From an uncultured Eubacteriales bacterium (lineage in GTDB: Bacteria > Bacillota > Clostridia > UBA1212 > CASDQQ01): a DNA stretch of 46,043 nucleotides. Of this stretch, positions 1 through 46,043 are shown one piece after another. Where the stretch lies: NCBI GenBank assembly GCA_949282945.1, contig CASDQQ010000047.1:1-46043 (forward strand), read 5' to 3'. Below the pieces are notes generated by a model. It did not search any database. It was not told the DNA's origin and saw only the letters and a list, made by a program, of their open reading frames with translations. The translations under genes were made by a program, and so were the position numbers. The number at the start of each line of letters is the position of its first letter. The stretch's first letter is position 1.

Positions 1-1
1 A

Positions 2-169
2 AACGGAATAAGGCTTGGGGAGAACCTGGCGGCGCTGAGTTTTCCAAATGGAGAGAACGGAAGATCGCAGGAAATAGACTGTCCTAAACTCAAAAAGCGT
101 CTTAAAGAGATAGTAAATGGAATAGTGCCCGGGGATGTTGAGAACTGCGGATTGAAAATTATGAGTTAA
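2..169 (+). CDS. 3' end of an unidentified CDS entering from upstream of the window (partial)
   Basis: Frame 2 is open from base 2 to TAA at 167-169 (55 codons ending GIVPGDVENCGLKIMS*). The other two + frames hit stops within about 90 nt. No family recognised. Confidence 0.3.
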   Translation, partial: NGIRLGENLAALSFPNGENGRSQEIDCPKLKKRLKEIVNGIVPGDVENCGLKIMS

Positions 170-634
170 AGAAATAAAGTGGGTATATTGGCAGTATTTC
201 GTGAACGTGCGAAAACTTTTCTGTAAATTAAAATTTATAGACTTTTTCACACAGGTAATTTCGTCACGATCTTACAAAAAAAATTGCCTTCAACAAGTTA
301 CAAGTGTACAAAGATACATTATCTATATGATAAAAAATGATTTTCATATACCTCAAGGACTTTTGTAGGATTGTCAAACATACGCTGCAAGTACTGAGCA
401 AAATTATTTAGCGTCTGCTTCCCATTGTGTTCCTGTATAAAAAAATGAATTATTTTATGCCATATACATGCAATTACAAGTGTGCCTGAAAGAGTTTAGG
501 CTTGCCTCTTATTGTAAACCTACAAAAAATAAAAATGACTATACAGATAATTTACTTGATTTATATATATGGAAAATGGTAAATTATATATTATCAGCAA
601 CAGGCTTTTTATTAAGATAGAATAGGAGGAATTT

Positions 635-2425
635 ATGAAAAAATTCAAATTGATCGCGGCGGCATTTTTAGTTATTGTTTTTTCAGTCATATCAATGACC
701 GCCTGCCATAATAATGAAAATGAAAAACCTCAGAACGCGGCGGGGCTTGTATATCCGGAGGTAAATCCGGAGGACGATATATTGGAGAGATTGGAAAATT
801 CCCAGACAATATATGTGATAAAGCCCAGTATGAGAGGCATTACGGGAAAGGCTATGACAAGCGCCGAAAAAATGCTTTTGCAGAGTTTGCAGGGTATAGT
901 AGCGCAGCGCCAGGCCGAGATATATTTGGGATCCGCGAGCGATAAATTTTTAAAATACGCTAAAATCAAATATAATCTTACCCTGGATGACGGAAAATAT
1001 GTGTATTATGTGGATGAGAATGGTGAAGAACAAAAGAGAGATTCCGATACCGCATGGCTTGAGAATTTGGGGACCCTTATAAATCACTATGTTGAAACTG
1101 GAGATATCCAGGGTTATGTAAAACTTAAGTATGAAGAAGGAAGATATAACGAGCTTGAAAATCAATCAAATCAGGCAAGTACTTTAGCCGGAGTATACAG
1201 ATACATAATGGTAGCAGAATCGGTAGAAGAAGATCTGAACTCGGTATGCCCGGATGTAAAATGCGGAAGGGATATCTCTACTACAAATATAACTCAGTAT
1301 GAAATTTTCAAAGAATGCGAAGATTTGATAAATAAAAATGTCCTGATAATGCAGGCGGCTCCCAGAGTAGAAAACTTAAGAGAGTACGGTATAGCGGTAA
1401 AGGCGGGATTCTATTTTTACAATGAAGGAGATCCTGAGGAAGAAAGAGACTACGTATATTCTAGTTTAAACGATATGGCCAATGCTTTTGGTTGGGAACA
1501 GATAGATACTGTTGAAGATGGAGTAAAAATAGGTATGACAGAGGATCCCTCGGTTAACTTTGCGTCCCAAAGGAATGTAAACGTATTCGCTGCAGACTGG
1601 TGCTCCAATCTCAGTGTATGGATGTCCATGCCGGTAGAAAAGGTAGAACAGGTTGACTATAAAAAGCTTTCTACCGATGAAGAACAGGTACATTATGTAA
1701 CGATGCTCATGAGCGATGGCGATAATATACAGTGGACTACGGGTACAGGCTTTACAAATGACTTTTTCCTTGGAACAAAAGCCGATAAAAAGGAGATGCC
1801 TTTTGGTTGGACTCTGACAGCATCTATGGCGGAAGTAGCGCCCAGTACATTAGCATATATATACGAAAATATGATCGATATTGAAAACTTTGTATGCTCG
1901 GTATCCGGATACGCATATAGCCACCCGGCTCATTTTACAGATGAAGCTCTGGCTCTGTTCGCGAGAAATACCGCGGTCATGATGGGCAAAGCGGATATGT
2001 CGCTTATTGCTATGAAAGGCGTTAATGAAAAGGTTATGAATGCTTTTTCTGATCAGGAAGAAATAGAAGGCGGATTTGTAATGTACGGATGTGACAGCGG
2101 AAGAGGCGGAGAAATCTATTGGGCGAACGGAAAGCCTTTTGTTCACGACAGATATATATTCTGGAAGGACAGCGGCGAGTCGAGGGATCCGGAATATATA
2201 GCTAAAAGGATAGTTCAGCTTAGGGATCTTTCTACTGATAAGACCCAGTCTTCATGCTATTCATTTATACAGGTACACTGTTGGTCTTATAAATATGCGG
2301 ATGTAGTAAAATTGTTCTATAATAATATATCGGATTCTGATAACATAAAGGTAGTTACTCCGGCCGAAATGATAGATCTGATAAAAGCCAATGTGGAACC
2401 TGCGGATAAGGGATATACAAAATGA
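635..2425 (+). CDS. Secreted lipoprotein, GxGYxYP-family putative glycoside hydrolase
   Basis: 596-aa ORF with GGAGG just upstream. Lipoprotein signal ends ...VISMTAC. The family-defining GxGYxYP motif is present as SGYAYSHP. Confidence 0.75.
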   Translation: MKKFKLIAAAFLVIVFSVISMTACHNNENEKPQNAAGLVYPEVNPEDDILERLENSQTIYVIKPSMRGITGKAMTSAEKMLLQSLQGIVAQRQAEIYLGSASDKFLKYAKIKYNLTLDDGKYVYYVDENGEEQKRDSDTAWLENLGTLINHYVETGDIQGYVKLKYEEGRYNELENQSNQASTLAGVYRYIMVAESVEEDLNSVCPDVKCGRDISTTNITQYEIFKECEDLINKNVLIMQAAPRVENLREYGIAVKAGFYFYNEGDPEEERDYVYSSLNDMANAFGWEQIDTVEDGVKIGMTEDPSVNFASQRNVNVFAADWCSNLSVWMSMPVEKVEQVDYKKLSTDEEQVHYVTMLMSDGDNIQWTTGTGFTNDFFLGTKADKKEMPFGWTLTASMAEVAPSTLAYIYENMIDIENFVCSVSGYAYSHPAHFTDEALALFARNTAVMMGKADMSLIAMKGVNEKVMNAFSDQEEIEGGFVMYGCDSGRGGEIYWANGKPFVHDRYIFWKDSGESRDPEYIAKRIVQLRDLSTDKTQSSCYSFIQVHCWSYKYADVVKLFYNNISDSDNIKVVTPAEMIDLIKANVEPADKGYTK

Positions 2426-3165
2426 TAAATAAACAGATCGATATAGGAAACGCTTTACTTACCACATATATAATAGGGAATAGTAAGGATATGGATATAA
2501 AAAGAAGACGTCCGGCGATCCTTATTTTTCCGGGCGGAGGATATGAGTTCATATCTGAAAGAGAATCGGAACCTCCGGCGCTTGCTTTTATGGCAAAAGG
2601 ATATAATACATTTGTCCTTAAATATTCAGTGTCTCCGGAGGCGCGATTTCCTGTCCAGCTTAACCAGGCGGAGGCAGCTCTTGCTTATATAAGAGAAAAT
2701 GCCGATGAGCTCAACACGGACCCTAACGCTGTGGTGGTAATGGGTTTTTCGGCGGGAGGACATTTAGCCGGCTCCCTATCGTTAATGGGAAAGATACGTC
2801 CGGACGCTATGGTTTTATGTTATCCTGTAATTACAAGCGGAGAGTTCGCCCATAGGGATTCTTTTAAGGCTTTGGGGAAAAATATATCCTTGGAGGAATA
2901 TGTATCTGAAGACACCCCTCCTGCGTTTTTATGGCATACCTATGACGACGGGTGCGTTCCTGTGGAAAATTCTTTTAAAATGGCGGAGGCGCTAAAAAGG
3001 AAAAATGTTCCTTTTGAACTTCATATTTTTGACGGGGGAGGACATGGAATGTCCACGTGCAGTATAGAATCTGAAGGAAGCAAGGATTCTCCGAATATTA
3101 ATCCTCATGTGGGAAAATGGATAGAGCTTTGCGCTGAATGGCTTAACAAAGTATTAAAAGTATAG
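2422..3165 (+). CDS. Alpha/beta-hydrolase fold esterase (acetyl-esterase/lipase-like)
   Basis: ATGA start/stop overlap with the upstream gene. Oxyanion-hole block FPGGGY, nucleophile elbow GFSAGGH (GxSxG) and late GGGHG histidine block. Confidence 0.8.
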   Translation: MINKQIDIGNALLTTYIIGNSKDMDIKRRRPAILIFPGGGYEFISERESEPPALAFMAKGYNTFVLKYSVSPEARFPVQLNQAEAALAYIRENADELNTDPNAVVVMGFSAGGHLAGSLSLMGKIRPDAMVLCYPVITSGEFAHRDSFKALGKNISLEEYVSEDTPPAFLWHTYDDGCVPVENSFKMAEALKRKNVPFELHIFDGGGHGMSTCSIESEGSKDSPNINPHVGKWIELCAEWLNKVLKV

Positions 3166-3195
3166 GTTTTGCGCAAACAGCGAACCGGGGTGTTA

Positions 3196-3236
3196 AAACG
3201 GCCGCTACTTTAAAAGAGGGCGGCCGTATGTTTTAT
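3196..3236 (+). terminator. Probable intrinsic terminator after the esterase gene
   Basis: ACGGCCGC (3198-3205) pairs with GCGGCCGT (3220-3227), followed by ATGTTTTAT. Confidence 0.5.
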
Positions 3237-3274
3237 AAATTAAAAATTGTAGACAGGACAGGAGAACGCGATAT

Positions 3275-4693
3275 ATGGAAAAGAACAGACCAAATCTGAT
3301 TTATGTATTTGCCGATCAGCTGAGGCTGCAAAGCTTAGGATACGCCGGAGATACAAAAGCTAAAACGCCAAATATAGACGAGCTTGCCGGAGAATGCCTG
3401 AATATATGCAACGCTGTGTCGGGACATCCGGTGTGCGCGCCTTACAGAGCGTCGTTATTTACCGGGAAATATACTACAAGTACGGGTATGGTCATAAATG
3501 AAATACGGCTGAATCCCAACCATAAATCTATAGCTCATGTATTTAACGACGCGGGATATAATACGGCTTATATAGGCAAATGGCATATGTATGCAAATGA
3601 ATGGGGAAATCATTACGATGTGAAAAATTCATTTATTCCCAAAGGGGAAAACAGGTTGGGCTTTAACGGATTTTTTGCGGCATACAATTTTCACCATGAG
3701 TATTACGGAGAACATGCCTACTATCATCTGGACAATAGCGAGAAAATCTATTGCGACGGCTATGAGCCGGATGTTCAGACGGATATGGCCATAAAAAAAA
3801 TAGAGGAGTTGGCGGCGGAAGATAAACCATTTGCAATGTTTTTATCTTTAGGAACACCGCATGATCCGTGGGTGCCGGAAAATGTGCCTGAAGAATATTT
3901 GAAATTATTTAAAGATATTGATTTTGATCTGCCTGAAAATTATATGCCGGAAAATGATCCTCACGCGGACGCGTGGGCAAGGCTCAGTCCCAGAGAACGT
4001 GAAGAACTGCCCCAATGGATGAAGGTCTATTATGCTATGACCGCCAACCTTGATTATAATATAGGAAGGCTAAACGATCGGCTTAAAGAAATGGGAATAC
4101 TGGAAAATACTATATTTATTTTTACTTCCGACCACGGGGAACTTTTTGGGGCTCATGGGAGAAGAGCCAAAAATATTTTTTATGAAGAAGCGGTAAGAGT
4201 ACCGTTTTTAATGAAGTGGGGCTCGGTATTGAGTGCGGGGAATTGCGATGTGTGTCTAAATACTGTAGATATAATGCCAACGCTTTTAAAATTGATGAAT
4301 TTGCCTATACCTGAAGAGGTGGAGGGAAGGGACCTTTCTGATAAAATTATGGGAAGGAAAAATGCTTTTGAGCCGGACGGAGCTTTACTGATGGGTACGG
4401 GAGCAACAGCCGACTGGGAAGACGGACATGAATGGCGCGCGTACAGAACAAAAGAATATACATATGCTAAATATCTTTCAGACGGAAAGGAATTTTTGTT
4501 TAATAATATAAAGGATCCTCTTCAGAAGGAAAACCTCGCGGACAATGAAGCTTATTCTCATATACTTTTACAGCTTAAGAATATGATGAAAAAGGAAATG
4601 GAAAGGATAAACGATAATTTCTATCCAAGTTCCTACTATAAAGAAAACTGGGTTACGAAAGACAGGATAATAACAAAAACAAAAGCAGAGTAA
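3275..4693 (+). CDS. Sulfatase (Cys-type, formylglycine-dependent arylsulfatase family)
   Basis: 472-aa ORF. Sulfatase signature C-x-P-x-R seen as CAPYRASLFTGK. Further family blocks GKWH and TSDHGE. No signal peptide visible. Confidence 0.85.
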   Translation: MEKNRPNLIYVFADQLRLQSLGYAGDTKAKTPNIDELAGECLNICNAVSGHPVCAPYRASLFTGKYTTSTGMVINEIRLNPNHKSIAHVFNDAGYNTAYIGKWHMYANEWGNHYDVKNSFIPKGENRLGFNGFFAAYNFHHEYYGEHAYYHLDNSEKIYCDGYEPDVQTDMAIKKIEELAAEDKPFAMFLSLGTPHDPWVPENVPEEYLKLFKDIDFDLPENYMPENDPHADAWARLSPREREELPQWMKVYYAMTANLDYNIGRLNDRLKEMGILENTIFIFTSDHGELFGAHGRRAKNIFYEEAVRVPFLMKWGSVLSAGNCDVCLNTVDIMPTLLKLMNLPIPEEVEGRDLSDKIMGRKNAFEPDGALLMGTGATADWEDGHEWRAYRTKEYTYAKYLSDGKEFLFNNIKDPLQKENLADNEAYSHILLQLKNMMKKEMERINDNFYPSSYYKENWVTKDRIITKTKAE

Positions 4694-4763
4694 TAATATA
4701 ATGTTATAATATAAAGTTTAACGGAATCTTCTGCCGCGGGTAGTTTTGAAAAGAGGAGAAAAT

Positions 4764-5513
4764 ATGGAATATTTTAAATGCGTTATCTGTTTTCTGTGCT
4801 TATGTATAATTTTGGGAGGCTGTGCAAAAATGGACGAAAATGATAAACAAAGTTCAAAAACACCGGAAATCATTGAGAACGCTTCTCAGGAAACGCCAAG
4901 GGAACATTCTCTTGAAGGAATGACGTTATTTTTCTTAGGATCTTCAGTTACGTATGGCTCTGCCGCGGGCGGAAGATCTTTTGTGGATATTATTGAAAAT
5001 AATAATGCTTGTACATGTATTAAAGAAGCGGTATCTGGAACCACTTTGGCAGATGGTGGACAAGATTCTTACGTACAAAGGCTTATAAGAAGCTCGAGAA
5101 GATATGACGCGGTAGATCATTTTATTTGTCAGCTTTCGACCAATGACGCCAGCCAGGGAAAGCCTCTGGGAAAAGTAAGCGGATCTAAAGATCCCGAAAG
5201 CTTTGATACATCCACGGTAACAGGAGCTATGGAGTATATTATTGCATTTGTGAAAGACAAATGGAATTGTCCCGTTACATTTTATACAGGAACATATTAT
5301 GACAGCTCCAACTATCAGAAAATGGTGGATGTACTCTATGAGCTGCAGGAAAAGTGGGGAATAGGCATAATAGACATGTGGAATGATGAAGATATGAGAA
5401 ATATTGATAAAGAGCTTTACAATAAATATATGGACGACGAAATACATCCTACGGCTCTGGGATACGAAGAGTGGTGGACTCCGGTCATTGAAAAATATCT
5501 TAAGACTCACTGA
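4764..5513 (+). CDS. SGNH/GDSL-family hydrolase lipoprotein
   Basis: The ORF track starts at TTG 4746, but ATG 4764 sits 5 nt after AAGAGGAG. Lipobox LGGCAK. SGNH blocks FFLGSSVTYG (Ser), GTT, STNDA and DEIHPT (D-x-x-H). Confidence 0.8.
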   Translation: MEYFKCVICFLCLCIILGGCAKMDENDKQSSKTPEIIENASQETPREHSLEGMTLFFLGSSVTYGSAAGGRSFVDIIENNNACTCIKEAVSGTTLADGGQDSYVQRLIRSSRRYDAVDHFICQLSTNDASQGKPLGKVSGSKDPESFDTSTVTGAMEYIIAFVKDKWNCPVTFYTGTYYDSSNYQKMVDVLYELQEKWGIGIIDMWNDEDMRNIDKELYNKYMDDEIHPTALGYEEWWTPVIEKYLKTH

Positions 5514-5583
5514 CATCGACAAAAATTTAAAGACATGATATAATATCTCATTAAAACATAAGTTTTAGGGAGGCGTTTACACT

Positions 5584-6426
5584 ATGTATAAAATAGTAAG
5601 GAAAGAGATTCTTAACCCAACTGTTACGCTTATGGAAATTTACGCGCCGCTGATAGCGGCTAAAGCTGAACCGGGGCAGTTTATAATTCTCAGAGTCAAT
5701 GGGGACGGAGAGAGAATACCCCTTACGGTAGCCGATTTTAACAGGGATACCGGAACTGTAACGATCATTTTTCAAATAATAGGAGCCACTACGGCTCAGC
5801 TCAACAATCTTGAAGAGGGTCAATATATACAGGATTTTGTAGGGCCATTGGGAACCCCCACACATACGGAGGGACTTAGAAAGGTTGCCGTAATAGGCGG
5901 AGGCGTAGGCTCGGCAATAGCCTATCCGGTAGCAAAGAAGCTGCACGGACAGGGATGTGAAGTACACTCTATAACAGGTTTCAGAAATAAAGATCTTGTT
6001 ATACTGGAAAAAGAATTTAATAAAATAAGTGAAAAATATATACTTGTAACAGATGACGGCAGCCGAGGGAAAAAGGGTATGGTAACGGACGCTTTAAAAG
6101 AACTGATAGAAAGCGGGGAAAAATATGACCAGGTTATCGCAATAGGACCTCTTATCATGATGAAATTTGTATGTAAGCTTACAAAAGAATATGGGATAAA
6201 GACGGTGGTTTCTATGAATCCAATAATGATAGATGGTACGGGTATGTGCGGCGGATGCCGTTTAACAGTAGGCGGCGAGACGAAATTTGCCTGTGTGGAC
6301 GGACCCGACTTTGACGGACATTTGGTGGATTTTGACGAAGCTATGGCGCGGTCCGCAATGTATAGGGATTTTGAGGCTGACCAAAGAGAGAAAAATTGCA
6401 GATTGTTTAAAAAGGAGGAAGGTTAA
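5584..6426 (+). CDS. nfnA: NfnA-like FAD/NAD(P)-binding, 2Fe-2S ferredoxin-NADP reductase subunit (sulfide/dihydroorotate dehydrogenase-like)
   Basis: 280 aa with AGGGAGG RBS. FNR-like RIPLTVAD and GGGVGSA blocks. C-terminal Cys cluster CGGCRLTVGGETKFACVDGP. Directly followed by the GltD-like partner. Confidence 0.7.
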   Translation: MYKIVRKEILNPTVTLMEIYAPLIAAKAEPGQFIILRVNGDGERIPLTVADFNRDTGTVTIIFQIIGATTAQLNNLEEGQYIQDFVGPLGTPTHTEGLRKVAVIGGGVGSAIAYPVAKKLHGQGCEVHSITGFRNKDLVILEKEFNKISEKYILVTDDGSRGKKGMVTDALKELIESGEKYDQVIAIGPLIMMKFVCKLTKEYGIKTVVSMNPIMIDGTGMCGGCRLTVGGETKFACVDGPDFDGHLVDFDEAMARSAMYRDFEADQREKNCRLFKKEEG

Positions 6427-6427
6427 T

Positions 6428-7813
6428 ATGGCGAATATGTCTTTAAAGAAAAATAAAATGCCTGTTCAGAAGCCTGAAGAAAGAACCTGTAATTTTGACG
6501 AGGTAGCTTTGGGGTATTCAGAAGAGCAGGCTTTAAATGAGGCGGAAAGATGTCTTAACTGCAAAAATAAGCCCTGTGTGAAAGGCTGTCCTGTTGCGGT
6601 ACAGATACCTGAGTTTATAGAAAGAATAAGAAATAAAGATTTTGAAGGAGCTTATTCTATAATATCGGAAACAAGTTCTCTTCCGGCGATATGCGGCAGA
6701 GTATGTCCTCAGGAAAATCAATGTGAAAAATACTGTGTAAGAGGTATAAAAGGCGAACCTGTGGGGATAGGAAGACTGGAAAGATTTGCGGCTGACAGGC
6801 ATAACGAGGACTTTGAAGCTAAGCCGGAAAAACCTGCTTCAAACGGCAAAAAGATTGCGGTCATAGGTTCTGGCCCGGCAGGCCTTACCTGCGCCGGAGA
6901 TTTAGCTAAAAAGGGATATGAGGTCACCATATTTGAAGCCTTGCATATGGCGGGAGGAGTGTTGGTTTACGGCATACCGGAATTCAGGCTTCCTAAAGAT
7001 ATCGTAAGCAGGGAAATCGATAACTTGAAAGCTTTAGGAGTTAAGATCGAGACCAACATGGTGATAGGAAAGATACTGTCTGTCGACGAGCTTATGGAGA
7101 AAGGATTTGACGCTGTTTTTATAGGAACCGGAGCCGGACTTCCAAGATTTATGGGTATAAAGGGCGAAAATCTTAAGGGGGTTTATTCGGCCAATGAGTT
7201 TTTGACAAGGGTAAACCTTATGAAAGCCTATAAAGAGGACAGCGTTACCCCGATATACAGAGGAAAAAACGTAGCCGTAGTAGGCGGTGGAAATGTAGCC
7301 ATGGACGCCGCGAGGTGCGCTAAAAGACTTGGGGCCCAGTCTGTAAGTATAGTTTACCGACGCTCTGAGGCGGAGCTGCCGGCAAGGGCTGAAGAAGTAG
7401 AACATGCTAAAGAAGAAGGTATAATTTTTAAAGTCCTTACAAACCCTGTTGAATTGCTACCCGACGATAAAGGCGGCGTGCAGAAGATCAGATGCGTTGA
7501 AATGGAGCTTGGAGAGCCTGACGCTTCCGGACGAAGGCGGCCAATTGAAAAAGAGAATTCTACTTTTGATATGGACGCGGATTGTGTTATTATGGCTATA
7601 GGGACCTCCCCGAATCCTTTGATCAAAAATACTACTAAAGGGCTAGAAACAAATAGGCAAGGATGTATAGTGACAAAGGATGAGAGCGGACTTACTTCTA
7701 AAGAGAATGTTTACGCGGGAGGAGACGCTGTAACAGGGGCGGCGACGGTAATCCTGGCTATGGGCGCCGGAAAATCGGCCGCGGAAGCCATTGACGCTAA
7801 GCTTAAAGGATAA
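6428..7813 (+). CDS. nfnB: NfnB / GltD-like NADPH-dependent oxidoreductase (glutamate synthase small-chain family)
   Basis: The in-frame ATG at 6428 lies 1 nt after the nfnA stop; the track start at 6287 lies inside nfnA. Cys motifs CLNCKNKPCVKGCP and CGRVCPQENQCEKYC. Two dinucleotide folds, VIGSGPAGL and VVGGGNVAMD. Confidence 0.8.
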   Translation: MANMSLKKNKMPVQKPEERTCNFDEVALGYSEEQALNEAERCLNCKNKPCVKGCPVAVQIPEFIERIRNKDFEGAYSIISETSSLPAICGRVCPQENQCEKYCVRGIKGEPVGIGRLERFAADRHNEDFEAKPEKPASNGKKIAVIGSGPAGLTCAGDLAKKGYEVTIFEALHMAGGVLVYGIPEFRLPKDIVSREIDNLKALGVKIETNMVIGKILSVDELMEKGFDAVFIGTGAGLPRFMGIKGENLKGVYSANEFLTRVNLMKAYKEDSVTPIYRGKNVAVVGGGNVAMDAARCAKRLGAQSVSIVYRRSEAELPARAEEVEHAKEEGIIFKVLTNPVELLPDDKGGVQKIRCVEMELGEPDASGRRRPIEKENSTFDMDADCVIMAIGTSPNPLIKNTTKGLETNRQGCIVTKDESGLTSKENVYAGGDAVTGAATVILAMGAGKSAAEAIDAKLKG

Positions 7814-7820
7814 TATTTTT

Positions 7821-7877
7821 AACGGTCTTACTGGATATATGTTTGAAAAAACAAAAAGTAAGACCGTTTTGATTTTT
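7821..7877 (+). terminator. Intrinsic terminator after nfnB
   Basis: AACGGTCTTACT (7821-7832) pairs with AGTAAGACCGTT (7857-7868), followed by TTGATTTTT. Confidence 0.7.
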
Positions 7878-7949
7878 ATAGAAAAAACTTTTGGATTTTC
7901 AGTAAAAATATTTTTTTGAAGAGCTAAAAAGCCTGGGAATGCACGGGAT

Positions 7950-7978
7950 TTGCTATAAAGAGCAATATATGATATAAT
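7950..7978 (+). promoter_or_regulatory. Sigma-A type promoter for the YabE-like gene
   Basis: TTGCTA (7950-7955), 17-nt spacer, TATAAT (7973-7978). Confidence 0.55.
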
Positions 7979-8022
7979 CAAAGAACATATATGGCGATAT
8001 GCCCATAAAGGAGACCTTGATT

Positions 8023-9462
8023 GTGAATGAAAAATTAAAAATCTGTCTGAAAAACAGCGCTTACGGATTTCTGTTCGCGATACTTGCAGTCGGATTGATA
8101 GCCGTTGCAGTCGTGATTGGAAACGGGATTTTACAAAAGAGTATCTACACGGTAAACATATATGACGACGGGACTTTAATAGAACTCAGGACCACAAGCC
8201 TTTCCGTAAAAGAGGCTTTGAAAAACGCGGGAATAACCGTTGGTGAATATGATGAGATAAGCATTGATGAGAACGGCACAATGGAAGCCGGGGATACGAA
8301 TATCTATATAAACAGAGCTAAAAAAGTTAATATAAATATAAACGGGGATGAAAAAGAGGTATATACGTTAAAAGATTCCGTAGGGGACGTTTTGGCGGAA
8401 AATGATCTTCAGGTAAATACTTATGATTACATCAATACCTTTTCGGAGGCGCCTCTTTCATACTGTGAAAATTCCATTGTATATAAACAGGCTTTGCCCA
8501 TTACTTTGAATATCGACGGGGACCAGACCGTGGTATATTCTACTAAGAATACCATAGGAGAGGTTCTTGAAGAAAACGGGATATATGTAAATGATGACGA
8601 TTTTGTAAATCAAAAACCTTCCGACACGATAGATCTTGCGAATACCGAGATATCTATAGTTACGGCGCATAATGTTACTCTTAAATATGACGGAAAAAGC
8701 GAGAAAATAAGTACGCAGGCCAAGACTGTAGAGGAGCTTTTAAACGAAAGAGGAGTAAAGCTTTCAAGACTTGATAAAATGGCCAATGGAATTACCGTTA
8801 ATACCAAGATAAAAGAGGGAATGATAATTTCCGTAATAAGAGTGGAAGAAAAAACGGTAACCGAAACGGTTACGCTCAGCTATAAAACGGTAACACAAAA
8901 AACCAGTTCACTTTTAAAAGATTTCAGAAAAGTAATTTCAAAGGGATCTAACGGCCAAAGAGTAGATACCTACACTGTTGTGACTGAAAACGGAAAGCAG
9001 GTAAGCAGAACGCTTACTAAATCTGTAGTTACAAAACAGCCGGTTGACGCCGTCACACAGGTTGGAACCAAGACGTATACCACGTTTAGTTCGGCGTTTA
9101 AGCTAAAACACAGCTATTCAAAGGTACTGGATGTTTCAGCGGTAGCGTATAATCTGGAGGCTATGACAAACAGGCCGGTTACCGATCCTAATTACGGAAT
9201 TACGGCCAATGGATCGAAAGTAAGAGCAGGAATAATAGCGGTCGATAAAAGTGTAATACCATTGGGAACCAAAGTTTATGTGGAGATAGTGAACGGTAAC
9301 GACTACGGATACGCTATAGCCGCGGATGTGGGAGTAAGCGGATATACGGTAGATCTGTATCTTAATTCCAAATCGGAATGTATAAACTTTGGAAGAAGAA
9401 AGGCAAAAGTATATATACTTAAGGATCAAAGCGTAGACGTATTCGCTTTGAGAGGCGGATGA
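8023..9462 (+). CDS. YabE-like cell-wall protein (TM anchor, DUF348 repeats, G5 domain, C-terminal 3D/RlpA-like domain)
   Basis: The ORF track starts at ATG 7999 with no RBS. GTG 8023 follows AAGGAGA by about 8 nt. N-terminal TM segment, repeated V.I..DG...V modules and a G5-like VIRVEEKTVTETV...GSNGQRVDTY. 3D-domain tail: TANGSKVRAGIIAVD...YAIAADVG. Confidence 0.8.
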   Translation: MNEKLKICLKNSAYGFLFAILAVGLIAVAVVIGNGILQKSIYTVNIYDDGTLIELRTTSLSVKEALKNAGITVGEYDEISIDENGTMEAGDTNIYINRAKKVNININGDEKEVYTLKDSVGDVLAENDLQVNTYDYINTFSEAPLSYCENSIVYKQALPITLNIDGDQTVVYSTKNTIGEVLEENGIYVNDDDFVNQKPSDTIDLANTEISIVTAHNVTLKYDGKSEKISTQAKTVEELLNERGVKLSRLDKMANGITVNTKIKEGMIISVIRVEEKTVTETVTLSYKTVTQKTSSLLKDFRKVISKGSNGQRVDTYTVVTENGKQVSRTLTKSVVTKQPVDAVTQVGTKTYTTFSSAFKLKHSYSKVLDVSAVAYNLEAMTNRPVTDPNYGITANGSKVRAGIIAVDKSVIPLGTKVYVEIVNGNDYGYAIAADVGVSGYTVDLYLNSKSECINFGRRKAKVYILKDQSVDVFALRGG

Positions 9463-9515
9463 AATAAGTATCATTGAAAAACGGATAAAATTTATCGAAA
9501 AACGATAAAAATGTA

Positions 9516-9544
9516 TTGACATACAGAAAATATAAATATATAAT
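9516..9544 (+). promoter_or_regulatory. Consensus sigma-A promoter of the DUF2975/HTH/membrane-protein operon
   Basis: TTGACA (9516-9521), 17-nt spacer, TATAAT (9539-9544). Confidence 0.7.
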
Positions 9545-9577
9545 CCTTTCAGGCAGCTGTTTGAAAGGATTTTTATT

Positions 9578-10060
9578 ATGAAAAACGCAAAGGTATTAAA
9601 AAGTAAAGTATTATCTCAGATATTGGAAATTTTTATAATAATAGCGATGGTATCGGCGGTTGTGATTATGATCTTACTGCCCTTTACCCTTAAGGACGTG
9701 ATTCACTATATGGGGAGAGGCGAAATATACGATAAACAGGGGAATTATATTTTTCTGATAGTATGTCTTTATCCGGCGATCATTTCAGGAACCATGATAT
9801 TAGAGCAGCTGAGAAAAATTTTTAGAAAGGTAAAACACGGGACCCCATTTTGTAACACCGTGTCCAAAGGACTAAATCATATATGTATGTATTCTTCGGC
9901 TATAGCGGCCATAACCCTGATAAAGTTTATTGTAATTCCCGGGATCATAACGTTTTTTATAATAGCCGCGTTTTTAGTGGCGGCTCTGAGTGCTTTTGTG
10001 CTGGCGGAGGTTTTTGAAAGAGCTATAGAAATAAAAAATGAAAATGATCTTACGATATAG
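9578..10060 (+). CDS. DUF2975-type small integral membrane protein (YoaS-like)
   Basis: 160 aa with four hydrophobic spans. Immediately upstream of a YozG-like HTH gene, the usual partner of this family. Family assignment is from memory. Confidence 0.6.
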   Translation: MKNAKVLKSKVLSQILEIFIIIAMVSAVVIMILLPFTLKDVIHYMGRGEIYDKQGNYIFLIVCLYPAIISGTMILEQLRKIFRKVKHGTPFCNTVSKGLNHICMYSSAIAAITLIKFIVIPGIITFFIIAAFLVAALSAFVLAEVFERAIEIKNENDLTI

Positions 10061-10069
10061 GAGGGCAAA

Positions 10070-10288
10070 ATGATAATTATAAATCTGGATGTTATGATGG
10101 CTAAAAATAAAATAAGCCTTAGCGAGTTAGCCGAAAAAATAGATATAACCCCCGCTAACCTCTCTATATTAAAAAATCAAAAAGGAAAAGCAATAAGATT
10201 TTCTACTCTTAATGCTATATGTAAAGAACTGCACTGCCAACCGGCGGATATTTTAGAATATGTGGAGGATAAAGAAAATGAAGAATAA
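10070..10288 (+). CDS. Small XRE/Cro-type HTH transcriptional regulator (YozG-like)
   Basis: 72 aa. HTH segment ISLSELAEKIDITPANLSILKNQK. Confidence 0.8.
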   Translation: MIIINLDVMMAKNKISLSELAEKIDITPANLSILKNQKGKAIRFSTLNAICKELHCQPADILEYVEDKENEE

Positions 10289-11723
10289 GGTGAATTTAAT
10301 TTTTATAGGAGCCGTTTTAATAGGACTTACGGCGGCGTTCACATTTGATCTTAGAGCCATAGTAATGCCGCTGCCCATATATTCATGGTCGCTTTTGGCC
10401 CTTGTGACCGTGTTTGACATATCATACTTTATGATAAGCCGGGTAAAAAGAAAAAAGAGTCCGTGGGGAATAATGCTGCTTATATTTAACTGGCTGCTTG
10501 CATTATCGGTATTTATAGGAAATAACAGGACGTGGAGTGCTTTTATATTTCTTGCTCTGCCTTTTCTTATCTCGGCACAGGGTATATTGTTATCCTCTTA
10601 CGAAAATCGGGAATTTCTCGATATATATTTTATACCGGAAATAGCACATGATATTTTAATAAGAGGATTTTCAGGGTGTGGGGATTTTTTCAGAAACATA
10701 AAAAGCGAGCGAGGCGGTAAAAGTGTTTGGGATGCAAAAAAGTTGCTAATAGTTTTATTGGCCCTGGTTTTGGCGGTTCCTGCGGCTATAATAGCGGGAA
10801 GTATACTTGGCTCGGCTGACGAGATATTTGATAATATCATGGGAAATATTTATTTTACTGATATTATCTCGATTTTATGCGGAATCATAATTTTTATACC
10901 TGTATTTTTCCTGTCTGTTTCCTATCTGTATAAGCATGAGAATATACTGGAAAAGAAAGAAGAAGGCAGAAAGTTTTACAGAAAAAATAAAAAAAGGGCA
11001 AAGCTTCCGGCTTTATTCAGCGCGGTGTTTTTGTTTGTAATGAATATAGTGTACACTGTTTTTTCCGCCGTACAGATAATGTATTTTTTCACGGGGAGAA
11101 CGCCCCGGGGTGTCACCCTTAGCGAATATACCGTAAGCGGATTCGGTCAGCTTATATTTTTAACCGTCGCTAATATAGGCCTTTTGACCGTCGCGATCAT
11201 ATTTACTAAGAAAGAGAGCTTTGCCGCCGAGGCAGGCTTTAAAGTAATGGGGGTTTTGTTGATATTGAATAATGCCGTTATGGGAGTTTCGGCGTTTATG
11301 AGACTTTCAAAGTATGAAGAGGCTTATGGTTTTACAAAAATGAGGTTTTACGGATATGTATTACTTGCGGCTACCGGAATATTTTTAATATACACTCTGA
11401 TAAAAATGTGCAATGGGAAATTTCCGATCAGAAAAGCGACTTTTATAAGTGTTATAATTTTTGTAACTGTACTCTCATTTTTTGACACGTCCGGATTCAT
11501 AGCCAGAAAAAATGTAGACAGATATCTTAACGGAGAATCGGATATTATTGATGTTTTTTATCTGGGAGAGCTTGGAGTAAATGCCATACCGGAGCTTGAA
11601 AGGCTTTGCATGAATGCCAAAGACGAAAGCGTCAGAGAACAAGCGCTTAAAGAGATAAAAGATATAAAGAGGTATACCGGAGAAGGAAGCTATCAGACAT
11701 TGAGAGATATCCTGTCTAAATAA
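10278..11723 (+). CDS. Large polytopic membrane protein of unknown function (DUF4153/DUF4173-like)
   Basis: ATG 10278 lies 8 nt after GGAGGA; the track start at 10260 is less likely. Many TM spans and a soluble C-terminal tail. Overlaps the HTH gene by 11 nt. Confidence 0.6.
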   Translation: MKNKVNLIFIGAVLIGLTAAFTFDLRAIVMPLPIYSWSLLALVTVFDISYFMISRVKRKKSPWGIMLLIFNWLLALSVFIGNNRTWSAFIFLALPFLISAQGILLSSYENREFLDIYFIPEIAHDILIRGFSGCGDFFRNIKSERGGKSVWDAKKLLIVLLALVLAVPAAIIAGSILGSADEIFDNIMGNIYFTDIISILCGIIIFIPVFFLSVSYLYKHENILEKKEEGRKFYRKNKKRAKLPALFSAVFLFVMNIVYTVFSAVQIMYFFTGRTPRGVTLSEYTVSGFGQLIFLTVANIGLLTVAIIFTKKESFAAEAGFKVMGVLLILNNAVMGVSAFMRLSKYEEAYGFTKMRFYGYVLLAATGIFLIYTLIKMCNGKFPIRKATFISVIIFVTVLSFFDTSGFIARKNVDRYLNGESDIIDVFYLGELGVNAIPELERLCMNAKDESVREQALKEIKDIKRYTGEGSYQTLRDILSK

Positions 11724-12250
11724 TGCCTCCTTAGAAAATTGGCAAGCGCTCCGAGACATAGTCCCAGTATTATTCCGGTAATGATGTCAGTTGGATAGTG
11801 GACATAAAGATATAGCCGGGAAAAAGCTATAAGGGAAGCTAAGATAAATGACGCATACCCCCATTTCCTGTTCTGGCAGTAAATGATTGTGGCGGCTATA
11901 AAGGAGGATGTGGTATGCCCTGAGGGGAAAGCATAGTCAGTAGGCCTTTTGATAATTATATCTACGGCGGTATTTATATTAAAAGGCCTTATTCTTGCTA
12001 CAAATGGCTTTAAAAAAACGTTGCACACTAAAAATCCCATAAATAATCCGGCAAACAGGGTAATGCCAAGATTTCTGTGTTTTTTTGATATAAAAAACAA
12101 TAGGGCTGTTACTAGCCATATTATTCCAAAATTATCTAAAAAGGATATTGCAGGCATTATAATGTCTAAGAAACTGTTCCTGATATTGGCGTATATAAAA
12201 TCAAGTATTTTTATATCTATTTGAGTAATAAAATTCATTGAAGACCCCAT
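11693..12250 (-). CDS. PAP2-family lipid phosphatase (undecaprenyl-diphosphate/phosphatidic acid phosphatase-like)
   Basis: All three acid-phosphatase motifs are present: KPFVARIRP, PSGH and SRLYLYVHYPTD. The start is uncertain (TTG 12280, ATG 12250 or ATG 12238), and none has a clear RBS. Confidence 0.8.
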   Translation of the reverse strand: MGSSMNFITQIDIKILDFIYANIRNSFLDIIMPAISFLDNFGIIWLVTALLFFISKKHRNLGITLFAGLFMGFLVCNVFLKPFVARIRPFNINTAVDIIIKRPTDYAFPSGHTTSSFIAATIIYCQNRKWGYASFILASLIAFSRLYLYVHYPTDIITGIILGLCLGALANFLRRHYLDRISLNV

Positions 12251-12300
12251 AAAATTTTTTATTAAATATATCACAGGCAACGCATAATTTCAATCGCAGT

Positions 12301-12360
12301 AAAACGCATATACGCCGCGTGAGTTTAAAATAAAACTCAGTGCGGCGTATATCGTTTTAT
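12301..12360 (-). terminator. Intrinsic terminator downstream of the small Cys-rich ORF (hairpin also readable on + strand)
   Basis: ATATACGCCGC (12308-12318) pairs with GCGGCGTATAT (12342-12352). Flanked by AAAACG and CGTTTT. Confidence 0.7.
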
Positions 12361-12427
12361 GTTATAACAATAAAATTACAAAAATGACATTCTTATGTCC
12401 GGCTTATCTTTAGAGGCATTTTTGCTT

Positions 12428-12562
12428 TTAGCAGCAACAGTTATTATTGTTATTATTGCTAAAATTGTTGCATCCGCAGTTATCTCCCAGTACGCAGAAG
12501 ATTATTAATAAGATAATGATCCACCAAATCCAGTCGTCACAATTACATCCAAATCTGCACAT
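12428..12562 (-). CDS. Unannotated 44-aa Cys-rich tiny transmembrane protein (architecture like YjcZ-type tiny TM sporulation proteins)
   Basis: Hand translation gives MCRFGCNCDDWIWWIIILLIIFCVLGDNCGCNNFSNNNNNNCCC*. AGGAGGA lies 8 nt upstream of the ATG (12560-12562). It has its own terminator at 12301-12360. Below the length cutoff of the ORF track. Confidence 0.6.
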   Translation of the reverse strand: MCRFGCNCDDWIWWIIILLIIFCVLGDNCGCNNFSNNNNNNCCC

Positions 12563-12672
12563 ACTAACGATCCTCCTAATAAAATATCTTTTTGTTAAAT
12601 ATATTATGAAAAATTGATTGAATTTGTTACGGATACAGTTTATAATGTGCGAAGGAGAATAAAATTTAGCTT

Positions 12673-13104
12673 ATGAAGAAAAACGAATATATGCTTGCGG
12701 CGATAGAAGAGGCTAAAAAGGCTTTTGACGTTGGAGAAGTTCCCGTAGGCTGTATAATAACCAGAAAAAATGAAATAATCTCAAGGACACACAATTTAAG
12801 AGAAACTGAAAGAAACGCCATTTCCCACGCGGAAATCCTGGCCATAAATGAAGCCTGTTTAAAAAAAGGCGACTGGAGGCTTGACGACTGCGAGATGTAT
12901 GTGACGTTGGAGCCGTGTATGATGTGTACCGGAGCAATATTAAATTCAAGAATAAAAAAGCTTTATTTTGGAGCTTATGATCTTTCTGCGGGTAAAAGCG
13001 ACGAACTTATAAATAAAGGTATAGAATTTTACGGCGGAATCTGTGAAGAGGAATGCCGTTCAATATTAAATAAATTTTTCTGTAAAGTCAGAAACAGGAG
13101 GTAA
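12673..13104 (+). CDS. tadA: tRNA-specific adenosine deaminase
   Basis: 143 aa. Zinc-binding deaminase motifs HAEILAI and PCMMCTGAI. Confidence 0.9.
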   Translation: MKKNEYMLAAIEEAKKAFDVGEVPVGCIITRKNEIISRTHNLRETERNAISHAEILAINEACLKKGDWRLDDCEMYVTLEPCMMCTGAILNSRIKKLYFGAYDLSAGKSDELINKGIEFYGGICEEECRSILNKFFCKVRNRR

Positions 13105-13108
13105 CAAT

Positions 13109-15313
13109 ATGAATATAAGCAAGAAGAAAAGCGACGAGCTTACAGGATTTCAGGAATCCGCTGCATGGGATCCAACCTTTGACCTGAGGACCGACTACGC
13201 GATGCCTTATGGATTTGGTGAAGGAATCACAGACAGGCTTAAAGTATGGAAGGAAAAAGGATATCAGCTGCACTTGATGACGGGTATATCATGGGGAGGA
13301 TATCAGGATTATCTGCTTGGAAAGTATGACGGAAGAGAACACCTTGACGAGGGTCAAAAAGAGTGCAACGACCATGAGATCGTACACGGACATTTGATCC
13401 CCTATATGGTGCCTACCATAGATTTTTCTAATTATATGGTGGAAAAACTGAAGCCTGTGGTAGACGCGGGAGTTATCGCCATACATCTGGAAGAACCGGA
13501 ATTTTGGATGAGAGCCGGATATTCAGAGGCGTTTAAAAGAGAGTGGGAACTTTATTATAAAGAAGACTGGATAGCTCCAAATTCTTCACCGGACGCTCAG
13601 TTCAGGGCTTCTAAATTAAAGGCGTTTTTGTATACAAGAATGTTGGATAGGGTATGCAGCGCTCTTAAAGCTTACGCGAAAACAAGATATAACAGAAATC
13701 TCAGATTTTACGTGCCGACGCACAGTCTCGTAAATTATTCCAACTGGAGCATTATAAGTCCTGAATCCAATTTAATAGATCTGGCCTCTGTGGACGGATA
13801 TATAGCACAGATATGGACGGGAACATCAAGAACTGCAAATTATTATAACGGCGTTTTAAAAGAGAGGACCTTTGAAACCGCGTTTTTAGAGTATGGCGTT
13901 ATGCAGGAGCTTACCAGAGGAACGGGAAGGCGTATGTGGTTCCTTCATGATCCTATAGAAGATAATCCTGGGTATACATGGGAAAATTACAGATATAATT
14001 ATTATAAGACTCTGATAGCGTCACTTTTGCATGATTCGGTGCATCATTATGAGGTTTGTCCGTGGCCTAACCGTGTTTATAACGGAAAGTATCCGAGAAA
14101 TGATCCGGATCCGAAACCTATTCCCCAAACCTATGCTACGGAACTTAATATAATTACAAATGTACTTAGAGATATGGATCAGGAGGATGTGGTATTTGAA
14201 GGCAACGACGCTAACATAGGTATTATGATAGCCGATTCTGCTATGTATCAGCGTATGGATTTCAATAATGACAGAAAAGACGCGTTTGAGCACGGAGATT
14301 TTTCCGGGTTCTTCGGATTGGCCTTCCCTCTTTTAAAACATGGTCTTCCTGTAAGGCCTGTACAGCTCGACAATGTAAGAAGGTTTACTTCATATCTTGA
14401 CGACTATAAAATACTTGTAATGAGTTACGAATACATGAAACCGGAATATCCGGATGTGCACAATGCCATTGCCCAGTGGGTAAGAGACGGAGGGATACTT
14501 ATCTATGTGGGGGACGGTAAGGACCCTTATCACGGCATAAGACACTGGTGGAACCAGGGAAAAAAGAAATATTCAGATCCGTCTCAGCACCTCATAGAAT
14601 CTATGGATAAAGATTCCGGTAAAAGAATTACTTTAGAAAGCGAGGCGGAGGCGATACTTTACAAAGTTGGTTCAGGTATATTGACCGTCGTAAACGATTC
14701 TCCGTGGGATATTGCTAAAGACGCGGGCAAAGCTGAAACATACAGAAATATTGTTAAGTATTCTATGAAAGCCTCCAAGGAAAAACTTTCATGGAAGCCG
14801 TGCAACAGTTTTGTACTTCACAGAGGGCCTTATGTTATAGGCGCGTGCCTTGATGAATCTGTAAATGACAAAAATACGGTCATAAAAGGTAATTTTGTTG
14901 ATTTACTTGAATACAATCTGCCAATAAGAAAGAAAGTAGTATTAAAGCCGGATGAAAACTGTCTTTTATATGATATAGACAAAGTTCCGTTGGGAAAAGC
15001 CGTAGAGGTTGATGAAGGGAAGAAAGCTAAATTTAATATTTTCCCCATTGCCGGAGCGTGCAGAGTTTCCTTTGAGGAGGATTTGATGGGAGACGGCGAG
15101 AATATAGAAGCTGCTTTTAAAGCGGAGGGACCTTTAAATGTACACGGTATAATAAGGTTCGCATATGCGGAAGGGTTTAAGCCGACCAAGTGCGTATCCG
15201 TTATCGGCAAGAAAAAGAAGGAACTAAAAATGAAATTTCATGAAGAGAGCAGAACATTTACCGTTGAGTTTGAAAACAATCCAGACGGAATTGGAATAAT
15301 CTTTGAAGTATGA
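13109..15313 (+). CDS. Uncharacterised 734-aa cytoplasmic protein (possibly a distant GH42-like TIM-barrel plus flavodoxin-like domain architecture)
   Basis: Starts 4 nt after the tadA stop, with AGGAGG inside the tadA 3' end. No signal peptide. Candidate barrel motif HLEEPEFW. The function is not recognised. Confidence 0.6.
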   Translation: MNISKKKSDELTGFQESAAWDPTFDLRTDYAMPYGFGEGITDRLKVWKEKGYQLHLMTGISWGGYQDYLLGKYDGREHLDEGQKECNDHEIVHGHLIPYMVPTIDFSNYMVEKLKPVVDAGVIAIHLEEPEFWMRAGYSEAFKREWELYYKEDWIAPNSSPDAQFRASKLKAFLYTRMLDRVCSALKAYAKTRYNRNLRFYVPTHSLVNYSNWSIISPESNLIDLASVDGYIAQIWTGTSRTANYYNGVLKERTFETAFLEYGVMQELTRGTGRRMWFLHDPIEDNPGYTWENYRYNYYKTLIASLLHDSVHHYEVCPWPNRVYNGKYPRNDPDPKPIPQTYATELNIITNVLRDMDQEDVVFEGNDANIGIMIADSAMYQRMDFNNDRKDAFEHGDFSGFFGLAFPLLKHGLPVRPVQLDNVRRFTSYLDDYKILVMSYEYMKPEYPDVHNAIAQWVRDGGILIYVGDGKDPYHGIRHWWNQGKKKYSDPSQHLIESMDKDSGKRITLESEAEAILYKVGSGILTVVNDSPWDIAKDAGKAETYRNIVKYSMKASKEKLSWKPCNSFVLHRGPYVIGACLDESVNDKNTVIKGNFVDLLEYNLPIRKKVVLKPDENCLLYDIDKVPLGKAVEVDEGKKAKFNIFPIAGACRVSFEEDLMGDGENIEAAFKAEGPLNVHGIIRFAYAEGFKPTKCVSVIGKKKKELKMKFHEESRTFTVEFENNPDGIGIIFEV

Positions 15314-15367
15314 TCGTTTATAAAAAAGTTTGAGCGGCGGTCTGGAACAACTGCAACAGAAAAAGAG

Positions 15368-15410
15368 AAGGCTCAATTTCACGGCTCAATGAAATTGAGC
15401 CTTTATACCG
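15368..15410 (+). terminator. Intrinsic terminator after the 734-aa gene
   Basis: AAGGCTCAATTTC (15368-15380) pairs with GAAATTGAGCCTT (15391-15403), followed by a T-poor tail. Confidence 0.55.
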
Positions 15411-15455
15411 CTATTTTTATGTTTTAAAAGAATATAGGTTTGTCAGCTGTATTGG

Positions 15456-15490
15456 ATCCCGTTGAAAAAATCTACGGGGTTTTTCTTTTT
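15456..15490 (+). terminator. Second (tandem) intrinsic terminator
   Basis: ATCCCGT (15456-15462) pairs with ACGGGGT (15474-15480), followed by TTTTCTTTTT. Confidence 0.6.
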
Positions 15491-15576
15491 AATATTTCTT
15501 AAACATTTTTCAAAACTTTTAAAAACAACTGCAGGATAAAATAAAATCATAAAATCAAAGAAGGGAGATTGTTATA

Positions 15577-15792
15577 ATGTCTAAATTTGTTGAAGTGAAT
15601 GAAAAGATAGCTGAAGCGGTAGCTGAAGGTTATAAGAAAATCGAAGATGGAGTTGTAGGAGGCTACAAAAAAATTGAAAAAGGCGCTGTCGACGGCTTTA
15701 ATAAGGTGAATGATAAGATTATTGAAAAGGTTTTCACCAAAGAAGGCGAAACGGTAGAAGACGCTAAGAAGAGACTTTCGGGAAAGCAGTAG
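15577..15792 (+). CDS. Small hydrophilic repeat protein of unknown function
   Basis: 71 aa with GAAGGGAGA RBS. Three roughly 12-aa repeats: EGYKKIEDGVVG, GYKKIEKGAVDG and FNKVNDKIIEK. Confidence 0.6.
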   Translation: MSKFVEVNEKIAEAVAEGYKKIEDGVVGGYKKIEKGAVDGFNKVNDKIIEKVFTKEGETVEDAKKRLSGKQ

Positions 15793-16189
15793 GATAAATA
15801 GGCTATTGTATCGGAATACATGAAAAGACTTGGCTGATATGTGCAAGGAGACCATTTAACGTGGTATTATAATTTGCCGCATGTCCGGGCTTTTCCTTGC
15901 CTGGTAGAAGGTAAAAATTAAGTATTCACAATGTATTTTGAAAGTTACAGACTAATTGATAAAATAAGCGTTTTGCTTTTTCCCGCAATGTCAAAATATA
16001 TCTGAACGCGCAGAACTCTTTTCATATAGATAGAAACTCTACTTGACTTTTGATTACATAAAAGAAAACACGGAGGTTATTATATGTATATTTAAAGATC
16101 GTTATAGTTGGTAATACATAAAACTCCGCGCTTGGGAAATGCTGTTTATCGGGCTGCAAAGATGCGTTTTAGAAGTGGTTGTATCAGAC

Positions 16190-16217
16190 AGGCAGGGGAA
16201 TTTAAGTTTCCCTGCCT
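16190..16217. terminator. GC-rich hairpin 13 nt beyond the alcohol dehydrogenase stop (terminator candidate, strand ambiguous)
   Basis: AGGCAGGG (16190-16197) pairs with CCCTGCCT (16210-16217). A T-rich tail is seen only on the + strand reading, and there is no U-tract on the - strand. Confidence 0.4.
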
Positions 16218-16230
16218 ATTCTTATAATTT

Positions 16231-17403
16231 TTATCTGTAAGATTTTTCTAAAATCTCCATTATGTCTTTGTCTGTAAGTGTTACGCAGTCCTGAGAATAC
16301 ATATTTCCGCCCACTTTACGGGACATTGATATAATTTCAGGAAATTTTTCTTTTGATATTCCGAAATCAGACATTTTGAGAGAATCAACACCGCATTCTT
16401 TCTGAAGCTCCACCAGTCTGTCTACAAAATCCATGGGGTCCTCAGCGCTTTTTGCTCCCAGAGCCCTGGCCATATCTATCATACGCCTGTCACAGGCGCC
16501 GCTTTTGGCAAAAAATGTATAGTATTCTCGACTTATCATTATGAGACCCGCTCCATGAGGAAGATCTGGATAAAGACCGCTCATACCGTGCTCTATGGAA
16601 TGCTCGCTAGTACAGCAGGAGGTGGATTCGACTATTCCCGACATTGTGTTCGCCAGAGCTATGTTAGCCCTTGCGCCGTCGTCATTTCCGTCGGCAACTG
16701 CCGCCGCAAGATTTTTTCCTATAAGTTCTATGGCCTTTAAAGCATAGATATCGCTTATAGGAGTAGCAATAATATTTATATAGCCTTCAGTGCTGTGAAA
16801 GAGAGCGTCAAAACCCTGGTATGCTGTGTATACTCGAGGCACGGATTTCATCAGATCCGGATCTACGACAGAAAGGACAGGATATGTATCATCACAGCCA
16901 AAACCTATTTTTTCTTTTAGCTCTGTATTGGTTATTACCATCCAGGGGTCGGCCTCGGTTCCGGTTCCGGCGCTTGTGGTTACTGCTACCATGGGGAGAG
17001 CTTTATTGGGTATTGGAAGGGCTTTTCCTGAACCTCCGGTGAAATAGTCCCACAGATCGCCGGGATTTGCAGCCATTATGGCCGTAGCTTTTGCGGAATC
17101 CATTGCGGAGCCTCCGCCAAGGCCTATTATGAAATCGCAATTTTCTGCTTTAGCCATGGAAGCAGCTTCCATAACCCCGTCCTTTGTGGGATTTGGCTGA
17201 ACTTTGTCATATACTGCGTAGGAAATTCCTGCTTTTTCCAGTTGGGACTGCAGTCTTGCGAGATACCCATACTTTTTTACTGATTTTCCGGAAGAAATAA
17301 CAATAAGAGCTTTCCGACCTGGAAGGTTTTGGGTGTGAAGTCTATCGAGCTGACCCTTTCCGAAAAGTATTCTTGTAGGTATATAATAATCAAAACCTTT
17401 CAT
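16231..17403 (-). CDS. Iron-containing (class III) alcohol dehydrogenase
   Basis: 390 aa. GLGGGSAMDSAKA nucleotide-binding block. Metal-binding His cluster HSIEHGMSGLYPDLPHGAG. Confidence 0.9.
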   Translation of the reverse strand: MKGFDYYIPTRILFGKGQLDRLHTQNLPGRKALIVISSGKSVKKYGYLARLQSQLEKAGISYAVYDKVQPNPTKDGVMEAASMAKAENCDFIIGLGGGSAMDSAKATAIMAANPGDLWDYFTGGSGKALPIPNKALPMVAVTTSAGTGTEADPWMVITNTELKEKIGFGCDDTYPVLSVVDPDLMKSVPRVYTAYQGFDALFHSTEGYINIIATPISDIYALKAIELIGKNLAAAVADGNDDGARANIALANTMSGIVESTSCCTSEHSIEHGMSGLYPDLPHGAGLIMISREYYTFFAKSGACDRRMIDMARALGAKSAEDPMDFVDRLVELQKECGVDSLKMSDFGISKEKFPEIISMSRKVGGNMYSQDCVTLTDKDIMEILEKSYR

Positions 17404-17555
17404 AAAACGACCTCCTAGATACTAATGTATAATAAATAGTTTATCACAAAAATATACCTTGTAAAGAAGGCTGTTAAAAGATAAGATCTCTTATATATTT
17501 GACTTTAGGTCTACACGGAGATATATTTATATGAAAAGTCCGGGAGAAAAAATAT

Positions 17556-18248
17556 ATGGATTTTAGCATTGAACGGTGGATGGAAATATATTTAACAGAA
17601 CTGAAGAAAACATTCGGAGAGAGGATCTGGTTTGTCGGATTGCAGGGAAGCTATGGCAGAGGAGAGGCCGACGAAAACAGCGATATCGATACGGTGGCAA
17701 TTCTTGACAGGATAGGACCGGAGGATTTGGAACTTTACGGTAAAATGCTGTATAAGCTGCCCTGCAGTGAAAAGACCTGCGGATTTATCTCGGGAAAAGC
17801 CGAGCTTTTCGCCTGGGAAAAATCCGACTTGTTTCAGTTTTGTTTTGATACAAAGCCTGTAATAGGAAGTCTAAATGAAATAAAGGAAAAGATTACGATA
17901 ACGGACGTACTTCGAGCGGTGCGTATAGGAGCCTGTAATGTATATCATGGCTGTTCTCATAATTTAGTCCATGAAAAGAGTCTTGATATACTTAAAGGGC
18001 TTTATAAATCAGCCGTGTTTACCTTGCAGGCCATAGTGTTTTTACAAAACGGAGAATATAAGCACAAAAAGGAAGAACTTATTGAAAATCTGTATGGGCG
18101 AGACCGGAACATTTTGGAAAACAGCTTAAAATTAAAACGTGAAAAGGAACTTTCATTGGAGGAGTTTAAAAATATTTCAAAAGAGCTTCTTTTATGGGCT
18201 TCTTATTGGATTTATCAAAGTAAGGAAAGAAAATACGTAGAAAAATAG
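17556..18248 (+). CDS. Pol-beta superfamily nucleotidyltransferase with C-terminal helical domain (KNTase-like architecture)
   Basis: 230 aa. NTase signature GSYGRGEADENSDIDT. Helical tail of about 120 aa. Substrate unknown. Confidence 0.65.
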   Translation: MDFSIERWMEIYLTELKKTFGERIWFVGLQGSYGRGEADENSDIDTVAILDRIGPEDLELYGKMLYKLPCSEKTCGFISGKAELFAWEKSDLFQFCFDTKPVIGSLNEIKEKITITDVLRAVRIGACNVYHGCSHNLVHEKSLDILKGLYKSAVFTLQAIVFLQNGEYKHKKEELIENLYGRDRNILENSLKLKREKELSLEEFKNISKELLLWASYWIYQSKERKYVEK

Positions 18249-18285
18249 CAGCGCTATCGAAAAAAATATATAAGGAGAGTATAAA

Positions 18286-19284
18286 GTGAATAAATATGTA
18301 CCGTCGACAGAACGTTATAAGACAATGAAATACAACAGGTGCGGCAACAGTGGGTTGATGCTGCCTGCTGTTTCATTGGGGTTTTGGCACAATTTTGGAG
18401 ATACAGCTTCCTATGAAAATATGAAGCAGCTCTGTTTCACAGCCTTTGATAATGGTATCACCCATTTTGATCTGGCTAACAATTATGGCCCCGCGCCAGG
18501 CAGCGCGGAAAAAAATCTGGGATCCATCCTTAAGGAACATTTAGGCAGCCACCGCGATGAATTGGTAATAAGTACAAAAGCCGGTTACGATATGTGGGAA
18601 GGTCCCTATGGCAACTGGGGAAGCCGAAAACACTTGCTTTCTAGCCTCGACCGCAGCTTAAGCCGTATGGGCCTTGAATATGTAGATATTTTTTATCACC
18701 ACCGCATGGACCCTGATACTCCGTTAGAAGAAACAATGGGAGCGCTAGCGCAAGCCGTGACATCAGGAAAAGCGTTGTATGTGGGTCTTTCCAATTATGA
18801 TGGGGAAACACTAAGGCATTCGGAGGCTATTTTAAAAGAACTTAAATGTCCGTTTATAATCAACCAGAATTGTTATTCTATTTTTGACAGGACAATTGAG
18901 AAGAACGGGTTGAAAGATACGGCCAGAGAGCTTAAAAAAGGAATCATAGCTTTCAGTCCTTTGGCTCAGGGAATGCTGACAGACAGATATATAAATGGTA
19001 TTCCGGCAGACAGCCGTATCAGGACAGACGGACGTTTTTTAAATGAAGCGGCCCTGTCTGAAAAAAGGCTCGGACAAATAAAAGCGCTTAATAAAATAGC
19101 TTTGACCCGGGGACAGACTCTTGCGGAAATGGCTTTGAGCTGGATACTCAGAGATAGAGCGGTAACTAGCGTGCTGATAGGCGCGTCTAAGCCTTCGCAG
19201 ATACTTGATAATATTGGAGCGTTACAAAATATCGCATTTAGTGATGACGAGTTGTCAGCTATCGATAGTGCAGTAAATATATAA
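18286..19284 (+). CDS. Aldo/keto reductase (YghZ / Kv-beta-like subgroup)
   Basis: GTG start 7 nt after AAGGAGAG. N-terminal ERYKTMKYNRCGNSGLMLPAVSLGFWHNFG matches the YghZ-type N-terminus. Also DLANNYG and LSNY blocks. Confidence 0.85.
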   Translation: MNKYVPSTERYKTMKYNRCGNSGLMLPAVSLGFWHNFGDTASYENMKQLCFTAFDNGITHFDLANNYGPAPGSAEKNLGSILKEHLGSHRDELVISTKAGYDMWEGPYGNWGSRKHLLSSLDRSLSRMGLEYVDIFYHHRMDPDTPLEETMGALAQAVTSGKALYVGLSNYDGETLRHSEAILKELKCPFIINQNCYSIFDRTIEKNGLKDTARELKKGIIAFSPLAQGMLTDRYINGIPADSRIRTDGRFLNEAALSEKRLGQIKALNKIALTRGQTLAEMALSWILRDRAVTSVLIGASKPSQILDNIGALQNIAFSDDELSAIDSAVNI

Positions 19285-19322
19285 AAATCAATATTATAAT
19301 ATATTTGTCGTATTGATTTTTT
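19285..19322 (+). terminator. Weak AT-rich intrinsic terminator after the aldo/keto reductase
   Basis: AAAATCAATA (19285-19294) pairs with TATTGATTTT (19311-19320), followed by TT. Confidence 0.35.
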
Positions 19323-19601
19323 AACAATGATTAAGCAGATTTCTTTGTTTAGAGGAATGATACCTTTTTAAATGGGCGGCCATATCCAATTTTTTCAAAA
19401 AGCTGTACATTTTTTATAAAAACAGTAAAATAGTTTTTGAAAGGCGGATTTTTAGGGATTTTGTCTTAAAAATAAGCGCAACTTTCCGTTGGATCAGTTT
19501 TTCACCTAAGCCGGGCAAAATTTTTATTTTGAATTTTCATGGAAATTTGTCGAAGGTTATGATAAAATACTAAGAATTATATTATGGCGGGAGGAGATTT
19601 T

Positions 19602-20159
19602 ATGTCAAATCAAATTTATTTAATAGCTTCAAGGATAAAAGAGCTGAGAGAGATTTGGGGATATAGCCAACAGGAAATGGCTGAAAAGCTCAATATTTCT
19701 CTTGAGACTTATATCACATATGAGAATGCCAAGATGGATTTTCCGGTCAGCGTTCTGTATGAAATCGCAAGCATTTTAAATGTTGATCTGACTGAGCTGC
19801 TGACGGGAACATCTCCTAAGTTAGTCGACTATTGCCATGTAACCAAAGGGAACGGGCTCAAGGTTGACAGGTATGAGGGCTATAATTTTCAAAGTCTGGC
19901 ATACAATTTTGTCAACAGAAAAATAGAACCTATGATCGTTTCAGTTGATGCGGAAGGAGACGACTATATTCCTCAGTTAGTTACTCATGAAGGTCAGGAG
20001 TTTAACTATGTATTGGAGGGACAGGTCGTCGTCTACCTCGGAAATCACAGAATTCTTTTAAAAGAGGGAGATTCTCTGTACTTTGACCCTAATATTTTAC
20101 ACGGTCAGAAGGCTGCAGGAGGAAAGCCCGCAAAATTTTTGACAGTAATACTTTTATAA
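19602..20159 (+). CDS. XRE-family HTH regulator with C-terminal cupin sensor domain
   Basis: ATG 19602 follows GGAGGAG by 5 nt; the track start at 19584 has no RBS. HTH SQQEMAEKLNISLETYITYENAK. Cupin HEGQEFNYVLEG...GDSLYFDPNILHG. Confidence 0.85.
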   Translation: MSNQIYLIASRIKELREIWGYSQQEMAEKLNISLETYITYENAKMDFPVSVLYEIASILNVDLTELLTGTSPKLVDYCHVTKGNGLKVDRYEGYNFQSLAYNFVNRKIEPMIVSVDAEGDDYIPQLVTHEGQEFNYVLEGQVVVYLGNHRILLKEGDSLYFDPNILHGQKAAGGKPAKFLTVILL

Positions 20160-20185
20160 GATTTGGCGGAAGGGGTAGAAGAAAA

Positions 20186-21868
20186 ATGTTGGAAAAATAT
20201 TTACCAAGGATTGAATTTGATTCTTATGAGGATTTTAAGCAAAATTATAAAGTAAACGTACCGGATGATTTTAATTTTGGATTTGATATCATAGACGGTT
20301 GGGCCGAAGAGGATCCGGGGAAAATAGCCCTTGACTGGAGAGACGATAAGGGCGAAGCGCATATTTTTACTTTTAAAGACATAAAAGACAATAGTAATAA
20401 AATAGCCAATTGGCTGAAGAGTATCGGGATAAAGAAAAACAGTACAGTTATGCTCATAATGAAAAGGCGCTACGAGTATTGGATGATAGCCACAGCTTTA
20501 CATAAACTGGGGGCGGTTTTGATACCTGCTTCCTTTCAGCTTACGCCGAAGGATATTTCCTATCGGTGCAATGCGGCTTCCGTAGATATGCTTATCTGCG
20601 TTGAGGACGGAATAATAATAGAAAACGTAGAAGAGGGACTCTTAAAAGCCGATACTGTTAAATATAAGGCGTTGGTGGCATCCAATCCTATAGAGGAAAA
20701 ATATAAGAGTTTGGGGTGGTTGGATCTTCATGAAAATTTTGAAAAATACTCCAATATTTTTGAAAGACCTTCAGGAGATGAAGCTACCAAAGTTACCGAC
20801 AGGATGCTGATGTATTTTACTTCAGGTACGTCGGGAATGCCCAAAATGGTAATGCATGATTTTTCATACCCCTTAGGGCATATTGTTACGGCGAAATACT
20901 GGCACCAGGTTGAGGAGAATCAAAGACATCTGACCATATCCGATTCCGGTTGGGCCAAGTTTGGTTGGGGAAAAATATACGGCCAGTGGATATGCGGCGC
21001 AGTTCAATTTGTGTACGATCATGAAAAATTCATACCGGAGCAAATGCTGAAAGTTATACAGGAAGCAAAGCTTACTACTTTTTGCGCGCCTCCTACAATG
21101 TACAGATTTTTTATAAAAGAGGATCTGACAAAATATGACCTGTCATCCATACGTCATTGTTCTATTGCCGGAGAGCCTCTTAACCCTGAGGTGTATAATC
21201 AGTTTTTAAAGGCAACGGGGCATAAAATGTACGAAGGATTCGGGCAGTCCGAGTCATCCGTTTTGATAGCAAACTTTGAATGGTTTGAGCCGAGGCCGGG
21301 CTCTACGGGGAAACCGTCGCCTCTTTACGATATTGCTCTTTTAAATGAAAAGGGAGAACGGTGCGGAGTAGGAGAAGAAGGCGAGATAGTAATAATGAAT
21401 GTTAAAGACAATTGGCCGACAGGTCTTTTCAAAGGTTATTATCTTGATCCTGAGGCGAATGCCAAGGCTTTTCGCGACGGAAATTATCATACAGGAGATG
21501 TGGCATGGTATGACAGCGACGGATATTATTGGTTCGTAGGCCGTGTTGACGACGTAATAAAGTGTTCGGGATACAGGATAGGACCTTTTGAGGTAGAAAG
21601 CGCGCTTATGGAGCACCCGGCGGTTTTGGAATGCGCGGTGACGGCGGCGCCCGACCCTATAAGAGGCCAGGTTGTAAAAGCAACTATAGTACTGGCAAAA
21701 GGTTATTCACCTTCAGACGAGTTGGCCAAAGAGCTTCAAAATCATGTAAAACATGTTACGGCGCCATATAAATATCCGAGAATAGTAGAATTTGTGGATG
21801 AATTTCCAAAAACCGCCAGCGGGAAAATAATAAGAAAAGCAATAAGAGAGAAAGATAATGCACAATAG
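20186..21868 (+). CDS. AMP-forming acyl-CoA synthetase (medium-chain/acetyl-CoA synthetase-like)
   Basis: 560 aa. AMP-binding motif YFTSGTSGMPK. Also YHTGD, GRVDDVIKCSGYRIGPFEVE and C-terminal SGKIIR. Confidence 0.9.
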   Translation: MLEKYLPRIEFDSYEDFKQNYKVNVPDDFNFGFDIIDGWAEEDPGKIALDWRDDKGEAHIFTFKDIKDNSNKIANWLKSIGIKKNSTVMLIMKRRYEYWMIATALHKLGAVLIPASFQLTPKDISYRCNAASVDMLICVEDGIIIENVEEGLLKADTVKYKALVASNPIEEKYKSLGWLDLHENFEKYSNIFERPSGDEATKVTDRMLMYFTSGTSGMPKMVMHDFSYPLGHIVTAKYWHQVEENQRHLTISDSGWAKFGWGKIYGQWICGAVQFVYDHEKFIPEQMLKVIQEAKLTTFCAPPTMYRFFIKEDLTKYDLSSIRHCSIAGEPLNPEVYNQFLKATGHKMYEGFGQSESSVLIANFEWFEPRPGSTGKPSPLYDIALLNEKGERCGVGEEGEIVIMNVKDNWPTGLFKGYYLDPEANAKAFRDGNYHTGDVAWYDSDGYYWFVGRVDDVIKCSGYRIGPFEVESALMEHPAVLECAVTAAPDPIRGQVVKATIVLAKGYSPSDELAKELQNHVKHVTAPYKYPRIVEFVDEFPKTASGKIIRKAIREKDNAQ

Positions 21869-21965
21869 TTACAGAAATATTGCAAATTTTTTTGTGTTGT
21901 GATAAGATGTACAAGAATATGATATATTTAGATTTTATTTTTATAAAATTAGGAGGAGATACTTT

Positions 21966-23285
21966 ATGAAAACAAAGAAAATGTTGATTTTTGCGCTTGC
22001 AGTAACGATCATACTTTCTTGTCTTTCTGTTTCAGGTATTTTTGTATTTGCTGAGGATGTAGAGGGACTTAAAGCTTCTGCATGGTCCTTTGACGGAGCT
22101 AACTATGAAACTCTGTTTGGAAATGGAGTCAACGGAACAAACGGAGAGAAGGTAAAAGAGACGATGAGCGGCGATCTTTCAGGATTTGAACAGAAAGTTA
22201 CCGACGAAGTTACTACTGTAAACAATAAATATGCTCTTGGAGATAATTACATAGTAAAGTACACAGGAGTCATCACTGTTTCTGAAAGTGGTTGGTATCA
22301 GTTGAGATCAAGATTTGTCGATAACGGATATGTTGCTTTTATAGGCGGAGTTAAGGCTTTTGATTTCTGTGCTAAGAGCGCTTGGATGGATGATGGATCG
22401 CAAAACCATTGGTTCGGGGAGAATCTTTATTTAGAGGCAGGAAAGGCGTATTCCTATGAAGCTTACTTTATTGAGCAGGACGGAGGAGAAGCGCTTGATA
22501 TCAAGGTTTCTAAAAATGGGGGAGAAGTTAAATCTTTCGAAGAGAATGGAGTTAAATTCTATGCTGACAGATCAGCGGATAATGTTGCTCCAAAAAGAAT
22601 AGACGGAGCTGATAAGGTTATATTCACCTTTGCAGGAGTAAATGGTAGAAACGATAATGCTTCAAATGTTAAGGATTTTGAGTCTGGTTCATTTAAAATC
22701 GATAAAGCGGCTACCGGGCATCTCTGGAATTATACGACTCATAAATATGAGGCTGATACAGTTATAAAGGTTGCTTACTATATAACAGTCGATGAGATTG
22801 ACAGTTCTATTGATGAAAATGGGGCTGCTGTAAGGTTTGATAACAATTTCTTTATGGAAGGAAAAGGGAGTCTTGAAATCCCCAATAGTGTATTCACTGA
22901 GAATGTTGGCAAGAAAATAATTGTTGTAGGGGCTTTTAATATTCCAAATACCGGAATGGAAGGAAGACTTTCTCTTAGCGGAGGAATAGGTTTTACTTGT
23001 GACAAAGTGGTAGTGACCACGGGGGATTACAATTTTATGAGTGACGACGCTCTTATTGGAGGATATACACTTGCTTTTGAAGAAGGCGCCGATGATGACG
23101 ATGTAGATTTTACTCCTTCAAAGAAAGACGACGGTACTGTGACCGAGCCCGATCGTAACCCCGGAAACCCTGACGATGATCCTGAAAAACCGAGCCAGAC
23201 AGGAGATGTAACTGCTATGGCTGCGATAATAGTCGCAGGAGTTGCGGGAATAGCGGGATTGAAACTTAGAAAGAAATCTAAATGA
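21966..23285 (+). CDS. Cell-surface protein with N-terminal signal peptide, PA14-like domain and C-terminal sorting-signal-like anchor
   Basis: 439 aa with AGGAGGAG RBS. Signal peptide ...VSGIFVFAED. PA14-like stretch YIVKYTGVITVSESGWYQLRSRFVDNGYVAFIGG. Tail is PSQTGD, then a hydrophobic span, then KLRKKSK. Confidence 0.7.
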   Translation: MKTKKMLIFALAVTIILSCLSVSGIFVFAEDVEGLKASAWSFDGANYETLFGNGVNGTNGEKVKETMSGDLSGFEQKVTDEVTTVNNKYALGDNYIVKYTGVITVSESGWYQLRSRFVDNGYVAFIGGVKAFDFCAKSAWMDDGSQNHWFGENLYLEAGKAYSYEAYFIEQDGGEALDIKVSKNGGEVKSFEENGVKFYADRSADNVAPKRIDGADKVIFTFAGVNGRNDNASNVKDFESGSFKIDKAATGHLWNYTTHKYEADTVIKVAYYITVDEIDSSIDENGAAVRFDNNFFMEGKGSLEIPNSVFTENVGKKIIVVGAFNIPNTGMEGRLSLSGGIGFTCDKVVVTTGDYNFMSDDALIGGYTLAFEEGADDDDVDFTPSKKDDGTVTEPDRNPGNPDDDPEKPSQTGDVTAMAAIIVAGVAGIAGLKLRKKSK

Positions 23286-23297
23286 TAATTATATTAA

Positions 23298-23337
23298 AAA
23301 GAGACATTGCGATAAATATGTGCAATGTCTCTTTTTT
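23298..23337 (+). terminator. Intrinsic terminator after the surface-protein gene
   Basis: AAAGAGACATTGC (23298-23310) pairs with GCAATGTCTCTTT (23322-23334), followed by TTT. Confidence 0.8.
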
Positions 23338-23462
23338 ATGGTTATCTGTATCCAAATCGTTCATAGATATCCTGTCTTTTTAGTATTCCATATATAAAGA
23401 TATAACAAAAAGCTGCAAAATTTATTTTTTATACTATCATGCAAAGCGTTAAAAGTCGCAAG

Positions 23463-23822
23463 TTACGTTTTTTCGGATAATTTTTTGAGGATATTATCTA
23501 TTATAATAGATTCCTTTTCAGTAATACTGTCAAAATTCTTGTGCATAAAAAATCCGTATTTAATACCTGTGATAAAGACGGCGGTCGAATAATTTGAATC
23601 AACTTCTTCTATGGAAGAAAGCAGATCGTCAAGAAGCTCTCTGTCTTTACTGTTTAATGATTTAGAAATTTTATCTCGGAGATATTCTATATGCTCTTCT
23701 TTGGCGTTTATATAACAATCTTCCATTTGTTTTTCGTATATATTATATATAATATTTCCCAGAAGATCTTGAGCGCTTTTTGTAATATATCGTTCAAAAT
23801 CATTTTTCATAGAATCATTCAT
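23463..23822 (-). CDS. Acidic 119-aa protein of unknown function, downstream partner of a small XRE regulator
   Basis: ORF track. Lies 17 nt after the XRE gene on the same strand. D/E-rich, with no recognisable motif. Confidence 0.55.
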   Translation of the reverse strand: MNDSMKNDFERYITKSAQDLLGNIIYNIYEKQMEDCYINAKEEHIEYLRDKISKSLNSKDRELLDDLLSSIEEVDSNYSTAVFITGIKYGFFMHKNFDSITEKESIIIDNILKKLSEKT

Positions 23823-23839
23823 GATCTTTACTCCATTAT

Positions 23840-24040
23840 CTATTCTGTATAAGTGAATATCTCAGTTAAGGGTACCTCCAAAACATTGGCTATGTCTATA
23901 AGAGTATAAAGAGAAGGAGCCAGATGACCATGTTCAAGCTTTGAGATATATTTATCCGATTTTCCTATTTTCTGTGCTATATATTTTTGCGACATGTTCT
24001 TTGATTTTCTTATGTTTCTTATGTTTTCACCAAGCGTCAT
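23840..24040 (-). CDS. Small XRE-family HTH DNA-binding protein
   Basis: 66 aa. HTH MSQKYIAQKIGKSDKYISKLEHG. RBS GGAAAAGAGG. Confidence 0.85.
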   Translation of the reverse strand: MTLGENIRNIRKSKNMSQKYIAQKIGKSDKYISKLEHGHLAPSLYTLIDIANVLEVPLTEIFTYTE

Positions 24041-24142
24041 AAAAGTATACCTCTTTTCCTATATAAATATTTTACTTATTAGTTTAATCAATAAAAAAAA
24101 ATAAATCTATTCAAAAAAAAATAATAAAAAATAATTATATTG

Positions 24143-24300
24143 TAAAAAGAGGCAGAAAAAGCCCCTGATAAAAAGGATATTTGTTATCTGATTGTGATAA
24201 GTACGTATTAAAATTTTTTAGGAAATGTTAAGAATTATTTCCCAAAAAACAAATATTAATTTGTATGTTGTGTAAACAATATCCATAATTATATCAGGGG
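24143..24300 (-). terminator. Composite structured 3' region / terminator of the ribokinase-SIS operon
   Basis: On the - strand, CCCCTGATAT...GGATATTGTTTA (24300-24273) pairs imperfectly with GATAACAAATATCC...TATCAGGGG (24187-24162), then CTTTTTCTGCCTCTTTTT. An inner hairpin ACAAAT/ATTTGT (24264-24249) is followed by TTTTT. Confidence 0.4.
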
Positions 24301-24317
24301 AAATAGAAATTTCAATA

Positions 24318-24914
24318 TTATTTTTCGTTTTCTCTAAGCTGTCCCAACATACCTCCCGGATGGCGTTTTATATACTCCTGGGGTGTAATATTGGCTTTTT
24401 CCTGTAAAAGCAATGAAAGACACTGCAAAACAAATATTTCCGCTATGATCGAGGCTCGTGGAGCCCGGTTTAAAGGGCCTCCCTCCTGTGCTACTTTAGC
24501 GCAGAGACAGATCTCTGAATTTTTTGCTAACCATGAGTTATTATTTCCCGTGACGGAAATAATATGACAGCCATTATTTTTTACGGCGGTTACTGTTGAT
24601 TTGAGTTCGGGAGTTTCACCACTGTTGGAAATACATATTACGGTGTCTCCTGGTACTAGTTGACCGCATGATCCGTGTACGGCTTCAGTACCGTGTAAGA
24701 AATAACACGGAGTTCCCGTAGAAGAAAACAGGGAAGCAATATAAGCTGCCACATGGGCGGGCTTACCTATACCGGTAATATGAAGCCGGTTGCCGTTTAC
24801 CTGCATTTTATAAATAAATTCACAGGCCTTATATAAAGCGTCCGTATCAAGAGTGTTGCAGACTTGTTTAAATTCTTCCTTGCTTATTTCTATAAAACGT
24901 TCTAACACGTCCAT
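24318..24914 (-). CDS. Single-domain SIS protein resembling the isomerase domain of arabinose-5-phosphate isomerase (KpsF/GutQ-like, no CBS domains)
   Basis: 198 aa. Blocks GIGKPAHVAAYIASLFSSTGTPCYFLHGTEAVHGSCG and ISNSGETPE match the KpsF/GutQ SIS pattern. Confidence 0.7.
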   Translation of the reverse strand: MDVLERFIEISKEEFKQVCNTLDTDALYKACEFIYKMQVNGNRLHITGIGKPAHVAAYIASLFSSTGTPCYFLHGTEAVHGSCGQLVPGDTVICISNSGETPELKSTVTAVKNNGCHIISVTGNNNSWLAKNSEICLCAKVAQEGGPLNRAPRASIIAEIFVLQCLSLLLQEKANITPQEYIKRHPGGMLGQLRENEK

Positions 24915-25882
24915 TTAAAAATACCTCCTCCAGTTGTTTTATAGCCATTTTTATTCATTAAACTTATAACTTCAGATAAATTAGGGAGACTGGTCTGAGC
25001 TCCCATGCGGGTAACTGTAATACCGGCAGTAAAGTTTGCAAAGGCCATAGCCTCGTCAGGCTGCAGGCCGGAAGCCAAAGCTGTGCAAAAAGCAGCAATA
25101 AAGCTGTCTCCTGCCGCTGTCGGATCAACTACGCTTCCGCAATCTATACTGGGACTTTTGATCAGATCTGATCCGTCAGAAAATGCGCTGCCTTTTTTAC
25201 CGAGAGTGATCAGAACATTTTTAGCACCCGAGGAAATAAGAAAATCAGCGGCTTTTTTTATATTGATATCACTGTCAGGATAGGTTCCTGTAATATCATA
25301 GGCTTCGTGTTCGTTAGGCGATAAATAAGCGAGTTTTGAAAGAAGATTTTGGGAAATAGGCGCGGAAGGGGCGGGATTGAGCATTACCGGTATGTTAAAA
25401 TCAAAGGCGTATTCCGCTACTGTTTCGTTTATAGATTGGGGAATCTCATGTTGGAGCATAACAAAATCATAATCTCCTATAGAGTCTTTTAAAAAAGCTA
25501 TATCCTCCTGAGTTATGCGCATATTCGCCCCTGGAAAAACTATAATGCGGTTTGCCGTACCGCTTTCAGTTACTTGAAGCTGTATATTTCCTATGGCTGT
25601 AGGAGCTTCGCTGTCTATCTTTACATGGGAAATATCAACGCCGCCCATTTCCATAGAATTTATTATTTCTTTTCCAAAATTGTCTTTTCCCACTCTTCCC
25701 ACCATAGTCACCTGAGCGCCTAGTTTTGCCGCCTGGAGAGCCTGATTTGCCCCTTTGCCTCCGGGAGCGGTAGAAAATCCGCAGCCGATTACCGTTTCTC
25801 CGGATTCGGGAAATTTTTCCGAACTTACTATTAGATCCATTGTAAAACTGCCGACTACCAATATTTTAGGTTTTTTAGTCAT
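24902..25882 (-). CDS. rbsK: Ribokinase (PfkB family sugar kinase)
   Basis: 326 aa. GGKGANQA signature and DPTAAGDSF catalytic block. N-terminal VVGSFTMDL...GETV pattern. AAGGAGGTG RBS. 13-nt overlap with the SIS gene. Confidence 0.75.
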   Translation of the reverse strand: MTKKPKILVVGSFTMDLIVSSEKFPESGETVIGCGFSTAPGGKGANQALQAAKLGAQVTMVGRVGKDNFGKEIINSMEMGGVDISHVKIDSEAPTAIGNIQLQVTESGTANRIIVFPGANMRITQEDIAFLKDSIGDYDFVMLQHEIPQSINETVAEYAFDFNIPVMLNPAPSAPISQNLLSKLAYLSPNEHEAYDITGTYPDSDINIKKAADFLISSGAKNVLITLGKKGSAFSDGSDLIKSPSIDCGSVVDPTAAGDSFIAAFCTALASGLQPDEAMAFANFTAGITVTRMGAQTSLPNLSEVISLMNKNGYKTTGGGIFKWTC

Positions 25883-26000
25883 AAAAACACCTCCTTACCT
25901 TTATTATAGAAAGATATATTTTATAATCTCGTATCTTTTTTTGAAAACATGGACATTTTTTACGATATGGGTTAATCTAACAACAGGAGGCAGTATTTTT

Positions 26001-26915
26001 ATGGAAATTTTTCATGAAATAAGAAAATATAAAGATGATTTTATGGTGTGGAGCCAAAGCTATGGCAATATGAGATTTCTGGCTCACTGGCATAATGAAA
26101 TAGAACTTATTTACGTCAGGCGCGGAAAAATAGAAATAAGCGTGAACGGGACCGTATATATTATGGGGGAAGGCGACCTGCTAGTATGCGACAGCAGGAG
26201 CGTTCATTACAGCGATACTTACGATACAGATAATTTTTTGGAGTTTCTGCTTTTTGATCCGCGCATTATTTTTTCAGACAATATTTCCAGACATGCAAAT
26301 ATCCTTTTTAAAGCTGCCGATATGAAAGAAAAGGGCCTTGATTCTAAATTTGAAGGAATGCTTCGGACTATAAAAGATGAGCTAGAGGAAAGAAATATTT
26401 ATTATAAGAAGATAGTGCGTGCCGCAATTACGGAATTTTGGTATAATATAATACGTTTTTTCCCAGAAAGATATGAGAATGAACAGGATTTAAAACAAAA
26501 AAGCTTAAAGAAGCTTTTGGAATATATAGGGAAAAATTTTAACCAGGACATTGAACTTAAGTTCGCGGCCAAAAAAGTGGGACTTACTCCTAACTATTTT
26601 TCCTTTTATTTTAAGAAGAATGTTGGAATAAATTTTATAGACTATCTGCAAACATTGCGTATAGACGAAGCTATACGCAGGCTGCAAAAAGAAAATACCA
26701 AGATTATCGATATTGCGCTGGATACAGGGTTTAAAAATGTAAGAAATTTTAATAGAGTATTTAAAAGACTTACGGGACTTACTCCCAACGAGTTTAGAAA
26801 AAATAATAATGAAAATTACTATTATTATTTCCCCCGAATACATATTTGTGAGGGAGATGAACTTAGCGTCGAACATGATTCCTTTGTTGTTCTGGATAAT
26901 AAAAAACCGCGGTAA
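26001..26915 (+). CDS. AraC-family transcriptional regulator (cupin sensor plus dual HTH)
   Basis: ATG 26001 lies 10 nt after GGAGG. The track start at 25755 lies inside rbsK on the opposite strand. C-terminal HTH IDIALDTGFKNVRNFNRVFKRLTGLTPNEFR. Confidence 0.85.
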   Translation: MEIFHEIRKYKDDFMVWSQSYGNMRFLAHWHNEIELIYVRRGKIEISVNGTVYIMGEGDLLVCDSRSVHYSDTYDTDNFLEFLLFDPRIIFSDNISRHANILFKAADMKEKGLDSKFEGMLRTIKDELEERNIYYKKIVRAAITEFWYNIIRFFPERYENEQDLKQKSLKKLLEYIGKNFNQDIELKFAAKKVGLTPNYFSFYFKKNVGINFIDYLQTLRIDEAIRRLQKENTKIIDIALDTGFKNVRNFNRVFKRLTGLTPNEFRKNNNENYYYYFPRIHICEGDELSVEHDSFVVLDNKKPR

Positions 26916-27013
26916 TTACAAGGATTTCAGATTTTTTTATGCTTCCAACCGGGTTTTGGCGACTGTGATAAATATATCTCTGCTATGGACAGTATAGCGG
27001 ATGATTCACAAAC

Positions 27014-27042
27014 TTGCATTTTTTTGATTAACACACTATACT
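27014..27042 (+). promoter_or_regulatory. Sigma-A type promoter for the GH43 gene
   Basis: TTGCAT (27014-27019), 17-nt spacer, TATACT (27037-27042). Confidence 0.55.
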
Positions 27043-27065
27043 AAAATAAAAAGGCGGAATTATTT

Positions 27066-28064
27066 ATGAATACCACCAGATTTTCAAAATGTATTCTTTG
27101 TGTTTTAATGACATGTATATTTTTATTTGCTTTTACTGCGTGCGGTGAGAAAGTTAGAGATGGGGAGGAACCTACTATGACGGGACAATCGTCTCAGAAT
27201 GTGCAGCAACTACCTGAAAATCCTATTATGGAGGGCGCCGATCCTTTTATTCTCCTTCATGAAGGAACTTATTATCTATATTCCACTAACGCGCCGGACG
27301 ACGGTTATTTAGTATATACTTCCACCGATCTGAAAAATTGGGAATCAAAAGGATATTGTTTAAAAAAAGATGATGTAATGGGAGATTTCGGTTTTTGGGC
27401 TCCGGAAGTCATGTATCATGAGGGAAGATTTTATATGGTCTATACCGCTGAGGAGCATCTTGGCATAGCTGTTTCAGACTCTCCGCTTGGACCTTTCTGT
27501 CAGGAGGAAAAGAAATTTTTAAACAGCACCAAGGAAATTGACGGGCACTTTTTTAAAGATGACGACGGTTCGGTATACCTGTATTTTGTACGTTTCCCTA
27601 GCGGCAATGTTATTTACGGGGCAAAAATGAACGACGATATGCTATCTTATCAGAAATCTTCAGTAAGACTGCTCCTTGGAGCTCAGGAGGAATGGGAAAC
27701 TCATATGGGAACTATTGCTGAAGGTCCCAACATGGTAAAACATAATGGAGTATATTATCTTACTTATTCAGCTAATCATTATCAGAGCCAGGACTACGCG
27801 GTAGGCTATGCCACTTCCGACTCTCCATTGAGCAGGTTTGAAAAATATGAGGGAAATCCCATTTTATCTAAGTCCGGAGATATTGTGGGAACCGGGCACC
27901 ATAGCTTTACCACATCTTTGGACGGAAGCCAGATGTACATCGTGTATCATAAACACAATAGTACTTCGTCGGTACACCCCAGAATGGTATGCATCGACAG
28001 GGCGTATTTTGAAACGGATCCCCACGGAGGGAAAGATATTTTAAAGGTGGACGGTCCTAACTGA
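27066..28064 (+). CDS. GH43-family glycoside hydrolase lipoprotein (arabinofuranosidase/xylosidase-like)
   Basis: 332 aa. Lipobox FAFTACGE. GH43 blocks GADPFILLHEGTYYLYST, FWAPEV, IDGHFF and EGPNM. Confidence 0.85.
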   Translation: MNTTRFSKCILCVLMTCIFLFAFTACGEKVRDGEEPTMTGQSSQNVQQLPENPIMEGADPFILLHEGTYYLYSTNAPDDGYLVYTSTDLKNWESKGYCLKKDDVMGDFGFWAPEVMYHEGRFYMVYTAEEHLGIAVSDSPLGPFCQEEKKFLNSTKEIDGHFFKDDDGSVYLYFVRFPSGNVIYGAKMNDDMLSYQKSSVRLLLGAQEEWETHMGTIAEGPNMVKHNGVYYLTYSANHYQSQDYAVGYATSDSPLSRFEKYEGNPILSKSGDIVGTGHHSFTTSLDGSQMYIVYHKHNSTSSVHPRMVCIDRAYFETDPHGGKDILKVDGPN

Positions 28065-28132
28065 CCTCATATGAGATCGGTTAAAGGTTTTGAAAATAAG
28101 TATTATCCGCATTCCCGGTGTGCATATATGTC

Positions 28133-28161
28133 TTGACTTTGATTTGCCATATGCTTATAAT
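28133..28161 (+). promoter_or_regulatory. Near-consensus sigma-A promoter upstream of the GH78 gene
   Basis: TTGACT (28133-28138), 17-nt spacer, TATAAT (28156-28161). Confidence 0.65.
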
Positions 28162-28268
28162 ACGAAGCAATCAACCCAAAAAAGCAAGGAGGAAAATGGT
28201 AAAAAGCGTTTAGCCTTGATTTCCATATTAAATTTCAGGCTATACGTCTTAATATCATTAAAAATTTT

Positions 28269-31200
28269 ATGGATAAAGACCAAAAAGAAGACACTATTAT
28301 AGTTCAGCTTAAAACAAATGACTTTATTGATCCGGTTGGTATTGACGCCTGGCCTCCAATATTCAGTTGGAAAATGGAATCTTTTATCGTTGGGCAGCGC
28401 CAGACAGCCTACAGGATTGTTGTAGCCAAAGATAAGGATTTTGATGAAATCGTGTGGGATTCAGAGAAAGTGGAGTCTGACAAATCTGTAGGGATCGTAT
28501 ATGAGGGCGAAAAACTTGAAATTTCATCGAAATATTATTGGAAGCTTACGATATGGGATAAATTTGGCAAAGCAATCGACGCGAATATTTCCCAGTTTGA
28601 AACAGGGATTTGGGGCGAAGAGGCCTGGAGCCATTCTAAGTGGATCCAGTTGGGAGAGATAAAAGAAGGTCAAAAGAAAGATCTTCATTATACGGTGGAG
28701 GCAGACGTTACATGTTCTGAAGAAGCTATAGGCCTGTTGTTTAATGTACTTAACGGCTCAAATTTTTATATGTTTCAGCTTAATACTGTCGATAATGAAG
28801 GGAAAGTGATATTTAAGCCACACACGTGGAAGGATGGAAATTATGCCACTTACAGCGGACATACTAAAGATGTTACAGAAGTTACAGGCGGTCCTCAAAC
28901 CCTTAAAACAAAAGCCGTGCATGTGAAAATAGACGTTACAAATTTGGAGATTGTTACATATTTGAATGGTATACGGATAGATTCTTTTAGAATAGGAACG
29001 GTAAGCGATCAGGGAACCACAGGAATAAGTCCCAGGATCGGCGGCCTGGGGTTCAGAACGTATGGAAAGGAATCGGGTACGGCAGATAATTTTATACTTA
29101 CCGATTATACAAACTCAGAGTCCGGAAATGTGATCTATGATTACAACTTTGACGTGGAAAATCCATTTTTCGGAGGGGAAATAAAAGACGGAAGGTTTAT
29201 CGCGAAAGGCGTAGGTATTTTGGTAATGGAACAGGGCTCTTCCACGTTTAGAAAAGAAGTTACGCCAGAGAAAAATATTAAGTCAGCCAGACTGTATACG
29301 GCGGGACTTGGCGTGTATGACGTATTTATCGACGGCGAAAGGGTTGGAACAAAGAAGCCTGACGGCACGATAATATATGATGAACTGAAGCCGGGATATA
29401 CACACCATTCAAAGCGTACGTTTTATCATACTTATGATGTAACACAAATGCTGAGCCATGGGAAGACCAGCACTCTTTCTTCCTATGTGACCTCTGGGTG
29501 GTGGTCCGGAGAGGCCGGCGGATCATACGGCAAAAAAGAAGCGTTCAGAGCTCAGCTTCTTTTAATATATGAAGACGGAACAAGAGAAATCATAGGAACG
29601 GATGAAACATGGAAGACTTCAATACAGGGTCCGGTCATCTACGGCAATATTTACAACGGCGAAACCTATGACGCAAGAACGGACGTCTCGTTCAGAAAAA
29701 CCGGATATGATGATTCTAAATGGAGCTTTGCTGAAATCAACAAAGAATTTAACGGCAGGATCTGCGCGCAGATAGGCCCTTCTGTAAAGGTTCGCAGAGA
29801 TCTGGAACTTTCTTTTGTGAGCGCTGTTGTTTATGACGGAGTTACGGGCGAATCAGAGGGCCAATATGGAAAAATAAATATAACGGGCAAATATACGCGG
29901 GGAATGTCTTTTACTCTTAAGGCAGGAGAAAAGGCTGTGTTTGATCTGGGACAGAATTTTGCCGGTTGGGATGAAATAAGTGCTGAAGGCGAAAAAGGAA
30001 CCGTTATCACTATAAGGCACGGAGAAATGCTCAATGATAATAACGGCTTAAGATCCAGAGGAAACGATGGGCCGGAAGGCAGCCTGTATACAGAAAATCT
30101 GCGTTCGGCAAAGGCTACCGGACGTTATATAATGGCCGGCAGGGGTATTGAAAGCTACCACGGCTCTACTACGTTTTACGGATTCAGATATGCCGAGGTT
30201 TCTGCCACAAAGGATATTGTGATCCACGGAATGAAAGGAATAGTAGTAACGTCGGTGGGGGAAAATACCGGAAGTATAAAGACTTCGAATGAAAAGGTAA
30301 ATCAACTTATAAGCAATATTTTCTGGGGGCAGTATAGTAACTATCTGTCTGTGCCCACTGATTGTCCACAGAGGGATGAGAGAAAGGGATGGACGGCAGA
30401 TACGCAGGTCTTTTCTACCGCAGCGTCGTACAACGGAGATTCAAAAGGATTTTTGAGAAAATTTATGTATGATATGAATGATTCTCAGGGGGACAACGGA
30501 GCATACCCTGATACCGCTCCGTATAACGGCTACGGATCCACAGGACAGCTCGGATGGGGAGACGCGGGCATTATTGTTCCATACAACCTTTATAAAATAT
30601 ACGGGGATAAAACAGTAATAGAAGAAAATTATGAAAACATGAAAATTTTTATGGATGTTTTCATGGCGTCTACAAATAAAATGGGAGGAGGACACGCGTA
30701 CGGAGACTGGCTTGCTTATGAAAGCAACGACGACGGAATCAAAGACCTGTTCGGAATAGCGTACTATGCATGGGACGCTCATATGATGTCAGAAATGGCT
30801 GAAGTCATAGAAAGGCCTGAGGATGCCGCTAAATATATGAGGATATATGAAGATGAGAAGCTTTTCTTCCAGAAAATGTTCGTCGATCATGACGGAAACC
30901 TAAAGCGTAAAGAGCAGACGGCTTGTCTCATGGCGCTTCATTTTGATCTGCTGCCAGATGAGAATTCGAGAGAAACGGTAAAAAAGGAGCTTCTCGGCAA
31001 TATTGAAAGAAATGGAAACAAGCTGCAAACAGGCTTTTTAGGGACTTCCATTATAATGCAGACTCTATCCGATATAGGCGCTACCGGCACGGCGTACAAA
31101 CTGCTTTTGCAAAACGGGAATCCCTCATGGCTGTATTCTGTGGAGCAGGGGGCCACTACTGTATGGGAACGTTGGAATTCATATACCATTGAGGACGGAT

Positions 31201-31622
31201 TCGGGCCGGTAAGCATGAATTCCTTTAACCACTATGCTTACGGAGCCGTGGCCGAGTGGATGTACGGATATATGGCGGGAATAATGTATGATTTCAAAAA
31301 TCCCGGTTTTAAACATATAATATTACAGCCGTCGCCGGACGTCTCTATACAGAGAGTGGATTGCTCTTTTGATTCAGCATACGGAATGATAGTAAGCAAT
31401 TGGAGATATGAGAAAGAGAAGTTTATATATGAAGCTTCCATTCCAGCAAATACGGAGACCACATTATATATTCCTTTAACGGAGGAACAGACTATTTTGG
31501 TGAACGGCAAAAAGACAGAGGATTTAAGTTTGGACTCCGACGGTCTGAAATATATGGGAACTGAAAATAGAAAAGCTGTTTTTGAAGGGGCTTCAGGGAA
31601 ATTTGTGTTTGAGATCAAATAG
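28269..31622 (+). CDS. GH78 alpha-L-rhamnosidase with an extra concanavalin/LamG-like module near the N-terminus
   Basis: 1117 aa. N-terminal PVGIDAWPPIFSWK...RQTAYRIVV start is typical of GH78. Catalytic-domain block PTDCPQRDERKGWTADTQ. The upstream in-frame region has a stop at 28200-28202 and no ATG, GTG or TTG, so 28269 is the only start. Confidence 0.85.
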   Translation: MDKDQKEDTIIVQLKTNDFIDPVGIDAWPPIFSWKMESFIVGQRQTAYRIVVAKDKDFDEIVWDSEKVESDKSVGIVYEGEKLEISSKYYWKLTIWDKFGKAIDANISQFETGIWGEEAWSHSKWIQLGEIKEGQKKDLHYTVEADVTCSEEAIGLLFNVLNGSNFYMFQLNTVDNEGKVIFKPHTWKDGNYATYSGHTKDVTEVTGGPQTLKTKAVHVKIDVTNLEIVTYLNGIRIDSFRIGTVSDQGTTGISPRIGGLGFRTYGKESGTADNFILTDYTNSESGNVIYDYNFDVENPFFGGEIKDGRFIAKGVGILVMEQGSSTFRKEVTPEKNIKSARLYTAGLGVYDVFIDGERVGTKKPDGTIIYDELKPGYTHHSKRTFYHTYDVTQMLSHGKTSTLSSYVTSGWWSGEAGGSYGKKEAFRAQLLLIYEDGTREIIGTDETWKTSIQGPVIYGNIYNGETYDARTDVSFRKTGYDDSKWSFAEINKEFNGRICAQIGPSVKVRRDLELSFVSAVVYDGVTGESEGQYGKINITGKYTRGMSFTLKAGEKAVFDLGQNFAGWDEISAEGEKGTVITIRHGEMLNDNNGLRSRGNDGPEGSLYTENLRSAKATGRYIMAGRGIESYHGSTTFYGFRYAEVSATKDIVIHGMKGIVVTSVGENTGSIKTSNEKVNQLISNIFWGQYSNYLSVPTDCPQRDERKGWTADTQVFSTAASYNGDSKGFLRKFMYDMNDSQGDNGAYPDTAPYNGYGSTGQLGWGDAGIIVPYNLYKIYGDKTVIEENYENMKIFMDVFMASTNKMGGGHAYGDWLAYESNDDGIKDLFGIAYYAWDAHMMSEMAEVIERPEDAAKYMRIYEDEKLFFQKMFVDHDGNLKRKEQTACLMALHFDLLPDENSRETVKKELLGNIERNGNKLQTGFLGTSIIMQTLSDIGATGTAYKLLLQNGNPSWLYSVEQGATTVWERWNSYTIEDGFGPVSMNSFNHYAYGAVAEWMYGYMAGIMYDFKNPGFKHIILQPSPDVSIQRVDCSFDSAYGMIVSNWRYEKEKFIYEASIPANTETTLYIPLTEEQTILVNGKKTEDLSLDSDGLKYMGTENRKAVFEGASGKFVFEIK

Positions 31623-31651
31623 GAGATAAATTTTATTTTACAAGAAAGTTT

Positions 31652-31691
31652 AAAATCTGAGACAAAATCATGATTTTGTCTCAGATTTATT
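31652..31691. terminator. Bidirectional intrinsic terminator between convergent GH78 and asnB genes
   Basis: Near-perfect 36-nt palindrome: AAATCTGAGACAAAATCA (31653-31670) pairs with TGATTTTGTCTCAGATTT (31671-31688). A/T runs on both sides. Confidence 0.8.
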
Positions 31692-31706
31692 CTATATTTC
31701 CTATTT

Positions 31707-33284
31707 TTATTTGCCGCTTTCTCCGTAATTTGAAAGGACTCTGGCTGAGGGATCGTTTACATCACAGCCTTCCCATGATTTGTTGGGCATCCAAAAATCA
31801 ACTATCATTTCTGCCTGCCCCGGATAATATTTTTCGAATATTTCGCGATATAAAAGGGATTCTTTGGTAAACGGCCTTGCATGAGAATATTTTTGGCATT
31901 TTTCTTTGAATTCGCCGTCAGTATAGTAGTCTGAAGCGTATTCTTTTAGATAGTCTACCATTGAATGTCCTACCGCGTCGGAAAACGCGGCTTTTTCACG
32001 GTAAAGGATATCTTGGGGCAAATAATCTCCCTCGAAGGCGCGCCGCAGTAAATATTTTCCTTTGCCATAAGTATTGAGCTTCTTTTGAGGATCCAGGGAC
32101 ATAATATATTTTACAAAATCCAGATCTCCGAAAGGAACGCGGGCCTCCAGAGAGTTTACTGAAATACAACGGTCGGCGCGGAGTACATCGTACATATGAA
32201 GCTCTCGTACGCGTTTTTCCGCTTCTTCCTGAAAAGCCTCCGCCGAGGGAGCAAAGTCGGTGTATTTATATCCGAATAGTTCATCAGAAACCTCGCCCGT
32301 AAGCAAAACCCTGATATCGGTATGCTCATGTATCCATTTGCATAACAGATACATACCCATACTCGCGCGTATAGTGGTAATATCAAAAGTCCCCAAAATA
32401 TGGATGACATTATCCAGGGATCCGAGAACATCAGATTTTGTGATTATGACTTCTGTATGATTGCTGCCGATATATTCCGCGACCTGCTTAGCGTACTTTA
32501 AATCTATAGCGTCTTTATCCATGCCAATGGCAAAAGTACGGATAGGAGAACTGCTTTTTTTAGCGGCTACGGCGCATACGAGGGAAGAATCAAGACCTCC
32601 GCTTAAGAGAAAACCCACCTTGGCGTCGGAAACAAGCCTTTTTTCAATGCCGCGCAAAAGCTTGTCATGAATATTTTTATATATAGTTTCCAGACTGTCA
32701 TAACAGATACAGTCCGGGTGGGATATATCCGAATAGCAAATGAACTCTCCGCCTTTATAATAATGTCCGGGAGGGAATGGCATTATTTTTTTACACAATC
32801 CAACAAGATTTTTTGCTTCGCTTGCGAAAATAATCGCGCCTTTTGTATCGTAGCCATAGTATAAAGGACGGATGCCTATAGGATCCCTGGCCGCGATATA
32901 TTCTTTAGAATCGCCGTCGAAAATAATGCAGGCAAATTCAGCGTCAAGCATACTAAACATATCTGTACCATATTCTTTGTACATAGGAAGGAGTATCTCG
33001 CAGTCAGAGCCGCTTTTAAAAGAGTATTTTTCAGATAGCTGAGCCTTTAGCTTTTCAAATCCGTAAATTTCTCCGTTACATACTATATAGCTTCCCTGTA
33101 ATTCAAAAGGCTGCATGCCCTCCGGAGTCAGACCCATAATAGCGAGACGGTGAAAACCCAGAAGACCTTTGCCGGTATCAACGATATTGGTTGCGTCGGG
33201 ACCGCGGGAAATGGTTTGGTCAAATCCCTCTTTAAATGTTGAATAGGCGGCCCCTTCACTGCAGTAACCCATAATTGAACACAT
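31707..33284 (-). CDS. asnB: Asparagine synthase (glutamine-hydrolysing)
   Basis: 525 aa. N-terminal Cys2 nucleophile (MCSIMGY). PP-loop LLSGGLDSS. AGGAGG RBS. Confidence 0.9.
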   Translation of the reverse strand: MCSIMGYCSEGAAYSTFKEGFDQTISRGPDATNIVDTGKGLLGFHRLAIMGLTPEGMQPFELQGSYIVCNGEIYGFEKLKAQLSEKYSFKSGSDCEILLPMYKEYGTDMFSMLDAEFACIIFDGDSKEYIAARDPIGIRPLYYGYDTKGAIIFASEAKNLVGLCKKIMPFPPGHYYKGGEFICYSDISHPDCICYDSLETIYKNIHDKLLRGIEKRLVSDAKVGFLLSGGLDSSLVCAVAAKKSSSPIRTFAIGMDKDAIDLKYAKQVAEYIGSNHTEVIITKSDVLGSLDNVIHILGTFDITTIRASMGMYLLCKWIHEHTDIRVLLTGEVSDELFGYKYTDFAPSAEAFQEEAEKRVRELHMYDVLRADRCISVNSLEARVPFGDLDFVKYIMSLDPQKKLNTYGKGKYLLRRAFEGDYLPQDILYREKAAFSDAVGHSMVDYLKEYASDYYTDGEFKEKCQKYSHARPFTKESLLYREIFEKYYPGQAEMIVDFWMPNKSWEGCDVNDPSARVLSNYGESGK

Positions 33285-33299
33285 AGTAAAAACCTCCTA

Positions 33300-33547
33300 A
33301 AAGATCGATATCAGCCTTCAATAGGGCGAGTGCTGTAGCTCGCGGTGCCACCTATTTTTTTTCTCATTTTCTGACTTTATATAAAGTCTGCCGATTAACG
33401 CTCGGCCCTACGGCGCACCTACTAAAGAATAACCTTTTTCAGATTGCAGCTCGTCAGGTGTTCTTCATGCCGGTTGTTTTATGCGGCTCTCACTGTTCCG
33501 CATTCGCTGTAAAGGAGTTTTGGCATTACTTCTCCCGACTCAAACGC
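33300..33547 (-). promoter_or_regulatory. T-box leader (tRNA-sensing riboswitch), probable Asn (AAC) specifier, controlling asnB
   Basis: On the - strand the T-box sequence AGGTGGCACCGCG lies at 33353-33341. The antiterminator is AATAGG[TGGCACC]GCGAG-loop-CTCGCCCTATT. Stem I carries AGTA and GAA S-turn elements, an AGTGA box and AAC (33462-33460) followed by A next to the lower helix. Stem III is GACTTTAT/ATAAAGTC. Confidence 0.8.
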
Positions 33548-33567
33548 TTTTATGATATTTGTTTTTA

Positions 33568-35295
33568 TTATTCCACATCCTGTAAGGCGGCGTAGCCTTC
33601 CTCGCCGGTACGTACCTTAACTACATTTTCAACATCATAAACAAATATTTTGCCGTCTCCGATATGTCCCGTATAAAGAACCTTCTTAGCCGTTTCGATT
33701 ACATCCCGCACAGGTATTTTGCTTACTACTATATCGACCTGTACTTTTGGCAGCAGATTTGTTTCTACAGGAACTCCACGATAATATTCCGGTTTACCCT
33801 TTTGCGTGCCGTAGCCCATAACGTGCGATACCGTCATACCTGTAATTCCAAGTTTATTCATAGCATTTTTGAGGGCGTAAAGCTTATCTTCCTTAAATAC
33901 TATCTCAACCTTGGTAAATTTATGTTCCCCGCTGTCAAAGGACGGAACTTTCTTTACGACTACCGCTTCAGCGGCCGGAATATCGCCGGTAACGACGGAT
34001 ATTTGATCTTCACCAGAATAGTCTGCGTATTTTTCCACTACCGGTTCAAAATCAGGATAAGCACTGGGCAATCCGTGTTCTGCTATGTCAAGTCCGGTAA
34101 GTTCATCCTCAGCTGAAGCCCGAAGTCCATGGGTCTTTTTTATGATAGCAAAGGTAATTGTCAGCAGGATCACTGCATAAAGGCCTACTGATAAGATACC
34201 AAGAGCCTGTATTCCCAAAAGCTTAAAGGAACCTGTGTAAAAAAGTCCGGAAAGTCCGGCGGGAGCGTCAGGATTTGCAAGCAGCCCTACAGCTAAAGTT
34301 CCCCAAAGCCCGTTTGCCATATGAACTCCCACTGCGCCTACCGGGTCGTCAATGTGCAATTTGATATCAAGCAGCTCAACTACAACTACGATAAGTATAC
34401 CTGAAACTATTCCTACCACAGTAGCTCCTATAGCGTCCATAGCGTTGCATCCTGCGGTAATACCTACAAGCCCCGCTAAAGAAGCGTTTAGGCACATTGA
34501 AACATCAGGCTTACCGTTTTTTAGCCATGTAAATATCATAGTAGTACAGGTAGCGACTGCAGGAGCGATGGTCGTAGTAAGGAATATAGATGCAAGCTCA
34601 GAGGCGCTAGTCGCGGCGGCACCGTTAAAACCGTACCAACCAAGCCAGAGAATAAATACTCCAAGGGCTCCAAGAGTTATGGAATGGCCGGGGATAGCGT
34701 TAACCTTTATTACCTTGCCAGAAGGATCTCTGACGTATTTACCGATACGCGGACCTAAGAATATAGCTCCTACTAAAGCCGCGATTCCGCCTACCAGATG
34801 GATGGCGCAGGATCCTGCAAAATCGTAAAAACCAAGCTGAGACAGCCAGCCTCCGCCCCATATCCAGTGAGCCTCAATTGGATATATTACCAGTGAGATA
34901 ACGGCGGAATAAATGCAGTAAGCTGAAAACTTAGTACGTTCAGCCATGGCCCCCGAAACAATGGTAGCGGCTGTGGCACAGAAAATTAAGTTGAACACAA
35001 AAGTTGACGCACCTGTAAAACCTCCGTCTGAAGGGCTTGATATAAATTCCTTGAAGTTTGCCCATAAGTCCATGTTTGGAAGCCCCACCAGACCGAAAAG
35101 AACATCCTCTCCCATCATCAATGTATATCCGAGCAGTGAAAAAACTACTGTTCCTATACAAAAATCCATCAGGTTTTTCATGATTATGTTTCCGGCATTT
35201 TTGGCTCTTGTAAATCCGGCTTCTACCATTGCAAATCCGGCCTGCATCCAAAATACCAACGCGGTTCCTATCAAAAACCAAAATTCAATAGTCAT
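33568..35295 (-). CDS. amt: Ammonium transporter (Amt) fused at its C-terminus to a P-II (GlnB/GlnK) signal-transduction domain
   Basis: 575 aa. Amt blocks FWMQAGFAMVEAG and DFAGSCAIHLVGG. After a linker of about 60 aa comes a complete P-II domain: KVEIVFKEDKL...GITGMTVSHVMGYGTQKGKPEYYRG...GDGKIFV. Confidence 0.85.
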   Translation of the reverse strand: MTIEFWFLIGTALVFWMQAGFAMVEAGFTRAKNAGNIIMKNLMDFCIGTVVFSLLGYTLMMGEDVLFGLVGLPNMDLWANFKEFISSPSDGGFTGASTFVFNLIFCATAATIVSGAMAERTKFSAYCIYSAVISLVIYPIEAHWIWGGGWLSQLGFYDFAGSCAIHLVGGIAALVGAIFLGPRIGKYVRDPSGKVIKVNAIPGHSITLGALGVFILWLGWYGFNGAAATSASELASIFLTTTIAPAVATCTTMIFTWLKNGKPDVSMCLNASLAGLVGITAGCNAMDAIGATVVGIVSGILIVVVVELLDIKLHIDDPVGAVGVHMANGLWGTLAVGLLANPDAPAGLSGLFYTGSFKLLGIQALGILSVGLYAVILLTITFAIIKKTHGLRASAEDELTGLDIAEHGLPSAYPDFEPVVEKYADYSGEDQISVVTGDIPAAEAVVVKKVPSFDSGEHKFTKVEIVFKEDKLYALKNAMNKLGITGMTVSHVMGYGTQKGKPEYYRGVPVETNLLPKVQVDIVVSKIPVRDVIETAKKVLYTGHIGDGKIFVYDVENVVKVRTGEEGYAALQDVE

Positions 35296-35310
35296 ATTTA
35301 CTCATCTCCT

Positions 35311-37407
35311 TTATTTTACGCCGAACAACAGCTGTCCGTATGTAGGGAAAGGCCAATATTTTTCTGCCGTAAGCGTTTCTGCCTCGTCGCAGAAAGAACG
35401 CAGCAACTCCATTTTGCCAAGTATTATATCTCGGATCATATTTGCTGACTCTGTAACATCGGTGATCAATTTTAACTTAACAAGCTCCTGTTCCAGTTCA
35501 TCTGTGGCTGAGTCAATTTTATCAACTAAATAGGAAAGCCTGTTAATAAGCTTCGTTTCATAACTGCATTGAAGCTGAGGATCTATTGCTTTTTTTGCTC
35601 CGGCGGCCCCGGCCAGATCAGCTGTATATGATTCAATTGCCGGCAGTATTTCCTTTCTTGCCATATCTACCATAGTAAGGCCTTCAATATTAACGGTTTT
35701 GCAGTAATTCTCCATCATGATCTCATAACGGGATTTGATTTCGGCCTCTGAAAATACCTTATGAGCCGTAAGCATATCGATATTCTTCTTATCAAATATT
35801 GCGGGCATGCAGTCCGGCGTAGTCTTTAAATTAAGAAGGCCTCTTTTTTCAGTGGCTTCTTTGATCCAGGAATCATCATAGCCGTTTCCGTTGAATATAA
35901 TCCGCTTATGATCTTTTATGGTCTTTTTGATCATCTCATGTAAAGATGTCTCAAAATCCGACGCGTTTTCAAGTCTGTCGGCGTATATTTTAAGCGACTG
36001 AGCAACCGCTGAGTTTAGCATGATATTGGCGCATGCTATACTGTTGGAAGAGCCGAGCATACGAAATTCAAACTTGTTTCCGGTAAAAGCAAATGGAGAA
36101 GTACGGTTACGGTCGGTAGTGTCCCGGGTAAATCTCGGTAAAACGTGAACGCCGAGCTTCATTTGCGTTTTTTCTGTCCCGTTGTACGGAGTATCGTTTT
36201 CTATGGCATCCAGTACGGCTGTCAATTCGTCGCCCAAAAATATGGAAACCACTGCGGGAGGGGCTTCGTTAGCTCCAAGTCTGTGATCGTTTCCGGCGGT
36301 CGCCACAGAAAGACGGAGCAGATCCTGATAATCGTCTACGGCTTTGATCACCGCACACAGGAACAATAAAAACTGCGCGTTCTCGTAAGGCGTTTCTCCG
36401 GGGGTCAGCAGATTAACTCCGGTGTCGGTAGCGAGCGACCAGTTATTATGTTTTCCTGAACCATTAACACCCGCAAAAGGCTTTTCGTGCAGTAGACATA
36501 CAAGGCCGTGTTTAGCGGCTACCTTTTGCATGATCTCCATAGTCAGCTGATTGTGATCCGTAGCTATATTAGTGGTTGTATATATTGGAGCAAGTTCATG
36601 CTGAGCGGGAGCCACTTCGTTATGTTCGGTTTTAGCCAAAACTCCCAATTTCCAGAGCTCTTCATTTAAATCGGCCATGTAAGCAGCTACGCGAGGCTTG
36701 ATAACACCGAAATAATGATCGTCCATCTCCTGACCTTTCGGGGGTTTTGCTCCAAACAGAGTTCTGCCGGTAAAGATCAGATCCTTGCGCTTGTCAAACA
36801 TTTCTTTGTCCACAAGGAAATATTCCTGTTCAGGTCCAACTGATGTACGAACACATTTTACACTATCATTCCCAAATAACCGCAGAATGCGCAGCGCCTG
36901 TTTATTAAGAGCTTCCATGGAACGGAGCAGCGGAGTTTTTTTGTCCAAAGCTTCTCCTCCGTAAGAACAGAAAGCCGTAGGAATGCAAAGAGTTTTTCCC
37001 TTTATAAAAGCGTAGGAGGTAGGGTCCCAGGCCGTATAGCCTCTGGCCTCAAATGTGGCACGAAGACCTCCGGAAGGGAAGGAAGAAGCGTCCGGTTCGC
37101 CTTTTATAAGCTCCTTGCCTGAAAATTCCATAATAACTCTGCCGTCGGGAGCGGGGGATATAAAGCTGTCATGCTTTTCCGCGGTAATGCCGGTGAGAGG
37201 TTGGAACCAGTGAGTAAAGTGAGTCGCGCCGTGACTGATCGCCCAATCCTTCATGGCTGTGGCTACCGCGTTGGCAACATTATTATCAAAACGCGCTCCC
37301 TCGTCTATGGTTTTCTTGAGCGATTGATAAACGTCCGCCGAAAGTGTAGCCTTCATTACTCTGTCGTCAAATACAAGGCTTCCAAAATAATCAGATACTG
37401 TGTTCAT
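35311..37407 (-). CDS. glnN: Glutamine synthetase type III
   Basis: 698 aa. The GSIII size class and N-terminal domain fit. Catalytic-region block [23 protein letters not shown]. Confidence 0.85.
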
Positions 37408-37434
37408 AGTTCTTCTCTCCTTTACAGTAAATAT

Positions 37435-37492
37435 AAAAAACCAGGCAATGACAGCTTAAGAAACAGCTTCTCAAGACTCCATTGCCTGGTTT
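37435..37492 (-). terminator. Leader (attenuator-type) intrinsic terminator between the glnN promoter and the glnN start codon
   Basis: On the - strand AACCAGGCAATG pairs with CATTGCCTGGTT (12 bp), extended by CTTGAGAA/TTCTTAAG, then TTTTTT. It lies 27 nt upstream of the ATG. Confidence 0.7.
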
Positions 37493-37560
37493 ATAGATAA
37501 TAGAAAGAACGTCTCGAAGATTTACCTTCAAGACGCCCTTGCCTTTCTTTTATGGTCGTT

Positions 37561-37588
37561 ATTATACACGCCTCAAAAAGTTTGTCAA
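37561..37588 (-). promoter_or_regulatory. Consensus sigma-A promoter of the glnN / amt-PII operon
   Basis: On the - strand TTGACA (37588-37583), 16-nt spacer, TATAAT (37566-37561). Confidence 0.7.
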
Positions 37589-37705
37589 TAGATTTTTTAA
37601 TTTTTTTTGAAGAATTTTTGAACGGCAAGTCCGCGTAGAAATGAAAAAATAAATTTTATTTTTACGGCATTTGTTTTTATTTTCACAAATTAGCATATAT
37701 TACAG

Positions 37706-37734
37706 TTGACAAATCAAAATTATTATGGTATACC
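37706..37734 (+). promoter_or_regulatory. Sigma-A promoter (extended -10) of the split glutamate synthase operon
   Basis: TTGACA (37706-37711), 17-nt spacer ending in TGg, then TATACC (37729-37734). Confidence 0.6.
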
Positions 37735-37745
37735 CTGTTCAATGA

Positions 37746-37805
37746 GCAAAGGCGTTCGTTCAGGTTGGAGTGGTTTCTCCTCCTGGATGGGCGCCTTTGC
37801 TTTTT
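37746..37805 (+). terminator. Leader (attenuator-type) intrinsic terminator upstream of the glutamate synthase operon
   Basis: GCAAAGGCG (37746-37754) pairs with CGCCTTTGC (37792-37800), enclosing CAGG..GGAG-loop-CTCC.CCTG, followed by TTTTT (37801-37805). It lies 29 nt upstream of the ATG. Confidence 0.7.
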
Positions 37806-37834
37806 ACAAAAATATTAAGAAAGGACAGAATACC

Positions 37835-38926
37835 ATGAAATTAGAAGGTCAAGTAAGAATTCCATCCGGATGCGCTATTTCCGCTGTTATTTCAAAAGAC
37901 GGAAACAAAATGACCGGGGAAAAGATCATAGACAGCATGATACCCATGCATGATCGCTCCAACGGTTTAGGAGGCGGATTTGCAGGTTATGGTATATATC
38001 CGGAGTACCGGGAGTTTTATGCTTTTCATATTTTCTATAACGACAATGCGGCGCGCAGCGAATGTGAAAATTTTTTAAAGGATGGATTTGAAATTGTCAA
38101 GGCAGAAAATATACCTATAAGGAAAATACCGGAGATTACGGACGTTCCCTTGATATGGCGGTATTTTGTCGCTCCGCTAGCCTCGGTCCTCTCCAGGCTA
38201 CAGTTAGATGAAAAGGAATATGTAGCCAGAATGGTAATGAAGATCAATACCGGGATAAAGGGAGCATATGTGTTTTCAAGCGGGAAAAATATGGGAGTAT
38301 TCAAGGCTGTAGGCTTCCCTGAGGACGTGGGCAGATTTTATAGATTAGAGGAATACGAGGCATATTCATGGACGTCTCACGGAAGATACCCCACAAACAC
38401 TCCGGGTTGGTGGGGAGGCGCTCACCCTTTTGCTCTGCTTGATTATTCCATAGTGCATAACGGGGAGATTTCTTCCTATGACGCAAATCGCAGATTTATT
38501 GAAATGTTCGGCTATAAATGTACACTCCAGACGGATACGGAGGTAATAACGTATATTGCTGACTATCTTTTACGCAGGCAAAAGCTGACTTTAAGTGAGA
38601 TGGCTTCGGTTATCGCGGCGCCGTTCTGGAGTACGATAGACGGAAAGGATCCCAAAAGTAAACAGCAGCTTACATATTTAAGGAGCGTATATTCAAGCTT
38701 GCTCGTAACCGGGCCCTTTTCAATTATTTTAGGTTTTGAGGGAGGAATCATGGCGCTGAACGACCGGCTGAAGCTCAGATCCATGGTGACGGCCGAAAAG
38801 GGCGACAGAGTGTTTATAGCCAGTGAAGAAGCGGCTATACGTGTTATGGAGCCGGACGCGGAGAATATTTATGCGCCCGCGGGCGGGGAAGCAGTTATTG
38901 TAAAAGTAAAGGAGGGGGCTTACTGA
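37835..38926 (+). CDS. Glutamate synthase, class II (Ntn) glutamine amidotransferase subunit (archaeal-type split GltB domain 1)
   Basis: ATG 37835 is chosen over the track TTG 37706, which would put the promoter and terminator inside the CDS. N-terminus is MKLEGQVRIPSGCAI, with the nucleophile Cys after a short propeptide. HNGEISSY block. Confidence 0.75.
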   Translation: MKLEGQVRIPSGCAISAVISKDGNKMTGEKIIDSMIPMHDRSNGLGGGFAGYGIYPEYREFYAFHIFYNDNAARSECENFLKDGFEIVKAENIPIRKIPEITDVPLIWRYFVAPLASVLSRLQLDEKEYVARMVMKINTGIKGAYVFSSGKNMGVFKAVGFPEDVGRFYRLEEYEAYSWTSHGRYPTNTPGWWGGAHPFALLDYSIVHNGEISSYDANRRFIEMFGYKCTLQTDTEVITYIADYLLRRQKLTLSEMASVIAAPFWSTIDGKDPKSKQQLTYLRSVYSSLLVTGPFSIILGFEGGIMALNDRLKLRSMVTAEKGDRVFIASEEAAIRVMEPDAENIYAPAGGEAVIVKVKEGAY

Positions 38927-40431
38927 TGTCGGTACAATATATATATCCGGAATTTGAAGTAATAAGAAATCCAGGCAGATGTATCGCCTGCCGCGTTTGC
39001 GAACGCCAGTGCGCCAACGAAGTGCATTCTTACGATGAGGACAGCAAAACGATGCTGAGCGACGAGTCTAAGTGCGTAGACTGTCAGCGCTGCGTAGCAC
39101 TTTGTCCAACGAGGGCTCTTAAAATAGTAAAAAACGACTGCGCGTTCCGGGAAAACGCGAACTGGCGCGGGGATACGATAAAAGAGATATATAAGCAGGC
39201 AGAAAGCGGAGGAGTTCTGCTTTCTTCCATGGGAAATCCCAATCCGCTTCCTGTATACTGGGATAAGATATTGATCAATGCGTCCCAGGTAACCAATCCT
39301 CCGATAGACCCGCTCCGCGAACCTATGGAAACCAGAGTGTTTCTGGGGAAAAAGCCTTCGGCAGTGGCACGAAATGAAGACGGAAGCTTAAAATGTCAGT
39401 TGTCTCCTCAGTTGGATCTTACAATGCCTGTCATGTTTTCTGCGATGAGTTATGGATCTATCAGCTATAACGCTCACGAAAGTCTGGCCAGGGCGGCGGA
39501 GAAACTTGGTATTTATTACAATACGGGAGAGGGCGGTCTGCACGAGGATTTTTACCGCTACGGGGAAAACACCATAGTCCAGGTGGCCTCCGGGCGGTTC
39601 GGAGTACACGAAGATTACTTAAACGCAGGAGCCGCTATAGAAATAAAAATGGGACAGGGTGCAAAGCCTGGAATAGGCGGACATTTGCCAGGAACAAAAA
39701 TTGTCGGAGACGTATCCAGGACCAGAATGATCCCGGAGGGTTCGGATGCTATATCTCCCGCGCCTCATCATGATATTTATTCTATTGAGGATTTAAGGCA
39801 GCTAGTATATTCTTTAAAAGAAGCTACGGAGTATAAAAAGCCTGTTATCGTAAAGGTCGCGGCGGTACATAATATTGCGGCGATAGCCAGCGGTATTGCC
39901 CGGAGCGGGGCGGACATTATCGCAATAGATGGATTTCGCGGAGGTACCGGAGCCGCGCCTACGAGAATACGCGATAATGTGGGCATTCCTATTGAGCTTG
40001 CTTTGGCCTCTGTAGATCAGCGGCTTCGCGACGAAGGTATCAGAAACAATGTTTCCCTTGTAGTGGGCGGCAGCATTCGCAGTTCGGCTGATGTGGTAAA
40101 AGCGATCGCATTGGGAGCGGACGCATGTTACATTGCTACTGCGGCGCTTATTGCTTTAGGATGTCATCTTTGCCGTACTTGTCAGACCGGAAAATGCAAC
40201 TGGGGAATCGCCACACAGCGTCCGGAACTTGTAAAACGCTTAAATCCCAGTATAGGCGGCGAACGCCTTGTTAACCTGATGACGGCATGGAAGCATGAAA
40301 TTAAAGAATTGATGGGCGGTATGGGCATCAACTCCATAGAAGCGCTTCGCGGGAACCGACTTATGCTGCGCGGCGTAAATCTGACAGAAAAGGAGCTTGA
40401 GATTCTCGGTATCTCACACGCAGGAGAATGA
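38926..40431 (+). CDS. Glutamate synthase FMN/Fe-S domain subunit with N-terminal 2x[4Fe-4S] ferredoxin module (GltB domain 2)
   Basis: TGATG overlap with the upstream gene. Cys motifs CIACRVCERQC and CVDCQRCVALCP. GOGAT FMN-domain block EIKMGQGAKPGIGGHLPG. Late cluster CHLCRTCQTGKC. Confidence 0.85.
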   Translation: MSVQYIYPEFEVIRNPGRCIACRVCERQCANEVHSYDEDSKTMLSDESKCVDCQRCVALCPTRALKIVKNDCAFRENANWRGDTIKEIYKQAESGGVLLSSMGNPNPLPVYWDKILINASQVTNPPIDPLREPMETRVFLGKKPSAVARNEDGSLKCQLSPQLDLTMPVMFSAMSYGSISYNAHESLARAAEKLGIYYNTGEGGLHEDFYRYGENTIVQVASGRFGVHEDYLNAGAAIEIKMGQGAKPGIGGHLPGTKIVGDVSRTRMIPEGSDAISPAPHHDIYSIEDLRQLVYSLKEATEYKKPVIVKVAAVHNIAAIASGIARSGADIIAIDGFRGGTGAAPTRIRDNVGIPIELALASVDQRLRDEGIRNNVSLVVGGSIRSSADVVKAIALGADACYIATAALIALGCHLCRTCQTGKCNWGIATQRPELVKRLNPSIGGERLVNLMTAWKHEIKELMGGMGINSIEALRGNRLMLRGVNLTEKELEILGISHAGE

Positions 40432-40856
40432 AGAGGATATTTGTGAATGAAAAATGGTGTATCGGATGTCACCTTTGTGAATATAATTGTGCTTTTGCTA
40501 ATTCAGGGATAAAAGATATGGTGAAAGCATTAAAAGGTAAAAATATTTATCCGAGGGTGCATGTTGAAGGAGACGATAAAATTACATATGCGGTATCCTG
40601 CCGCCATTGTACCGATCCTATATGTGTAAGAAGCTGTATTTCAGGGGCTTTATATATTAAAGACGGTACGGTATGCATTGACCATGATAAATGCGTGGGA
40701 TGCCTTACCTGCATTTTAGTTTGTCCTTATGGAGCCGTATCTCAGGACGAAAACGGAGCTGTCCAGAAATGTGAGCTGTGTCTTAAAAACTCTGCAGGCG
40801 CTCCGGCCTGCGCCCTGGGATGTCCTAACGGGGCAATAGTGTATGAGGAGAGGTGA
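40428..40856 (+). CDS. 4Fe-4S dicluster ferredoxin-like protein
   Basis: 142 aa with ATGA overlap. Cys motifs CIGCHLCEYNC, CRHCTDPICVRSC, CVGCLTCILVCP and CELC. Confidence 0.8.
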   Translation: MKRIFVNEKWCIGCHLCEYNCAFANSGIKDMVKALKGKNIYPRVHVEGDDKITYAVSCRHCTDPICVRSCISGALYIKDGTVCIDHDKCVGCLTCILVCPYGAVSQDENGAVQKCELCLKNSAGAPACALGCPNGAIVYEER

Positions 40857-40861
40857 CGGAA

Positions 40862-42109
40862 ATGAAGAATTATGTGATCATAGGTAACGGAACGGCGGCG
40901 GTAGGTTGTATTGAAGGTATTCGCAGTATTGACCGCGACGGGAAAATTACTGTCATATCCTCAGAAAGACATCCGGTCTATTGCAGACCGCTGATTTCCT
41001 ACTATCTGGAAGGAAAAACGGATATTGAGAGAATTAAATACCGGCCGGAAAATTTTTATATGGAAAATGGCTGCGAGGTGATATACGGCAAAAGCGCCGT
41101 AAAAATTGATAATGGGAAAAAAGTGATCCTACTTAACGATGAAAGTAAAATATTTTATGACGAACTTTGTATAGCGACGGGTTCAGATCCGTTTATCCCT
41201 GACTTTGACGGAATAGAGAGCGTTGGCGACAAATATTCCTTTATGACTCTTGACGACGCTTTGGCTATAGAAAAAGCGGTATCAAAAAATTCAAAAGTTT
41301 TGATTATAGGAGCCGGTCTTATAGGGCTTAAATGCGCCGAGGGCCTTAGGGACAGAGTAGAAAGCATAACGGTATGCGATTTGGCAGACAGAGTTTTATC
41401 CAGTATTCTTGACAGCGATTGCGCCCAAATTATGCAAAGACATTTAGAACGATGCGGAATATCTTTTATGCTCGGTGACAGCGCGGCGAAGTTCAGAGGC
41501 AATACCGCTTTGATGAAAAGCGGGAAACAGGTGGATTTTGATATTCTTGTTTTAGCGGTGGGAGTAAAAGCTAACATATCGCTTTTAAAAGATATAGGAG
41601 GCATGTGCGGTCGCGGTATTATAGTAGACGACCATATGAGGACGTCGGTCAGCGGTATTTACGCGGCGGGAGACTGTACAGAATGTACCGATATATCTTG
41701 CGGTGAAAGCAAGGTTATAGCTATCTTGCCCAATGCTTATATGCAGGGAAAATGCGCGGGAATTAATATGGCCGGAGCGCAGGAGGCATACGATAAAGCC
41801 ATACCTATGAATTCCATAGGGTTTTTCGGATTGCACGCTATGACAGCGGGAAGCTATTTTGGCCCGGAGCAAAATGGAGAAATATATGAAGAAAAGTCAG
41901 AAGATAAAATAAAGAGGCTTTTTACTAAAGACGGGTTGCTTACCGGATTTATACTGATTGGAAATACTGATAAAGCAGGTATTTATACTAATATGGTACG
42001 AAACAGGATACCGCTTTCTGAGGTGGATTACGAAAGGCTGAAGAAATCTCCGGATTTTGTGTCGTTCGGCGCAGAATACCGCAAAAAAAAGTTTGGGAGT
42101 GTGGTGTAA
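40862..42109 (+). CDS. FAD/NAD(P)-dependent pyridine nucleotide-disulfide family oxidoreductase
   Basis: ATG 40862 lies about 8 nt after GAGGAGAGG; the track GTG 40853 is an alternative. Dinucleotide folds VIIGNGTAAVG and LIIGAGLIGLKCAEG. AAGDC block. Confidence 0.8.
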   Translation: MKNYVIIGNGTAAVGCIEGIRSIDRDGKITVISSERHPVYCRPLISYYLEGKTDIERIKYRPENFYMENGCEVIYGKSAVKIDNGKKVILLNDESKIFYDELCIATGSDPFIPDFDGIESVGDKYSFMTLDDALAIEKAVSKNSKVLIIGAGLIGLKCAEGLRDRVESITVCDLADRVLSSILDSDCAQIMQRHLERCGISFMLGDSAAKFRGNTALMKSGKQVDFDILVLAVGVKANISLLKDIGGMCGRGIIVDDHMRTSVSGIYAAGDCTECTDISCGESKVIAILPNAYMQGKCAGINMAGAQEAYDKAIPMNSIGFFGLHAMTAGSYFGPEQNGEIYEEKSEDKIKRLFTKDGLLTGFILIGNTDKAGIYTNMVRNRIPLSEVDYERLKKSPDFVSFGAEYRKKKFGSVV

Positions 42110-42111
42110 TT

Positions 42112-42831
42112 ATGCTGATCAATGTAAAAGGACTAAGCTATGCAGACGTTAACGAAAGACTAAGGCAGATGACTGGTCCCTGTACTATTACAGGATGTAT
42201 GGGACAGCGTTTTATCGCGGCGGGAATGAGCGAAAAAGAGCTTACTATCGACGGAATTCCCGGGAATGCTCTGGGAGCTTATTTAAACGGGGCTAAAATT
42301 ATTGTAAAAGGCAATGCTCAGGACGCCGTGGGAGATACAATGAACGGAGGAAGTATCGTGGTTCACGGAAATATCGGAGATGCGGCGGGTTATGCTATGC
42401 GCGGCGGCGAAATATATGTAAGGGGAAATGCCGGATACCGCGCCGGGATACATATGAAAGCCTATAAAGAAAAAAAACCTGTTATGGTAATAGGAGGACG
42501 TACGGGCAGTTTTTTAGGGGAGTATCAGGCCGGCGGAATCATTATAGTTTTAGGCCTGCATACCGACGGAAAGCCTGTGGTGGGCAATTATCCCTGCACC
42601 GGAATGCACGGCGGAAAAATGTTTTTACGCGTATCCCCGGAAAATATCCGCTTCCCTAAACAGGTATCAGCGGTTATAGCTTCCGACGAGGATAAAGAGG
42701 AAATAAGAGCGTATGTCCAAAAATATTGCGAACTTTTTGGATATGATCCTGAGAGTTTGCTCAATGATACTTTTACTGTCATAACTCCGGACAGTAAAAA
42801 TCCGTATAAGCAAATGTATGTAGCAAATTAA
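42112..42831 (+). CDS. Glutamate synthase GXGXG-repeat subunit (GltB C-terminal domain 3)
   Basis: 239 aa. Repeated G-x-G-x-G beta-helix motifs: [48 protein letters not shown]. Confidence 0.85.
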
Positions 42832-42850
42832 GATTGGGAGGCGTGGACTA

Positions 42851-44458
42851 ATGACAAAATATATCTTTGTGACCGGAGGTGTTGTTTCCGGACTTGGCAA
42901 GGGAATTACAGCCGCTTCTTTGGGCCGGCTGCTGAAGGCAAGGGGCCTGAAAGTAGCGGCGCAGAAGTTTGATCCCTATATTAACGTAGATCCGGGCACG
43001 ATGAGTCCTTATCAGCATGGGGAAGTTTATGTTACAGAGGACGGCGCGGAAACTGATCTGGATCTGGGTCATTATGAAAGATTTATAGATGAAGATTTAA
43101 ATAAATATTCTAATCTTACCGCGGGCAAGGTATACTGGAATATTCTTAATAAGGAGCGCAGAGGAGAATATCTTGGGTCTACAGTACAGGTCATACCTCA
43201 TATTACCAATGAAATAAAGGATTTTGTATACCGCCTGGAAAGGCAGACAGGAGCGGACATAATCATTACGGAAATAGGAGGAACCATAGGGGATATTGAA
43301 TCCCAGCCGTTTCTTGAGGCCATAAGGCAAATATCCCTTGAAGCAGGAAGAGAGAACAGCCTTTTTATCCATGTGACATTAGTGCCGTTTTTGAGAGGTT
43401 CGGACGAACATAAGTCCAAGCCTACACAACATTCTGTAAAGGAACTTCAGGGAATGGGGATTAATCCCAATATTATCGTGCTGCGCTGTGACGAACCCTT
43501 AGAGGAATCTATTTTCAAAAAAATTTCTCTGTTTTGTAATGTCAAGCCAGATTGTGTAATTGAAAATATTACTCTTCCCAATCTTTATGAAGCTCCTCTT
43601 ATGTTAGAAAAATCAAATTTTTCAGCAGTTGTTTGCCGCGAACTTGGAATAAACGCTCCGGAACCTGAGCTTGAGGAATGGAAAAAAATGGTTGAGCGCA
43701 TTAAAAACAGGCCTTATGAAGTGCATATAGGACTGGTAGGAAAATATGTGCAGCTTCACGACGCGTATCTTTCTGTGGCTGAGGCGCTTAGACATGCCGG
43801 ATACGCGCTTAATACCCACATACGTATACATTGGATCGATTCAGAAATGCTGACGGAAAACACAAGGGAAGAAATCTTTTCAGGGTTAAACGGTATTATT
43901 GTTCCCGGGGGATTTGGAAACCGCGGGGTTGAAGGGATGATACTTGCCGCTGAATATGCAAGAGAGCATAGGCTTCCATACTTTGGCATATGCCTGGGCA
44001 TGCAGATAGCCGTTATAGAATTTTCCCGTCATGTGGCAGGCATTACGGACGCAAATTCAGGCGAATTTGACGAACTTTGCAAAAACAAGGTAATAGACTT
44101 TATGCCGGGACAAAGCGACGATATCGACAAGGGAGGAACTCTGCGTCTGGGAAGCTATCCGTGTAATGTTAAGGAAGGCACTGCAATGTATCGCTGCTAC
44201 GGAGAAAGCCTTATCCATGAAAGGCACCGCCATCGCTATGAATTTAATAACGATTACAGGAATGTTCTTGAAAAGAACGGTCTTATTTTATCAGGACTGT
44301 CCCCAAATGGGAAATTGATCGAAACAGTAGAACTTCCTGACCGGGATTTTTATTTGGGAGTTCAATACCATCCTGAATTTAAGAGCCGCCCCAATAAACC
44401 TCATCCTCTTTTTAAAGGATTTGTAGAAGCGGCTTTAAATTTAGCGCAAGGAGAGTAA
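42851..44458 (+). CDS. pyrG: CTP synthase (glutamine-hydrolysing)
   Basis: 535 aa. N-terminus [18 protein letters not shown]. GATase Cys block [15 protein letters not shown] block. GGGAGG RBS. Confidence 0.95.
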
Positions 44459-44462
44459 TTTT

Positions 44463-45899
44463 ATGGATAATCTGCATGAGGAATGCGGTGTTTTCGGCGT
44501 ATATTCACCAAAGGCCGGCAAAGTTGCCGATACTGTATATTATGGATTATACGCACTGCAGCACCGGGGGCAGGAGAGCTGCGGCATAGCAGTTTGCGAC
44601 GATGGGATATTCAGCTCTTACAAAGACATAGGCCTGGTAAGCGAGGTATTTACAAAGGAAATATTGGCAAGGCTGCCGTTGGGTTCAATGGCAGTGGGAC
44701 ATGTTCGTTACGGAACCACAGGAAAGACTAACCGGGCGAATTGCCAGCCTATCGAGGTCAATCATCAAAAGGGAAAAATGGCGCTGGCGCACAATGGAAA
44801 TTTAAGCAATGCCTATAGTCTGAGAAGCGAGCTTGAATTGTCCGGAGCGATATTCCATACCACGAGCGATACGGAGATCATTGCTTATATTGTTACAAGA
44901 GAGCGTTTGACTTCTCCTTCTATTGAAGGGGCTTTGATCAGAGCTATGGATAAACTGGATGGAGCGTACTCCTTAATAATGATGTCGGCCTCAAAGCTGA
45001 TAGCCGCAAGAGATCCTTATGGTTTCCGTCCTCTGTGCTATGGCAAGATGGCGGACGGGAGCTATGTGGCCGCTTCTGAAAGCTGCGCGTTGGCCGCGGT
45101 AGGCGCGGAATTTGAAAGGGACATTTTGCCTGGAGAGGTAGTTGTCTTTGATGAAAACGGAGTTCATTCCTACAGGGAACATTGCGGTAAATGCAAACCA
45201 AGCATATGTATTTTCGAATATATATATTTTGCCAGACCTGACTCGGCGATCAACGGAGTATCTGTCCATGAGGCCAGATTTAGAGCGGGAAAGCTTTTGG
45301 CTGAAAGGTACCCTGCGGACGCGGATGTGGTAATAGGAGTTCCCGACTCGGGCATTGACGCGGCGCTTGGCTATTCACAGGCTTCCGGCATTCCCTATGG
45401 ACTGGGGTTTATCAAAAATAAATATATAGGGAGAACCTTCATTTCCCCCAGTCAGGATGAGCGTACGGATAAGGTAAGGATAAAATTGAATCCAATTCGC
45501 GAAACAGTTGAAAATAAGCGCGTAATTTTAATTGACGATTCTATTGTTAGGGGCACCACTAGCGGGCAGATAGTAAATCTGCTGAGATACGCGGGGGCAA
45601 GGGAAGTACATATGAGGATATCGGCTCCGCCTTTTTTAAATCCATGTTATTATGGAACGGATATCGATTCCCGTGAAAATTTGATTGCCTGCAGCCATAC
45701 TGTAGAGGAGATTGCCGGAATAATCGGAGCGGACAGTTTAGGCTATCTGCCTTCTGAAGACCTGAAAAATTTGATAGGATGCGAAAACTTTTGTTCGGCT
45801 TGCTTTAGCGGGGAATATCCAACCAAGATTCCGGAAAATACGCAAAAAGACCGTTTTGAGGCAAAACTGTCGGAACGGAAAAAATATAAAAAACATTAA
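44463..45899 (+). CDS. purF: Amidophosphoribosyltransferase (glutamine PRPP amidotransferase)
   Basis: 478 aa. Propeptide MDNLHEE precedes the nucleophile Cys (CGVFGV). PRPP-binding loop VILIDDSIVRGTT. C-terminal Fe-S Cys residues. AAGGAGAG RBS. Confidence 0.95.
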   Translation: MDNLHEECGVFGVYSPKAGKVADTVYYGLYALQHRGQESCGIAVCDDGIFSSYKDIGLVSEVFTKEILARLPLGSMAVGHVRYGTTGKTNRANCQPIEVNHQKGKMALAHNGNLSNAYSLRSELELSGAIFHTTSDTEIIAYIVTRERLTSPSIEGALIRAMDKLDGAYSLIMMSASKLIAARDPYGFRPLCYGKMADGSYVAASESCALAAVGAEFERDILPGEVVVFDENGVHSYREHCGKCKPSICIFEYIYFARPDSAINGVSVHEARFRAGKLLAERYPADADVVIGVPDSGIDAALGYSQASGIPYGLGFIKNKYIGRTFISPSQDERTDKVRIKLNPIRETVENKRVILIDDSIVRGTTSGQIVNLLRYAGAREVHMRISAPPFLNPCYYGTDIDSRENLIACSHTVEEIAGIIGADSLGYLPSEDLKNLIGCENFCSACFSGEYPTKIPENTQKDRFEAKLSERKKYKKH

Positions 45900-46043
45900 G
45901 AGAAAGACTAACTATTAAAAGTCAAGTCTAAAATGGAGATCTTACGAATGAATTGCGGAAACGTATTTCAGATATAATTGTACCTTGAAAATCGCATGAC
46001 AAATAGAGCATCGTATACCGGTGCTCGAAGAGAGTGTTATAGA

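Follow-up and report, generated by a model that had tools for sequence, protein, structure and literature searches.

The leaders of the divergent glnN and glutamate synthase (GOGAT) operons very probably attenuate transcription under the control of an ANTAR (NitR-type) protein, in a variant that uses a single hairpin. We infer the existence in this organism of an ANTAR protein that binds them, as well as the direction of its response and the signal to which it responds.

Within the window, that is the entire 46,043-nucleotide stretch of DNA that we analysed, the glnN operon occupies positions 33568–37407 of the minus strand and consists of glnN, encoding a type III glutamine synthetase (GS; 35311–37407), and, after a gap of 15 nt, an amtB-PII fusion gene (33568–35295). 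The GOGAT operon on the plus strand (37835–45899) opens with a split glutamate synthase in five genes (37835–42831; domains GATase_2, Glu_synthase plus Fer4, Fer4, Pyr_redox_2 and GXGXG), followed by pyrG (42851–44458) and a purF-like amidotransferase gene (44463–45899), with short intergenic gaps throughout. A preliminary description, made from the sequence alone, had named glnN (GS III) on one side and the split GOGAT on the other, and the Pfam assignments agree with it. It had also given both operons a promoter and a leader terminator, and every one of these features was found in its place. The glnN promoter (TTGACA-16 nt-TATAAT; 37561–37588, minus strand) matches the consensus at 12 of 12 positions, and the GOGAT promoter (TTGACA-17 nt-TGgTATACC; 37706–37734, plus strand) has an extended -10 element. 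Because in both operons a terminator stands between the promoter and the first codon, this layout implies conditional read-through.

Both leaders fold much more stably than their dinucleotide shuffles (z = -6.34 for glnN and -7.05 for GOGAT; 0 of 200 shuffles were as good). The main glnN leader terminator (37435–37492, minus strand) ends in a U6 tract (37440–37435) 27 nt upstream of the ATG at 37407. The GOGAT leader terminator (37744–37805, plus strand), with a stem that runs from 37744 or 37746 to 37800, ends in a U5 tract (37801–37805) 29 nt upstream of the ATG at 37835. Hairpin 1 of the glnN leader (37535–37510, minus strand) can be extended outwards, and a long hairpin at 37495–37545 of the same strand, followed by the U-rich tail UCUAUUAUCU, was flagged as terminator-like. 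As modelled by folding, this long hairpin would be a first, weaker glnN terminator with a mini-hairpin of its own in the 5' arm; in relatives, the first unit is likewise trailed by U-rich tails. The upper helices and apical loops of the terminators show no conservation among related leaders.

The preliminary description had further noted a sequence box common to both leaders. The box is real rather than a chance likeness: leaders at many related loci have kept it, and it forms a mini-hairpin. Unit 1 of the glnN leader (AAGGC-AAGGGC-GUCUU; 37530–37545, minus strand, loop 37540–37535) has a 5-bp stem and is the best match in the window to the single-hairpin model R1 (25.4 bits, E = 2.4e-4). Unit 2 (AGGC-AAUGGA-GUCU; 37474–37487, minus strand, loop 37483–37478) has 4 bp and scores 20.2 bits against R1 (E = 0.006). 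The GOGAT mini-hairpin (AAUGAGC-AAAGGC-GUUCGUU; 37741–37760, plus strand, loop 37748–37753) has 7 bp, scores 24.3 bits (E = 4.8e-4) and begins at about the predicted 5' end of the transcript. R1 also matches at 41080–41105 (E = 0.05), a site internal to the Pyr_redox gene whose loop, AAAAGC, lacks G4; we judge this match to be chance. The box was correctly placed near both 5' ends, but the glnN leader holds two copies (37545–37530 and 37487–37474), 57 nt apart and each with its own terminator-like hairpin. That GUCUUGA recurs in this leader, as had been pointed out, is explained by unit 2 being a diverged duplicate of unit 1. An earlier reading of the box, as a direct repeat (AAGGC-A-AAGGC) or as a site bound in single-stranded form, was dropped once the mini-hairpin was recognised.

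ANTAR targets, in the definition of Ramesh et al. (2012) that we used, have a stem of at least 3 bp and a hexanucleotide loop with A1 and G4. The top closing pair is recognised together with the loop, and the second hairpin, P2, shares sequence with the 5' proximal stem of an intrinsic terminator. All three mini-hairpins of the window show these features: stems of 5, 4 and 7 bp, the loops AAGGGC, AAUGGA and AAAGGC with A1 and G4 in each, and C-G as the closing pair throughout. All three also sit, like P2, in the 5' base of their terminators, as do the mini-hairpins of related leaders: by folding, unit 2 lies within the 5' arm of the main glnN terminator, and the 5' arm of the GOGAT terminator includes the loop and 3' half of its mini-hairpin. 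This arrangement makes the two folds mutually exclusive, the part that P2 plays in ANTAR targets. At -2.6, -2.3 and -4.8 kcal/mol (glnN units 1 and 2 and GOGAT, respectively), the mini-hairpins are weak against terminators of -21.7, -30.2 and -41.7 kcal/mol, so that a stabilising factor is needed.

The likeness extends to individual ANTAR seeds. The eut hairpins of eutG (GUGUAC-AAUGGC-GUAUAC) and eutA (UUAAGC-AAAGGC-GCUUAA) have loops and a closing pair as in the window, eutP P2 (GGC-AAAGGA-GCC) has the loop type of glnN unit 2, and P2 of nasF, the target of Klebsiella oxytoca NasR (GGAU-AAAGGC-GUCC), has the loop of the GOGAT hairpin. The closing pair is C-G in most eut seeds and in nasF P1, whereas nasF P2 closes with U-G. 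The preliminary description had doubted an ANTAR assignment on the grounds that A1 and G4 are missing from GUAAAU and UGGUUU; these are apical loops of the terminators, and the loops to judge by belong to the mini-hairpins of the box. Its verdict that no known RNA class fits is therefore overturned by the match of these mini-hairpins to ANTAR seed loops, by their position at the terminator foot, and by the linkage to a NitR-like gene in relatives; what it offered as a possibly undescribed attenuator reads as a NitR/ANTAR type with a single-hairpin variant architecture.

One part of that doubt stands, in that the canonical two-hairpin model fails. The linker between P1 and P2 measures 5–12 nt in eut and 2–25 nt in a later curation; in the window leaders a second hairpin is absent within 2–25 nt, and the units are either single or whole attenuators in tandem. 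Among 31 units, the vicinity of the box holds another A1/G4 hexaloop hairpin in two cases upstream and in three downstream, against 2.4 and 2.3 expected. A second ANTAR hairpin upstream, downstream or at the terminator apex was thus rejected, its frequency being at chance level and the apical loops not conserved. A canonical dual-hairpin covariance model (R2), built on the eut seeds of Ramesh et al. Fig. S1 and leaving out nasF because MAFFT misaligned its P1, gives no significant match at the window leaders (11.7 bits, E = 0.59, and 8.8 bits, E = 2.8). Over 713 kb of related loci, R2 finds nothing better than E = 0.07, and each match covers one hairpin only. Pairing of hairpin 1, through its 3' arm, with the second box would make a three-hairpin attenuator and is possible in the window; this scheme was set aside as leaving single-unit leaders unexplained.

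Rfam 15 has no family at gathering score anywhere in the window, the outcome of a covariance search of the kind that the preliminary description had proposed, and its statement that the leaders hold no T-box and no glutamine riboswitch is borne out. Between 37300 and 37950, matches at E ≤ 10 are at noise level and include no glutamine riboswitch (glnA RNA, Downstream-peptide) and no T-box (RF00230); a weak bglG-cis-reg match (17.6 bits against a gathering score of 80) was discarded as noise. Elsewhere the window does contain a T-box, upstream of asnB. An undescribed riboswitch class that senses glutamine, 2-oxoglutarate or ammonium without a protein would escape such a database search, and strong leader terminators with a conserved element before nitrogen genes are what it would look like. 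The motif equals a known protein-binding hairpin, however, and the conserved part, an 8-nt loop plus closing pair on a stem of 4–7 bp whose sequence varies, in a terminator that is otherwise variable, is too little for a ligand pocket; we regard a riboswitch as extremely improbable. An anti-Shine-Dalgarno or leader-peptide device was rejected, a UUG-initiated open reading frame through the glnN leader not being conserved because the bases 3' of GUCUU vary among relatives; mimicry of the tRNA-Gln anticodon arm was rejected too, the likeness being confined to non-conserved positions.

The box hairpin recurs among 80 related glnN loci, in leaders where its distance from the promoter matches the window's, and its stems covary strongly: in a sample of 81 related hairpins, chosen on their loop pattern, stem pair 7-20 is AU in 34, CG in 23 and GC in 17, pair 8-19 is AU in 38, GC in 33 and CG in 10, and pair 9-18 is GU in 31, AU in 27 and GC in 23. 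Aligning related leaders and scoring covariation, also proposed beforehand, gave 0.626 against 0.252 for shuffles (0 of 500 reach it) and 0.10–0.18 for slid registers, with the qualification that the alignment carries a selection bias, a stem having been required when it was collected. In the 81 hairpins, loop positions A1, A2 and G4 do not vary at all, partly by construction because the hairpins were selected on that loop pattern. Related GOGAT leaders have a consensus promoter in the equivalent position, 8–14 nt upstream of the hairpin, and 12 of 16 keep the variant AUGARC-AAAGGC-GUUCAU.

The same data bear on whether the box is instead a DNA operator for a roadblock or repressor transcription factor just past the promoter. 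The site does lie within about 10–30 bp of the -10 element, and at some loci, L005 among them, the hairpin in its entirety forms a perfect palindrome in the DNA. The core AAWGGC, however, is asymmetric and on the sense strand in every case, the flanking arms covary instead of keeping a fixed half-site, and second copies lie 45–180 nt downstream, far from promoters and each with its own terminator. We therefore consider a DNA operator very unlikely.

The hairpin is also specific to nitrogen genes. In 1.52 Mb we counted 631 CAANGGNG sites, 113 with a stem of at least 4 bp and 518 without a stem; nitrogen-gene sense leaders account for 5.1% of the sequence space and hold 78 of the 113 stemmed sites versus 29 of the 518 stemless ones. 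In these leaders the stemmed hairpin is enriched about 14-fold. Hairpin-bearing leaders belong to glnN, GOGAT, amtB-PII, glnA(I)-nitR (upstream of glnA(I) in 4 of 12 cases), asnB, asnA, pyrG and guaA, the same genes that have been reported as ANTAR targets of Firmicutes. This enrichment argues against ordinary unregulated hairpins, be they stabilisers of the mRNA 5' end or leaky terminators, for which AAAGGCG would simply join an A-tract to the GC-rich base of a bidirectional terminator. Generic terminators in these loci do often start with AAAGGC, AAAGGA or AAAGAG, but their complementary upstream arm amounts to 0–3 pairs, compared with 4–9 in nitrogen-gene leaders. Moreover, a terminator of -30 to -42 kcal/mol with a U-tract that was never bypassed would silence essential assimilation genes. 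There is thus next to no likelihood that the hairpins are unregulated.

Candidates for the protein that the NitR/ANTAR-type reading calls for are found in relatives. At 13 of the 80 loci, a protein of 193–207 amino acids is encoded beside glnN, in six of them as a glnA-nitR pair. The member at locus L005 matches Pfam ANTAR (PF03861, E = 4e-15), and the remaining 12 are homologous to it; this NitR-like protein resembles Rv1626 (1s8n, E = 1.8e-7) and 6wsh. The glnN leader carries the hairpin at 11 of the 13 loci with the gene, and in neighbourhood clustering the ANTAR gene is the sole regulator-like gene recurrently linked to glnN. Pfam assignments and searches of the 46-kb window itself detected no ANTAR gene. 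The best 120 matches listed in a homologue search with the NitR-like protein come from close uncultured relatives only. Four public contigs of the same species with an identical PurF-like protein, among the matches listed, end 30–90 nt past the purF-like gene.

It is also conceivable that the same hairpin serves as the switch but has a reader that is not an ANTAR protein: another RNA-binding protein (for example one that works together with PII or GS) or a trans-acting small RNA with complementarity to the box. A window without an ANTAR gene, an adjacent ANTAR gene in no more than 13 of 80 loci, and a single-hairpin layout that departs from the known needs of dimeric ANTAR proteins all leave room for this. 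On the other hand, the loop and closing pair are identical to those of experimentally defined ANTAR hairpins, and neighbourhood clustering shows no other regulator-like gene recurring near glnN. Stems that covary freely around a fixed loop fit a protein that reads the loop, and not a small RNA that pairs across the box. Overall, we consider a non-ANTAR factor unlikely.

In the NitR/ANTAR mechanism that we propose, RNA polymerase would start at the strong sigma-A promoter, and the first 20 or so transcribed nucleotides would form the weak mini-hairpin of 4–7 bp, with its C-G closing pair and the hexaloop A-A-N-G-G-N. The loop and 3' half of this hairpin would double as the 5' base of the very stable intrinsic terminator. 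With no factor bound, the terminator should win and transcription would stop near 37435 in the glnN leader (with a weaker stop near 37500) and near 37805 in the GOGAT leader. Under nitrogen limitation, a NitR-like ANTAR protein in its active state would bind the nascent mini-hairpin through A1, G4 and the closing pair. Held by the protein, the 5' arm would be kept from the terminator, allowing read-through into glnN-amtB and into the GOGAT-pyrG-purF operon. The two units in series in the glnN leader would act as two checkpoints.

This scheme has close counterparts among known systems. The eut leaders controlled by EutV (Enterococcus faecalis, Listeria) share the short stem, the C-G closing pair, the AAWGRC loop with A1 and G4, and the position of P2 on the terminator base. 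EutV, however, requires both hairpins and their spacing of 5–12 nt, a linker of 3 or 14 nt abolishing induction, whereas the window leaders have one hairpin per terminator, often a few nucleotides from the transcript's 5' end. Clostridium saccharobutylicum NitR is reported to be an antiterminator of the ANTAR kind that switches on GS/GOGAT genes when nitrogen runs short, and the regulation of glnA-nitR and gltAB by NitR, in C. saccharobutylicum as in C. acetobutylicum, is a close clostridial parallel. The glnA-nitR pair of this classical system also stands beside glnN in relatives of the window, whose targets differ in being GS III (glnN) with amtB-PII and a split, archaeal-type GOGAT with pyrG and purF. 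NasR/nasF and AmiR/amiE (Pseudomonas aeruginosa) likewise control nitrogen-related genes by ANTAR antitermination, and the pseudo-receiver of AmiR has an apparent likeness in the NitR-like proteins of relatives; their sensors, NIT in NasR and the partner AmiC for AmiR, set them apart from these proteins, and both are described as dual-hairpin systems. The RAT elements of BglG, LicT and SacY are similar in that one protein-stabilised hairpin overlaps the 5' arm of a terminator. They differ in their length of about 29 nt, their two internal loops and their recognition by a CAT-domain dimer, with no similarity in sequence or structure to the window hairpins.

We tentatively suggest, with somewhat less than even likelihood, that the NitR-type ANTAR proteins of rumen and gut Clostridia use a single 5'-terminal hexaloop hairpin and that the two-hairpin rule of EutV is not general. 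If so, whole hairpin-terminator units would be duplicated in series, as in the glnN leader, in place of P1-P2 pairs, and single-hairpin sites, if real, would bear on how ANTAR dimers recognise RNA and on their stoichiometry. In other respects the biology is as expected, since control of nitrogen assimilation by ANTAR/NitR proteins has been known in Firmicutes since 2007–2012. We found no direct description in the literature of the glnN leader or of its antitermination in Clostridia or Ruminococcus. For an uncultured clostridial lineage of the rumen/gut, the assignment offers a testable regulatory scheme that covers the central ammonium-assimilation genes (GS III, AmtB-PII, GOGAT and pyrG/purF). 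With it, the motif C-AAWGGN-G, on a 4–7 bp stem at a terminator foot, is extended across many leaders of Oscillospiraceae and related Clostridia; since both Rfam and dual-hairpin ANTAR models miss these sites, they are probably systematically unannotated.

The regulators of relatives also give a hint as to the signal. The NitR-like proteins mostly have Asn at the position of the receiver's phospho-acceptor Asp and appear, from their sequences, to be pseudo-receivers; this replacement makes a kinase-driven mode, as in EutV, unlikely. In relatives, nitR is often paired with a gene for type I glutamine synthetase. A regulator that is a seeming pseudo-receiver and is often co-transcribed with type I GS suggests that nitrogen status may be reported to the antiterminator by GS itself and not by a kinase. 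In C. thermocellum, a REC-ANTAR gene lies within the GOGAT cluster.

The interval 37408-37834 separates two divergent operons. The left operon (- strand) begins with glnN, which encodes a type III glutamine synthetase (GS; 35311-37407), followed 15 nt 3' by an amtB-PII fusion gene (33568-35295) that is apparently on the same ANTAR-controlled transcript; in its 575-aa product, the PII (GlnK-like) domain forms the C-terminal part of the ammonium transporter. The right operon (+ strand) encodes a split glutamate synthase (GOGAT; GATase_2, Glu_synthase with Fer4, Fer4, Pyr_redox_2 and GXGXG), and 3' of it lie pyrG (CTP synthase) and a purF-like amidotransferase gene (42851-45899, + strand). Because the gaps are only 4-19 nt, these two glutamine-consuming enzymes appear to be co-transcribed with the GOGAT genes and co-regulated by the GOGAT leader.

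The promoters, hairpin 1 and both terminators of the preliminary description are all in place. On the - strand, a perfect TTGACA-16-TATAAT promoter (37588-37561) precedes hairpin 1 (37535-37510) and the long glnN terminator ending in U6 (37492-37435); on the + strand, a TTGACA-17-TGgTATACC promoter (37706-37734) precedes the GOGAT terminator, which ends in U5 (37801-37805). Compared with 200 dinucleotide shuffles, both leaders fold far more stably (z = -6.34 and -7.05); no shuffle equaled either one. No Rfam family fits: the whole window yielded none at the gathering score, and the region gave nothing meaningful at E<=10.

The box common to the two leaders, also noted in that description, is kept in related leaders and is itself a short hairpin with a hexaloop. 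The glnN leader contains two copies of this mini-hairpin (- strand), AAGGC-[AAGGGC]-GUCUU at 37545-37530 and AGGC-[AAUGGA]-GUCU at 37487-37474, and the GOGAT leader contains one, AAUGAGC-[AAAGGC]-GUUCGUU at 37741-37760 (+ strand). The reported recurrence of GUCUUGA in the glnN leader is thereby given a meaning: it marks a diverged second copy of the same unit, that is, a mini-hairpin with its own terminator-like hairpin. All three mini-hairpins sit inside the 5' arms of their terminators, and the two structures are mutually exclusive. Alone, the mini-hairpins have predicted stabilities of -2.6, -2.3 and -4.8 kcal/mol, versus -21.7, -30.2 and -41.7 kcal/mol for the long hairpins, which in these folding models is the relation expected of a protein-stabilized antiterminator.

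According to the ANTAR literature, ANTAR targets contain mini-hairpins with a stem of at least 3 bp and a hexaloop whose first base is A and fourth base is G. The published seed hairpins of eutG (GUGUAC-AAUGGC-GUAUAC), eutA (UUAAGC-AAAGGC-GCUUAA), eutP (GGC-AAAGGA-GCC) and nasF (GGAU-AAAGGC-GUCC) are of the very same kind as those in the window. ANTAR had earlier been set aside because of the loops at the tips of the long hairpins (GUAAAU and UGGUUU), which are not conserved among relatives. The finding is real, but an undescribed RNA class is not borne out; the mini-hairpin is a textbook ANTAR hairpin, and the leaders are probably NitR/ANTAR-type nitrogen attenuators. For several Clostridia, Ramesh et al. 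list predicted targets of this kind upstream of genes for glutamine synthetase, glutamate synthase, ammonium transporters and asparagine synthase.

A GlnN protein scan, taking one genome per species, provided 80 related loci (63-82% identity), mostly from Oscillospiraceae, 'Ruminococcaceae' and other Clostridia MAGs. In their glnN leaders, the box consensus AAGGCAAWGGCGUCUU forms the 5' arm of a hairpin that is followed by a U-tract; the box is frequently present twice, and its exact core is almost confined to the sequence just upstream of glnN. The divergent GOGAT arrangement is common to 15 loci, where most GOGAT leaders carry AUGARCAAAGGCGUUCAU. Both consensus variants are inverted repeats flanking six bases, AAGGC-[AAAGGC]-GUCUU and AUGAGC-[AAAGGC]-GUUCAU. 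In an ungapped alignment of 81 mini-hairpins, neither loop A1, A2 and G4 nor the C-G closing pair ever varies, and the stem covaries: pair 7-20 is AU34/CG23/GC17, 8-19 is AU38/GC33/CG10 and 9-18 is GU31/AU27/GC23. Because sequences were collected only if they had the loop pattern and the four inner pairs, the fraction paired and the constancy of the loop are biased; the diversity of pair types is not. The covariation score of 0.626 was reached by 0/500 shuffles (0.252), and slid registers scored 0.10-0.18.

These features bear on what reads the element. A DNA operator is unlikely: the arms covary, the core lacks symmetry and keeps to one strand, and second copies are located far from promoters. 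So is a metabolite riboswitch, because only eight nucleotides are conserved. Reading of the same mini-hairpin by another protein or an sRNA is disfavored by the identity of the window mini-hairpins with defined ANTAR hairpins and by a loop that stays fixed while the stem varies freely.

Two selection-free controls exclude ordinary terminators as the explanation. Among 213 terminators with A..G.. in the 5' base, a complementary arm upstream adds at least 4 pairs in only 22, and all 22 adjoin nitrogen genes; ordinary terminators have 0-3 such pairs. In 1.52 Mb, 631 CAANGGNG sites occur, 113 with a stem and 518 without. Sense-strand leaders of nitrogen genes make up 5.1% of the space and hold 78/113 sites with a stem versus 29/518 without. 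A broader scan of the loci (hexaloop AANGGN, C-G closing pair, stem of at least 4 bp) gave 113 sites, whose stems are highly varied (AAGGC/GUCUU, AUGAGC/GUUCAU, CAGC/GCUG, CAUACAC/GUGUAUG, CGGC/GUCG, AAGC/GCUU and others). The genes behind the stem-bearing leader sites are glnN (40), GOGAT (12), amtB-PII (12), type I glnA (4), asnB (3), asnA (3), pyrG (3) and guaA (1). A single-hairpin covariance model ranked the window sites 1-3 (E = 2.4e-4, 4.8e-4 and 6e-3), and as all three are in its seed, the ranking says no more than that the window has no other site like them. A weak match inside the Pyr_redox_2 gene (41080-41105, + strand; 16.7 bits, E=0.05) has the loop AAAAGC, which lacks G4, and is probably due to chance.

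Canonical ANTAR targets are hairpin pairs, P1 and P2. The linker between them measures 5-12 nt in eut, or 2-25 nt according to later curation, and EutV requires both hairpins at the right spacing. Here, by contrast, each terminator has a single hairpin, or complete units are repeated in tandem. In relatives the mini-hairpin usually starts 8-14 nt past the -10 box, leaving no room for an upstream P1. Within ~26 nt of 31 units, a second A1/G4 hexaloop hairpin was found 2 times upstream and 3 times downstream, where shuffling expects 2.4 and 2.3. A dual-hairpin covariance model derived from seven published eut seeds gave the window leaders scores of 11.7 bits (E = 0.59) and 8.8 bits (E = 2.8); its best E across 713 kb of related loci was 0.07, and only one of its two hairpins was ever aligned. 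Where two mini-hairpins exist, they are spaced by 45-180 nt, as at glnN (window, L001, L003, L004, L010, L011 and L054), amtB (L015, L016, L020 and L022) and asnB and pyrG (L075). In the leaders examined, every mini-hairpin is at the head of a terminator-like hairpin of its own, which has a U-rich tail; the spaced copies are tandem attenuators rather than P1-P2 pairs. Because the dual hairpin is absent, we treat the element as a non-canonical variant that works in the manner of an ANTAR target. ANTAR-type control of nitrogen genes is expected biology. The single-hairpin layout occurs widely among Clostridia of the rumen and gut, escapes both Rfam and dual-hairpin models, and is relevant to RNA recognition by ANTAR dimers.

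Structures, exclusivity, conservation, regulon and gene linkage are observed in these data; binding, the direction of the response and the signal are carried over from the ANTAR family. By that analogy, termination would be the default: transcription would stop weakly near 37500 and strongly at 37435-37440 on the glnN side, and at 37801-37805 on the GOGAT side. Under nitrogen limitation, a NitR-like ANTAR protein would bind the nascent mini-hairpin before the terminator 3' arm is made, sequestering the 5' arm and permitting read-through.

The 46-kb window contains no ANTAR gene. Clustering of unlabeled ORFs across the 80 glnN loci identified, as the most recurrent neighbors, a divergent pair of a type I glutamine synthetase and a 193-207 aa protein. 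An ANTAR domain (PF03861, E = 4e-15) is present in the L005 member of this family (gene at 1861-2445), to which the other members are homologous. Such a gene lies beside glnN in 13 of the 80 loci (L005, L007, L009, L012, L013, L030, L035, L041, L043, L060, L062, L063 and L076), in some without the glutamine synthetase, and 11/13 have a glnN leader with the mini-hairpin. In L005, the whole glnN leader hairpin (3927-3972) is a perfect 20-bp palindrome, with the box identical on both strands. Frequently the ANTAR gene is second in a glnA(type I)-nitR pair, the classical clostridial arrangement. NitR of C. saccharobutylicum reportedly acts by antitermination to induce GS/GOGAT genes when nitrogen is limiting, and C. 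thermocellum has a REC-ANTAR gene within its GOGAT cluster. The NitR-like protein is similar to Rv1626 (1s8n, E = 1.8e-7), a receiver-ANTAR protein, and to 6wsh. At the phospho-acceptor Asp position (...VIMD... in Rv1626), most members have Asn (..VIINAPL..), which suggests from sequence that the N-terminal domain is a pseudo-receiver without histidine kinase drive. Given a receiver that appears unable to be phosphorylated and frequent co-transcription of the gene with type I GS, we speculate that the sensor may be a protein partner such as GS. The window organism's own regulator was not found in the four public contigs listed with its PurF-like protein, which stop just past that gene. These independent metagenome contigs of this species (L081-L084), in which the PurF-like protein is identical, end 30-90 nt beyond it, near the window end at 46043, suggesting a repeat or other assembly-breaking element directly downstream.

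Between amtB-PII and asnB lies a T-box leader (33319-33553, - strand; RF00230, 82.8 bits, E=1.1e-18). Its score is below the gathering score of 93, so it was not reported in the default Rfam scan. It contains the T-box sequence AGGUGGCACCGCGAG and the specifier loop ...AUGAAGAACACCUG..., in which the specifier is probably AAC (Asn), followed by A. The asnB gene of the window organism thus seems to be tRNA-controlled; in some relatives (L017 and L075), an ANTAR-type hairpin takes the place of the T-box.
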